48,080 bases of DNA from Chitinophagaceae bacterium (GTDB lineage: Bacteria > Bacteroidota > Bacteroidia > Chitinophagales > Chitinophagaceae), in the NCBI GenBank assembly GCA_017882215.1, contig JADGPX010000001.1, forward strand, positions 1 through 48,080. The letters are read 5' to 3'. The notes beneath the pieces are model-generated. The model saw nothing but the letters and a program-made list of their open reading frames with translations, made no database searches and was not told the DNA's origin. Shown piece after piece: positions 1-48,080 of the stretch. The position numbers and the translations under genes are program-made. Numbering within the stretch: position 1 is the stretch's first letter; every line of letters begins with the position of its first letter.

Positions 1-929
1 GAAACAGTATCACCAATTGAAATGCTCATCAAATCTTCTCCTATAACGAATCGCCCTGAATAATTTGCTGTTGTCCTTTTTAACAAATCTTGTTCGTTCA
101 GTCCATGTAGTTTCACAATATGAGAATATGCGGCCAGCCTTGGGTTTACTTTATTAAAAATTTTACTGGCCTGTTCGATAGTTGTATGATGTGCAAATAT
201 GTGATAATCGGGATCTGACTTACTTAATGTGTCAGGAGCAATAACTACTTCATGAATTAACAAATCTGTTCCTTTTGCAAACTTGATTAAGTTTTCAGAG
301 TATCGTGTGTCGCCGGATATTACAACTGAATGACCATTGTATTCTATGCGATATCCAAAGGCTGGTACTACAGGATAATGGTCTACTTCAAATGCAATTA
401 CCTTAACATCATTTTTTTCATAGATAACTCCTTCCCGTATTTCTCTGACCAAAAGCATTCTGCCTTCTTCGGGCACTTTATCATCTTCAATTCTCATTTT
501 GATATCAAAAGCGAATGCCTTTTGTAGGTTCTTAATCATTTCATCAGTACCTATGGGGCCAAATACATTCAGTCCTGTTGTACGGCTAGAAAGAAGCCAT
601 CCTGTAAGCCACAGGTCAGGCAAACCCACAATATGGTCTGAATGAAGGTGTGTAAGAAACAGGCCATTTAATATACCATAAGACAAATTTATTTGACGTA
701 GCCTTTGTAAGCAGCCACGACCTGCATCAAATAATAGGCTTTCACTGCCAGCTTGAACAAGAATACTTGGCCCAAACCGTTCCATACTCGGTTGAGGAGT
801 ACCTGTCCCCAATAAAGTAACTTTTATATCAGGTGTATTAATCTGAAAGCTATCATTCCTGACTTTGATTTGTCCAAAAGAAGCAAGAACAAAGAATGAA
901 ATGATCGTAGTTAAAGAAAATCGTGTCAT
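1..929 (-). CDS. MBL-fold metallo-hydrolase, RNase Z/arylsulfatase AtsA-like, with signal peptide; 3' end runs off the window
   Basis: Manual translation from ATG at 929 (missing from the ORF track because it has no stop in the window): MTRFSLTTIISFFVLASFGQ...TLLGTGTP...FDAGRG...FLTHLHSDH...VDH...SGDT...IHE...HHTT. Confidence 0.85.
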   Translation of the reverse strand, partial: MTRFSLTTIISFFVLASFGQIKVRNDSFQINTPDIKVTLLGTGTPQPSMERFGPSILVQAGSESLLFDAGRGCLQRLRQINLSYGILNGLFLTHLHSDHIVGLPDLWLTGWLLSSRTTGLNVFGPIGTDEMIKNLQKAFAFDIKMRIEDDKVPEEGRMLLVREIREGVIYEKNDVKVIAFEVDHYPVVPAFGYRIEYNGHSVVISGDTRYSENLIKFAKGTDLLIHEVVIAPDTLSKSDPDYHIFAHHTTIEQASKIFNKVNPRLAAYSHIVKLHGLNEQDLLKRTTANYSGRFVIGEDLMSISIGDTV

Positions 930-1210
930 TTAGCTCTTGTCAAAATGTGATTTAATATAGAAACGTTTGATTAGAGAACACCAAAATAATTGCCGCCAAC
1001 ACTTAAATATATGGCACTCTACTCAAATTGACAAATTGGTTTTCAACTGTATAATCAGCATAGCAGTTACAGGAATAACTTTATGATGTACTAATATGCG
1101 TTTAATTTCATCACCTGTCATACATTATATTTTATCTTTCTCATATCAATTACGGCTTCGCAAATTTTGCGAAAAATAAATATTGCTTTCAATGCTAAAA
1201 AGCCTTTTAT

Positions 1211-2584
1211 TTAATTCACTTTTGATTTAGTAACCTTAGATGAAGGTAATTTTATTTTACTTTCATCTTGTGTGTAAAGTGACGGATTAACTTTGGCAGG
1301 ATCTCCCTGGTAAACCCATGTTAAGTTGGTAATGTATTTATTAAAAGTCTTATTCACATCCGCTACAGAAACTTTTTTAAGATCATCATTTAGTGTAAGA
1401 GCTCTGTGCCAGTTGTTGTGTAAAATTTCATTAGATGCTAATGATGACGCCTGTGCGCTATTGGTTTCCTGCCGGTAATAAAAGCTTGTTATATATGTAG
1501 TTTTCATGTTCTTTACTTCATCCCTGGTAAAGCCCTGTTTTTTGGTTTTATCAATCAGGTTTTTAACAACCATTATATATTTATCAGGCTCCGTAGTTGA
1601 TACACCAATATTTGCAGACGGGCTTAAGCCTCCATCAAAATAACTATAAGGGGCGTACGATAAACCATTGTTGGTTCTTACTTCTAAAAAGTTACGGTCA
1701 TAAAATATGCGCATACCTAAGTTGAAAGCATTGAAGTCCTGTGTGCCCGGGAGAGGAGCTCCTGTTACCGCCTGGATATAATTGGTAGCCAGATCTTTTT
1801 TCTCTGATTTAAATGAATTTTGTTTTGGAGAGTACATTTCTTTCTTAAGTATAACAGGCTTTCCCCGGGCAATAGCAGCTAACATTGTTTTTATCTTTTC
1901 TTCCAATATCTTTTTTTCAATTTCGCCAACTACTACTATTAATAATCTTGATTTTGTAAGAATAGATTGATAATAAGCTTTGGTTTCTTCCGCTGTTAAT
2001 TTGCTAACAATGGCTTCTGTTCCTTCAGGAGATTTTGCGTAATTCTTTCCTGAGAAAGCTGTTTCTTTTGCCATCTTTCCAATAGCGTAATCAGGCTGTG
2101 ATGCCTGCGCTTTCAAAATATTAATGGCATCCTGTTTTATACGTTCAAATTCTTTTTTATCAAAACGAGGTGCAGTTAATGCATCAACATACAAAGGCCA
2201 CACAATGTCAAAATCACTTTTAATACAGTTCATAGTAAGTGAAGCATAGTCCATACCTGAGCTTCCGCCCATTTGTGCACTCACTTTATCTAATTTATTT
2301 TTAAAACTATTTTTATCATCTTTTAATGTACCACATTCAGTTAATGCAGTTATTGCAATACTTTCTATACCCGCCTTATTTGCCGGGTAATTTTGCACAC
2401 CACCTTTAATAATTGTTTGTATTTCTACAATTTCATTACCACTTGGCTGAACAATAACTTTTACCCCGTCAATATTCATTTCATAAGGAGCTTTTTTTTG
2501 AGCCTGTGATAATAAAGAAATGCTAACTAAAAAAATTGTAAGAAGATTGATCTTAATTCTTTGCCATTGAGATTGCATATACAA
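1211..2584 (-). CDS. M16 (pitrilysin) family peptidase, non-catalytic subunit
   Basis: M16 fold motifs (EVRTNNGLSY) but no HxxEH; adjacent to the active M16 gene. Confidence 0.85.
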   Translation of the reverse strand: MYMQSQWQRIKINLLTIFLVSISLLSQAQKKAPYEMNIDGVKVIVQPSGNEIVEIQTIIKGGVQNYPANKAGIESIAITALTECGTLKDDKNSFKNKLDKVSAQMGGSSGMDYASLTMNCIKSDFDIVWPLYVDALTAPRFDKKEFERIKQDAINILKAQASQPDYAIGKMAKETAFSGKNYAKSPEGTEAIVSKLTAEETKAYYQSILTKSRLLIVVVGEIEKKILEEKIKTMLAAIARGKPVILKKEMYSPKQNSFKSEKKDLATNYIQAVTGAPLPGTQDFNAFNLGMRIFYDRNFLEVRTNNGLSYAPYSYFDGGLSPSANIGVSTTEPDKYIMVVKNLIDKTKKQGFTRDEVKNMKTTYITSFYYRQETNSAQASSLASNEILHNNWHRALTLNDDLKKVSVADVNKTFNKYITNLTWVYQGDPAKVNPSLYTQDESKIKLPSSKVTKSKVN

Positions 2585-2599
2585 AAGTTTAAATTGTAA

Positions 2600-3961
2600 T
2601 TAAGGTTTAAAAAATTGAGCCGTATTAGCCGCTTTATTCATAGCGGAATTAATTATCATTCCTGCTACAAAAGATTTTCCGGTGATGTACTTCTCAATAT
2701 ATTTTTGAATATCCTTTTTTGTCACTTTCATACAGTTATCTAAGTAAGCAGTATAATAATCCAGGGATGTGCTGCACCATTGGTATGTCAACTGGCTGGC
2801 TAATGATGAGGGTTTTTCATTTTGGCGGATATCATTGCGCCGGATAATTTGTTTTGCATCTGCCAGTTGCCCGTTGGTAAAGTAATCATTTTGATCCCAC
2901 ATTTTTACCTGTTTTAATATTTCTGTATGACACTCTTTTAATTTATTTGGATTAGGTATTACAAAAATATTAATAGGACCTACATAGCTAAGCGTTTGAT
3001 AGCTTACATCAGCATATGTAGCCAGACCTTTATCTACCAATGCCTGCTGCCATTTTGAAGAATTCATACGTAAGATGGTTGAGAAAACATCGGCGGCAAC
3101 CGTACCTGCTGAATCATGCCTGTAATCCGGGCCGTGCCACCAATACATCATATAAGGTGTTTGGGCAATAGAAGATTCTTTTACAAAATATTCAGTAGAT
3201 GTAAGTGGTGCAAATTCCGGAATTGGATATTTTTCGTGAGGATCAAAGCCGCTGTTAGGCCAGTCTCCAAATATTTTATTGGCAAGTGCAAAAGCTTCAT
3301 CATGCTTTACATCGCCACAGATCACGAGAATTGAATTATTGGGATGATAATATTTGTTTTTGATTATCATCATTTTTTCAGGTGTGGCTGTGTTAATTAC
3401 ATTATGATCGCCAATTGGATTTTTACGGGTCATCAGATCTCCCCATAATTTTTTTTGACTTTCAAACCATATTTGAAACCCGGGATCACTTTCTGCCCGT
3501 TGAAACTCACCATCAACAACCGGTCTTTCTTTTTGCATATCCTCTGTACGATAAATCGGAAAGCGAATGGCGGCATTCATAAATTTTAAGCCTGCATTCA
3601 AACTATCTTTATTGAATGTAAAAAAATAATTTACTCTCTCCACACCCGTAGTGCCATTCCATATCATGCCTAATTCCTGTGTTCTTTTTAAAAGTTTTTC
3701 CTGGTTAGGATAATCTTTATTGGCTTTAAAAAACATGTGCTCAAACAGGTGAGAAAGCCCACTGTATTCAGGACCTTCAGTATAAGCGCCATTTTTTACG
3801 GCGATCTCTATAGTTGCCAGTGGCACCTTGGCGTTCTCAATAACTACTACCTCCAGGCCGTTGGGCATTTTTTGCCAGTAATAACTATTTGGTAAATGGG
3901 GCTGAGAAATTGCAATTAAAGGAAAAGCAAAGCCTGATAAAAAAAGTTTATAAATTTTCAT
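2600..3961 (-). CDS. M16 family zinc peptidase, catalytic subunit
   Basis: GLSHLFEHMFF (HxxEH), NGTT, downstream Glu (VDGEF). Confidence 0.9.
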   Translation of the reverse strand: MKIYKLFLSGFAFPLIAISQPHLPNSYYWQKMPNGLEVVVIENAKVPLATIEIAVKNGAYTEGPEYSGLSHLFEHMFFKANKDYPNQEKLLKRTQELGMIWNGTTGVERVNYFFTFNKDSLNAGLKFMNAAIRFPIYRTEDMQKERPVVDGEFQRAESDPGFQIWFESQKKLWGDLMTRKNPIGDHNVINTATPEKMMIIKNKYYHPNNSILVICGDVKHDEAFALANKIFGDWPNSGFDPHEKYPIPEFAPLTSTEYFVKESSIAQTPYMMYWWHGPDYRHDSAGTVAADVFSTILRMNSSKWQQALVDKGLATYADVSYQTLSYVGPINIFVIPNPNKLKECHTEILKQVKMWDQNDYFTNGQLADAKQIIRRNDIRQNEKPSSLASQLTYQWCSTSLDYYTAYLDNCMKVTKKDIQKYIEKYITGKSFVAGMIINSAMNKAANTAQFFKP

Positions 3962-3979
3962 GCAGATAAGTTTTAAAAA

Positions 3980-4630
3980 TCAAATGTAATCATGATTTGA
4001 ATTATTTGATTTTTTTTTGTATTTATTTATACTAATATTCTCTTCACAAAAATCATATTCCTGTGTATCATTACTGCTAACAATAAGTAACCGGTTTTTG
4101 CAATGATCATTCACCAAAGTTTTGTATAAAATAATTCCTTCCTCGTCTAAATTGGTGCAAGGCTCATCCAGTAAAACAACAGGTACATTACTAAATATTG
4201 CCTGGGCTAATTTTACCCTCTGCTTCATACCACTGCTGAAATAGCGTATTTGCTTTTGCGCAGCTTCTTCTAAATTAATAATAGAAATTATTTTTTTTGA
4301 ATCAACAGAAGGCAGCCAGCTTTTTAAGCTTGAATGAAATTGTAAAAATTCCATCAATGTCATTTCTTCAACCAATTCTAAGTATGGAGCTGCAATGGAA
4401 ATGTTAGTATAAACATTTTCTGCATTTATTTTTTTATCTGCTAAAAAATATTGTATATCCCCCTCATTAAAAGTGGTTGCTCCTGCTATGATCTGTAACA
4501 GTGTTGATTTGCCGGAACCATTTGGCCCGGTGATGGCATAAGATCTTTCAGAGTGAAATTCAAAATCGAGGTTACGGAATATCCATTCCCTGTTGAAACG
4601 CTTACCAACTTTTGTAAGCCTAATCTTCAT
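3980..4630 (-). CDS. ABC transporter ATP-binding protein (no permease alongside)
   Basis: Walker A GPNGSGKST, signature FSSGMKQR, Walker B LLDEP. Confidence 0.9.
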   Translation of the reverse strand: MKIRLTKVGKRFNREWIFRNLDFEFHSERSYAITGPNGSGKSTLLQIIAGATTFNEGDIQYFLADKKINAENVYTNISIAAPYLELVEEMTLMEFLQFHSSLKSWLPSVDSKKIISIINLEEAAQKQIRYFSSGMKQRVKLAQAIFSNVPVVLLDEPCTNLDEEGIILYKTLVNDHCKNRLLIVSSNDTQEYDFCEENISINKYKKKSNNSNHDYI

Positions 4631-5417
4631 TAGTAGTTTCTTTAGCAGAAGCCTTAATTATACCGCGTTTGCTACTTTTTATAAAACTAATGATTTCATT
4701 TCTTTCGTTACTTTCCGGCAATTCTTTTTCAATACATTCAAGCGCCTGCGTTATATTTAATCCTCTAAGATAGATGTAACGGTATATTTCATGGATATCA
4801 TTTATTTTTTCTGAAGTAAAACCTCTTCTTTGCAAGCCTACTGAATTAACGCCTACATAACAAAGCGGATCTCTGCCGGCTTTTATATAAGGAGGAACAT
4901 CTTTATCAATAACAGTATGCCCGGCAATATAAGTGTGAGCGCCTATTTTAGCAAATTGCGCAGCGCCTACGAGGCCACCGATAATTGCATGATCGCCTAT
5001 TTCAACATGACCGGCTAATTGTACAGTGTTGGCTAAAATAACATAGTCGCCCAAAATACAATCATGCGCTATGTGAGTATACGCCATCAAAAGACAATGA
5101 CTGCCGATGACAGTTTTCCATTTATCTTTTGTGCCCCTGTTTATGGTAACAGATTCTCTTATTGTTGTATGGTCGCCAATTTCAACTGTAGTTTCTTCTC
5201 CTACAAATTTCAGATCCTGCGGAATTGCGCCTATAACTGCACCCGGAAAAACACGACTCGATTTACCAATTGTTGTGCCTTTAAGAATGGTAGCATGAGA
5301 CATGATATGTGTACCATCGCCAATGGTTACGCCATCTTCAATAACTGCAAAGGAATCTATTGTTACATTATTTCCTATGCTGGCAGCAGGGTCTATATGG
5401 GCAAGAGAGCTGATCAT
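4620..5417 (-). CDS. lpxA: UDP-N-acetylglucosamine O-acyltransferase
   Basis: Hexapeptide repeats, PQDLKF, HIAHDC, LAGHV; lpx operon context. Confidence 0.95.
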   Translation of the reverse strand: MISSLAHIDPAASIGNNVTIDSFAVIEDGVTIGDGTHIMSHATILKGTTIGKSSRVFPGAVIGAIPQDLKFVGEETTVEIGDHTTIRESVTINRGTKDKWKTVIGSHCLLMAYTHIAHDCILGDYVILANTVQLAGHVEIGDHAIIGGLVGAAQFAKIGAHTYIAGHTVIDKDVPPYIKAGRDPLCYVGVNSVGLQRRGFTSEKINDIHEIYRYIYLRGLNITQALECIEKELPESNERNEIISFIKSSKRGIIKASAKETTNED

Positions 5418-6838
5418 GTTTGTGGTTTAGGTCTTTTTACTATTTGAGCCACCAGTACAGCTTCTGTTACCAGTTTATCCCCGATAAAAATAGTTCCTCT
5501 CATATCACAAATGCCTCTGCGGATGGGGTGAAGCAATTCCATTTTTAATATTAATGTATCACCGGGTACTACTTTTTGTTTGAATTTGCAATTCTCGATC
5601 TTAAGAAAATAAGTATCGTATTTATCTTCTGAATCCCTTGGTATCGCCAGTAATCCGCCAGTTTGTGCCAGCGCTTCCACAAGAAGCACCCCGGGCATAA
5701 CACAATTTCCTGGAAAATGACCTTGAAAAAAAGGTTCATTATATGTAACGTTTTTTATGGCAATAATATGTTTTTCAGATATCTCTATTACTTTATCTAC
5801 CATTAAAAAAGGATATCTATGCGGTAAAGTCTTTTCAATTTTTTGTATATCCATTAATGCCGGCTGTAGAGGATCGTATTTAGGAATATCCTGCCTGAAC
5901 TTATTTTTTTTAATGTGCTCTTTAATTTTTTTTGCAAACATAATATTAGATGCATGTCCCGGACGATTGGCTATTATGTGAGCATTAAACGGAAATCCTA
6001 CAAGAGCAAGATCGCCAATCATATCAAGCAATTTATGCCTTGCAGGCTCATTGGGAAATCGTAACTGCAGGTTGTTTAAAATTCCTTCTTCATTTACATG
6101 CACATCTTGTTTATTGAACACTTTTGATATACGCATAACCTGCTCTTCCGTTACGGGTTTATCTACCACTACTATTGCATTATTTATATCGCCTCCTTTA
6201 ATAAGGTTGTTTGCCAGCAACAATTCCAGTTCATGAAAAAAACAAAAGGTTCGGCTGGGGGCAATTTCTTTATTGAACTCAGTAATATTTTTAATTGTGG
6301 CATGCTGGGTACCCAATACCGGCGAATTAAAATCAATTAATGTATTGATGCGATAATTATGATATGGCAGAGCAACCATTTCTACTTTTTTCTCCTCATC
6401 AACAAAAGTGATGTTATGATCAATTGAATAAAATATCTTTTTTGCATTCTGTTTTTTTGTACCTGTTTTTTCCAATGCTTCCACAAATGGCTGCGCACTT
6501 CCATCCAGTATTGGTACTTCTTCACCATCAATTTCTATCAAAACATTATCTATCTGGGTACCAACAAGAGCTGCCATAAGATGTTCAATTGTGCTTATCC
6601 TTGCTCCGTTTACTTCAATAGTAGTATTGCGGTTAGTTTCAATAACATTATCAACATCAGCTTTTACCAATGGCTTTCCCGGAAGATCAATCCTTTGAAA
6701 AACTATCCCTGTATTTGGTTCTGTAGGTTTAAGCCTCATGGTTACCGCCTGCCCGGAGTGGATGCCTGCGCCTGAAATGATTACATCTTCCTTTATAGTA
6801 TGCTGAAAATATTTAGGATTAGAGTTGATATGCTCCAT
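5414..6838 (-). CDS. lpxC-fabZ: Bifunctional UDP-3-O-acyl-GlcNAc deacetylase / 3-hydroxyacyl-ACP dehydratase
   Basis: TIEHLMAAL and RHKLLD (LpxC); LPHRYPFL..D and FFQGHFPG (FabZ). ATG at 6838 preferred because the GTG at 6844 overlaps a TACTTTCG promoter-like element. Confidence 0.95.
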   Translation of the reverse strand: MEHINSNPKYFQHTIKEDVIISGAGIHSGQAVTMRLKPTEPNTGIVFQRIDLPGKPLVKADVDNVIETNRNTTIEVNGARISTIEHLMAALVGTQIDNVLIEIDGEEVPILDGSAQPFVEALEKTGTKKQNAKKIFYSIDHNITFVDEEKKVEMVALPYHNYRINTLIDFNSPVLGTQHATIKNITEFNKEIAPSRTFCFFHELELLLANNLIKGGDINNAIVVVDKPVTEEQVMRISKVFNKQDVHVNEEGILNNLQLRFPNEPARHKLLDMIGDLALVGFPFNAHIIANRPGHASNIMFAKKIKEHIKKNKFRQDIPKYDPLQPALMDIQKIEKTLPHRYPFLMVDKVIEISEKHIIAIKNVTYNEPFFQGHFPGNCVMPGVLLVEALAQTGGLLAIPRDSEDKYDTYFLKIENCKFKQKVVPGDTLILKMELLHPIRRGICDMRGTIFIGDKLVTEAVLVAQIVKRPKPQT

Positions 6839-6915
6839 ATGCACGAAAGTATGAAAAGAATCGGATTTTGATTCGGGGTGAGAAACAATGAAATGAAAGA
6901 AGTATGTTAATAAGG

Positions 6916-7968
6916 TTAGTGGGATATTTTTTCTGCCAGTAATTGCTGCACCAGTTGTTCTAATTCAACAATTCTTTTTTCCATGTTAGGCAGGGTGCGG
7001 TTTAAAACCTGACTGCGCAAGGCACTTGTATAATCATAAGCAGGCGATCCGGTAACTGCTGTATTGGGCGTTTTTATTGATTTGCTTACACCGCTTTGCG
7101 CATTTATTTTACTGCCGTCTGCAATTTGTAAATGCCCTGCGATACCAGCCTGCCCGCCTATCATAACATTATTCCCAATTTTTGCGCTACCACTTATGCC
7201 GACTTGTGCTGCAATTACAGTATTGATGCCTACTTCTACGTTATGTGCTATTTGTATTAGATTATCTAACTTGGCGCCGGTTTTTATCAGCGTTGAACCC
7301 AGCGTGGCACGGTCTATCGTTGCATTTGCTCCAATCTCTACATTATCTTCTATAATTACATTACCAATTTGAGGAACTTTTTTAAATGTGCCATCTGTTT
7401 GTGGTGCAAACCCAAAGCCATCGCTGCCAATAACAGTGTTTGCATGGATAATAACATTTTTACCAGCCTTACATTCATGGTATATTCTAACGCCGGGATA
7501 TAGAATGCTATTTGCATCTACCACAACATTATCGCCTATAAAAACCTGTGGAAATATTTTTACATTATCACCGATAATTGCATTTTCCCCAACATAACTA
7601 AATGCTCCGATAAAAATATTGTTACCCATTTTTGCAGTTGCAGCAATAAATACAGGCTGCTGAATTCCTGCCATCTGTTCTGTAATCATTTTTTGATAGC
7701 CAGCCAAAATGGTAGCGAAGGCGGAGTATGCATCAGGCACACGAATCAACGTAGCATCTATCTTTTGTTTAATTTCCAGTCTATCGTTTATGATAATTAC
7801 AGAAGCATGGGTTGTATAAAGATATTCCTCGTATTTAGGATTAGCTAAAAATGCTAATTGCCCCTTTTGTGCATTCTCAATTTTACCAAATGAAGAAACA
7901 GAAACGGTTTCATCGCCTTCGATTTTTCCATTGATAAGTAATGCTATTTGCGCTGCGTTAAACTGCAT
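6916..7968 (-). CDS. lpxD: UDP-3-O-(3-hydroxymyristoyl)glucosamine N-acyltransferase
   Basis: [35 protein letters not shown]. Confidence 0.95.
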
Positions 7969-8018
7969 TAAAAATGCTTTCGGGTTACAAAATACAAGTT
8001 AGCCAACTCTGAAACGAT

Positions 8019-9215
8019 CTATCTTACATAACAAATGTAAAATTTTTTTACTGTGCCAAATAAAGATTGATTAATTAATGCATTATCTACTTTAGATATA
8101 TCCTTTACTGTACCATCCTTAAATAAAATATGAATATGCTCATCCAAAGTATTGTATGTTTTATTTTCAGTTTCTCCTGTAAATGTAAGGTAAGATGCTT
8201 CTTCTTCTGAAATGTTTAATTTTTGACATACTTCAGCTTTTTTCTTATTTAGTAATTCTGCAGGAACCGGTCGTGAAAAATATTTTATTTTTAAAAGATT
8301 CCTGTTAATTAAGCCTTTGCATAAAAACGATAAGATTTTATCCGGATGATGCATCCAGTGTTTTATAGCGTTTAAGAAATCATAATCATCAAGATTGCAA
8401 AATTCAGTAAGAAATTTTTCTATGCCATGTTGTTTATAATCATCGCTAAGAAAAATATTTAAAGTTGCTGAAGGAGATTCAGCTTTTATAGCTTTAACCC
8501 GTTTAATAATATTCACCATCATTTTTTCGGCACATAAAACTGTTTTATGCAGGTAAACCTGCCAGTACATCAATCGTCTGCTTACTAAAAATTTTTCAAT
8601 TGAATAAATTCCTTTTTCTTCAATCATCAGCTCACCATTATGCACCGTTAACATTTTTAAAATGCGATCATAGGCAATCACTCCTTCGTTCACTCCTGTA
8701 AAAAAACTATCTCTCATCAGGTAGTCCATGCGATCTACATCAAGCTGACCACTCACCAATTGATGCAGAAATTTTTTGGGATGCTTATCGGTGAAAATAT
8801 CTATAGCTATTTGCAATTGACCGTTCATTTGGTCATTCATATTTTTCATCAATAGCAATGAAATTTCTTCGTGTGTCACTCCTTCAATGAGCGTATTTTC
8901 TAAAGCATGGGAGTAAGGCCCGTGACCAATATCGTGTAATAGAATAGCTGCTTTAGCCCCCTGTTCTTCTTCTTTGGTTATATCAAAACCTTTGCCTTTT
9001 AATTCATTAATTGCATTGTACATTAAATGATATGCGCCCAGTGAATGATGCAGCCTTGTATGCACCGCCCCGGGATACACAAGCGCCGCCATTGCCATCT
9101 GGTGAATGCGGCGTAAACGCTGGTAATAAGGATGAGAAATAATTTTAAAGATCAGATCATCATCTATTGTGATAAAACCATAAACCGGATCGTTGATTAT
9201 TTTGCGGTGCAACAT
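8019..9215 (-). CDS. HD-domain phosphohydrolase (dNTPase/SAMHD1-like)
   Basis: DPVYG, QRLRRIHQ, HTRLHHSLG, LLHDIGHGPYSH, LDVDRMDYL. Confidence 0.9.
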   Translation of the reverse strand: MLHRKIINDPVYGFITIDDDLIFKIISHPYYQRLRRIHQMAMAALVYPGAVHTRLHHSLGAYHLMYNAINELKGKGFDITKEEEQGAKAAILLHDIGHGPYSHALENTLIEGVTHEEISLLLMKNMNDQMNGQLQIAIDIFTDKHPKKFLHQLVSGQLDVDRMDYLMRDSFFTGVNEGVIAYDRILKMLTVHNGELMIEEKGIYSIEKFLVSRRLMYWQVYLHKTVLCAEKMMVNIIKRVKAIKAESPSATLNIFLSDDYKQHGIEKFLTEFCNLDDYDFLNAIKHWMHHPDKILSFLCKGLINRNLLKIKYFSRPVPAELLNKKKAEVCQKLNISEEEASYLTFTGETENKTYNTLDEHIHILFKDGTVKDISKVDNALINQSLFGTVKKFYICYVR

Positions 9216-9247
9216 CTATAAATTGTTAAAATGTATAAGCCAGATTG

Positions 9248-9284
9248 CAAAGGTAATTTTTGGAATGGGAATAAATTACATTTG
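9248..9284. promoter_or_regulatory. Divergent Bacteroidota housekeeping -7 promoter elements for the HD-lpx operon (-) and porX (+)
   Basis: TACCTTTG on minus strand (9248-9255) and TACATTTG on plus strand (9277-9284) match TAnnTTTG. Confidence 0.6.
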
Positions 9285-9289
9285 TGCTG

Positions 9290-9335
9290 CCCCTATCCCC
9301 GAAGGGGAGAAAAGAGACCCCATCCCCTAAAGGGG
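9290..9335. repeat. Two direct copies of the CCCC(T)ATCCCC-GAA/TAAA-GGGG hairpin repeat (family B)
   Basis: CCCCTATCCCCGAAGGGGA at 9290-9308 and CCCCATCCCCTAAAGGGG at 9318-9335; related copies at 10999, 15487, 19028, 20431, 20541. Confidence 0.8.
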
Positions 9336-9375
9336 TAAAAAGGAAATTACAAGTGTGTTGAATAAAGATAAAAAT

Positions 9376-9399
9376 GTACAAGTGAGTGACACAACGATG
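9376..9399 (+). repeat. Dispersed intergenic repeat, copy 1 (family E)
   Basis: GTACAAGTGAGTGACACAACGATG; related copy on minus strand at 21837-21858. Confidence 0.55.
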
Positions 9400-9443
9400 A
9401 TGACCAAAGAACAAATGCCGGTAACTAAAATAATTTCTACATT

Positions 9444-11006
9444 ATGAGTTTAGCAAAAATTTTATGGGTTGATGATGAAATGGAGAGCCTGAAATCCCAG
9501 ATCATGTTTTTGGAAAATAAAGGATACGAAGTAAAATCTTTAAGCAATGGTTTTGATGCGGTTGATTTTGTAAAAGACAATGAAGTGGATGTTGTATTGC
9601 TGGATGAAAGTATGCCCGGCATTTCCGGTTTGGAAACGCTTCAGAAAATTAAAGAGATAAAAGCTCATACACCTATTGTACTAATTACGAAAAACGAGAC
9701 TGAGAATTTAATGGATGAAGCCATTGGCTCGCAGATAACCGATTATTTAATTAAGCCGGTTAATCCAAACCAGGTTTGGCTTTCATTAAAAAAGATAATT
9801 GATAACAGGAGACTTGTTGCGGAAAAAACAACCTCATCCTACCAACAGCAATTCAGGGAATTATTTATGGCATTGAGTAATAACCCTGATCATAGTGAAT
9901 GGATGGAAATTTATAAAAAGCTTGTTTATTGGGAGCTTGAAATGAAAAAAAGCGATAGTCCTGAAATGCAGGAAGTTTTTCAATCGCAAAAACAGGAAGC
10001 CAATACGGAGTTCTTTAAATTCATTTCAAAATATTATTCTTCATGGGTTACCAATCCTGCGGCTGATGCACCGGTTATGAGTAACACTTTAATGAAGTAT
10101 AAAGTTTTTCCTCATGTAGAAAAGGGAACACCAACTTTTTTTGTGCTGATAGATAATTTGAGGCTCGATCAATGGAAAACAATTCAGCCAATTTTTGCAG
10201 AGAGCTTTAGAATTCAGGAAGAAGAAACGTTTTATTCTATTTTGCCAACTGCAACACAATACAGCCGCAATGCAATTTTTGCCGGTCTATTGCCTGTTGA
10301 TATTGAAAAACAATTTCCGGTTGAGTGGAAAAATGATGATGAGGAAGGCGGTAAAAATATGTTTGAAGAAGGATTTTTTAAAGCACAGCTGCAACGGTTA
10401 AGAAAAACAGATTTGAAATATTCATACACTAAGATCACCAACCATCATGATGGACAAAAATTGGTTGATAATATTCATAATATGCTGCAGAATGATCTGA
10501 ATATTATTGTTTACAATTTTGTTGATATGCTTAGCCATGCAAGAACAGAAATGGAAGTGCTTAAAGAACTTGCTGCAGATGAAGTAAGCTACCGCAGCAT
10601 TACAGCATCGTGGTTTGAGCATTCTCCATTGCACCAGGCGTTAAAAAAGATTTCAGATAAAAAAATTAATCTCATTGTTGCAACAGATCACGGAAGCGTT
10701 AGGGTAAACACACCAAGCAAAGTAGTTGGCGATAAGCAGACGACAGCTAATCTGCGATATAAGCATGGAAGAAATTTAAATTATGAGGCAAAAGAAGTGT
10801 TGGCTTACAGAGATCCGCGGCAGGCAGGCTTGCCTGTTCCTAATGTAAATTCTTCTTTTATTTTTGCAAAACAGGATGGCTATTTATGTTATCCTAATAA
10901 TTATAATCACTTTGTAAATTATTATCGCAATACATTTCAGCATGGTGGTATAAGCCTGGAAGAAATGATAATTCCGGTAATAAGAATGACAAGTAAAGCT
11001 CCCTGA
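9444..11006 (+). CDS. porX: T9SS response regulator PorX (receiver + PglZ/alkaline-phosphatase-like domain)
   Basis: ILWVDDE...LLDESMPG receiver; SILPTATQYSRNAIF, FVDMLSH, TDHG, FQHGGISLEEM. Confidence 0.9.
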   Translation: MSLAKILWVDDEMESLKSQIMFLENKGYEVKSLSNGFDAVDFVKDNEVDVVLLDESMPGISGLETLQKIKEIKAHTPIVLITKNETENLMDEAIGSQITDYLIKPVNPNQVWLSLKKIIDNRRLVAEKTTSSYQQQFRELFMALSNNPDHSEWMEIYKKLVYWELEMKKSDSPEMQEVFQSQKQEANTEFFKFISKYYSSWVTNPAADAPVMSNTLMKYKVFPHVEKGTPTFFVLIDNLRLDQWKTIQPIFAESFRIQEEETFYSILPTATQYSRNAIFAGLLPVDIEKQFPVEWKNDDEEGGKNMFEEGFFKAQLQRLRKTDLKYSYTKITNHHDGQKLVDNIHNMLQNDLNIIVYNFVDMLSHARTEMEVLKELAADEVSYRSITASWFEHSPLHQALKKISDKKINLIVATDHGSVRVNTPSKVVGDKQTTANLRYKHGRNLNYEAKEVLAYRDPRQAGLPVPNVNSSFIFAKQDGYLCYPNNYNHFVNYYRNTFQHGGISLEEMIIPVIRMTSKAP

Positions 11007-11243
11007 CTCCCGAAGGGGGAACTTAGGTTGTGAGATTATTCTTTGTCAGAAAAATTCTTTATTCCGAAAGTTTTTAATGCAACTTTAAATTGCCGGGCAT
11101 AGCAGTAATGATGATATGGAAGATTTGATGATTGAATTTATTCTGAAGTACCGTCCCTCAAAATAAAATTCTGGCAACTTTCCTTCTCCTTTAGGAGAAG
11201 GTGCCCGTAGGGGGATGAGGTAGAGAGGGATAAGAGGGTGAGG
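10999..11243. repeat. Facing family B hairpin repeats downstream of porX
   Basis: CTCCCTGACTCCCGAAGGGGGA (10999-11020) and CCTTCTCCTTTAGGAGAAGG-TGCCCGTAGGGGGATGAGG...GAGGGTGAGG (11182-11243). Confidence 0.7.
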
Positions 11244-11371
11244 CTTATTGACAAGTAAAGTCTGAACCATGATTTATGGGGTTACCGGATTTATGGGAAA
11301 ACATAATCCAGTGTTTGTAAATTTTGTTACATTTTTTATTTTAAATTAAATAAACCCGTAAGGTTTTGGGT

Positions 11372-11638
11372 ATGAAGTACAATCAATCAACATTAAACAG
11401 GCTTGAAAAAATTTTAGAAGAAGCAGGGTATGTTGTCCGCTATGAAAGAGGTTCATTCAAAAGTGGCTATTGTATTTTAGAAGAAAAGAAAGTAGTAGTA
11501 CTTAATAAATTTTTAAACACTGATGGAAAAATAAATACGCTTATTGATCTTATGCCGGCATTACAGGTTACTTATGAATTGCTCACTATTGATTCCCAAA
11601 AAATGTATGTTGAAGTAATGCAGAAACATGAAGCGTGA
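11372..11638 (+). CDS. Conserved hypothetical protein (Bacteroidota)
   Basis: YVVRYERGSFKSGYCILEEKKVVVLNKF, a motif typical of a small Bacteroidota family. Confidence 0.7.
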   Translation: MKYNQSTLNRLEKILEEAGYVVRYERGSFKSGYCILEEKKVVVLNKFLNTDGKINTLIDLMPALQVTYELLTIDSQKMYVEVMQKHEA

Positions 11639-11731
11639 ATTGTCAATCGTCAATAGGTCATTAGTCATTCTGTTTTTTATTGTCTATTGTCTATTGCCTA
11701 TTATCTATTATTCTACTTATTACTATTCACG
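11634..11731. repeat. Inverted pair of 7-nt tandem arrays (family C)
   Basis: CGTGAAT TGTCAAT CGTCAAT...AGTCATT, then ATTGTCT ATTGTCT ATTGCCT ATTATCT...ATTCACG; overlaps the upstream stop codon. Confidence 0.75.
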
Positions 11732-11758
11732 TTTGCAAAAGTTATTTAGCTTTGGCAG

Positions 11759-12535
11759 GTGAGCTATCCAGATTTAAAGATCACTTTTCTTGGTACCGGT
11801 ACCAGCAGTGGAGTACCTATGATAGGCTGCAATTGCGAGGTTTGTATATCTCCTGATAAAAAAGACAAGCGTTTACGCAGCAGTATTTTAGTGCAAAGCA
11901 AAACAACTACATTGGTGGTTGATACAACTCCTGACTTTCGTTATCAAATGCTACGTGCTGATGTAAAGCATTTGGATGCAGTGGTTTTTACTCATCCGCA
12001 TAAAGACCATATTGCAGGGCTTGATGATATAAGGGCTTATAACTTTTTTTTAAATAAGCCAATGGAAATTTTTGCCAATGCCTTAACCGAAGAAGCATTA
12101 AGAAGAGAGTTTGTTTATGTGTTTGCTGAAAATAAGTATCCCGGTATTCCTAAATTAAATATGAATACAATTGCAACCGAGCCATTTATGGTAGGCGATA
12201 TACCAATAATTCCAATTGTTGTTTATCATTTAAAAATGCCTGTGTTGGGTTTCAGGTTTGGAAAGTTTACTTATATAACAGATGCAAACAGGATTGATGA
12301 AAATGAGAAACAGAAAATTAAAGGCAGCGAAGTAATTGTATTAAATGTATTGCGAAAAGAAAAACATATTTCTCATTTTACTTTGGACGAAGCAGTGACA
12401 TTGGTAAAGGAGTTAAAAATCCCTAAGGCATATTTTACGCATATAAGCCACCAGCTTGGCAAACACGAAGATATAAATAATGAATTGCCGCTGAATATGC
12501 AACTGGCATGGGATGGATTGGTGTTACATTTATAA
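11759..12535 (+). CDS. PhnP-like MBL-fold metallo-hydrolase
   Basis: FLGTGTSSGVPMIGCNCEVC, DTTPDFR, THPHKDH, YITD, SHF, THISH. Confidence 0.9.
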   Translation: MSYPDLKITFLGTGTSSGVPMIGCNCEVCISPDKKDKRLRSSILVQSKTTTLVVDTTPDFRYQMLRADVKHLDAVVFTHPHKDHIAGLDDIRAYNFFLNKPMEIFANALTEEALRREFVYVFAENKYPGIPKLNMNTIATEPFMVGDIPIIPIVVYHLKMPVLGFRFGKFTYITDANRIDENEKQKIKGSEVIVLNVLRKEKHISHFTLDEAVTLVKELKIPKAYFTHISHQLGKHEDINNELPLNMQLAWDGLVLHL

Positions 12536-12767
12536 ACTTTTTAAAGTTTACCTAAAACCAAACTTTTTTAGGGTAAAAATTCCGGGTGATTTCACCCTCC
12601 TATATAAAGTTCTGATAATGAATAGTTTCACCTCAATTTTTAATCATTTTAGGTACAAAATCAAGTGTAAATTCAATGATTTTATCGGGTTTACCCGCAG
12701 TTTTTACTCCCTAAAATAGGGTGTTTTACCCGTTGTTTGGCACAATGAGAGATGCTACTTTTCCAGT

Positions 12768-13733
12768 ATGTGGAAACAATTTCTTCATGAGTATCTAAGT
12801 TTTACCAAAAAAGAAAGAACAGGAATTTTTATTCTTCTTGCATTGATAATTCTCTGCTTACTTCTTCCATTTTTATATCCCTATTTCATTCACCATAAAA
12901 CTTATGATCACTCACAATTTGATAAAGAAATTTCCCAATTAAAAATTCAGCATACTGATAGTCTAACTGATAAAAAATATTATAATAAAAATTTTGATGA
13001 AAATAATTATACCAATTATTATGAGCCATCTGAAAAAAATTATTATACAAAACCAAAAGGAGAGGTATTTTATTTTGATCCCAACACAGCTTCTGCAAGC
13101 GATTGGAAGCGATTAGGTATAAGGGATAAAACTATTGAAACAATTCAAAAATATTTATCCAGGAGCGGCCATTTTTATAAGCCTGAAGATATTAGCAAAA
13201 TATGGGGATTGCATAAAGATGATATTGAACGCTTATTGCCTTACGTTAGAATTGAAAATATCAAAAAGGAATATGCTAACAATGAACCATCTAATTTTCA
13301 AAACAATAATCCTACATATAAAAAACCATCTCCTCAAATCATAGATATTAATACATCAGACACAACTGCGTTTATTTCCCTGCCTGGTATTGGCAGTAAG
13401 CTTGCTCAACGCATCATAGCATTCCGTGATAAGCTTGGAGGATTTTATTCAGTTGATCAGATCAAAGAAACTTACGGCTTGCCCGATTCTACCTTTATCA
13501 AAATAAAACCAAAGCTTATTCTTACAAACCCCGGCGTAAAACAAATAAATATTAATACTGCTACGCTTGATGAAATGAAATCACATCCTTATATCAGGTT
13601 CAATCTTGCCAATGCAATCATGCAATACAGAACTCAGCATGGAGATTTTTCTTCTGTTGCTGATATAAAAAAAATAATGATTGTTATTGATGAGGTTTTT
13701 AATAAGGTGTCTCCATATCTTATAGTAAACTAA
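12768..13733 (+). CDS. comEA: ComEA-like helix-hairpin-helix DNA-binding protein
   Basis: N-terminal TM segment; repeated HhH units (FDPNTA, IDINTSD..LPGIG..LAQRII, ININTAT). Confidence 0.8.
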   Translation: MWKQFLHEYLSFTKKERTGIFILLALIILCLLLPFLYPYFIHHKTYDHSQFDKEISQLKIQHTDSLTDKKYYNKNFDENNYTNYYEPSEKNYYTKPKGEVFYFDPNTASASDWKRLGIRDKTIETIQKYLSRSGHFYKPEDISKIWGLHKDDIERLLPYVRIENIKKEYANNEPSNFQNNNPTYKKPSPQIIDINTSDTTAFISLPGIGSKLAQRIIAFRDKLGGFYSVDQIKETYGLPDSTFIKIKPKLILTNPGVKQININTATLDEMKSHPYIRFNLANAIMQYRTQHGDFSSVADIKKIMIVIDEVFNKVSPYLIVN

Positions 13734-13805
13734 TAAAATTTTTATGGATCAATTTCACAGGTTATGCCAATCTGGTTATCTTGCAAGATTATATAATATT
13801 TATTT

Positions 13806-14945
13806 ATGGATTTTAAAAGAACTGAACTTACAGAGCAGGTTGCACAAACAGCCAGGGATTTTGCATTGCAAAATATTAAGCCGCACGTAATGGAATGGGA
13901 TGAAACGCAGACGTTCCCTGTTGAGGTTTTTAAACAATTGGGAAAGCTTGGTTTAATGGGAGTACTTGTGCCTGAAAAATATGGTGGCGCCGGACTTGGT
14001 TATTTTGAGTACAGCGAAATAATACAGGAAATTGCAAAAGTTTGCGGTTCAATCGGGCTTTCTGTGGCTGCACATAATTCATTATGTATAGGTCATATTT
14101 TATCATTTGGAAGTGAAGAACAAAAAAATAAATATCTCCCAAAACTGGCTACAGCAGAGCATATTGGCGCATGGGGGTTAACTGAAGCAAACACCGGAAG
14201 TGATGCAGGAAATATGAAATGCACTGCTGTGAAAGATGGCGATGACTGGATTATAAACGGTACAAAATGCTGGATAACCCATGGTAACAGCAGCGATGTT
14301 GCTGTTGTAATTTGCAGAACCGGCGAACCAAGAACAAGAAATAATTCAACGGCATTTGTTATTGAACGTGGCACATCGGGATTCAGTGCAGGCAAAAAGG
14401 AAAATAAACTTGGGATGAGAGCAAGTGAGACAACTGAAATGATCTTTGATAATTGTCGCATTCCTGATGAAAATCGTTTAGGAGAAATTGGGGAAGGATT
14501 TAAGCAGGCAATGAAAGTGTTGGATGGGGGAAGAATATCAATTGCGGCGTTATCAGTGGGTATAGCAAAGGGCGCCTACGAAGCATCAGTGCAATATTCA
14601 AAAGAAAGGCACCAGTTTGATCAACCAATTGCCAACTTTCAGGGAATTTCTTTTAAGCTTGCTGATATGGCTACTGAAATAAGGGCAGCAGAACTTTTGA
14701 TTGCACAATGCTGCGACAAAAAAATGCGTGGTGAAAATATTACCAAAGAGTCTGCTATGGCAAAATATTATGCCAGCGAAATTGCTGTAAAAGTTTCTAC
14801 AGATGCGGTTCAGATATTTGGTGGTTATGGTTATACAAAAGATTTTCCGGTAGAAAAATTTTACCGTGACAGTAAGCTTTGCACTATTGGTGAAGGCACA
14901 AGTGAAATACAAAAAATTATTATAGCAAGAGAAGTATTAAAGTGA
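13806..14945 (+). CDS. Acyl-CoA dehydrogenase
   Basis: WGLTEANTGSDA, NGTKCWIT, KLGMRAS, QIFGGYGY, IGEGTSEIQ. Confidence 0.95.
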   Translation: MDFKRTELTEQVAQTARDFALQNIKPHVMEWDETQTFPVEVFKQLGKLGLMGVLVPEKYGGAGLGYFEYSEIIQEIAKVCGSIGLSVAAHNSLCIGHILSFGSEEQKNKYLPKLATAEHIGAWGLTEANTGSDAGNMKCTAVKDGDDWIINGTKCWITHGNSSDVAVVICRTGEPRTRNNSTAFVIERGTSGFSAGKKENKLGMRASETTEMIFDNCRIPDENRLGEIGEGFKQAMKVLDGGRISIAALSVGIAKGAYEASVQYSKERHQFDQPIANFQGISFKLADMATEIRAAELLIAQCCDKKMRGENITKESAMAKYYASEIAVKVSTDAVQIFGGYGYTKDFPVEKFYRDSKLCTIGEGTSEIQKIIIAREVLK

Positions 14946-14988
14946 GATCCAATACTTCTTATTTTTTTATTTACTAATTACTTATCAC

Positions 14989-17226
14989 TCACTCCGTATC
15001 ATACCTGTCTACACTTTCAATACCTGGTAATTTTTTTACCTGCTCTACAAGTTCTTCCAATTCATCTTTATCATGCACATACACTTTAATATTGCCTTCA
15101 AACAAGCCATCTTTTGCTTCAAGAGTAAGAGCGTTAATATTGATCTTTAATTCTCCGCTTATCAAATTGGTTATTTTATTTATCACACCAACATCGTCAA
15201 GCCCAATAATTTTTATGCCGGTAAGAAAAGAAATTTCCTTATTCTTTACCCACTTTGTTTTTACTACACGATGTCCGTAGTTAGATAATAATCTTGTGGC
15301 ATTCGGACAATTAGTGCGGTGTATTTTTAAGCCTTCACTCTGTGTAATAAATCCAAATACATCATCGCCTGGGATTGGCTTGCAGCAGTTAGCTAAGGTG
15401 TACATTATTTTATCACTGCTTTCTCCAAAAATGATAAGCTCTGCATCTTTTTGTAAAGTTTTTTTCGCTTCCATTTTCTCCTTATCCTCCCCCTTCGGGG
15501 GAGATAGAGGGGGCTTTGGTGCAATAAGCTTTTCTCCTGCTACTGTAAATTCTTTTAGCTCTTTCAGATCAATTTTCTTTACAGCAATTTCATATAGAAG
15601 ATCAAGAGGAGATGCCAGTTTATAAAAGTTTGCAAGCTCTTCCATATTAGGATAACTCATCGCTGCTCCTATTCCATCAAGTTTACGCTGTAATATATAT
15701 TTGCCTTCTTCTGCAATTGTTCTTTTTTCTTCTTTTAAAGAATCTTTTATTTTAGATTTTGCTTTTGTGGTAACTACAAAATTCAGCCATTCGCTGTTTG
15801 GTTTTTGTTTAGCAGAAGTAATAATTTCAATCTGGTCTCCACTGCGTAATTTATGCCCGATGGGTACCAGCTTATGATTCACTTTTGCGCCAATACATTT
15901 AACTCCCACATCTGTATGCACTGCAAAAGCAAAGTCCAGCGCCGATGCGCCAATAGGCAACATTTTTACATCTCCTTTTGGAGTATATACATAAATTTCT
16001 TCTGCTAAAAAAGAGAGTTTAAAATCCTGTAAAAAATCAATTGAGTTGGTATCCTGGTTGGCAAGCACTTCTCTTATCTGGTGAAACCAAATGTCAAACC
16101 TGTTTTCATCGTTAGTACCCTCTTTATATTTCCAATGTGCAGCTAATCCTTTTTCAGCAATATCATTCATTCGTTTGGTGCGAATTTGTACTTCAACCCA
16201 TTTACCATTGGAGCCCATAACTGTTGTATGCAAGGCTTCATAACCATTGCTTTTAGGATTGCTAAGCCAGTCTCTTAAACGTTCCGGTGCCGGAGTATAT
16301 TCATCTGTTATTATGCTGTATACTTTCCAGCAATCTTCTTTTTCTTTTTCTGGCGGTGAATTTAAAATAACACGAATGGCAAACAGGTCGTACACTTCTT
16401 CAAAGGCAACACCTTTCTTTTTCATTTTAGTCCAAATGGAATGAATGCTTTTTGGTCTTCCATATATTTCAAAATCAAATTCGCCCTGTTCTAATTTTTC
16501 TTTAATTGGTCTGATGAAATCATTAATGTAACGGGTACGTTCTCTTTTGGTATCATGAAGTTTTTGAGCAAGATATTTATAACTATCAGGCTCCATATAT
16601 TTCATTGCCAGGTCTTCCATTTCTGTTTTAATATTGTAAAGACCCATGCGGTGGGCAAGCGGAGCATATACATAAACCGTTTCGGAAGAAATTTTTAATT
16701 GCTTTTCTCTCTTCATGCTATCGAGCGTACGCATGTTGTGTAAGCGGTCAGCAAGCTTTATCAAAATAACCCTGGGATCGTCAGTAAGCGTTAATAATAT
16801 CTTTTTAAAATTTTCTGCCTGCTTCGAAGTATCGGTATCAAGAACGTTTGATATTTTAGTAAGACCGTCTACAATCTTTGCTATTTCGCCGCCAAATTCC
16901 CTTTGTATATCCTCTAAAGAAATATCAGTATCCTCAACTGTGTCGTGCAGCAATGCACAAATAGTACTTCTTACGCCCAAACCAATTTCTTCCACGCAGA
17001 TCATAGCAACAGCAAGCGGATGCAAAATATACGGCTCGCCGCTTTTGCGCCGCATGGTTTTATGAGCCTCCACCGCCATTTCAAAAGCGGTCCGGATCAT
17101 TTCTTTATCCCCCGGCTTTAATTTAGTTTTTAAAGAACGCAGCAATGCCCGGTAATGACGAAGAATTTCCTTTCTTTCCTGTTCTTCGTTTAAATTATAT
17201 TTCGGTATTTCTACTGCAACTTCCAT
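14989..17226 (-). CDS. relA/spoT: (p)ppGpp synthetase/hydrolase (RSH)
   Basis: HD domain (LLHDTVEDT), synthetase (GRPKSIHSI, PKSNGYEALHT, EVQIRT), TGS, CCKPIPGD, ACT. Confidence 0.95.
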   Translation of the reverse strand: MEVAVEIPKYNLNEEQERKEILRHYRALLRSLKTKLKPGDKEMIRTAFEMAVEAHKTMRRKSGEPYILHPLAVAMICVEEIGLGVRSTICALLHDTVEDTDISLEDIQREFGGEIAKIVDGLTKISNVLDTDTSKQAENFKKILLTLTDDPRVILIKLADRLHNMRTLDSMKREKQLKISSETVYVYAPLAHRMGLYNIKTEMEDLAMKYMEPDSYKYLAQKLHDTKRERTRYINDFIRPIKEKLEQGEFDFEIYGRPKSIHSIWTKMKKKGVAFEEVYDLFAIRVILNSPPEKEKEDCWKVYSIITDEYTPAPERLRDWLSNPKSNGYEALHTTVMGSNGKWVEVQIRTKRMNDIAEKGLAAHWKYKEGTNDENRFDIWFHQIREVLANQDTNSIDFLQDFKLSFLAEEIYVYTPKGDVKMLPIGASALDFAFAVHTDVGVKCIGAKVNHKLVPIGHKLRSGDQIEIITSAKQKPNSEWLNFVVTTKAKSKIKDSLKEEKRTIAEEGKYILQRKLDGIGAAMSYPNMEELANFYKLASPLDLLYEIAVKKIDLKELKEFTVAGEKLIAPKPPLSPPKGEDKEKMEAKKTLQKDAELIIFGESSDKIMYTLANCCKPIPGDDVFGFITQSEGLKIHRTNCPNATRLLSNYGHRVVKTKWVKNKEISFLTGIKIIGLDDVGVINKITNLISGELKININALTLEAKDGLFEGNIKVYVHDKDELEELVEQVKKLPGIESVDRYDTE
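15487..15514. repeat. Family B hairpin inside the relA coding sequence
   Basis: CTCCCCC-TTC-GGGGGAG-ATAGAGGGGGC; read as PPLSPPKGE on the minus strand. Confidence 0.75.
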
Positions 17227-17371
17227 TAATAACGAATTTACGAAAAATTGGGGAGGGCTTTAGATTAACAATGTGTGAAGAATTTACAAATAATTATTTT
17301 GAAGGTTTATTTAATCCTTTTCCGGCATGTTTTTCTTTCCATCAAATCCATTACTTTTGCAGCCCTTAAAA

Positions 17372-17453
17372 GCCCATGTGGTGAAATTGGCAGACACGTC
17401 AGACTTAGGATCTGATGCCGCAAGGTATGGGGGTTCGAGTCCCTCCATGGGCA
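17372..17453 (+). tRNA. tRNA-Leu (anticodon TAG)
   Basis: Acceptor GCCCATG/CATGGGC-A, D arm TGG, anticodon stem TCAGA-CTTAGGA-TCTGA, long variable arm, GGTTCGAGTCC; TACTTTTG promoter at 17352-17359. Confidence 0.95.
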
Positions 17454-17463
17454 CATCGCCAAA

Positions 17464-17540
17464 AGTCATTGGTCAATAAGTCAATAGGTCATTAAATTAA
17501 TAATATCAACCATTGACTTAATGACTATTGACCAATGACT
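17464..17540. repeat. Inverted 7/8-nt tandem arrays forming a 15-bp perfect inverted repeat (family C)
   Basis: AGTCATTGGTCAATA (17464-17478) / TATTGACCAATGACT (17526-17540). Confidence 0.8.
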
Positions 17541-17565
17541 CAAATAAAACAAGAATACAATAATT

Positions 17566-18927
17566 ATGGCAACGGTTACAAGAGAGAATATTGGTTTATT
17601 ACATGATAAATTAACGGTTAAAATAACTAAGGAAGATTATTATCCTTCGTTTGAAAAATCAATTAAAGAATACAGTAAAAAAGCAAACATACCCGGTTTT
17701 AGAAAGGGTATGGTTCCAACAGGGATGGTGAAAAAAATGTATGGCGCTTCTGTGTTTTATGATGCAGTTATTAAGGAGGTTGAAAAAGAAATTCAGAAAT
17801 ATCTTGCTACAGAAAAACCTGATTTTTTTGCGCAGCCTTTGCCAATGAGCAGCGATCTCCGCAACCTGGATATGAACAATCCTGCTGATTATGAATTCCC
17901 GTTTGAAATTGGTTTAAAGCCACAAATAGATGTTGATTTTTTAAAAGCTAAACTTACACTCCACAAAGTGAAAGTGTCAGATGAAATGATCAATGAAGAA
18001 ATAGAACGGTTACAAAATCGTCATGGCAAAATGCTTGAGCCGGAAACTGTTACCTCAGAAGACAATGTGCTTAATGTAAATTTTGTGGAAGCTGACGCAG
18101 AAGGAAATCCAGTGCAGGGTGGCATTTCAAAAGATAATTCTTTATTGGTTAAATATTTTACTCCTGCCTTTCGTGAACAATTAATGGGTAAAAAGGAAGA
18201 TGACAGCATTGTTCTGCAATTAAATAATGCATTTGAGGAGAAAGAAAGAGAATGGATCACAGGTGATTTAGGATTAAATAAAGATGATGCATCTGCAGGT
18301 GATAAACATTTTAAATTGACCATCACCAAAGTAGGGTTAGTTGAAAAAAGAGAATTGAATGAAGAATTTTTTAAAGAAGTTTTTCCGGGTAAAGAAATAA
18401 AAACAGAAGAGGAATTCAGGGACGAATTAAAACAGGAAATTCAAAAGCATTGGGATGCACAAAGCCGCTTGCAATTCCACGATCAGATTTATCATAATCT
18501 GTTAGATACTCCAATACAATTTCCCGAAAATTTTTTAAAAAGATGGCTGCAAAGAGGTGGAGAAAAAGAAAAATCTTCGGAAGAAGTTGAGGCAGAGTTC
18601 CCATCATTTACCAATCAATTAAAGTGGACGCTGATCAGCGATAAAATAATTAAAGAAAATAATTTAGAAGTAACGCAGGAAGAGTTGAGAGAAAATATGG
18701 AGAAAGAAATTCTGCAATACTTCGGGCAAATGAAAATGGACGGAGATACAAGCTGGATAGAAAGCTATATTGACAGGATGATGAAAGATAAAAAGCAGGT
18801 TGACAGCAGTTATAGAAGACTTATCACCGACAAATTATTTACATGGGCAGAAGGACAGGTAAAGCCAGAGGAGAAAGAAGTTTCTGCAGAAGAACTAACT
18901 GCCATGCAACACAACCACCATCATTAA
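17566..18927 (+). CDS. tig: Trigger factor
   Basis: IPGFRKGMVP ribosome-binding motif; tRNA-Leu-tig-clpP-clpX synteny. Confidence 0.95.
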   Translation: MATVTRENIGLLHDKLTVKITKEDYYPSFEKSIKEYSKKANIPGFRKGMVPTGMVKKMYGASVFYDAVIKEVEKEIQKYLATEKPDFFAQPLPMSSDLRNLDMNNPADYEFPFEIGLKPQIDVDFLKAKLTLHKVKVSDEMINEEIERLQNRHGKMLEPETVTSEDNVLNVNFVEADAEGNPVQGGISKDNSLLVKYFTPAFREQLMGKKEDDSIVLQLNNAFEEKEREWITGDLGLNKDDASAGDKHFKLTITKVGLVEKRELNEEFFKEVFPGKEIKTEEEFRDELKQEIQKHWDAQSRLQFHDQIYHNLLDTPIQFPENFLKRWLQRGGEKEKSSEEVEAEFPSFTNQLKWTLISDKIIKENNLEVTQEELRENMEKEILQYFGQMKMDGDTSWIESYIDRMMKDKKQVDSSYRRLITDKLFTWAEGQVKPEEKEVSAEELTAMQHNHHH

Positions 18928-18930
18928 AAC

Positions 18931-19046
18931 TGTCAGTTGTGAGTTGTGAGTTGTCAGCCTGCCTGTCCGGTAGGCAGGTAATCAATAAGCCATTTAGTCA
19001 TTAAATCATTATATATTTATTTGTATACCCCTTTAGGGGATAGGGG
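18931..19046. repeat. Composite repeat locus: TGTSAGT heptamers, a 21-nt palindromic element (18958-18978), octamers and a family B hairpin (19028-19046)
   Basis: TGTCAGT TGTGAGT TGTGAGT TGTCAG[CCTGCCTGTCCGGTAGGCAGG]T...CCCCTTTAGGGGATAGGGG. Confidence 0.85.
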
Positions 19047-19100
19047 TACAATATTTGGGAACTTCAATTCAATATAAATTTCTTCTACTAAATTATACAT

Positions 19101-19799
19101 ATGAACCAGGGAAAAGAATTTGAAAAATTCGCCATAAAACATCAGGGTATCAGCAGCCATACTTTGCATGATTACATCCAACATAATGTAACCAATCTTA
19201 CTCCGAATATCATTGAAGAAAGACCAATGAACATTGCTGTAATGGATGTTTACAGCCGTTTGATGATGGACAGAATAATTTTTTTGGGGTATCCTGTATC
19301 TGATGAGGTTGCAAATATTATTACAGCCCAGCTATTATTTTTAGAAAGTACTGACCGCACAAGAGATATTCAGCTCTATATAAATTCTCCCGGTGGCAGT
19401 GTATATGCAGGCCTTGGCTTGTATGACACAATGCAATTTGTAAGTCCGGATATTGCTACTATTTGTACAGGTATGGCAGCAAGTATGGCAGCAGTTTTAA
19501 TGGCTGCAGGCGCACCGGGAAAACGTACTGCATTAAAACATGCACGTATCATGATGCATCAGCCAAGTGCCGGTGCAATGGGGCAGGCAAGTGATGTGGA
19601 GATAACCGTAAATGAAGTAAGAAAAGTAAAGCAGGAATTATATGAAGTACTTTCAACTCATACAGGGCAAACCGTAGAAAAAGTTGCTAAAGACTGCAAC
19701 CGTGATTACTGGATGACAGCTCCGGAAGCAAAAGATTATGGTTTGGTAGATGAAGTTTTATTGATCAATTCAAAAAAAGAAAAAAAATTAAAGCCTTAA
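19101..19799 (+). CDS. clpP: ATP-dependent Clp protease proteolytic subunit
   Basis: [38 protein letters not shown]. Confidence 0.95.
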
Positions 19800-19801
19800 G
19801 T

Positions 19802-20428
19802 ATGAATTTTTATAATAAACAATTTATAAGATTGGAAGAAGAAGAAGAAGAGCCAAAAGAGATTCCGGAAAATCCTATGGAGAAAATGATGGGAGGGATG
19901 ATGTTTGATAAAAAATTTATTGAGCAGAGAAAAATCTTTTTATGGGGAGTTGTGGATGATAAAAGCGCCAAAGATATTACGAACCGTCTTTTATATTTAG
20001 AAGCTACCGACCCCGGAAAAGAGATAACATTCTATATTAATTCACCTGGTGGTGTAATTACAAGCGGTATGGTAATTTATGATACCATGAAAATGATCTC
20101 TTCTCCTGTAAGTACTGTATGCATGGGCATAGCAGCAAGTATGGGAAGTATTTTATTAAGTGGCGGCGAAAAAGGAAAGCGATTTATTTATCCTCATGGA
20201 GAAGTAATGATACACCAGCCAAGCGGCGGCGGACAAGGCACTAGTGCCGACCTGGAAATAATGGCTATACAAATTTTAAAAGCAAAACAATTAGGCGCAA
20301 GAATATTGGCAGAAAATTGCGGACAATCTTACGATAAAGTGATGGAAGATTTTGATCGTGATTACTGGATGGATGCAAATGAGAGTATGACCTACGGCAT
20401 TGTAGATGGAATAATGGATAAATTCTAA
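19802..20428 (+). CDS. clpP: Second, divergent Clp protease proteolytic subunit
   Basis: YINSPGG, AASMGS, VMIHQP, RDYW; catalytic triad intact. Confidence 0.9.
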
Positions 20429-20430
20429 AA

Positions 20431-20558
20431 CCCCAACCCCTAATGAGAAATTCGGGAAGCATCGTTATAAGTTAAAATCTTGTCTCTCCTTTGTACCAGA
20501 GCAAACCATTTCGTATTTTTACAATCTTTTAAAAAATAAATTCCTTTAGGGGATAGGG
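20431..20558. repeat. Facing degenerate family B copies bracketing the clpP2-clpX spacer
   Basis: CCCCAACCCCTAA (20431) and TTCCTTTAGGGGATAGGG (20541-20558). Confidence 0.6.
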
Positions 20559-20561
20559 TTT

Positions 20562-21800
20562 ATGGCTAAACAACAAACTTTACATTGTTCATTTTGCGGC
20601 AGGAACCGTGATGAGGTAAAAATTCTTATCGCAGGTCAGGAAGGGCATATTTGCGAGAATTGCGTTGAGCATGCCCAGGAGATCATCGGGCAGGAAATGA
20701 TACATCAGCCGGATAAATCTGCAGTTACATCTAATTATAAGCTTTCAGTTAAAAAGCCAATGGAATTAAAAAAATTCCTTGATGAATATGTAATTGCCCA
20801 GGATGATGCAAAGAAAGTTTTAGCTGTGGCGGTGTACAATCATTACAAGCGGATGAATCAAAAAATTGATAACGATGTAGAGATTGAAAAGAGCAATATT
20901 ATTATGGTTGGTGAAACAGGTACCGGAAAAACTTTACTGGCTAAAACAATAGCCAGGGTGCTTAATGTTCCGTTTGCCATTGTTGATGCTACCGTTTTCA
21001 CAGAAGCCGGTTATGTCGGTGAAGATGTAGAAAGTATTCTTAGCCGTTTATTACAGGTTTGTAACTATGATGTTGCTGCTGCTGAAAAAGGTATTGTATA
21101 TATTGATGAGATTGATAAGATTGCCCGTAAAAGCGATAATCCAAGCATCACAAGAGATGTTAGTGGCGAAGGTGTTCAGCAAGGGTTACTTAAACTTTTG
21201 GAAGGTACAGATGTATTGGTGCCACCACAGGGCGGAAGAAAACATCCTGAACAAAAACTGGTAAAATTAAACACCAGCAACATCTTATTTATTTGCGGTG
21301 GTGCGTTTGACGGAGTTGACAGGTTGATTGCACGCAGGATGAATACCAATGCAATTGGCTTTAATGTAAATAAAGACCAGCAGGAATATCAGCGCAAAAA
21401 TTTATTGCAATTTGTAAACGCACAGGATCTTAAAGCATTTGGTTTAATACCTGAATTGCTTGGAAGATTGCCTGTTATAACATATTTAAATCCACTGGAT
21501 GCTATCACTTTGCGCAGCATATTAACCGAGCCTAAAAATTCTCTTATTAAGCAATATGTAAGATTATTTGAGATAGAGGGAATAGAACTTATTATAGACA
21601 ATGATGTTTATGATTTCATGGTTGAAAAAGCTATGGAATATAAATTGGGCGCCCGCGGGCTTCGCAGTATTTGCGAAAGCATTCTCACCGATGCAATGTA
21701 TGAGCTCCCATCTCAAAAAGTAAAGAGTTTCCATCTTACTATGGAATATGCTAATCGTAAATTCAATATCAGTAAACTAAGCATTCTTAAAGTAGCGTAG
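20562..21800 (+). CDS. clpX: ATP-dependent Clp protease ATP-binding subunit
   Basis: CSFCG..ICENC zinc-binding domain, [32 protein letters not shown] loop, GARGLR. Confidence 0.95.
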
Positions 21801-21836
21801 TATTTGTTTGTACTTAGCTTTTGTGCTACTATTAAG

Positions 21837-21858
21837 CATCGTTGGCACTCACTTGTGC
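21837..21858 (-). repeat. Dispersed intergenic repeat, copy 2 (family E)
   Basis: Minus strand GCACAAGTGAGTGCCAACGATG aligns with 9376-9399 with one substitution and two deletions. Confidence 0.5.
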
Positions 21859-21980
21859 TGCATACCAATATTCAGCCTCTTCTTTTTCCACTATTTCCAA
21901 ACAATGCAGAAATATAAACTGCATTTACTTTTTTTCATTTTATTTTTACCAAACTTAACAAATAAGAATTCAGAAATCAT

Positions 21981-23246
21981 ATGGTAGATGTTATTCTCGG
22001 CTTACAATTTGGCGATGAAGGCAAAGGAAAAATTGTAGATTATTTTGCGAAAGGCTACGATGTTATTGCCCGTTTCCAGGGCGGACCAAATGCAGGTCAT
22101 ACCTTATATGTAGATGGCAAAAAAATTGTTCTGCATCAAATTCCTTCCGGAATTTTTCATGAAAATAAAATTAACCTTATCGGCAATGGTGTTGTTCTTG
22201 ACGCTGTTATCTTAAAAAAAGAGTGTGAGTCAGTTGCAGCAATGGGAATTGATTATAGAAAAAATCTTTTCATCAGTCAGCGGGCACATCTGATATTACC
22301 AACCCACCGTGCACTTGATAAAGCAAGTGAAGCATCAAAAGGCAATGAAAAAATTGGCTCTACTCTAAGAGGAATAAGTCCTGCTTATATGGATAAGACC
22401 GGTCGTAACGGTTTACGGGTTGGTGACGTGCTTGACAAAAGCTTTACAACACAATACATCCGGTTAAGATTAAAGCATCAAAAGCTTTTAGAAAATTTTT
22501 CTTTTAATGAAGATATTTCTGCCTGGGAAGAAGAATTTTTTGAAGCCCTTGAATTTTTAAAAGAGCTGCAAATTGTGAATGGAGAATATTTTATAAACAA
22601 TAAAATTCAGCAAGGCAAAAAAGTATTAGCCGAAGGTGCGCAGGGAAGCATGCTGGATGTTGATTTTGGCACGTTTCCCTATGTTACATCTTCCAATACT
22701 ATATCTGCAGGTGTTTGTTCAGGGCTTGGTGTTGCTCCGCAAAAGATAAAAGAGATACTGGGTGTTACCAAGGCATATTGCACCAGAGTAGGCAGTGGTC
22801 CGTTCCCTACAGAATTAAATGATGAAACAGGAGAGCTGTTAAGAAAAACCGGTAATGAATTTGGAAGTACTACCGGCCGTCCCCGCCGCTGTGGCTGGAT
22901 AGATCTTGTTGCCTTAAAGTTTGCCTGCATGATAAATGGGGTAACGCAATTGGTTATGACCAAGGCTGATATTTTAGATTCTTTGGATACGTTGCAGGTA
23001 TGTAATTCGTATAAAATAGATAATAAAGAAATTGATGAAATTCCTTTTCAGATGTTGAGAATGAATGTTGAACCGGTATACCAAACTTTTGAAGGATGGA
23101 AAACAGATATAACATCAGTAAAAAGTTTTGAGGAGTTACCTTCTAAAATGAAAGTGTATATAAATTACCTAAATGAAACTTTAAAAATTCCTGTAAAATT
23201 TATTTCCAATGGTCCGGGGAGTGACCAGCTTATTGTGGCATTATGA
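21981..23246 (+). CDS. purA: Adenylosuccinate synthetase
   Basis: QFGDEGKGK, GGPNAGHT, EGAQG, GSTTGRPRRCGW. Confidence 0.97.
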   Translation: MVDVILGLQFGDEGKGKIVDYFAKGYDVIARFQGGPNAGHTLYVDGKKIVLHQIPSGIFHENKINLIGNGVVLDAVILKKECESVAAMGIDYRKNLFISQRAHLILPTHRALDKASEASKGNEKIGSTLRGISPAYMDKTGRNGLRVGDVLDKSFTTQYIRLRLKHQKLLENFSFNEDISAWEEEFFEALEFLKELQIVNGEYFINNKIQQGKKVLAEGAQGSMLDVDFGTFPYVTSSNTISAGVCSGLGVAPQKIKEILGVTKAYCTRVGSGPFPTELNDETGELLRKTGNEFGSTTGRPRRCGWIDLVALKFACMINGVTQLVMTKADILDSLDTLQVCNSYKIDNKEIDEIPFQMLRMNVEPVYQTFEGWKTDITSVKSFEELPSKMKVYINYLNETLKIPVKFISNGPGSDQLIVAL

Positions 23247-23352
23247 TTGCGGCTTGGCAACCGTATTGAATTAAAATCTTAAAAAAAATATTTAAATATT
23301 TTTGGCTAATTGAAAAACTCGTAGAAATTTTACATTATTAATCCCATTGAAT

Positions 23353-23754
23353 ATGAAATCAAAATTTGATAAGGATAAAAAGACTTCAGCAAAAAAATCT
23401 TTTTCTGATGACGATGATATTACTTCGAAAAAGGCATCTTCAAAATCTGAAACAGACGAAGATGATGATGATATGGATGAGAAACCTTTAAAAAAAGGAA
23501 AGGCATCAGCAAAAAAAGGAAGAGGTGATGACGATGATGACGATGTTGAAGATGATTGGGAAAAAGCGGATGATGACGATTACGATCCTGATTTTGAAGA
23601 ATTTGATATTCCAAAATCAAAAATAAAAACAGGACCCTCAAAAAAAGGTAAAGGCGATGATGATGATCTTGGTCTTGATGATGACTTTAAAACGCTTGAC
23701 CTTTTTAATGAGGGTACAGGAGGTGTAGATGATGATGAGGATGATGATTTTTAA
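23353..23754 (+). CDS. Low-complexity Asp/Lys-rich hypothetical protein
   Basis: Open frame with alternating poly-D and K-rich blocks around a WEKADDDDYDPDFEEFDIPKSK core. Confidence 0.7.
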   Translation: MKSKFDKDKKTSAKKSFSDDDDITSKKASSKSETDEDDDDMDEKPLKKGKASAKKGRGDDDDDDVEDDWEKADDDDYDPDFEEFDIPKSKIKTGPSKKGKGDDDDLGLDDDFKTLDLFNEGTGGVDDDEDDDF

Positions 23755-23784
23755 TTGATCCACATCCTCTTGCGATAAAAAATA

Positions 23785-25092
23785 GTGAATAGAAAGTTTA
23801 CATCTTATCAGGTAAATAATTTTATTGAGTGTAAAACTAAAATGTTGAATTGGGCAAAACAGTTCAACATTTTTTGTTTGCTTGATAATCATCAATATAA
23901 TTTTTCCGATTCGCAATTCGAATGTTTATTGGCAGCAGGCTCAGTTAAAACGCTGCAATCTACACCTGGTAATGCTTTTGAAGGTTTACAAGAATTTGTT
24001 CAGGAGGAGCAGGATTGGATATTCGGTCATCTTGGCTATGATCTTAAAAATGAGATCGAGAATTTATCTTCTAAAAATTTTGATGGTATTCAATTTCCTG
24101 ACCTATTCTTTTTTGTACCACAAATTATTTTAATTCTAAAAGAAAATAAGTTAGAGATTGGTGTTATTGATAAAGACGCTGATGTTATTTTTAATGCAAT
24201 TCTTTCAACATCTGCAAGCTCTTTACCCATACGATCTAAACCTCAGAAAATAAAAAGCAGATTTTCTAAAGAAGAATATTTAAGCGCTGTTAAGCATATT
24301 CAGCAGCATATTCTTCGCGGAGATTGTTATGAAATAAATTTTTGCCAGGAATTTTATGCCGAAAATTGCGAAATCGATCCCTTAGATATTTATTTAAAAC
24401 TTAGTCGGCTTTCTCCAAATCCTTTTGCCGGATTTTATAAGCTTAATGATAAATTTTTAGTGTGCTCCAGTCCGGAAAGATTTTTAAAGAGGCTTGGCAA
24501 TAAAATATTTTCCCAGCCAATAAAAGGAACATCTAAAAGAAATTTAAATAATGTAAAAGAAGATGAAAGAAATAAAAAGAAATTATCCCGGAACAAAAAA
24601 GAGATCTCGGAAAATGTAATGGTGGTAGATTTAGTGCGTAATGATCTTAGTAAAGTATGTATAGAAGGATCGGTTAAAGTGGAAGAGCTTTTTGGGCTTT
24701 ATACATTTCCGCAGGTTCATCAAATGATCTCAACTGTATGCGGAACAATTGATAAACATGCCAGCCTTTCTGATATTTTAAAAGCCACCTTTCCCATGGG
24801 TTCTATGACTGGTGTTCCTAAAAAAAGTGTAATGCATTTGATAGAGAAGTATGAAAAAACAAAGCGTGGTTTATTTTCAGGTGCAATTGGATACATAACG
24901 CCTGAAGGAGACCTGCCTGCCGGACAGGCAGGTTTTGATTTTAATGTAGTGATACGGAGTATACTTTATAATTCAACCAATAAATATGTAAGTATGCAGG
25001 CAGGTTCGGCAATTACTTTTTATAGTGAGGCAGAAAGAGAATATGAAGAATGCCTGGTAAAAATTGAAGCGATGAAAAAAGTACTGAAGTGA
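23785..25092 (+). CDS. pabB: Aminodeoxychorismate synthase component I / anthranilate synthase component I family, with a 7-aa insertion
   Basis: SSPERF, PIKGT, ENVMVVDLVRNDL, FPMGSMTG, FNVVIRS, EYEE; LPAGQAG insert. Confidence 0.85.
   Translation: MNRKFTSYQVNNFIECKTKMLNWAKQFNIFCLLDNHQYNFSDSQFECLLAAGSVKTLQSTPGNAFEGLQEFVQEEQDWIFGHLGYDLKNEIENLSSKNFDGIQFPDLFFFVPQIILILKENKLEIGVIDKDADVIFNAILSTSASSLPIRSKPQKIKSRFSKEEYLSAVKHIQQHILRGDCYEINFCQEFYAENCEIDPLDIYLKLSRLSPNPFAGFYKLNDKFLVCSSPERFLKRLGNKIFSQPIKGTSKRNLNNVKEDERNKKKLSRNKKEISENVMVVDLVRNDLSKVCIEGSVKVEELFGLYTFPQVHQMISTVCGTIDKHASLSDILKATFPMGSMTGVPKKSVMHLIEKYEKTKRGLFSGAIGYITPEGDLPAGQAGFDFNVVIRSILYNSTNKYVSMQAGSAITFYSEAEREYEECLVKIEAMKKVLK
24912..24932. 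mobile_element. 21-nt palindromic mini-element inserted in frame in pabB (family A)
   Basis: CCTGCCTGCCGGACAGGCAGG, exact reverse complement of the copy at 32731-32751; removal restores GGA GAT TTT GAT (GDFDFNVVIR). Confidence 0.85.
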
Positions 25093-26250
25093 TTATTTTT
25101 TCTTTTTGAACATTTTCTGATCAGGATAAACCGTTTTAGTTTCGGTATTAACTGTATTCAATAAAACATGCACACATTCATTAAGAATAGGATATTTATT
25201 GGCTACAAAAAGATCCATTTTATCAGAAGGTAATCTAAGGTCGAATCCTTCACCTGAAGACATTACCATATCAAAGCCCGGATTTAAACGATTAAATTCT
25301 ATGATATCCATAGAAAGATTTTTCGCAATAATTACTGAATTATATTTTCCGGAAATATTCAGTACTTCAGAATTATTAGCATCTTCCTGCGAAACAGTAG
25401 ATTTAAATACATTATTGCCAGCTCTTAATGTTGAATAATCCATATTACCGGAAGTGGTGTTATCACCAGCTTCCATAATATAATGCGTGGCAATAAATTT
25501 CTTTACATGATTGCGGGATTCTTCCGGCAAATAATATTGTAAAGCCCAAAAATTTCTTGATCCGCTTTGCCTGATAGCGCTGTAAACTCTTGCAGGACCA
25601 CCGTTATAGGCTGCAATTACAAGCAACCAATCTTTTAGATCTTTATATAAAGTGAGCAAATATCTTGCTGCAGCATTGGTGCTTTTAAAATAATCTGTTC
25701 TTTCGTCAATAAATCCATTTACCTGTAATCCATAATCTTTTGCAGTATAGCTCATAAACTGCCAGGGGCCACGGGCACCTACCCACGATGTAGCGTTTGA
25801 ATTTAAATTACTTTCAATAACAGCCAGGTATTTTAATTCTTTGGGTAAGCCATATTGAGTAAGAATATTATCAATAAAATTAAATTTTAAAGATGCTGTG
25901 CTTTTTAATTTTTGCAGATAACTTCCATGCGCCTGTAAATAATCCTGCATATAACTTTCAGCATAAGGATTTACCTGGGACGAATAAGGCATTGTTGAAT
26001 TGTAGGAATAATTTTTAAAAAGATTCTTAAAGCCATATTTAGTTTCCTGGCTCAGGTATTGGATCTTTTCTTTTTTAGGAAGTTCCCTGGATTTTAATAT
26101 TTCATCAATTGCTTCATCTTCCGAATCAGCTGATTTTACTATCGTATCTGTTAAAGATTTTTGCAAAGGATTTTTATCCCCAAAATTTTTTGCAGAAGAA
26201 CTGTATTGTAATACAATTAAAAAGAAAGATATGGATAGAAATCTTTTCAT
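25093..26250 (-). CDS. Lytic transglycosylase (SLT domain, MltD-like)
   Basis: LAVIESNL, GPWQFM, AAYNGG, ESRNHV. Confidence 0.9.
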   Translation of the reverse strand: MKRFLSISFFLIVLQYSSSAKNFGDKNPLQKSLTDTIVKSADSEDEAIDEILKSRELPKKEKIQYLSQETKYGFKNLFKNYSYNSTMPYSSQVNPYAESYMQDYLQAHGSYLQKLKSTASLKFNFIDNILTQYGLPKELKYLAVIESNLNSNATSWVGARGPWQFMSYTAKDYGLQVNGFIDERTDYFKSTNAAARYLLTLYKDLKDWLLVIAAYNGGPARVYSAIRQSGSRNFWALQYYLPEESRNHVKKFIATHYIMEAGDNTTSGNMDYSTLRAGNNVFKSTVSQEDANNSEVLNISGKYNSVIIAKNLSMDIIEFNRLNPGFDMVMSSGEGFDLRLPSDKMDLFVANKYPILNECVHVLLNTVNTETKTVYPDQKMFKKKK

Positions 26251-27737
26251 GCCGTTTTATAATCCTTTAATAGCCTGTTTGAAATTTGCAGCAAAGTTAC
26301 TTCATTGTACTTATCTGACATAATCTGAACGCCAAAAGGCATGTTATTAAAGTGTTTAAATAACGGCAGAGAAATTGCCGGAATGCCGGTAAGATTGGCA
26401 AATACCGTATAAATATCAGCCAAATACGTTGCTACCGGATCTTTTTCCATTGTGCCAATATTTAACGCAGTAGCAGGTACTGTTGGTATAAGGATGGCAT
26501 CAAAATCTTTGAAGATCTTTTTTGTTTGGTCAACCAATAGCCTTCTAACCTGTTGAGCTTTAGTAAAATATGCTTCATAATAACCTGAGCTTAAAACAAA
26601 AGTCCCTAACATTATTCTGCGTTTCACTTCCTTTCCAAAACCTTTTGTACGAGCTTTAGTATACATATCTGTAAGATTGATATCTGGATTTCCTTCTCTA
26701 TAGCCAAAACGTACACCATCGTATCGGGATAAATTGCTTGATGCTTCTGCAGTGGCTAAAACATAATAAGCAGGCACTATATAATCCAACAATTCAAAAT
26801 CAATTCCCTTTACTTCATACCCATCTGCTCTTAATTTTTTAATAAGGTCTTCTATGCTATTTTTTATTTCAGGATCAAGAGAAGGATGATCCAAAGCATT
26901 TTTAAAATAAGCAAATTTACATCTTGGATTATTATCAGTTGAAGAACTAAATTTTTCTAATTTTTTATTGGAAACCGTGCTATCATAGTCATCTTCTCCC
27001 GAAATAACTTCTAATACTAAAGCCACATCTTCTATATTATTTCCAAAAATTCCGATCTGGTCAAAAGAGGAAGCGTAGGCAATTAATCCATGCCTGGAAA
27101 CTCTGCCATAAGTAGGTTTCAAGCCGATTATTCCGCAAAAATCTGCCGGTTGCCTTACGGAACCTCCTGTATCACTTCCCAGGCTTATCATACACAAAAC
27201 AGCCTGTACAGCTACTGCAGAGCCACCTGAAGAGCCGCCCGGGACCTTTGTTTCATCTAATGCGTTTAAGACCTTTCCATAAGCAGAATTTTCATTAGTG
27301 CTGCCCATTGCGAATTCATCGCAATTGCAATTGCCTATAATTATAGCATCTTCTGCCAATAATTTTTCAACTACAGTTGAATTATAAACAGAGGTAAAGC
27401 CCCGTCCGACCGAGTCATCCCCGTCCGTACCGGCACGGGCAGGCGGGCGGGCTTTTAAAATATTGGATGCTGCACTTACCTTGTGGTCTTTATAACAGAT
27501 AACATCCTTAAGTGCTACAACAACTCCATAAAGTTTTCCTAAAGACTTCCCGTTGATTCTTTTTGCATCTAACTCCTTTGCCCTTTCTATACTTTCTTCT
27601 TCATAAACTTCAATAAAAGCATTAAGGTGTTTGAAATCCCTGATCTTATTAAGAAAATATTTTACAGCATTCTCACAACCATTTTTATCGTTTGCAAGTT
27701 CTTGCTGGTATTGTTGTATAGTTTTGCTTTGATACAA
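26247..27737 (-). CDS. gatA: Asp/Glu-tRNA amidotransferase subunit A, with a 17-aa insertion
   Basis: VALKD, DEFAMGST, PGGSSGGSA, GSDTGGSVRQPA, SSNLSRYDG, EVKRRIMLGT; TTG start. Confidence 0.95.
   Translation of the reverse strand: MYQSKTIQQYQQELANDKNGCENAVKYFLNKIRDFKHLNAFIEVYEEESIERAKELDAKRINGKSLGKLYGVVVALKDVICYKDHKVSAASNILKARPPARAGTDGDDSVGRGFTSVYNSTVVEKLLAEDAIIIGNCNCDEFAMGSTNENSAYGKVLNALDETKVPGGSSGGSAVAVQAVLCMISLGSDTGGSVRQPADFCGIIGLKPTYGRVSRHGLIAYASSFDQIGIFGNNIEDVALVLEVISGEDDYDSTVSNKKLEKFSSSTDNNPRCKFAYFKNALDHPSLDPEIKNSIEDLIKKLRADGYEVKGIDFELLDYIVPAYYVLATAEASSNLSRYDGVRFGYREGNPDINLTDMYTKARTKGFGKEVKRRIMLGTFVLSSGYYEAYFTKAQQVRRLLVDQTKKIFKDFDAILIPTVPATALNIGTMEKDPVATYLADIYTVFANLTGIPAISLPLFKHFNNMPFGVQIMSDKYNEVTLLQISNRLLKDYKTA
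27401..27451. mobile_element. 51-nt nested palindromic insertion in gatA: a 27-nt element interrupted by a 24-nt element (family A variants)
   Basis: Minus strand AAAG[CCCGCCCG(CCTGCCCGTGCCGGTACGGACGGG)GATGACTCGGTCGGACGGG]GCTTT; removal restores AAA GGC TTT (ILKGFTS). Confidence 0.85.
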
Positions 27738-27757
27738 TTTATCAGATACTAATTAAT

Positions 27758-27811
27758 AAAAATCGGCTGAAGCGCAGGAAAATCCAAATGGATATCGAAC
27801 ACTTCAGCCGA
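27758..27811 (-). terminator. Long stem-loop plus U-tract between tatA and gatA
   Basis: TCGGCTGAAG (27763-27772) / CTTCAGCCGA (27802-27811), followed by TTTTT on the minus strand. Confidence 0.55.
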
Positions 27812-27832
27812 ATCTATTTTTAAAAAAAATAA

Positions 27833-28165
27833 TTATTTGGGCAATTCAGTTTGATATTGCGTTTGCTGCGCCTGTTGCGCTTGCTGTACTTTTGCCTGAG
27901 CCTGCAATAATCTTTCCTGCGCCTGTTTTAATTCAAGTTCAGCGTCCTGCTCTTTTTTTTCCTTCTCATTCATGCCGGCTTCAATCTCATTTTTTACATT
28001 TGTTTTGGCATCATTAAATTCACGAACGCCGCGTCCGATGCCTCTCATAAGATCAGGAATTTTTTTACCTCCAAAAAATAATAAAACAACTAAAAGTATT
28101 AATATCCATTCTGAGCCGCCCGGCATTGAAAGAAGAAAATAAGTGTTTAAAAAAGTAAGTAACAT
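27833..28165 (-). CDS. tatA: Twin-arginine translocase TatA/TatE subunit
   Basis: [35 protein letters not shown]. Confidence 0.92.
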
Positions 28166-28281
28166 AATTTTAAAATTAGAAGTTCAAAGATACATTATTT
28201 AGATAAGCTATTCATAAACCTGCTAAAATGCCCATCATTTAATTATTTACGAAATAATATAAAGATCAGATGTACAATTTT

Positions 28282-28404
28282 TTATTTAATGTATAATCTG
28301 CGGCATTTCTGTTTACCACTGGCAGCTTCATAGGTGGTTAGCCCCCGGGCACAACTTCCTAAGATTAATGCTGAGAACAGAGCAATAACTAATATTTTTT
28401 TCAT
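28282..28404 (-). CDS. Small (40 aa) putative lipoprotein, absent from the ORF track
   Basis: MKKILVIALFSALILGSCARGLTTYEAASGKQKCRRLYIK; signal peptide with lipobox LGSC. Confidence 0.7.
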   Translation of the reverse strand: MKKILVIALFSALILGSCARGLTTYEAASGKQKCRRLYIK

Positions 28405-28464
28405 CTTAATAATATGACAGAGGTAAATAAATAGTTTGTTGAAAAATGAAGCTCAATATTAAAT

Positions 28465-28491
28465 AAAAAACCGAAAGCTCATAGCTTCCGG
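28465..28491 (-). terminator. Intrinsic terminator of rplS
   Basis: Minus strand CCGGAAGCT-ATG-AGCTTTCGG followed by TTTTTT. Confidence 0.75.
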
Positions 28492-28517
28492 TTAAACATT
28501 ATAAATCTATTAAGATA

Positions 28518-28868
28518 TTATTTCATTCTTTTTTCCTTAATACGGGCACTTTTACCGCTTCTTTCACGGAGGAAATACAATTTAGCACGGCGTACTTTAC
28601 CAACTTTGTGCAATTGAATGCTATCAATATTAGGGGAATACAATGGAAATAAACGCTCAACGCCAATACCATCGCTTATTTTGCGGACAGTGAATGTTGC
28701 TGTACCACCTTCGCCCTGGCGTTTAATAACATCCCCTTTAAAACTCTGGATACGCTCTTTATTGCCTTCCTGAATTTTATAGTTAACCGTAATATTATCA
28801 CCGGCTTTAAATTTTGGCAGTTCTTTCTTTACAGTTAATTGTTCGTGTACAAACGCTATGGCATTCAT
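28518..28868 (-). CDS. rplS: 50S ribosomal protein L19
   Basis: [40 protein letters not shown]; TACCTTTG promoter at 28888-28895. Confidence 0.97.
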
Positions 28869-28907
28869 GACTTTAATTTTAAGGGTGCAAAGGTAAGGAA
28901 AAGTTTA

Positions 28908-30470
28908 TTATCTCGCTATGTTTATAGCTCTCTTTTCTCTTATTACTGTAACCTTTATTTGCCCCGGATAAGTCATTTCAGTTTGAATTTTCTGGGCTAT
29001 CTCAAAACTTAGTTTGTCACTATCACCATCTGATACTTTATCTGCTTCAACAATTACCCTCAATTCACGACCAGCCTGAATGGCGTAAGCTTTTTCAACG
29101 CCAGGATAAACTAATGCAAGATTTTCAAGATCCTTGATACGTTGCAGGTATTGCTGCATTATTTCCCGGCGTGCACCTGGTCTTGCACCACTCATGGAGT
29201 CACATGCCTGAACAATGGGGGAGATAACATATTCCATTTCCACTTCATCGTGGTGAGCGCCAATGGCATTGCAAACCGCAGGATTTTCACCATATTTTTC
29301 CGCCAGTTTCATTCCAAGTAAAGCATGGCTTAATTCTGTTTCTTCATCTGGCACTTTGCCTATATCATGTAAAAGACCTGCACGTTTGGCGAGTTTCGCA
29401 TTCATGCCAAGTTCAGCCGCCATTATTCCGCAAAGATTTGCTACCTCACGACTGTGCATTAATAAGTTTTGACCGTAAGAAGAGCGGAAACGCATCTTAC
29501 CAACTATACGAACCAGTTCTTTATGCAAGCCATGAATGCCTAATTCAATTACAGTGCGTTCGCCAATCTCTATAATTTGATCTTCTAATTGTTTACGTGT
29601 TTTTTCCACCACTTCTTCAATACGTGCAGGATGAATACGTCCATCAGCTACTAAACGTTGTAAAGAAAGTCTTGCAATCTCACGGCGTAAGGGATCAAAT
29701 GATGACAAAATGATTGCTTCAGGAGTATCATCAACAATAAGATCCACGCCGGTAGCGGCTTCTATGGCACGAATATTTCTTCCTTCCCTGCCAATGATAG
29801 AGCCTTTTATTTCATCGCTTTCAAGATTAAAAACAGTTATAGCATTTTCAATTGCCTGCTCCGCCGCTGTGCGTTGTATGGTTTGAATAATTAATTTTCT
29901 GGCTTCTTTATTTGCCCTGAGTTTTGCATCATCAATAATTTCCTGCTGTATAATAAGCGCCTGAGAATGTGCTTCCTGTTTCAGGCTTTCTATTAATTGT
30001 GCCTTTGCTTCTTCAGCAGAAAGACCTGCAACTTTTTCAAGTCTGCGGATGTGTTCTTCCTGGTGCTTTTCAAGTTCAGTTCGCTTAATATTTACCACTT
30101 CAAGCTGGCGGGTAAGATTTTCTTTTATAACCTCATTATCTTTAATGATTTTGGCAATACTCTGATCTTTTTGATTTACTGATTGTTCTTTTTGTTTAAG
30201 ACGGTTCTCAGCTTCACTCAATTTTTGGTTGCGTTGAAACACTTCTTTATCATGGTCAGCCTTTAATTGAACAAACGTTTCTCTGGCTTCCAGCAGTTTT
30301 TCTTTTTTTAATGTTTCAGCCTGTGTTTTTGTGTCGGAAATAATTTTTTGTGCCTGTTGCTCTGCTTCTTCTACCTGTTTTTTTATGTTTTTTGCAAAGA
30401 TGAATTTACCCAGTAGAATACCTATTATTAATGCGGCGGCACCAATTATTATTGGAAGTATTTGTGTCAT
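28908..30470 (-). CDS. rny: Ribonuclease Y
   Basis: N-terminal TM, coiled coil, KH ([10 protein letters not shown]), HD (LLHDIGK), [10 protein letters not shown]. Confidence 0.95.
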
Positions 30471-30598
30471 TGATAATTAATGTTTTAAAACGGTTCATAA
30501 TCTTTTACTACTTAATCCACTTATACTCAAATGAGAATCGTGATAAAACGAAGATAAATAAAAACTGTGGAAATTAATGGACAATCTAAAGATAGGTA

Positions 30599-30886
30599 TT
30601 ATAGAACCTTATCTATTTGATGCTCTATACCCGATAGTATTTTTTCAAATTCGCTTTCCAGTTGCTGGTTATTTCCTGTAGATGCGGCTTGTGTGGCATA
30701 CCATATTAATACCATTGCAATGTAATCCTGCATATCCTTTCCGGCAAACTGGGTTTTAAATTCAATTATTTTATCGTTAATTATTTTTAAGGTCTTCCGG
30801 ATTATTTCTTCGTCTTTAGACAGACTTTTTATGCGATAGGTTCTGTCGCCGATTAAAATATTTATTGGTATGAGTTCTTCTGCCAT
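30599..30886 (-). CDS. zapA: Cell division protein ZapA
   Basis: INILIGDRTYRI..EE.IR..KDMQDYIAM; pheT-zapB-like-zapA-rny synteny. Confidence 0.85.
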   Translation of the reverse strand: MAEELIPINILIGDRTYRIKSLSKDEEIIRKTLKIINDKIIEFKTQFAGKDMQDYIAMVLIWYATQAASTGNNQQLESEFEKILSGIEHQIDKVL

Positions 30887-30888
30887 AA

Positions 30889-31176
30889 CTAATCACTTAG
30901 CAATCCAATGCATTTATCAATCTCTTTTATATATTGGTTAATTCGCTTTTCAAATTCTTTTTGATCAGCTTCGGTCATTTGCCCGGAGGCAGCTTTTAAA
31001 ATATTTACTTTTTGATCAAGTTCGTATAATGTAGATTTATAATCCTCTTCTTTTTGCCTGAGTTTTTTTACCTCATCATTTAAATTGCCATTTTCTTTTT
31101 TTAAGGCAACATGTTTTTTTAATAACTGCTGAAGTTTTTCATTAATTAATTTGATATGTGCTTCAAGATTATTCAT
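30889..31176 (-). CDS. Coiled-coil protein (ZapB-like)
   Basis: Heptad coiled coil, C-terminal IKEIDKCIGLL; upstream of zapA. Confidence 0.7.
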   Translation of the reverse strand: MNNLEAHIKLINEKLQQLLKKHVALKKENGNLNDEVKKLRQKEEDYKSTLYELDQKVNILKAASGQMTEADQKEFEKRINQYIKEIDKCIGLLSD

Positions 31177-33614
31177 TAAGAGGCTTTTCTTATTTCTGCG
31201 CCTAATTCTTTTTCATAAGATACAATTATTTTATTCATCATTGCATCAATCTCTTTATCAGTAAGTGTTTTTTCTTTGTCAGAAAAAGTAAAACTAACTG
31301 CAAGAGATCTTTTATCCTGTCCTAATTTTTCGCTTTCAAAAATATCAAACAATTTAATGTTAACCAGTTTAGAAATGTTTAAAGACTTAATTAAGCTTTC
31401 CACATTTTCATAAGAAATATTTTTATTCACTATCATCGATATATCTCTTTGTACTTCCGGATATTTTGATATTTCTGAAAATTCAATTTTTACTTTCTTA
31501 GCAAATCCTGTTAATTTTCCCCAATTTATATCAGCAAAAAAAACAGGTTGTTTTATAGAGAATTGTTCAAGTTTGTTTTTATCTACAGTATTTATTTGTG
31601 CAACTAATTCATCGTTAACAAAAGCATTGAGAGAAGAATCAGAAATTTTAAAACTTATATTATCAACTTCTGATGACTGAAATAATTTTTCGCAAACGCC
31701 TTTTACAAAATAAATGTCTGCTTTGGTTTCTTTGCCCCTCCAGCCAAGTTGATTTTTATTTCCGGAAGCATATAAACATAAATGTTCTTCTTCATTGTAA
31801 TTGCCTATACCTGAAGTTGAATAAGCTTTTCCAAATTCAAATAACAGCAGGTCATTGTTTTTGTGATTGATATTATGTGCCACACATTCCAATCCTGTTT
31901 CTAAAAGAGCAGGTCGCATAACATCCAACGCTACGCTTAAATTATTTAGAAGCTTTACTGTTGAATGTAAAACCTCTTCTTTATAATATGCACTGTTAGT
32001 TATTGAGTTGGTAAGTATTTCTGAAAATCCAAGTCCTATTAAATAATTGGCAATTTTTTCTTTGTATGCAAATTCAAATCCTGCGGTTTCCACAGCCGGT
32101 GAAATTGTTATCGCTGATGGAATTTCAACATTATCATATCCATCAATCCTCATTATTTCTTCAATAATATCCGCCGGCAAAGTAATATCCGGTTTACTAA
32201 ATGGCACTGCGATGCGAAGGTCATCCAATCCTTCTTTCAATATCTCAAAATCCAGGCTTTGTAAAATATTTTTTATTGTATCAGGATGATAATTTTTTCC
32301 GCTTATTTTTTTCAGGTAATGATTTCTTAAAACAACTTCTGTTTTCTCTTTCGGGCTTGGATAAACATCAACAACGTCCGATGCTATTTCTCCGCCTGCT
32401 AATTCTTTTATCATAATTGCAGCTCTTTTAAGAACATTAACTGTATTGCTTATATCAACACCTTTCTCAAAACGGTTTGAGGCATCGGTTCTTAAATTAT
32501 GCAGCAAAGAAGTTCTTCTTATAGATTTTGGTTCAAACCAGGCGCTCTCTAAAAAAATATTTTTTGTAGTTTCTTTCACGCTACTCTTAATTCCACCGAA
32601 AACACCACCGAAACACATGGGCTCTTCATCTCCATTGCATATCATAAGATCCTCTGCATTCAATTTTCTTTCTTTTTCATCTAATGTTATAAAGGCTGTT
32701 CCCGCTGCAAGATTTTTTACAATTATTTTACCTGCCTGTCCGGCAGGCAGGTTGCCTTTTATTTTATCAGCATCAAAAGCATGTAAAGGTTGCCCGGTTT
32801 CATGCAGAATATAATTAGTGATATCAACTATATTATTTATTGGACGAACACCAATACTTTTTAATTTTTGTTGCAGCCATTTAGGGCTTTCCTTAACTTT
32901 TATATTGCTTATGCTAACGCCTGAATATCGCTGGCAAGCTTCTTTGTTTTCTATAATAACTTCAATTGGTAATTTATGGTTATCAACTTTAAAATTATTT
33001 TTAAAAGGCGATTTTATTGGAGCACTTTTTTTATTATGATGAGATAAATAAGCATACACATCTTTTGCCACACCCAGATGACTCATTGCATCCATTCGGT
33101 TGGGAGTAATACCTAATTCAAATATCCAATCTGCATAAGGATTAAAATATACTGAAGCTTCACTTCCAACTTCAACATCATTCGGTAAAACTATAATGCC
33201 TTCATGGCTTTCTCCTATTCCTATCTCATCTTCAGCGCATATCATTCCCTGACTTTCGTAGCCGCGGATCTTTGCTTTTTTCATCGTCACCGGTTCACCC
33301 TTTAAAGGATGCAATGTAGTGCCAACTGTTGCAACCACTACCTTTTGCCCTGCAGAAACGTTTGGTGCGCCGCAAACAATTTGAAGCTCACCATTTCCGG
33401 TATTTACTTTTGTAAGTTTTAATTTATCAGCTTCAGGATGTTTTATACATTCTGTTACTTCACCAATTATCAATCCTTCTAACCCGCCTTTTACTTCTTC
33501 ATATTTTTCCAGGCTTTCCACTTCAAGCCCTACAGAAGTTAAGATGCTGCTTAATTTTTCAGGTTCCGGAATCTCCGGTATATATTCACTAAGCCAATTG
33601 TAACTGATTTTCAT
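31176..33614 (-). CDS. pheT: Phenylalanine-tRNA ligase beta subunit, with a 7-aa insertion
   Basis: MKISYNWL, HPEADKL, IVCGAPN, TPNRMD, NNIVDITNY, GQPLHAFD, RFEKGVD, C-terminal FDX-ACB domain. Confidence 0.97.
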   Translation of the reverse strand: MKISYNWLSEYIPEIPEPEKLSSILTSVGLEVESLEKYEEVKGGLEGLIIGEVTECIKHPEADKLKLTKVNTGNGELQIVCGAPNVSAGQKVVVATVGTTLHPLKGEPVTMKKAKIRGYESQGMICAEDEIGIGESHEGIIVLPNDVEVGSEASVYFNPYADWIFELGITPNRMDAMSHLGVAKDVYAYLSHHNKKSAPIKSPFKNNFKVDNHKLPIEVIIENKEACQRYSGVSISNIKVKESPKWLQQKLKSIGVRPINNIVDITNYILHETGQPLHAFDADKIKGNLPAGQAGKIIVKNLAAGTAFITLDEKERKLNAEDLMICNGDEEPMCFGGVFGGIKSSVKETTKNIFLESAWFEPKSIRRTSLLHNLRTDASNRFEKGVDISNTVNVLKRAAIMIKELAGGEIASDVVDVYPSPKEKTEVVLRNHYLKKISGKNYHPDTIKNILQSLDFEILKEGLDDLRIAVPFSKPDITLPADIIEEIMRIDGYDNVEIPSAITISPAVETAGFEFAYKEKIANYLIGLGFSEILTNSITNSAYYKEEVLHSTVKLLNNLSVALDVMRPALLETGLECVAHNINHKNNDLLLFEFGKAYSTSGIGNYNEEEHLCLYASGNKNQLGWRGKETKADIYFVKGVCEKLFQSSEVDNISFKISDSSLNAFVNDELVAQINTVDKNKLEQFSIKQPVFFADINWGKLTGFAKKVKIEFSEISKYPEVQRDISMIVNKNISYENVESLIKSLNISKLVNIKLFDIFESEKLGQDKRSLAVSFTFSDKEKTLTDKEIDAMMNKIIVSYEKELGAEIRKAS
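32731..32751. mobile_element. 21-nt palindromic mini-element inserted in frame in pheT (family A)
   Basis: CCTGCCTGTCCGGCAGGCAGG; removal restores AAA GGC AAT AAA ATA (DKIKGNKIIVK). Confidence 0.85.
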
Positions 33615-33740
33615 TCTATATTAATTATAACACTTTTTCAAAAATAAGGAAGATGAATTTAAAGGGTTGAATTGCTTTTTGGGCATGTTTTCCATTATAA
33701 GAAATAAAATGAAAATTAACATCAAAAAATTAAATTTCTT

Positions 33741-33880
33741 TTCTCCACAAACTTTGTGAATATCACTTCAAAAAGAACGGAAAAAAATTTTAAATTGTGG
33801 AGAAGCTCAATATTAGTGTTAATAAATTGGTTAATTCGAGGATATCTAAGTGAACAGCGGTTGGAATAACTTAAGGATAA
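33741..33880. promoter_or_regulatory. Cluster of DnaA-box-like 9-mers in the pheT-dnaB divergent spacer
   Basis: TTCTCCACA 33741, TGTGAATAT 33755, TGTGGAGAA 33796, TGTTAATAA 33817, weaker copies at 33849, 33861, 33872. Confidence 0.5.
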
Positions 33881-33980
33881 AGTCTTTATTTTTTTTAAAA
33901 TTTTGTCCTTTACCTTAGTCGCCCTGTATTCATTTAGCAAGATGAAATCAGTTTATTAACCTAACAACTGCAAAATAAAT

Positions 33981-35546
33981 ATGGATCTTACTAATCTCAA
34001 TAAGGATAGAAAAACCCGTCGCAAAAGCGGTACCCTGGACCTCGGAACAATGATGTATGGCAAAGTGCCGCCACAGGCTAAAGACCTTGAAGAGGCTGTG
34101 CTTGGTGCTATTATGCTTGAAAAAAGTGCTTTTGATACAATAGCACAAATTTTAAAGCCTGAATGTTTTTATGTGGAAGCCAATCAGCGTATTTACAGAA
34201 GCATGCAGGGTTTGCAGCAGAAAAATTTACCCATCGATCTTTTAACTGTTGTTGAGGAATTAAAATTACGTGAAGAACTTGATCTGGTTGGCGGTCCTTA
34301 TTATGTTTCAAAGCTTACCAATGCGGTTGTTTCATCTGCAAATATTGAAGCCCACTCAAGAATTATTCTGCAAAAATTTATTCAAAGAGAACTTATCAGG
34401 ATCAGCGGCGAAATAATAGGTGATGCTTATGAAGACAGCACTGATGTGTTCGAACTTTTAGATGAAGCAGAATCTAAATTATTTGAAATAACCAATAACC
34501 ATCTTCGTAAGGATTATGCAAGCATAAGTGATGTATTGGTAAAAACTATTCAGCGAATTGAGGACCTGCGTACCCGACAGGATGAAATAAGCGGTGTGCC
34601 TACAGGCTTTGCTTCGTTAGACAGGACAACGTATGGATGGCAGCCAACTGACTTAATAATTCTGGCAGCACGTCCATCAGTAGGTAAAACAGCATTTGCA
34701 CTTAACCTTGCACGCAATGCTGCATTGCATCCAACAAAACCAACAGCGGTTGGTTTCTTTTCTTTAGAGATGAGTGCAGGGCAATTGGTGCAAAGAATTT
34801 TAAGCGCTGAAAGTGAAATATGGTTAGAGAAAATTTCAAGAGGCAGGTTGGAAGAACATGAGATGAAGCAGCTCTATAAAAAAGGAATTGAAAGATTAGC
34901 ATCAGCGCCAATACACATTGATGATACAGCAGCGCTGAATATTTTTGAGCTTCGGGCTAAATGCCGCCGTTTAAAAAATAAACATAATGTTGGTTTAATA
35001 ATTATCGATTATCTCCAGTTGATGAGCGGAATAAGTGAGAACCGCAATACCAACCGTGAGCAGGAGATAAGCCGTATTTCAAGAGATCTGAAAGGGCTTG
35101 CAAAGGAATTAAATATTCCTATTCTTGCTTTAAGTCAGTTAAGCCGTGAGGTTGAAAAACGTGGGGCTAAAGAAGGACAAAAAATTCCGCAGCTGAGTGA
35201 CCTTAGGGAATCCGGTGCTATTGAACAGGATGCTGATATGGTAATGTTCTTATACCGCCCTGAATATTATGACATCACTGCAAATGAAATGGGCGAAAGC
35301 AACAAAGGCGAAACCCATTTGCGTATTGCAAAGCACAGGAACGGACAACTGGATAACATCAAATTCAAAGCATTGCTGCATATTCAAAAATTTATTGAGG
35401 AAGATGGAACTGACGCCAGCAGCCAGTTTCCCGGCGGTGGTAACTGGAAACCGGTTAGTGATATTGATGGTGATGGAGCCAAGCTCTACATTCAAAAAGG
35501 AAGCAAAATGAATGATGGAGAATTTGATGATGAGACACCGTTTTAA
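33981..35546 (+). CDS. dnaB: Replicative DNA helicase
   Basis: PPQAKDLEEAVLG, AARPSVGKT, FSLEM, IIDYLQL, LSQLSR, SDLRESGAIEQDAD, AKHRNG; no intein. Confidence 0.97.
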   Translation: MDLTNLNKDRKTRRKSGTLDLGTMMYGKVPPQAKDLEEAVLGAIMLEKSAFDTIAQILKPECFYVEANQRIYRSMQGLQQKNLPIDLLTVVEELKLREELDLVGGPYYVSKLTNAVVSSANIEAHSRIILQKFIQRELIRISGEIIGDAYEDSTDVFELLDEAESKLFEITNNHLRKDYASISDVLVKTIQRIEDLRTRQDEISGVPTGFASLDRTTYGWQPTDLIILAARPSVGKTAFALNLARNAALHPTKPTAVGFFSLEMSAGQLVQRILSAESEIWLEKISRGRLEEHEMKQLYKKGIERLASAPIHIDDTAALNIFELRAKCRRLKNKHNVGLIIIDYLQLMSGISENRNTNREQEISRISRDLKGLAKELNIPILALSQLSREVEKRGAKEGQKIPQLSDLRESGAIEQDADMVMFLYRPEYYDITANEMGESNKGETHLRIAKHRNGQLDNIKFKALLHIQKFIEEDGTDASSQFPGGGNWKPVSDIDGDGAKLYIQKGSKMNDGEFDDETPF

Positions 35547-35607
35547 TTTCTGATTTTGATTTTAAGATTGTGGTTTTCAAATTTTATATTTGATAAAATA
35601 ATTTTTT

Positions 35608-35853
35608 ATGGACACTGAAACAGTAAAAGAAGAAATTCATCAGCTCATAAATAATATTGATGATATTGAATTTTTAAAAGCTGTACAAACTATTATCTCT
35701 GCAAAAATTCAGGATGATTCTGAAGAAAATAATTTGACCGATGAAGAAATACAAATATTAAAAGAGAGAGAAGAAAATTATTTGTCCGGCAAAACAAAAA
35801 CATATACATGGGAAGAGGTGAAAAGCCGTTTAAAACCTAAACCAAATGTATGA
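35608..35853 (+). CDS. Putative addiction-module antitoxin
   Basis: Small acidic protein with LTDEE..ILKER...TYTWEEVK; overlaps the toxin start. Confidence 0.7.
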   Translation: MDTETVKEEIHQLINNIDDIEFLKAVQTIISAKIQDDSEENNLTDEEIQILKEREENYLSGKTKTYTWEEVKSRLKPKPNV

Positions 35854-36139
35854 GGTAATAATTGAAGAAGATGCGGCTTTAGAAATTGAAGAAATTTATT
35901 TTTGGTATGAAAATAAATTATCCGGGTTAGGCGAAAGATTTAAAGAAGATTTTGATAAAAGAATAGACATTTTATCTCATAAACCAAATACATTTTCTTT
36001 CCTTACAAAAATTCACAGAAGAACTCCACTAAAATCTTTTCCTTATTTTATTATTTATAGAGTGATACAAAATACTGTAATTGTACTTAGCATTATTTAT
36101 GCCGGAAGAAATTTAGATGAGTTGCAATCTGAATGGTAA
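35846..36139 (+). CDS. RelE/ParE family toxin
   Basis: A..EIEEIYFWYE..GLGERF...RRTPLKSFPYFIIY..VIVLSI. Confidence 0.8.
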   Translation: MYEVIIEEDAALEIEEIYFWYENKLSGLGERFKEDFDKRIDILSHKPNTFSFLTKIHRRTPLKSFPYFIIYRVIQNTVIVLSIIYAGRNLDELQSEW

Positions 36140-36150
36140 AGAATAAATTA

Positions 36151-36852
36151 ATGTCACTTCCTTTTTTTTATATAGAGCAAATCCCGGTTAATCAATCTTC
36201 TTTTATATTAAGTGAGGATACATCAAAGCATATCATCCAGGTTTTGAGAATGAAGCAGGGAGAACAGCTTCAACTCACCAATGGGAAAGGTGAAATAATA
36301 ACTGTAGAAATAATTTCAGAAAATAAAAAAGCTGCTGAAGTAAACGCTCTTTCAACATCAAACATTCCACCTCGTACATCCAACATCACAATCGCTATCT
36401 CTTTAATAAAAAATACAAACCGCTTCGAATGGTTTCTTGAAAAGTCAACAGAGATAGGCATTTCAGAAATTATTCCTTTGATCTGCGAGCGAACAGAGAA
36501 GCAACATTTTCGTCACGACAGGATGAAAAATATTCTTATCAGTGCAATGCTGCAAAGCCAGCAGGCATGGTTGCCGGTATTGCATGAGCCAATAAAATTT
36601 AAAGACATTATTAAAAACTCAACCCACCAAAAAAAATATATTGCACATTGTATTGAAGAAGAAAAAAAACAATTAACCAATGAAGCAATTAAACAATCAA
36701 CAATAATCCTTATCGGTCCTGAAGGTGATTTTACAAAAGAAGAAGTTGAATTTGCAAAACAAAATAATTTTATCCCGGTTTCATTAGGAGATACAAGATT
36801 GCGAACAGAAACAGCCGCAATAGTTGCCTGCGTTTTATTAAATCAGCAGTAA
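36151..36852 (+). CDS. rsmE: 16S rRNA m3U1498 methyltransferase
   Basis: HIIQVLRM, EKSTEIGI, IGPEGDF, SLGDTRLRTETAA. Confidence 0.93.
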   Translation: MSLPFFYIEQIPVNQSSFILSEDTSKHIIQVLRMKQGEQLQLTNGKGEIITVEIISENKKAAEVNALSTSNIPPRTSNITIAISLIKNTNRFEWFLEKSTEIGISEIIPLICERTEKQHFRHDRMKNILISAMLQSQQAWLPVLHEPIKFKDIIKNSTHQKKYIAHCIEEEKKQLTNEAIKQSTIILIGPEGDFTKEEVEFAKQNNFIPVSLGDTRLRTETAAIVACVLLNQQ

Positions 36853-37659
36853 TTATTTAGCGCTGTCACCATTGTTTACTGGTGTTTCTTTAAAGTGTGC
36901 TTCATGCAATTCCAGCGGTTTTAAATTTTGTTTTTGTTTTTTTCTCATCCACATATTCAGCATTTCCACTGCAAAAGAAAAAGCCATAGCAAAATAAACG
37001 TAGTTCTTTAAATGCAGATCATGGGCTTTTTCAGCATCCCATCCTTCAATTAATAATCCCACACCTATCATTACTAAAAAAGATAACGCAAGCATTTTTA
37101 AAGTAGGATGTTTATGGATAAAGTCGCTGATCTTTCTTAAAAAAATAAACATAATGATCATTGCTATTATAACCGCAACAATCATTACTTCCACCCTGCG
37201 TGCCATACCAACAGCTGTTATTATGCTGTCAAAAGAAAACACCATGTCAATTAATATTATCTGACTTATAACTGTACCGAATTTTGTTGGAACTTTTTGA
37301 AATCCTTTTTCAATTTCATCATCGCCTTCTAACTTTTCATGAATTTCTTTAACGGTTTTATATAGCAGGAAAAATCCCCCACCCAACATAATAAGGCTTC
37401 TTAAGTTAAAGCCCTTACCAAATATGCTGAACAATTCTGAACTGCCATGTTGAACCAACCATCCAAGTCCAATTAATAAACCGGTTCTTACAGCAATGCC
37501 GGCAAACATCCATATTTTTCTGGCGGTTTTTTGTTTTGCATCATCCAGCTTACTCATAACAATGGAAACAAATATTACATTGTCAATGCCTAAAACAACT
37601 TCCAAAACTGTAAGCGTTAATAAACTAACGAAGTTTTCTGCTGTAAATAATGATTCCAT
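36853..37659 (-). CDS. TerC family membrane protein
   Basis: LEVVLGIDNVIF, DMVFSFDSIITAVG, HPTLKMLALSFL. Confidence 0.9.
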   Translation of the reverse strand: MESLFTAENFVSLLTLTVLEVVLGIDNVIFVSIVMSKLDDAKQKTARKIWMFAGIAVRTGLLIGLGWLVQHGSSELFSIFGKGFNLRSLIMLGGGFFLLYKTVKEIHEKLEGDDEIEKGFQKVPTKFGTVISQIILIDMVFSFDSIITAVGMARRVEVMIVAVIIAMIIMFIFLRKISDFIHKHPTLKMLALSFLVMIGVGLLIEGWDAEKAHDLHLKNYVYFAMAFSFAVEMLNMWMRKKQKQNLKPLELHEAHFKETPVNNGDSAK

Positions 37660-37680
37660 ACTTTATATTGATCTGCGAAT

Positions 37681-38781
37681 TTATGGTAACGATCTGCAAA
37701 TATTTTTTGCAATAGCCGGACCTTCATAAATAAAACCGGTCCAAACCTGCACCAATGTAGCGCCGGCATTAATTTTTTCAATTGCATCATCACCGTCAAA
37801 TATTCCGCCACTTGCAATAATGAGGATTCTATTATTTGTTTTTTTACAGATGTATTGTACTATTTGTGTTGAAGATCCTTTTAAAGGTTTCCCACTCAAT
37901 CCACCTGAACCAATAGTTTGTAATTTGTAGTTTGTAGTTTGTAGTTTATCTCTGCTAATGGTTGTATTGCTTATTATCAATCCATCTAAATTTATTTCGA
38001 TCGCAAGATCGATAATGTCATCAATTTCACTTTCGTTAAGATCAGGAGAAATTTTTAAGAGCACAGGCTTAGGATGCTCTTTATTAAAATTTAAGTTTTG
38101 CAGATGAGATAAAATTTTTCTCAAAGAATCTTTTTGCTGAAGTTCTCTTAAACCCGGTGTGTTTGGTGAGCTGACATTAACAACGAAATAATCAATCCAA
38201 TCAAACAATTCACGAAAGCAAATTTCATAATCTTTCCATGCATCTTCATTTGCGGTATTTTTGTTTTTACCAATGTTGCCACCGATGATAAGTCGTGAAT
38301 TGTGATCCCGGTAGCTATTTGGAGTGAATTGCGAATGAGTTTTTGATTGACCATTGACCATTGACCATTCACTCCTTTTCTCCTTCCACTCTTTTAATCT
38401 CTTAGCAATTACTATAACTCCGTCATTATTAAATCCCATGCGGTTTATTAATGCTTTGTCTTTCGGCAGCCGGAACAATCTTGGTTTATCATTTCCTTTT
38501 TGAGGCAATGGTGTAACGGTTCCTATTTCGATAAAACCAAAACCCAGCGCTTCTAATTCAGTAAGATATTTTGCATTTTTATCAAAGCCTGCAGCAAGAC
38601 CAACAGGATTTTTAAATTGTAATCCAAAAGCAGTAACCGGAGAGTCAACAGGAGTATATGTCTTACTAATTATTTTTTTTATGAAATTGATCTTACAAAT
38701 CAGCTTTAAAAAATTCATTGAAAAATAATGAACCTGTTCTGCATCAAACCAAAACAAAATATTACGGAGCAGCTTGTACAT
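37681..38781 (-). CDS. pyrD: Quinone-dependent dihydroorotate dehydrogenase, with repeat-derived segments
   Basis: GLAAGFDKN, GTVTPLPQ.GN, NRMGFNN, NIGKNK, NVSSPNTPGLR, KISPD, NTT, GGLSG. Confidence 0.95.
   Translation of the reverse strand: MYKLLRNILFWFDAEQVHYFSMNFLKLICKINFIKKIISKTYTPVDSPVTAFGLQFKNPVGLAAGFDKNAKYLTELEALGFGFIEIGTVTPLPQKGNDKPRLFRLPKDKALINRMGFNNDGVIVIAKRLKEWKEKRSEWSMVNGQSKTHSQFTPNSYRDHNSRLIIGGNIGKNKNTANEDAWKDYEICFRELFDWIDYFVVNVSSPNTPGLRELQQKDSLRKILSHLQNLNFNKEHPKPVLLKISPDLNESEIDDIIDLAIEINLDGLIISNTTISRDKLQTTNYKLQTIGSGGLSGKPLKGSSTQIVQYICKKTNNRILIIASGGIFDGDDAIEKINAGATLVQVWTGFIYEGPAIAKNICRSLP
37914..37948. repeat. Five TAGTTTG-type heptamers inside pyrD
   Basis: TAGTTTG TAATTTG TAGTTTG TAGTTTG TAGTTTA; encodes KLQTTNYKLQT. 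Confidence 0.85.
38293..38373. repeat. About 81 nt of repeat-derived in-frame sequence in pyrD: inverted heptamer arrays with a nested 18-nt palindrome
   Basis: Minus strand AGTGAAT GGTCAAT x3 ... ATTCGCA ATTCAC[TCCAAATAGCTACCGGGA]TCACA ATTCACG; encodes SEWSMVNGQSKTHSQFTPNSYRDHNSR. Confidence 0.8.
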
Positions 38782-38909
38782 GAGGTTGTCTGAACTGGGA
38801 TTTTTGAGATTAAAGGATTTTTGGGATTTTGTTTACTGAAATTTTGATCATTACTATTTATTTAAAAGTAAATTGCAATATAATTTCAAATATCAAATTT
38901 ATAAATCAA

Positions 38910-40088
38910 ATGCAGGAAGCATATATAGTTGCCGGATTCAGAACAGCAGTTACAAAATCAAAGAAAGGTAGTTTTAGATTTTATCGTCCCGATGACCTGG
39001 CGGTTGATGTAATAAAAGGATTGATGGCAACTGTTCCGCAATTAGACAGCAAAAGAGTTGATGATCTTATTGTTGGCAACGCTGTACCAGAGGCTGAGCA
39101 AGGCTTACAGGTTGGCAGAATGATTAGCGTAAGAGCTTTGGGAATTGAAGTGCCAGGCATGACGGTGAACCGTTATTGCGCCAGTGGCTTGGAAACAATT
39201 GCTATTGCAACTGCAAAAATTCGCAGTGGACAGGCAGAATGTATTGTTGCCGGAGGAACTGAAAATATGAGCATGGTACCTACTGCCGGATGGAAAACTG
39301 TGCCGGCATATTCTGTGACTTCCGATACACCGGATTATTATTTAGGAATGGGACTTACTGCAGAAGCTGTTGCCAAAGAATATAATGTTAGCAGGGAAGC
39401 ACAGGATGAATTCAGTTATAATTCTCATAGAAAAGCAAAAGCTGCCATTGACAATGGTTATTTTAAAAATGGAATTCTGCCGATGAATGTTGAAGAAATT
39501 TATTTGGATGAAATAGGAAAAAAACAAAAAAGGAATTTTGTTGTTGATACAGATGAAGGTGTAAGAGCAGATACAACTATTGAAGCGCTTTCTAAATTAA
39601 AACCTGCATTTGCCGCAGGTGGAACAGTTACTGCAGGCAACTCTTCACAAACAAGTGACGGCGCAGCATTTGTAATTGTTATGAGTGAAAAGATGGTAAA
39701 TGAATTAGGACTAAAACCAATAGCACGTTTGGTTTCGTGTGCAAGTGCCGGTGTGCATCCACGAATTATGGGCATTGGCCCTGTAGAAGCTGTGCCAAGA
39801 GCTTTAAAGCAGGCAGGAATGAATCTTTCTCAAATCGATCTTATAGAATTGAATGAGGCTTTTGCATCGCAGGCTTTGGCTGTAATTAATAAGTTAGAAT
39901 TGAATCCTGAAATTGTAAATATAAATGGTGGCGCCATTGCATTAGGACATCCGCTGGGTTGTACAGGCACTAAACTTACTGTGCAGATCACGAATGATAT
40001 GAAGCGGTTAAATAAAAAATATGGAATAGTAACCGCCTGTGTTGGCGGCGGGCAGGGCATTGCTGGAATTATTGAGAATATTAATTAA
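38910..40088 (+). CDS. Acetyl-CoA C-acyltransferase (thiolase)
   Basis: NRYCASG, NEAFA, GGAIALGHPLG, CVGGGQG; ATG at 38910 (MQEAYIV) preferred as start. Confidence 0.95.
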   Translation: MQEAYIVAGFRTAVTKSKKGSFRFYRPDDLAVDVIKGLMATVPQLDSKRVDDLIVGNAVPEAEQGLQVGRMISVRALGIEVPGMTVNRYCASGLETIAIATAKIRSGQAECIVAGGTENMSMVPTAGWKTVPAYSVTSDTPDYYLGMGLTAEAVAKEYNVSREAQDEFSYNSHRKAKAAIDNGYFKNGILPMNVEEIYLDEIGKKQKRNFVVDTDEGVRADTTIEALSKLKPAFAAGGTVTAGNSSQTSDGAAFVIVMSEKMVNELGLKPIARLVSCASAGVHPRIMGIGPVEAVPRALKQAGMNLSQIDLIELNEAFASQALAVINKLELNPEIVNINGGAIALGHPLGCTGTKLTVQITNDMKRLNKKYGIVTACVGGGQGIAGIIENIN

Positions 40089-40225
40089 AGCTTTACTGAT
40101 AACCCAACTCCTATCAATGATTTGAATTGCATGTCGGGAGAAGTATGATTCTTTCCAAACAATTTTACATCATCATCATAAATAAGATCAACGCTCCAGC
40201 TTGCTGAAAGAATTTTTGAAAGTTT
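40085..40225 (-). pseudogene. C-terminal remnant of a DUF3078-like outer-membrane protein
   Basis: KLSKILSASWSVDLIYDDDVKLFGKNHTSPDMQFKSLIGVGLSVKL*; no start codon before an upstream in-frame TAA. Confidence 0.6.
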
Positions 40226-40280
40226 TAAAAGAATTTTGCTTAACCAGAGTAAACTGATAACTATTTTTTTATTACCTTAA

Positions 40281-40307
40281 GCAACCAAAACAAAAATATT
40301 TCGTATT
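40281..40307 (+). promoter_or_regulatory. Putative ECF sigma promoter GCAACC-N15-CGTATT
   Basis: Same hexamers and spacing recur at 42242-42268; AAC/CGT cores are typical of ECF promoters. Confidence 0.65.
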
Positions 40308-40336
40308 TATAAATAATAAATACTGTTAAACGAGCA

Positions 40337-40909
40337 ATGAGCCTGCACGAAATACTTGAAGGATGCATGCAAAATAATATCAGAGATCATAAGCATCTCT
40401 ATGAGAAATACTATGGATATAGTCTTAAGATCATTTTCAGATATATTTACAGGTACGACAAAGCAACAGATGTTGTAAATGACGGTTTTGTAAAAGTATT
40501 TAGCAAGCTGAATCAATTTCATTATGAATCATCATCTCAAAACCTGGAGATGATATTTATGGGATGGCTTAAAACCATAATGATACATACCGCTATTGAC
40601 AGGTTGAGAAAGGATAATTTTTTGCCTGAAATTGGAATGACCAATGAAGAGATCTGGATTGAAGATAAATCGCAATCCGCTGACCAGGCTTTGTTATATA
40701 AAGAACTTATTAATGAAATAAAAAAACTGCCACCGGGTTACAGGGTAGTGTTTAATATGTATGTTGTAGATGGATTTACTCACCAGGAAATAGCTAACCA
40801 GCTAAAAATAGCGGTGGGAACATCTAAATCTAATTTATCAAAAGCAAAAGCTTTATTAAGAAGTTATATTAAAAGAAATGAACTGCAAATTCAGGTATGG
40901 AACACGTAA
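40337..40909 (+). CDS. ECF RNA polymerase sigma-70 factor
   Basis: DVVNDGFVKVF, WLKTIM..AID, LPPGYRVVF..EIA..GTSKSNL. Confidence 0.92.
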   Translation: MSLHEILEGCMQNNIRDHKHLYEKYYGYSLKIIFRYIYRYDKATDVVNDGFVKVFSKLNQFHYESSSQNLEMIFMGWLKTIMIHTAIDRLRKDNFLPEIGMTNEEIWIEDKSQSADQALLYKELINEIKKLPPGYRVVFNMYVVDGFTHQEIANQLKIAVGTSKSNLSKAKALLRSYIKRNELQIQVWNT

Positions 40910-42174
40910 ACGACGATATGGACGAATTATTCAGGAGAGCGGCAGAAGGTTATCCGCTAAATACGGATAGCGCTGATTGGAATGCTGTAGTTAAAAAATT
41001 ATCAGTTGAGAAACCCGTAAATACTGACAGAGGTTCTTCAAAAAATAAAAATTACAGACACTTGTTGTGGCTTTTATTATTACTGCCGGCAGTATGGGTT
41101 TATGATAATTATTCTTTTCGTAAAAGCGGCAGCAACGCTGTAAATATTTCAGCAAAAAATCCCGCAAATAAAAATTTAGCAAATGCCGAACAATCTAAAA
41201 ACATAAATTCTGAAAAATCAGTACAGCCAATACAACCAAAGAATCTGACACCTGTAAATTTCTCCGGTAATGGAAGTAATATTAAAAATCCGAGATTAAA
41301 TTATACGACCGTTGTAGCTAACAATAGCTCACCTGTACAAAATGTTTTATCCATTTCTGTAAGAACACCAAATAATAAACCTGATAAAAAAGAAATGGAA
41401 TCAATATTACCTGTAAATAATAATGGTGAACCAGATGATATTAAAAACGGGAATAAAAAAACAACAGCGATTGAAATAAATAATGATAAAAAAGAATTTA
41501 ACAGGGTTGATCCATCTGTAAATAACAATCAGGATGCTGTACAAAAACAAATTAATAAAAAGCAGAAACAGAAACAGAAACAGAAACAGAAAGGGTTATA
41601 TGCCGGTATAATTATAAGTCCGGATATAAGTACAGTTAAGTTTCAGTCTGTAAAAAATGTAGGTGTAACTTTTGGTTTGGTGATTGGATACCAGTTAAAT
41701 AAGAAAATAAGTGTGGAATCAGGTGTAGCGTGGGATAAGAAATTTTATTATAGTGAAGGCAAATACTTTAGTACAAAAAGAGTTTATACCAATGCACAAA
41801 TAAAAAATGTAGATGGCTTGTGTGAGATGATAGAAATACCTTTTTTGTTAAAGTATAATTTTAAATCATTGGGTAAAACCAATTTTTCTGCTTCAGCAGG
41901 CTGGTCTTCATATTTTATGAAAAACGAAAAGTATGATTTTACAATTGACAATAACGGACAGCAATATCAAAATTCTTCAACTTACAAAAACTCTTCAACT
42001 AACTTACTGGCTGTTGCAAATTTTAGTGTCGGATATAATCGGGCGCTTAGGCAAAATATTACGCTTCGCATCGAACCTTATATAAAAATTCCTCTTAAAG
42101 GAGTGGGTATTGGAAGTTTACCAATTATGAGTACCGGTTTAAATATCGGGATAACAAAAAAATTATCCAGGTAA
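40897..42174 (+). CDS. ECF-associated protein: N-terminal TM, low-complexity linker, C-terminal outer-membrane beta-barrel (PorT-like)
   Basis: Overlaps the sigma gene; TM segment LLWLLLLLPAVWV; alternating beta-strand C-terminus (IEIPF, LRIEPY, GLNIGI). Confidence 0.7.
   Translation: MEHVNDDMDELFRRAAEGYPLNTDSADWNAVVKKLSVEKPVNTDRGSSKNKNYRHLLWLLLLLPAVWVYDNYSFRKSGSNAVNISAKNPANKNLANAEQSKNINSEKSVQPIQPKNLTPVNFSGNGSNIKNPRLNYTTVVANNSSPVQNVLSISVRTPNNKPDKKEMESILPVNNNGEPDDIKNGNKKTTAIEINNDKKEFNRVDPSVNNNQDAVQKQINKKQKQKQKQKQKGLYAGIIISPDISTVKFQSVKNVGVTFGLVIGYQLNKKISVESGVAWDKKFYYSEGKYFSTKRVYTNAQIKNVDGLCEMIEIPFLLKYNFKSLGKTNFSASAGWSSYFMKNEKYDFTIDNNGQQYQNSSTYKNSSTNLLAVANFSVGYNRALRQNITLRIEPYIKIPLKGVGIGSLPIMSTGLNIGITKKLSR
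41563..41592 (+). repeat. (CAGAAA)5 in-frame microsatellite
   Basis: Encodes QKQKQKQKQK. Confidence 0.9.
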
Positions 42175-42241
42175 AAACATCAGCCCGTAAGCCTTAATTT
42201 TTTTACATTATTTTTTATCTGATCATTTTAATTCTTTACAG

Positions 42242-42268
42242 GCAACCCTCTGCTCTCATATCCGTATT
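42242..42268 (+). promoter_or_regulatory. Putative ECF sigma promoter GCAACC-N15-CGTATT
   Basis: Matches 40281-40307. Confidence 0.65.
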
Positions 42269-42325
42269 AAATAGTGATAATACAGATTTAAAAAAAATTA
42301 TTTAAAAAAAATTAAAACAGTGTTT

Positions 42326-42712
42326 ATGAAAAGTAAAAACATTTTATCAGCTTTTATCTTTTGTTTCTTATTTAGTATAGCTATTGATTCCTGCAGTAAA
42401 TCCGGCGCTACAGGCGGAACTTATGGAACAGGTGGCACCGGAGGTACAGTGGGCGTAGGTGGAACTACTGTTAACATAAGTGGTATGAGCTTTTCTCCTT
42501 TCTCTATTACTGTTAAAGTTGGTATAACCGTTAAATGGACGAATAATGATAATACTACACATACAGTAACATCAGATGATGGAACTACATTTAACAGCGG
42601 CAATGTAGCCACTGGAGGTTCTTTCAGTTTTACACCAACCGTAGCGGGCAATTTCCCATACCATTGTAATATTCATACTGGTATGACAGGAACATTGGTG
42701 GTTACTAACTAA
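42326..42712 (+). CDS. Cupredoxin (plastocyanin/amicyanin-like) lipoprotein
   Basis: Lipobox-like IDSC, Gly/Thr linker, type-1 copper ligands WTNND..HTV and YHCNIHTGM. Confidence 0.88.
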   Translation: MKSKNILSAFIFCFLFSIAIDSCSKSGATGGTYGTGGTGGTVGVGGTTVNISGMSFSPFSITVKVGITVKWTNNDNTTHTVTSDDGTTFNSGNVATGGSFSFTPTVAGNFPYHCNIHTGMTGTLVVTN

Positions 42713-42784
42713 TTATCATTTAAAAATATCTACCTGTATAGAGAATCATCTTATACATTTAAATTTAAAAGCAGGGTTTTTAAT

Positions 42785-43048
42785 TTAAGTTTTCAAGATA
42801 TTTAATTCAAAGTCCAATTGATTTTGAATTTTCTTTGCTTCTTTTAAACGATTGTATAATAATTTGCCACCGGTGCTTAAGTGAATAGTGTTGCCTTTTC
42901 TTTCAAACAATGTGGTTTTATAAAATCCCTCTAATGCTTTAATGTGCTTACTGATAGCGGGTTGGCTTATAAATAATATTTCACTTGCTTTAGAAAAACT
43001 AAGATTTGCTGCCACTTCCATAAATATTTCATGACGTGTAGAAAGTAT
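42785..43048 (-). pseudogene. Truncated LysR-family regulator (HTH only; start codon apparently ATG>ATA)
   Basis: (I)LSTRHEIFMEVAANLSFSKASEILFISQPAISKHIKALE...LFER; stops after about 87 codons with no effector domain. Confidence 0.7.
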
Positions 43049-43290
43049 ATTAATATTTTGATTTATTATTTTTCTTATTTATTTCCAACTTCATTATAAA
43101 TATACAAAACGAAAGCCGGGATATTAGGTTAAACATTTACCAAAGAAGTGTCGCTAAACTATAATCTATTAATCGTATAATTTCTGTAAGGAAAAACCTT
43201 ATTAACATTTCTGTTATTGCTTATAAATTTACATTCGCAACCTTGTTTCGTATCCTTTTGTTACATTTACAATAACTGATATAAAATCTT

Positions 43291-43626
43291 TTGTTTAGAT
43301 CTGTTTGCATAATAAGATTTCTTTCCGGCTTACTGCTGATTGTTTTTGCATTAAGCATTACTCCCAAAAGATTTCTGCACAATCTGTTTGCAAAACATAT
43401 TGATATAACCTCTAAAAAAAGAAATGATATACCTTTTCAGCTAAGTAAATCAGGTTACAATTGTGATTGCGATAATCTTGTAGCAGAATCAACTTTTGTA
43501 AGTGATCAGCATATATTTTCTTTTCCCTTATTCACTTCTTTTTCTGCTTATATTTTTAAGGAGATATCTTTTTGTTCCATCTCTAAAATTTACTATCCGC
43601 TTCGTGGTCCGCCGGTAAATATTTAG
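43291..43626 (+). CDS. DUF2946-like leader protein ending in RGPP (candidate arrest peptide)
   Basis: N-terminal TM, His pair (HNLFAKH), CDC, C-terminal LRGPP; first gene of a metal-uptake operon. Confidence 0.7.
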   Translation: MFRSVCIIRFLSGLLLIVFALSITPKRFLHNLFAKHIDITSKKRNDIPFQLSKSGYNCDCDNLVAESTFVSDQHIFSFPLFTSFSAYIFKEISFCSISKIYYPLRGPPVNI

Positions 43627-43689
43627 TTTAATAAAGATGTTGTAAAAACATCTGCTGTAATGTATTTTTTATTATGCTAAATTTTCCCC

Positions 43690-44844
43690 GTGAACTTACA
43701 ATTCGGACCCAAAAAAATAATTCCTGTTATTGTGTTGTTATCAGCAATTATTTTTAGCAATAAAACTGTTGCGCAAACTGACAGCACAGCTACAGATTCT
43801 GTTCTGCTTAAACAGATCGAGCAACAAATGCAAACAAATACCGAAGTGGCTCCCCAGCAAACCCGTTCCGGTATTTCATCTAATCCTGATATAGGTGTAG
43901 TTGCTGATTTTCGGGCATCCTATATTAGCCAGGGCAAAAAGAATTTTGATGCTTATCTTAATGAAACAGAAATTTCATTTCAATCTGTTGTTGATCCCTA
44001 TATCAGGGCAGATTTTTTTCTAACTTTCGGAAGAGATCCTGTCACAAACAAGTATGGTGCAGCAGTGGAAGAAGGTTATCTCACTACACTTTCGCTTCCT
44101 GCAAAATTGCAGTTGAAAGTGGGAAAGTTTAGAGAAGCTGTGGGTAGGATAAATCCCACACACCCTCATGCCTTACCTTTTATTGATTTGCCAAATGCTT
44201 TTGTAAATTATTTTGGTGAAGAAGGCTTGAATGATGAAGGCGCTTCGCTTAGCTGGCTTTTGCCTACCAAATTTTATTCGGAGCTGATTTTTCAGGCCAC
44301 TTCCGGAGCTTCTGAATCACCAAGCTTTTATCGTGGGGATAATAACCGTTTTATTTATCTCGGACATCTTAAAAACTTTTTTACATTAAGTGATAATACA
44401 ACATTGGAATTTGGTTTAAGCGGTATTACAGGACCTAATGATTCTTCCAGCACAACTAACATTGGAGCAATTGATTTAACATACAAATGGAAGCCCGTTC
44501 AATTAAATACTTACAAATCCCTTACCTGGCAAAGTGAATTTTTTTACAGCAATGCAAAATATTCTGCAAATAAAATGTCTAACTCTTTTGGGCTTTATTC
44601 TTTTTTAGAATATCAAATTGCTAAGCGCTGGTTTTTAACAGGGAGATATGATTATGCACAAAAACCTTATAACAAAAATATCGTAGAACAGGCGTATTCG
44701 TTAAGTGCAGGCTGGCTGGCAACTGAATTTCAAAAAATAGAATTTGAAGGTAAAGTAACCAATGTTAATATTCAATCGGGTTTCAACCAGTTTTGGCTGC
44801 GTTGGATATTTGTAATTGGCGCACATGGTGCACATCAATATTAA
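43690..44844 (+). CDS. Outer-membrane beta-barrel protein of metal-uptake operons
   Basis: Signal peptide, NPDIGV, VDPY, VEEGY, THPHALPF, C-terminal IGAHGAHQY. Confidence 0.75.
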   Translation: MNLQFGPKKIIPVIVLLSAIIFSNKTVAQTDSTATDSVLLKQIEQQMQTNTEVAPQQTRSGISSNPDIGVVADFRASYISQGKKNFDAYLNETEISFQSVVDPYIRADFFLTFGRDPVTNKYGAAVEEGYLTTLSLPAKLQLKVGKFREAVGRINPTHPHALPFIDLPNAFVNYFGEEGLNDEGASLSWLLPTKFYSELIFQATSGASESPSFYRGDNNRFIYLGHLKNFFTLSDNTTLEFGLSGITGPNDSSSTTNIGAIDLTYKWKPVQLNTYKSLTWQSEFFYSNAKYSANKMSNSFGLYSFLEYQIAKRWFLTGRYDYAQKPYNKNIVEQAYSLSAGWLATEFQKIEFEGKVTNVNIQSGFNQFWLRWIFVIGAHGAHQY

Positions 44845-44882
44845 AAAACTATTAAATAAATAATTTAAAAGATCAAAAAATC

Positions 44883-45785
44883 ATGAAAAAAATAATTTCA
44901 ATTTTCTCATTACTGCTCATAATTATTTCAGGTGCTAATGCTGGTTCTATAAAAGTAGTTACCACAACTATGGATATGAAGAGCATTACAGAAATGATTG
45001 GCGGCAATAAGGTTTCAGTGCAAACCATAGCAACGGGTTATCAAAATCCGCACTTTGTTGATCCGAAGCCCAGTTATATAATCAGCCTTTCAAATGCAGA
45101 TCTTTTTGTAACGGTAGGGCTTGATCTTGAAACCGGATGGTCGCCTCAATTGCTTTCCAGTTCAAGAAATTCCAAAATTCAAAAAGGATCGCCTGGTTAT
45201 GTAGATGCATCAGAAGGTGTAGGTTTGTTACAGGTTCCTTCTTCTGTTAACAGGGGTGAAGGCGATATTCATATTTATGGAAACCCGCACTACTGGCTTG
45301 ATCCATTGAATGGAAAAGTTATTGCAAGAAATATTGCCAGTGGACTGGAACGTATTGATCCTGCAAATAAAGATTTTTATGAAGCTAACCTTCACGCTTT
45401 TTTTGCAAAGATTGATTTGAAATTAAAAGAGTGGGATGCTAAAATGGCGCCATTTAAAGGAAGTAAAATTATTGCTTATCACAATGAATGGGTTTATTTT
45501 GAAAGAAGGTTTGGTTTGCAGATAGTAGACTTTATGGAACCGAAGCCGGGTATTCCCCCATCTCCATCTCAATTAGTGAAAGTGATAAAAGAAGTAACAG
45601 CTAATAAGATCAAGGTAATTATTTCATCACCCTACTTTACTACTTCATCGTCAGATGTGGTTGCAAAGCAAACCGGCGTAAAAGAATTAACGCTTGCCAC
45701 TTCAGTTGGTGCATTTAGCAGCATCAAAAATTATTTTGATCTGTTTGATTACGACGTTGATCAGTTAACAGCTGTGCTTAAATAA
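44883..45785 (+). CDS. Zn/Mn ABC substrate-binding protein (ZnuA/cluster A-I)
   Basis: NPHFVDPKP, GNPHYWLDP, AYHNEW, EPKPGIPPS. Confidence 0.9.
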   Translation: MKKIISIFSLLLIIISGANAGSIKVVTTTMDMKSITEMIGGNKVSVQTIATGYQNPHFVDPKPSYIISLSNADLFVTVGLDLETGWSPQLLSSSRNSKIQKGSPGYVDASEGVGLLQVPSSVNRGEGDIHIYGNPHYWLDPLNGKVIARNIASGLERIDPANKDFYEANLHAFFAKIDLKLKEWDAKMAPFKGSKIIAYHNEWVYFERRFGLQIVDFMEPKPGIPPSPSQLVKVIKEVTANKIKVIISSPYFTTSSSDVVAKQTGVKELTLATSVGAFSSIKNYFDLFDYDVDQLTAVLK

Positions 45786-45828
45786 TGATAACATCTTTTG
45801 TTTAAATTAGAATTTAAAACTGTTTATT

Positions 45829-46671
45829 ATGTTTGATATGTTTCAATTGCCGTTTATGGTGCAAGCCTTTACAGCTGCGGTTATCACCGGGATTCTGTTA
45901 TCTTATTTAGGCGTTCATGTTGTGGGCAGAGGAATTGTTTTTGTTGATCTTGCACTTGGTCAAATATCATCTTTGGGAGTGGCATTTGCGGCATTTATTG
46001 GTACGGGATTAACTTCAATTCCGTTGATATTTACTTTATCCGGAGCATTGTTAATGTCTTTTATAAATATTAAAGATAAGCGGCTGAAGCAGGAGGCGAT
46101 AATTGGAATTCTGTATGCTTTTACATCTGCTCTTACGGTCTTGTTTATTTCAAAAACAGCTCATGGCGATTCTGATATTCAGGAAGTGCTTTTTGGGAAT
46201 ATCTTATCAGTAAACTGGGAGCAAATTAAAACTGTAGGGATTGTGTTTGGAATTATATTATTGGTTCAAATAGTTTTCTTTAAGAAATTTTTCTCATTAA
46301 CTGAATCATTTGAGAATGGTGTAAATCATCTTGTAGGCATCTTCAATATCTGGAATTTTTTATTTTATATTTCCATTGGATTGGCTATTGTTTTTGCGGT
46401 TAAAATCAACGGAGTAATTCCTGTTTTTTCATACCTTATTATTCCGGCGGTTTCAGCAATTATGTTGACAAAAAATAAAGCAGCGGTATTAATTATTGCA
46501 ATTATTATCAGCGTACTCGGCGGATTTTTTGGATTGAACTTTTCTTTCCATTATGATTTTCCTGCAGGCTCCTCCATAGTTGTTGTGCTTGGTGGAATAT
46601 TTATTTTGGCATCAGTTTACAGGATCATTAGTGGCATCACCAATAAAAAGCAAACAGAAAATATACATTGA
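45829..46671 (+). CDS. Zn/Mn ABC permease (ABC-3/ZnuB family)
   Basis: LGVHVVGRGIVFVDLAL, LFGNIL, LIIPA, multiple TM helices. Confidence 0.88.
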   Translation: MFDMFQLPFMVQAFTAAVITGILLSYLGVHVVGRGIVFVDLALGQISSLGVAFAAFIGTGLTSIPLIFTLSGALLMSFINIKDKRLKQEAIIGILYAFTSALTVLFISKTAHGDSDIQEVLFGNILSVNWEQIKTVGIVFGIILLVQIVFFKKFFSLTESFENGVNHLVGIFNIWNFLFYISIGLAIVFAVKINGVIPVFSYLIIPAVSAIMLTKNKAAVLIIAIIISVLGGFFGLNFSFHYDFPAGSSIVVVLGGIFILASVYRIISGITNKKQTENIH

Positions 46672-46686
46672 TCAGAAATAACACAA

Positions 46687-46812
46687 TTATCTCCAAGTAT
46701 TGATTAATGCAGCTTTGTAGATAAGCACAGGTAAGTCACTGTTTGGAAATTGTCCATCATCCTTAAGTACCTGCTTAATAATTTGCGACTTCTTATTTAT
46801 TGAAAATTCCAT
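46687..46812 (-). pseudogene. Remnant of a YjlB-type cupin
   Basis: MEFSINKKSQIIKQVLKDDGQFPNSDLPVLIYKAALINTWR*; the DDG.FPN..LPVL.Y N-terminus is typical of that family. Confidence 0.55.
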
Positions 46813-46881
46813 TGTATTTTTTTATTTTACGCATCAGGATTTATGCCTTACAGTGAAAATAATGTTGTGTAATTTTATTGC

Positions 46882-47337
46882 ATGATAGAAATTTCCATTA
46901 ATACACCTGCGTTATTATTTCCTGCAATAACATTGCTGATGCTGGCTTATACAAATCGCTTTTTAGCAATAGCCAACAGGATAAGAAGCTTGCATAAAAG
47001 CTATGCTGAAATGCAAATAAAGCATACTGCCATAAAGCAAATAAAAAGCCTGCGGGCAAGATTAAACCTGATAAAATATATGCAAGGCCTTGGTGCGCTG
47101 AGTTTTTTTTGCTGTGTACTAGCCATGTATTTTATTTACAGAAGATGGATGCATGCTGCTAATATTATTTTTGCTGCCAGTATGATGACATTGCTTGGCT
47201 CTATTGTTCTTTCCTTTATTGAAATTCAGCAAAGCACAAAAGCGCTGGAACTTGAGTTAAGTGATATGGAAGAATTGGGGAGAGCAAATATTTTTACAGA
47301 TATGTTCTATACTAAAGAAGAACAAAAAGATCAATAA
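46882..47337 (+). CDS. DUF2721 family membrane protein
   Basis: TPALLFPAITLLMLAYTNRFLA...EIQQSTKAL. Confidence 0.8.
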   Translation: MIEISINTPALLFPAITLLMLAYTNRFLAIANRIRSLHKSYAEMQIKHTAIKQIKSLRARLNLIKYMQGLGALSFFCCVLAMYFIYRRWMHAANIIFAASMMTLLGSIVLSFIEIQQSTKALELELSDMEELGRANIFTDMFYTKEEQKDQ

Positions 47338-47358
47338 AGTAAAAAATTCTGCGATCAA

Positions 47359-47808
47359 TTATTCTTCATTGATATGAAGTTCTCCGGACTGAACATTCTC
47401 ATAATTTTCATGATACGTAATAAAGAAGTAGATATAAACTGCCCTGCTTAACCGCATTAGCCATGGCTGCAAAACAATTATCACAATTGTATTAAAGATA
47501 AGCCAGTAAAAGATCCTGTTGTCATCTGTTGATATCCCAATTGCCATCCACCAGGCAACAAAAGTAATTCCTGATAAAAGGACAGTTAATGCATAACTAA
47601 CGTAACCGGTACCATACCAAAAGCCAACCTCGAGATTAAATTTTTGTTTGCATACAGGGCACGCTTCAGGCATCTCAAGAATATATGAAAGCTTTAATTT
47701 TTTATAAGGATTTTTATGTGTGAACATATCGCCTTGCCTGCATCGTGGGCAACGCATGGTTAATATGCTCCAGAAAAAATTGGGTTTAGGTTTTGTTTGA
47801 ATGGTCAT
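47359..47808 (-). CDS. DUF983 family protein
   Basis: RCPRCRQG..CPVC..EVGFWYGTGYVSY plus two TM helices; TATCTTTG promoter at 47814-47821. Confidence 0.8.
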   Translation of the reverse strand: MTIQTKPKPNFFWSILTMRCPRCRQGDMFTHKNPYKKLKLSYILEMPEACPVCKQKFNLEVGFWYGTGYVSYALTVLLSGITFVAWWMAIGISTDDNRIFYWLIFNTIVIIVLQPWLMRLSRAVYIYFFITYHENYENVQSGELHINEE

Positions 47809-47937
47809 TTGCGCAAAGATAGTTAAGATGTCAGCGAATGATAATCTGTTAAGTTATTAAGTAGTAGTCATTGAAACGCTTATTCTTCTGCGTTGAAACT
47901 ACCGCTGTAATGAATACTTAAACCCATGATATAAATT

Positions 47938-48080
47938 TTACAATTTGGTAAGGTTCACTAATTGCAGGTTTGCTGCCTTTGTCTCCTGCAGGTTTTTATT
48001 GTCATCTAAAATTTCAGGAACATAATCCATGTGGGCATTGGCAAACGGTCGCCGTCACCATTCATTCCTTTGTCCTTCCG
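47938..48080 (-). pseudogene. hsdM: Frameshifted, truncated N-terminus of a type I restriction-modification M subunit (partial at window edge)
   Basis: RKDKGMNGDGDRLPMPTWIMFLKF then TAG; adding one T restores FLDDN, and that frame also stops at 47938. Confidence 0.65.

Follow-up and report, generated by a model that had tools for sequence, protein, structure and literature searches.

The genome of a Chitinophagaceae bacterium carries hairpins that are precise, duplication-free inserts and have recently come to be present or absent within the species; selection on the reading frame acts on the copies that lie in genes. A linkage between such hairpins, a small GIY-YIG nuclease and a tRNA gene extends across phyla, and we infer that the elements are moved by a GIY-YIG enzyme.

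Hairpin Inserts and Their Empty Sites

The window, i.e., the whole stretch of 48,080 nucleotides that was analysed, contains the following features:

18958..18978, minus strand: intergenic 21-nt hairpin element that follows tig and precedes clpP, carried by 4 of 4 covering DNA runs
23785..25092, plus strand: host gene, pabB-like (chorismate-binding enzyme); ORF uninterrupted across the insert
24912..24932, plus strand: 21-nt element in pabB; peptide LPAGQAG, target GA^TT
26247..27737, minus strand: host gene, gatA-like (amidase); ORF uninterrupted across the 51-nt insert
27401..27451, minus strand: outer 27-nt element in gatA (27401-27419 and 27444-27451); target AAG^GC
27420..27443, minus strand: 24-nt element inside the gatA 27-mer, inserted at G^G; elsewhere in the genome 24-mers also stand alone, and comparable nests occur
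31176..33614, minus strand: host gene pheT; ORF uninterrupted across the insert
32731..32751, minus strand: 21-nt element in pheT (B3/4 domain); peptide LPAGQAG, target AA^TA

The five hairpins described in the initial annotation were each confirmed in the window sequence, as was the single differing arm base of the intergenic copy, where T replaces C. All of them fold as hairpins, and the 51-nt element of gatA consists of a 24-mer nested within a 27-mer. Virtual removal of the inserts yields GDFDF in pabB, KGNKII in pheT and ILKGF in gatA, and each restored site lines up with the corresponding empty site in orthologs. Comparison with relatives, which had been proposed as a check, found the insert in 0/25 PheT orthologs (29 loci, 4 of them not covering the site), 0/4 PabB and 0/3 GatA orthologs; three loci devoid of a motif match (L305, L308 and L315) were left out of these counts. 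At the empty site the gatA orthologs read ILEN or ILKN, versus the restored ILKGF.

Within the species, one 5.5-kb contig lacks exactly the 21 nt of the pabB element, with 19 base differences overall, and this empty pabB allele occurs in one of five same-species DNA runs; no empty allele of the intergenic copy was present among the four runs covering it. Excision is exact at the hairpin feet for 22 of the 41 copies that have an empty match in the same genome. The element has no tag beyond the stem: the ends of the insert are the stem feet and the flanks are target. No target-site duplication was seen at A^T sites, while at G^G and C^C sites a shorter unit with a 1-nt duplication would formally describe the insert just as well. 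The empty orthologs and the pabB allele exactly 21 nt shorter bear out the earlier proposal of clean insertion with no target duplication.

A pattern scan of this genome, also suggested at the outset, turned up 154 loci, 73 in ORFs and 81 outside. The pattern had 158 matches in the genome, against none in the reversed and none in the complemented sequence and 1, 0 and 0 in three shuffles; the family is therefore beyond chance. No replication-strand bias of the copies was seen (28 vs. 24, with a skew signal that is weak on short contigs). The orphan half-arms found in a search for the ends of an autonomous element were decayed copies or chance matches, and the small ORFs adjoining intergenic copies were mostly housekeeping genes. 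The identical 21-mer is found in several bacterial phyla and in one archaeon; cultured isolates are among its carriers, and most of the unrelated carrier genomes are metagenome-assembled. In one genome, G136, copies lie within group II intron and IS66-like regions.

Reading Frame and Strand

The claim that all lengths are multiples of three stood within the window but failed genome-wide, where single copies measure 19–29 nt, nested or clustered loci reach 75 nt, and 57 of the 81 intergenic copies are of other lengths. The comparison of coding and intergenic copies that the initial annotation had called for gave 61/73 multiples of three in ORFs versus 24/81 outside (p=9e-12), and the multiples of three more plausibly reflect selection filtering a broader spread of lengths than an intrinsic feature of the element. 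The remaining 12 of the 73 ORF copies have other lengths, and in the three examined neighbouring bases had been gained in every case, with a net change of +21. Among the multiples of three of the CCTG family, 20 of 30 lie in one of the six frames (expected 0.16, p=7e-10), which is also the frame of 41 of the 67 in-ORF 21-mers of other genomes. Copies in ORFs are 54 sense versus 12 antisense, whereas those between co-directional genes are unbiased (13 vs. 14). The pheT insert is present in one RNA contig, weak evidence given its depth of 3.3, only 24 nt on one side and possible DNA carry-over; no RNA contig skipped an insert, the runs covering fragments only and leaving the pabB and gatA inserts unbridged.

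Empty orthologs, the same-species empty allele, the 154 loci and the frame rescue together support the original view that the element is very small and non-autonomous, was active recently and inserts peptides into essential proteins.

A Nuclease Lodged in Duplicated tRNA Genes

The candidate partner is a clade of GIY-YIG nucleases of about 80 amino acids, encoded between an intact tRNA gene and its dead copy. In metagenomes, a dead tRNA copy with the 20-mer accompanies 47 of 58 homologs at ≥55% identity versus 9 of 22 below, with 0/80 in the reversed control; in the genus, the 20-mer lies in the dead tRNA-Leu copy in 8/8 members of one clade. Members of the family sit at 30 distinct tRNA sites, mapped in 47 of 124 loci, and the variety of these sites therefore indicates repeated independent insertion. 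The same cassette occurs in Patescibacteria, four of the five strong matches among 151 of them carrying the hairpin, and tRNA-GIY-YIG units also occur as tandem arrays. Hairpin type varies with nuclease clade, as judged on a quick tree that has many open forks and whose motif missed the tRNA-Arg-type nucleases. Residues Y5, Y16, R26, H30 and E62 are invariant across 34 sequences. The candidate itself comes from a relative, outside the window, and is an 88-aa protein (PF01541); its best sequence matches are the UPF0213 structures 1ywl and 1zg2, and its best fold matches 1zg2 and then Slx1, none of the latter at E≤0.001.

The nuclease clade of the 20-mer has no member in this assembly, which is 93% complete; the best match is 37% identical. 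In place of that clade it has only a tRNA-Glu cassette that contains a 27-mer, and the tail of a GIY-YIG gene adjoining a dead tRNA copy in which the 20-mer has decayed. Four of the five tRNA-linked GIY-YIG cassettes of this element-rich genome are without the hairpin family, and three of these four carry other hairpins, so that the cassettes are less likely to be a simple sink for hairpins. The 21-mer was found in cassettes at 0/80 loci.

Six target dinucleotides are in use, with no single cut motif. AATG^GAT is both the tRNA-Arg cassette site and the consensus target of the dispersed CCCG family of this genome. A^A, the commonest cassette site, is used by 0/50 dispersed CCTG copies here and 2/126 elsewhere. 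Structure at empty target sites did not significantly exceed the background (p=0.85 for coding and 0.13 for intergenic sites).

The nuclease clade occurs in 6/20 element-rich versus 1/107 other genomes of the genus, and in 7/16 versus 9/245 of the order; Fisher values for this co-occurrence are overstated, the genomes being related and not independent. At the cut-off applied, the clade is missing from 9 of the 16 element-rich genomes of the order and from G136, which is near-complete, and 4 of the 16 clade-bearing genomes are without an exact element match. Whole-family counts do not discriminate between genomes of the genus (Y1 in 118/127, GIY-YIG of any kind in 127/127). The 429 small ORFs neighbouring 20/21-mers of viral or cross-phylum occurrence included two matches to the GIY motif, one of them real, and a viral scan with the nuclease alignment gave one weak match.

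Of the enzyme genes that had been proposed, the Y1 type (RAYT/TnpA) has five matches in this genome, none with a copy within 400 nt, while a GIY-YIG clade is tightly tied to the hairpin; among the enzymes named, the evidence thus points to GIY-YIG over RAYT/TnpA. Neither the 11 four-helix-bundle nor the 4 GxxExxY matches have a copy within 400 nt; one of four DUF559 matches has element copies, inside its ORF.

Proposed Mechanism and Alternatives

We give slightly better than even credence to a model in which the hairpins are mobilised by small single-domain GIY-YIG nucleases, from tRNA-lodged cassettes bearing a hairpin of the same family, and survive in genes if the frame is kept. By analogy with SsnA, the nuclease would bind its own hairpin where the DNA is single-stranded or forms a cruciform, and would cut at or near the stem feet. 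The two ends of the excised hairpin would be adjacent, so a nick at an R^Y, G^G or C^C step could receive them through host ligation or repair, leaving no duplication, and the donor site might be refilled from the sister chromosome. The cassette would be the vehicle of the hairpin between phyla, and the 21- and 27-nt forms may be variants of the loop that last in genes, for the most part in the one frame whose peptide is rich in Gly, Pro, Ala and Asp and probably makes a loop that the protein tolerates. Enzymes of the GIY-YIG type cut by hydrolysis, and no strand-transfer step is known for them. Further points against the model are the absence of the clade here and from other element-rich genomes, the mismatch of the A^A site, the lack of a 21-mer in cassettes, empty target sites no more structured than background and the one-sided cut of SsnA.

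Alternatively, the hairpin could be a cut site of the nuclease, driving recombination of the tRNA copies and spread of the cassette, with dispersal due to another enzyme (e.g., HUH Y1/RAYT); transfer between hosts would then be the sole part played by the cassette, by group II introns and by IS elements. The tandem arrays, the copies in the G136 intron and IS66-like regions and the many element-rich genomes lacking the GIY-YIG clade fit this picture, as do Y1 genes in 118 of the 127 genus genomes and duplication-free insertion, which suits HUH chemistry. However, no Y1 match here has a copy nearby (0/5), there is no tag outside the stem, the six target dinucleotides share no cut motif, and two element-bearing but incomplete genomes, G138 and G088, have no Y1 match; we regard this alternative as unlikely, albeit a credible one. 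Movement via RNA, whether by reverse transcription or by RNA-templated conversion, would account for the excess of sense copies in genes (54 vs. 12) and would suit the many inserts in tRNA copies and intron regions; a similar idea has reportedly been put forward for the small dispersed repeats (SDRs) of Nostoc. It is improbable, as intergenic copies are unbiased (13 sense, 14 antisense) and the bias is toward one frame, beyond strand, which fits selection on the peptide.

Removal or skipping at the RNA or ribosome level, leaving proteins unchanged, could account for the 12/73 open-frame copies that are not multiples of three; it is made very improbable by the enrichment of such multiples, by the compensating bases in 3/3 of the exceptions examined, and by RNA contigs, one of which retains the pheT insert (weakly) and none of which shows a skip. 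That the inserts are assembly or library artefacts, or ancestral protein sequence, might be suspected from the same 21-mer in unrelated, mostly metagenome-assembled genomes, but it has a negligible probability: identical inserts recur at identical sites in DNA runs from several studies, cultured isolates carry the 21-mer, frame is under selection and orthologs are empty. The initial annotation had named artefact and ancestral sequence as fatal to its proposal, and the empty orthologs and multi-study runs contradict both.

Significance

The way in which very small repeats, the Nostoc SDRs and the Rickettsia palindromic elements (RPEs) among them, enter genes has been an open question, because no enzyme had been linked with such repeats; the 20-nt hairpin and the 88-aa nuclease defined here make up a candidate pair amenable to in vitro test. 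If the GIY-YIG link is true, hairpin-nuclease pairs of the Ssn type would reach beyond cutting to include precise insertion, and one recurring source of the short in-frame indels seen in core genes would be accounted for. It is possible, at somewhat less than even chances, that the pair represents transposase-free mobile DNA, in which hairpins of 20–29 nt are cut and re-inserted by nucleases of about 80 amino acids whose genes occupy duplicated tRNA genes, every clade having a hairpin of its own; such hairpins would rank with the smallest known mobile units, letter-identical across bacterial phyla and archaea, and would give core proteins a steady supply of ready-made loops of 7–9 residues. 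As the same insert arises independently across phyla, its peptides are poor phylogenetic characters.

Comparison with Known Systems

A non-exhaustive literature search found no description of the hairpin element, its peptides or the tRNA cassette, and further repeats of this kind might appear in the supplements of PMC11893778 and PMC3733652. MITEs have a target-site duplication and 70–300 bp, whereas the present element has 19–29 nt and no duplication at A^T sites. Repeats flanking a Y1 gene are a RAYT feature, seen here for 0/5 Y1 matches. The SDRs are reportedly 21–27 nt long, with some in coding regions, and cyanobacterial, and no enzyme is known for them; their likeness to the present element is one of description. 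Both are very small, possibly mobile repeats, the Nostoc SDR (Elhai et al. 2008, Genome Res 18:1484) being given as about 20 bp (PMC2884548; also cited in PMC3116915). RPEs resemble the present element as palindromic repeats in frame within functional genes, but are about 150 bp and described in one genus, versus 19–29 nt and many phyla (PMC10969869, PMC3733652). REP/REPIN sequences are likewise short hairpins associated with the gene of a small enzyme, for which non-autonomous spread is proposed; unlike them, the present element lacks the GTAG/CGTC tag at the hairpin foot and occurs as single, mostly intragenic units instead of doublets (PMC3116915, PMC3733652). UPF0213/Slx1-like GIY-YIG proteins are the best sequence and fold matches of the nuclease, and the available text of PMC1564403 describes no tRNA-cassette or hairpin link for them.

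The nearest parallel is SsnA, a single-domain GIY-YIG enzyme (cd10448) that cuts single-stranded DNA beside its own hairpin, and only upstream of it; its authors (Chenal et al. 2025) suggest a mobile origin (PMC11893778). Both nucleases are small, single-domain and encoded beside their own hairpin, with the catalytic Y/Y/E conserved (here Y5, Y16 and E62); in both systems hairpin type follows the enzyme and the hairpin exists in many dispersed copies (PMC11893778). The SRM consensus with its oriented flank is fitted by 0/154 elements, and 1/80 cassette loci has any SRM match. In contrast to SRM, the present element has no conserved flank outside the stem, and it lies mostly in genes, versus 2% for NTS (PMC11893778). 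The candidate nuclease gene resides in duplicated tRNA genes, while the main text on Ssn makes no mention of tRNA, and precise insertion of a bare hairpin, absent from the accessible part of that paper, is described for the present element (PMC11893778).

Hairpin family in the window and the genome

All five hairpins that the initial annotation had located in the window are present where it placed them, the gatA element being a 24-mer (27420-27443) nested within a 27-mer; the host ORFs, coding for a chorismate-binding enzyme, an amidase and PheT, are each open across the insert. The genome (2.95 Mb, 36% GC, 332 contigs) is probably that of a soil-dwelling member of the Bacteroidota, judging by its proteins and by the habitats of the sequencing runs in which it occurs. 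The further copies that the annotation anticipated were recovered by searching this genome for both arms, which gave 154 family loci; a simpler pattern matched 158 times, against 0 reversed, 0 complemented and 1, 0 and 0 matches in three shuffles. Single units span 19-29 nt and nest within one another, the two principal groups being CCTG.. and CCCG..; insertion occurs at R^Y, G^G or C^C steps that have A at -3 and T at +3, and the CCCG group prefers ATG^G. Within ORFs of at least 120 aa lie 73 loci and outside them 81, a split that rests on ORF calls, so that a few loci may be misplaced; the length is divisible by three in 61/73 of the former and 24/81 of the latter (p=9e-12).

Further GC-rich palindromic repeats are abundant across the genome and also occur in the window (19030-19041); they comprise CCCCTAAAGGGG (counted 53 times) and the CCCCTCTCCAC..GTGGAGAGGGG type (about 38), and house many intergenic family members. 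A heptamer-type short tandem run (18930-18957) immediately precedes the intergenic element of the window, and an intact tRNA-Leu(tag) gene (17372-17454), with no ORF of at least 90 aa beside it, lies upstream of tig.

Insertion, turnover and reading frame

The family members are insertions. Empty alleles, predicted by the initial annotation, are found for all three genes: the pheT insert peptide is absent from 25/25 PheT orthologs covering the site (29 loci fetched), and the pabB and gatA inserts from 4/4 and 3/3 of the orthologs read (5 fetched for each). In sequencing run X7, a same-species contig of 5,508 nt that differs at 19 bases is without exactly the 21 pabB bases, while the 21-mer is present in runs X8, X14, X2 and X16, so that filled and empty alleles of this site coexist in the species. 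Joined flanks elsewhere in the genome are found for 41 elements, 22 of which excise exactly at the stem feet, as does the element interrupting the duplicate of a tRNA-Glu gene. The proposed lack of target duplication holds at A^T sites, while at G^G and C^C sites a shorter unit that duplicates 1 nt would fit equally well. The hairpin family is real and recently mobile.

Same-species contigs also differ from the window in the gatA element at 27414, 27416 and 27441 (loops and arm, length unchanged); other differences between such contigs are multi-base clusters at 20433-20454 and 25297-25312, and the insertion of 9 nt and deletion of 3 nt (23525; 19835).

Among frame-keeping copies, both groups favour one frame (CCTG, 20/30 vs an expected share of 0.16; CCCG, 21/30 vs 0.25), a preference far exceeding the prediction from target supply; intergenic copies have no strand bias (13 vs 14). 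Twelve in-ORF copies are not divisible by three in length, and the three checked had all gained bases next to the insert, for a net +21. The in-gene inserts are likely translated; the pheT insert is present in one RNA contig, which is weak evidence because its depth is 3.3 and it extends only 24 nt on one side.

Occurrence in other genomes

The 20/21-mer pattern occurs in 70/127 genus and 61/261 order genomes, with 0 matches for reversed controls; the genus tallies take in the unpublished genomes G050-G052, G051 being one of 20 element-rich genomes (at least 8 matches, a cut-off of our own, tallied by hand from tables). The exact 21-mer is present in an estimated ~5,800 stretches of the species collection, and its hosts among the first 80 records include Bacteroidota (including cultured isolates), Patescibacteria, Nitrospirota, Omnitrophota, Chloroflexota, Planctomycetota, a deltaproteobacterium and a Woesearchaeote; 119 viral stretches match as well. 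Of 126 such 21-mer matches in other genomes, 67 lie in ORFs, and 41 of these read in the LPxGQAG frame. In genome G136, elements are found inside larger mobile elements, namely group II intron RT loci (L322, L332, L333) and IS66-like loci (L321, L329), as we read their translations; these might represent a second vehicle between hosts.

A candidate nuclease partner

Of the mobilising enzymes first suggested, RAYT/TnpA (Y1) found less support, since no family copy lies near the Y1 genes of this genome, nor near its four-helix-bundle or GxxExxY genes; the GIY-YIG suggestion fared better, a clade in relatives being linked to the 20-mer. This clade, exposed by intersecting GIY-YIG gene places with element places, comprises ~80-aa proteins whose genes sit between an intact tRNA-Leu and its dead copy, and in all 8 genus members the 20-mer lies within the dead copy. 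In 80 metagenome loci, a family member is carried by 47/58 at 55% identity or above and by 9/22 below. Cassette inserts, placed by reference to the intact tRNA at their own locus, occupy 30 different positions in tRNAs for Leu, Arg, Gly, Cys and Met (47/124 loci), a pattern for which one ancestral insertion cannot account. A strong nuclease match is found in 5/151 Patescibacteria genomes, adjoined by the 20-mer in 4. More distant nucleases at tRNA-Arg have 27-29-mer family members at AATG^GAT, the target of dispersed CCCG copies, those at tRNA-Glu have another 27-mer of the family, and further ones bear unrelated hairpins, grouped by clade in a quick, partly unresolved tree. The clade is commoner in element-rich genomes of the genus (6/20 vs 1/107) and the order (7/16 vs 9/245), kin inflating both comparisons. 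The partner protein of a relative (locus L345) matches PF01541 and UPF0213 structures; its model (pLDDT 91.6) has UPF0213 and Slx1 as nearest folds, with no match at E<=0.001 in the fold search.

In this genome, 1/5 tRNA-linked cassettes has a family member. Unrelated mini-hairpins occur in the dead tRNA copy of other GIY-YIG/tRNA cassettes (contigs C283, C329 and C186 of this genome; loci L349, L371, L373, L377 and L382), where they replace a tRNA arm or sit inside one, and group by nuclease clade. Family members of 28, 25 and 20 nt lie in dead tRNA copies resembling tRNA-Arg on this genome's contigs C200 (9400-9800) and C29 (14230-14400 and 4960-5120); one of the dead copies at C29 comes after a C-terminal GIY-YIG fragment, with which it likely forms a decayed cassette. 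Small GIY-YIG genes also form tandem arrays with a period of 345-360 nt in three genomes, and the units of the G119 array (L386) contain a fragment of the tRNA-Glu 3' end that bears a 27-nt hairpin:

G043:C23:204413-209659, GIY-YIG tandem array, 15 copies
G126:C8:275031-276642, GIY-YIG tandem array, 5 copies
G119:C5:696103-697363, GIY-YIG tandem array, 4 copies

Proposed mechanism

The data establish that the hairpins insert precisely, have turned over recently, are under frame selection and are linked to the nuclease cassette. The GIY-YIG nuclease is a concrete, testable candidate enzyme. On balance, we favour excision and re-insertion of the hairpin driven by this nuclease, which would bind its cognate hairpin when the DNA is single-stranded or cruciform and would cut close to the stem feet; the freed hairpin, with its ends side by side, would be joined into a nick, and loop variants divisible by three would persist in genes. 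A hydrolytic nuclease accounts for cutting and not for joining, for which host ligation is assumed.

Against this partner, the 20-mer nuclease clade has no member in this assembly, where only the tRNA-Glu cassette and the decayed remnant are present, and it is absent from 9/16 element-rich order genomes and from G136. Moreover, the 21-mer was found in cassettes at 0/80 loci, the commonest cassette site, A^A, is a rare step among dispersed copies, and empty target sites have no unusual structure. A passenger model, in which another mobiliser moves the hairpin, is in our view less likely.

Comparison with known systems

Literature searches found no description of this system, and section 11 of PMC1564403 mentions no such cassette. 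In its working, the system is like the pairs of Ssn nuclease and hairpin described in PMC11893778; however, the SRM consensus is matched by 0/154 elements, the elements are mostly within genes and the system is tied to tRNA duplicates, and it is therefore not classed as Ssn. The elements are similar in size to the Nostoc SDRs, as cited in passages of PMC2884548 and PMC3116915, and similar in habit to the RPEs, as presented in sections of PMC10969869 and PMC3733652.

What the first reader, a model, noticed from the sequence alone, without database searches (positions are those of the whole stretch)
27401..27451. Nested double insertion adds 17 aa to GatA
Seen: an outer 27-nt element CCCGCCCG-GATGACTCGGT-CGGACGGG is interrupted exactly after its left arm by a 24-nt element CCTGCCCG-TGCCGGTA-CGGACGGG. 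The frame is preserved at both steps (ARPPARAGTDGDDSVGR). Inference: two successive events by sub-variants with different spacers. The element can target itself, and the gene stayed under selection.
Basis: partly seen in the sequence, partly recalled or inferred. Interest (0 to 1): 0.85.

Follow-up and report, generated by a model that had tools for sequence, protein, structure and literature searches.

The report
Nested tiny DNA hairpins inside gatA
A tRNA-related gene (gatA) of a soil Chitinophagaceae bacterium carries a 24-base DNA palindrome nested inside a 27-base one; both are scattered through the genome and the same nest sits at the same codon in a distant relative, likely through repeated insertions by an unidentified enzyme, and the 17 extra residues are predicted to form a tolerated floppy loop.

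Summary
Window 27401-27451 is a 27-nt palindrome holding a 24-nt one after its 8th base, in frame in gatA (+17 aa), and independent metagenome contigs span it. Both parts occur free in the genome, among 157 related 19-29-nt elements; five other loci carry nests, two of them three-deep (21>27>24). Orthologous sites are precisely empty, without target duplication; the 24- and 27-mers prefer G^G. Allele series at several genes (0/27/51, 0/21/72, 27/54) favour stepwise nesting, though a 51-mer moving as one unit is not excluded here. A 67%-identical GatA carries nearly the same 17-aa nest at the same codon, and a shared clade is rejected (p 2e-51). Triplet-length copies accumulate in genes and frameshifting ones do not. 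GatA is under purifying selection but is probably not essential. The mobilising enzyme was not found. The closest known kind is the cyanobacterial small dispersed repeats (recalled to be 21-27 nt and nested; paper not held), so this is a new family of a known kind.

The parts
26247..27737 (-). gatA, intact, 496 aa (about 478 in relatives); amidase-signature motifs LKD, GGSSGGS and GSDTGGS present
27444..27451 (-). first 8 nt (left arm) of the outer 27-nt element
27420..27443 (-). inner 24-nt element; folds as a DNA hairpin (z -2.15); inserted at G^G; strains of this species carry the consensus C at 27441 (minus strand)
27401..27419 (-). remaining 19 nt of the outer 27-nt element (bulge, short inner stem with variable 3-nt loop, right arm)
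24912..24932 (+). 21-nt family member in frame (LPAGQAG) in the chorismate-binding-domain gene 23785-25092
32731..32751 (-). 21-nt family member in frame (LPAGQAG) in a long ORF
18958..18978 (-). 21-nt family member outside a long ORF, in a short tandem-repeat tract upstream of the gene at 19101

Best explanation
The 51 bases are two members of a family of 19-29-base GC-rich DNA palindromes, one inside the other, that likely arrived in two steps at a repeatedly hit codon of gatA, likely moved as single-stranded hairpins by an enzyme encoded elsewhere, and are likely translated as a floppy loop. Shown: dispersed copies; precise presence or absence at orthologous sites with no target duplication; subfamily-specific junctions (G^G for the 24- and 27-mers, mostly A^T or A^C for the 20/21-mers); the 24-mer at base 8^9 of 27-mers; nests three deep; scarcity of frameshifting copies in genes. 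Inferred: the order 27 then 24 at this locus; that the element is cut and pasted at the foot of its own stem; that base 8^9 of the 27-mer is favoured because it is a G^G at the edge of an unpaired bulge, so each landed element supplies a preferred and frame-safe target for the next; that the insert is translated (no RNA or protein data). The enzyme is unknown. My lead candidate is a Y1/HUH transposase of IS200/REP type (about 0.35), because that chemistry gives precise, duplication-free single-strand insertion, ahead of a small GIY-YIG (Ssn-like) nuclease (about 0.25).
For: Free copies and five further nests in G000. 5 of 10 24-mers at one site per 27-mer (p about 3e-16 against all GG sites); 4 of 18 24-mers in 11 other genomes likewise nested, with -1 G in 18 of 18 and +1 G in 15 of 18. 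9 of 12 G025 elements with an orthologue in G000 are precisely absent there. Allele series: gatA 0/27/51; C63 site 0/21/72; C80 site 27 vs 54 with the same outer loop letters; rhodanese-like gene 27/27/51. 20 different outer sequences among 29 nested loci elsewhere. 52 of 91 triplet-length copies vs 3 of 66 others lie where a long ORF spans the empty site (p 5e-13). Orientation is biased in genes (51 of 59 sense) but not between co-directional genes (16 of 34), which points to insertion at DNA level with selection on the peptide. Model: residues 97-111 pLDDT <50, core matches solved GatA. dN/dS 0.09-0.12; 6 of 6 listed strain differences outside the insert are silent, 3 of 5 inside change a residue.
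Against: No mobiliser was found. Y1 genes were not found in 4 of 34 carriers of the 20-mer (three of them single-contig genomes with one copy each) vs 8 of 46 non-carriers. The TnpA-like family broken by these elements in G000 tracks element load only weakly (rho 0.22, p 0.04; G765 has 61 matches and no hit). The element has no room for the separate guide and end motifs of IS200-type ends (from my own knowledge). The 51-mer as a whole does not fold better than shuffles (z -0.7 and -1.4), and the single-sequence folds of 27-mers vary. The C82 and C285 composites had no intermediate in 5 and 4 relatives. No RNA run covered the site.
Confidence: 0.72

Rival explanations
1. The nest formed once or a few times elsewhere, and the 51-mer (or a larger composite) moves as one unit, so gatA was hit once.
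For: Six of the seven nearest genomes are empty, and G025's 27-mer has different loop letters. The same 78-nt triple with the same inner loop lies in three different genes (L070, L155, L166). Two of the three 21>27 nests in G000 also hold the 24-mer.
Against: Outer parts differ among the composites and include both 27-nt subfamilies. Orthologous sites show the intermediate states, once with an identical outer loop. The P0062 group also holds 9-aa alleles.
Confidence: 0.2
2. Small single-domain GIY-YIG (Ssn-like) nucleases cut the hairpins or their host repeats in single-stranded DNA, and host repair ligates the element in; tRNA-linked GIY-YIG cassettes carry it between taxa.
For: 4 of 20 fetched 20-mer loci lie in tRNA-like fragments, 3 of them directly beside a short GIY-YIG-type ORF; similar cases in G000 C197, C246 and G753. 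GIY-YIG matches: median 6.5 in carriers vs 5.5 (p 0.009, kin not independent). Ssn enzymes cut hairpin single-stranded DNA (PMC11893778, sections 10 and 12 read).
Against: The elements sit inside spare tRNA copies rather than flanking the gene as a pair; 5 of 7 short GIY-YIG loci in G000 show no complete element within 320 nt (read by eye); all 80 genomes have GIY-YIG hits, and the family includes long UvrC-type proteins; the sections read show cutting, not integration.
Confidence: 0.25
3. The gatA insert is ancient and was lost precisely in most lineages, or was spread between lineages by recombination of a short patch.
For: The AU test does not reject window + G025 as one clade (p 0.15). One G000 site looks like an element lost by microhomology deletion (C321).
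Against: The window and P0062 share 14 of 17 insert residues in proteins 67% identical, although the insert changes faster than the gene among strains (4 of 13 differences in 51 of 1740 nt, p 4e-4). Starred branches with empty taxa separate them. The residues next to the site differ between them. The DNA of P0062 could not be obtained.
Confidence: 0.07
4. The elements are removed from the RNA or bypassed by ribosomes, so GatA is made without the 17 residues.
For: Hairpin form; no expression data either way.
Against: Non-triplet copies are nearly absent from genes, and one reading frame dominates (19 of 22 and 20 of 25), which removal would not need.
Confidence: 0.03

Closest known systems
Small dispersed repeats (SDR1-8) of Nostoc and relatives (Elhai et al. 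2008, Genome Res 18:1484; not held; content recalled except the passages seen in PMC4390886 and PMC5861425)
   Same: Precise, site-specific insertion (SDR5 between bases 3 and 4 of HIP1, passage in PMC4390886). Recalled: 21-27 nt long, found in other repeats and in genes, some families nested in copies of themselves, mover unknown.
   Different: [quoted passage not shown] Sequence relationship could not be tested.
GTAG- and CGTC-tagged REPs / REPINs with RAYT (PMC3733652, passages and section 15; PMC6006769, passages, section 12 and part of Table S1)
   Same: 20-40-nt palindromes, some in frame in genes, some inside other repeats; subclass 2.4 REPs insert into their own tnpA gene.
   Different: No unpaired GTAG/CGTC foot; not arranged around a transposase gene; a third of copies lie deep in genes; no REP listed in Table S1 that contained my three motif words matched this family.
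Rickettsia palindromic elements (as summarised in PMC10969869, passages)
   Same: In-frame palindromic inserts in housekeeping genes.
   Different: About 150 bp there, 21-27 here; the word 'nested' does not occur in that review.
Ssn nucleases with NTS/SRM repeats (PMC11893778, abstract and sections 10 and 12)
   Same: Short hairpins near small GIY-YIG genes.
   Different: NTS flank ssnA and are rarely in genes (2%); here the link to GIY-YIG genes is partial.

Membership tests
SDR-type very small mobile elements | dispersed multi-copy repeat under about 30 nt | tested here: met
   157 top-level copies, single elements 19-29 nt
SDR-type very small mobile elements | precise insertion with empty orthologous sites | tested here: met
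SDR-type very small mobile elements | nesting in own kind and in other repeats (recalled feature) | tested here: met
SDR1-8 proper | sequence match to the cyanobacterial families | not testable with these tools
   paper not held
REP/REPIN | unpaired GTAG or CGTC tetranucleotide at the hairpin foot | tested here: not met
   flanks vary beyond one base; empty sites show the element ends at the stem foot
REP/REPIN | copies flanking an intact RAYT gene | tested here: not met
   none of 5 PF01797 loci in G000 has a complete element within 320 nt; elements lie inside broken tnpA copies instead; the assembly is 93% complete
MITE | target-site duplication | tested here: not met
   gap 0 at empty sites; only a one-base G ambiguity
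RPE | about 150-bp palindrome | tested here: not met
   19-29 nt
Ssn/SRM | inverted repeats flanking a cd10448 GIY-YIG gene and cut by it | tested here: inconclusive
   adjacency at some loci; cd10448 assignment and cutting not testable
GatA | TIGR00132 over cut-off, amidase fold, gatB in the genome | tested here: met

The most novel reading that the evidence does not exclude
A phylum-wide set of gene-less 20-27-base DNA hairpins is mobilised by an undescribed single-strand cut-and-join enzyme that reads target structure, so each subfamily builds the landing site for the next and identical multi-step protein insertions evolve repeatedly at the same codon. That would be a minimal, scar-free insertion system.
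Probability: 0.25. Interest if true: 0.85.

Novelty: new member of a known kind. Interest (0 to 1): 0.5.

Why it matters
How DNA pieces under 30 bases move is an open question. This family offers defined junctions, a fixed nesting site, 0/1/2/3-step alleles at orthologous codons, very uneven loads within one genus (137 pattern matches here, median 6 in 86 others) and a cultured carrier of the nest (Niabella aurantiaca DSM 17617), so the mover can be sought by comparing genomes and by genetics. It also shows the same 17-residue protein insertion in two separate lineages, a warning against using indels as phylogenetic markers in this group. The effect on GatA itself is probably neutral.

Tried and rejected
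Assembly artefact: rejected. Target-site duplication or MITE: rejected. Strand bias from transcription as the cause of sense orientation: not supported, no bias between co-directional genes. GatA essential because glnS is missing: rejected as probably an assembly gap. A fixed neighbouring gene: none seen at 18 24-mer sites or 20 20-mer sites. Y1 and GIY-YIG co-occurrence: not decisive. Phage carriage: 0 hits for the 24-mer and the window's 27-mer class, 1 for the other 27-mer class, 27 stretches for the 21-mer. RNA runs X18-X20 gave no cover of the site, and run X8 showed only composites from other loci. Cluster members of the window protein, P0008 and P0056 could not be looked up, so the 35 members of the window's cluster were not examined. 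The single-sequence fold was not collected. Literature: 0 papers for five motif or peptide strings, 0 for Chitinophagaceae + palindromic repeat + insertion + mobile element; nothing on this family in the listings. The library lacks most subscription papers, including Elhai 2008.

Full report
Observation. The 51 bases at 27401-27451 read, on the minus strand, as 8 bases of a 27-nt palindrome, a complete 24-nt palindrome, and the other 19 bases. They lie in frame in gatA (26247-27737, 496 aa) and add ARPPARAGTDGDDSVGR. Homologue names point to Chitinophagaceae near Ginsengibacter and Hanamia. Gap-free contigs from two other studies (X4, X10) span the nest, with four substitutions inside it, so it is real and shared by strains.

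The family. The genome (35.8% GC) holds 157 top-level copies of 19-29-nt palindromes with arms CCYGCCY...RGRCRGG, after I dropped loose arm pairs by eye and fixed 18 entries by coordinates. The subfamilies are 20/21-mers, two 27-mer classes, 22-, 28- and 29-mers, and the 24-mer (10 copies). Junctions are subfamily-specific: the window's 27-mer class has G before it in 23 of 24 and after it in 18 of 24; the 24-mer has G^G in 9 of 10; the 20/21-mers are mostly A^T or A^C. Among 32 distinct 27-mers the arm pairs 1, 2, 4, 6 and 7 always pair, positions 12-14 pair with 18-20 in 28-31 of 32, and 15-17 vary freely. This suggests a stem, a bulge at 8-11 and a small inner hairpin, but single-sequence folds disagree on the inner part. 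The exact 24-mer is in 12 of 401 family genomes (10 genera), the 20-mer in 35 of 301 phylum genomes, and the 21-mer in 27 stretches of viral contigs. G000 has the highest load of 87 genus genomes (that count includes unpublished G759 and G023).

Nesting. G000 has six nests: 27>24 at the window, C50 and C285; 21>27 at C181; 21>27>24 at C63 and C82. All five nested 24-mers sit after base 8 of a 27-mer, in both 27-mer classes; by eye, the other five sit in other repeat families. An unbiased set of 18 24-mers from 11 other genomes has 4 in the same nest. A pattern for the nest, which can only find this position, hit 10 loci in 9 genome records, including Niabella aurantiaca DSM 17617, and 19 metagenome stretches, some of them the same sites as in G000; they show 20 different outer sequences.

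Order of events. Of 22 G025 elements, 12 had an orthologous site in G000: 9 lack the element precisely and 3 are occupied. At gatA, six of the seven nearest genomes are empty and G025 has the 27-mer alone. At C63 relatives show 0, 0, 15 and 21 nt (degenerate), and G029 a clean 21-mer, against 72 here. At C80, G000 has a 27-mer and G025 the same one with a second 27-mer after base 8. A rhodanese-like gene shows 27, 27 and 51; an aldo-keto-reductase-like gene 21 and 51 (gene labels recalled from the sequences, not from a call). These series favour stepwise nesting. Against it: C82 and C285 show no intermediate in 5 and 4 relatives, and one 78-nt triple with identical inner letters lies in three genes.

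A recurrent codon. 11 of 117 scored GatA homologues have an insert at this codon, 9 of them (the window's own cluster included) resembling this family; the ranking favours insert-bearing hits. With inserts removed, a 40-taxon tree needs 9 changes; holding the window and P0062 (67% identical, 14 of 17 insert residues shared) together is rejected (p-AU 2.3e-51), while window + G025 is not (p 0.15). The insert changes faster than the gene among strains, so near-identity across that distance argues for independent origin.

Effect on proteins. 52 of 91 triplet-length copies lie at least 50 codons inside an ORF; only 3 of 66 others sit where removal leaves such an ORF, and one of those is a broken transposase. 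In genes 51 of 59 copies are in sense orientation and one frame dominates (ARPDD..GRG, LPAGQAG); between co-directional genes the orientation is even (16 of 34) (crude ORF calls). I infer DNA-level insertion in either orientation, translation, and selection on the peptide. The GatA model has pLDDT under 50 at 97-111, and also at 211-225 and 359-383, so it is only a fair model; it matches solved GatA (TM 0.82). dN/dS to four relatives is 0.09-0.12. The six strain differences listed outside the insert are all silent and three of five inside are not; the table was cut, with 53 rows over the 8.4 kb not shown. gatB and asnS are present; glnS was not found but is in 5 of 5 relatives, so the gene is conserved but not shown to be essential.

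Mechanism. The element is one hairpin from first base to last, leaves no duplication, and favours other hairpin repeats, spare tRNA copies and even CRISPR-like repeats. That fits cutting and joining of single-stranded DNA by an enzyme acting in trans (inference). Y1/HUH transposases use such chemistry (abstract of PMC6006769 as listed, and my own knowledge), and elements sit inside broken tnpA copies at C99 and C244, but co-occurrence is weak. Small GIY-YIG genes are often adjacent and slightly more numerous in carriers, but may only be vehicles. The enzyme stays open.

Comparison and verdict. The defining features of REP, MITE and RPE were not met. The closest kind is the cyanobacterial small dispersed repeats. 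I was led to them by an earlier AI note, could not read the paper, saw only citing passages, and recall their 21-27-nt size and self-nesting. My searches found no description of this family (and the other listings named under Tried and rejected). New here are the family, its ordered nesting, the allele series and the repeated nest at one codon. Verdict: real, first reading supported, new member of a known kind, interest 0.5. The only other use of an unpublished genome is G033, whose loci appear; the counts above use G025 instead.

Noticed in passing
L211:590-1075 (G750:C369): CRISPR-like array in which four consecutive repeats each carry a 20-nt family member at the same G^G, while the next two repeats lack it; the last spacer shown seems to begin another copy.
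   Followed up: partly
G000:C197:30594-30924; L212; L102, L105, L117: Short GIY-YIG-type ORFs sit beside tRNA genes and partial tRNA copies; the partial copies carry these palindromes. G525 and G497 have tandem runs of such ORFs at about 300- and 380-nt spacing.
   Followed up: partly
G000:C99:586-813 and C244:9306-9551: TnpA-like (Y1) genes broken by these elements; the related copy at C303 has a stop codon.
   Followed up: partly
G000:C321:126: Site where G025 has a 27-mer and G000 keeps only a right-arm-like 8-mer in place of the similar target letters: possibly loss by microhomology deletion.
   Followed up: no
G000:C77:2709-2747; L061: A second, unrelated palindrome family (ATCCCGATAGCTATCGGGA type) nested inside these elements.
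   Followed up: no
window 32652-32664: All four runs differ from the window at eight of these 13 bases, a short replaced patch near the 21-mer at 32731.
   Followed up: no
L161: Left flank of the C63 site joined through a nest to the flank of another repeat: recombination or misassembly between copies.
   Followed up: no
window 27401-27451: Strain differences concentrate in the insert (4 of 13 in 51 of 1740 nt), all four transitions: relaxed selection, hairpin mutability or conversion among copies.
   Followed up: partly
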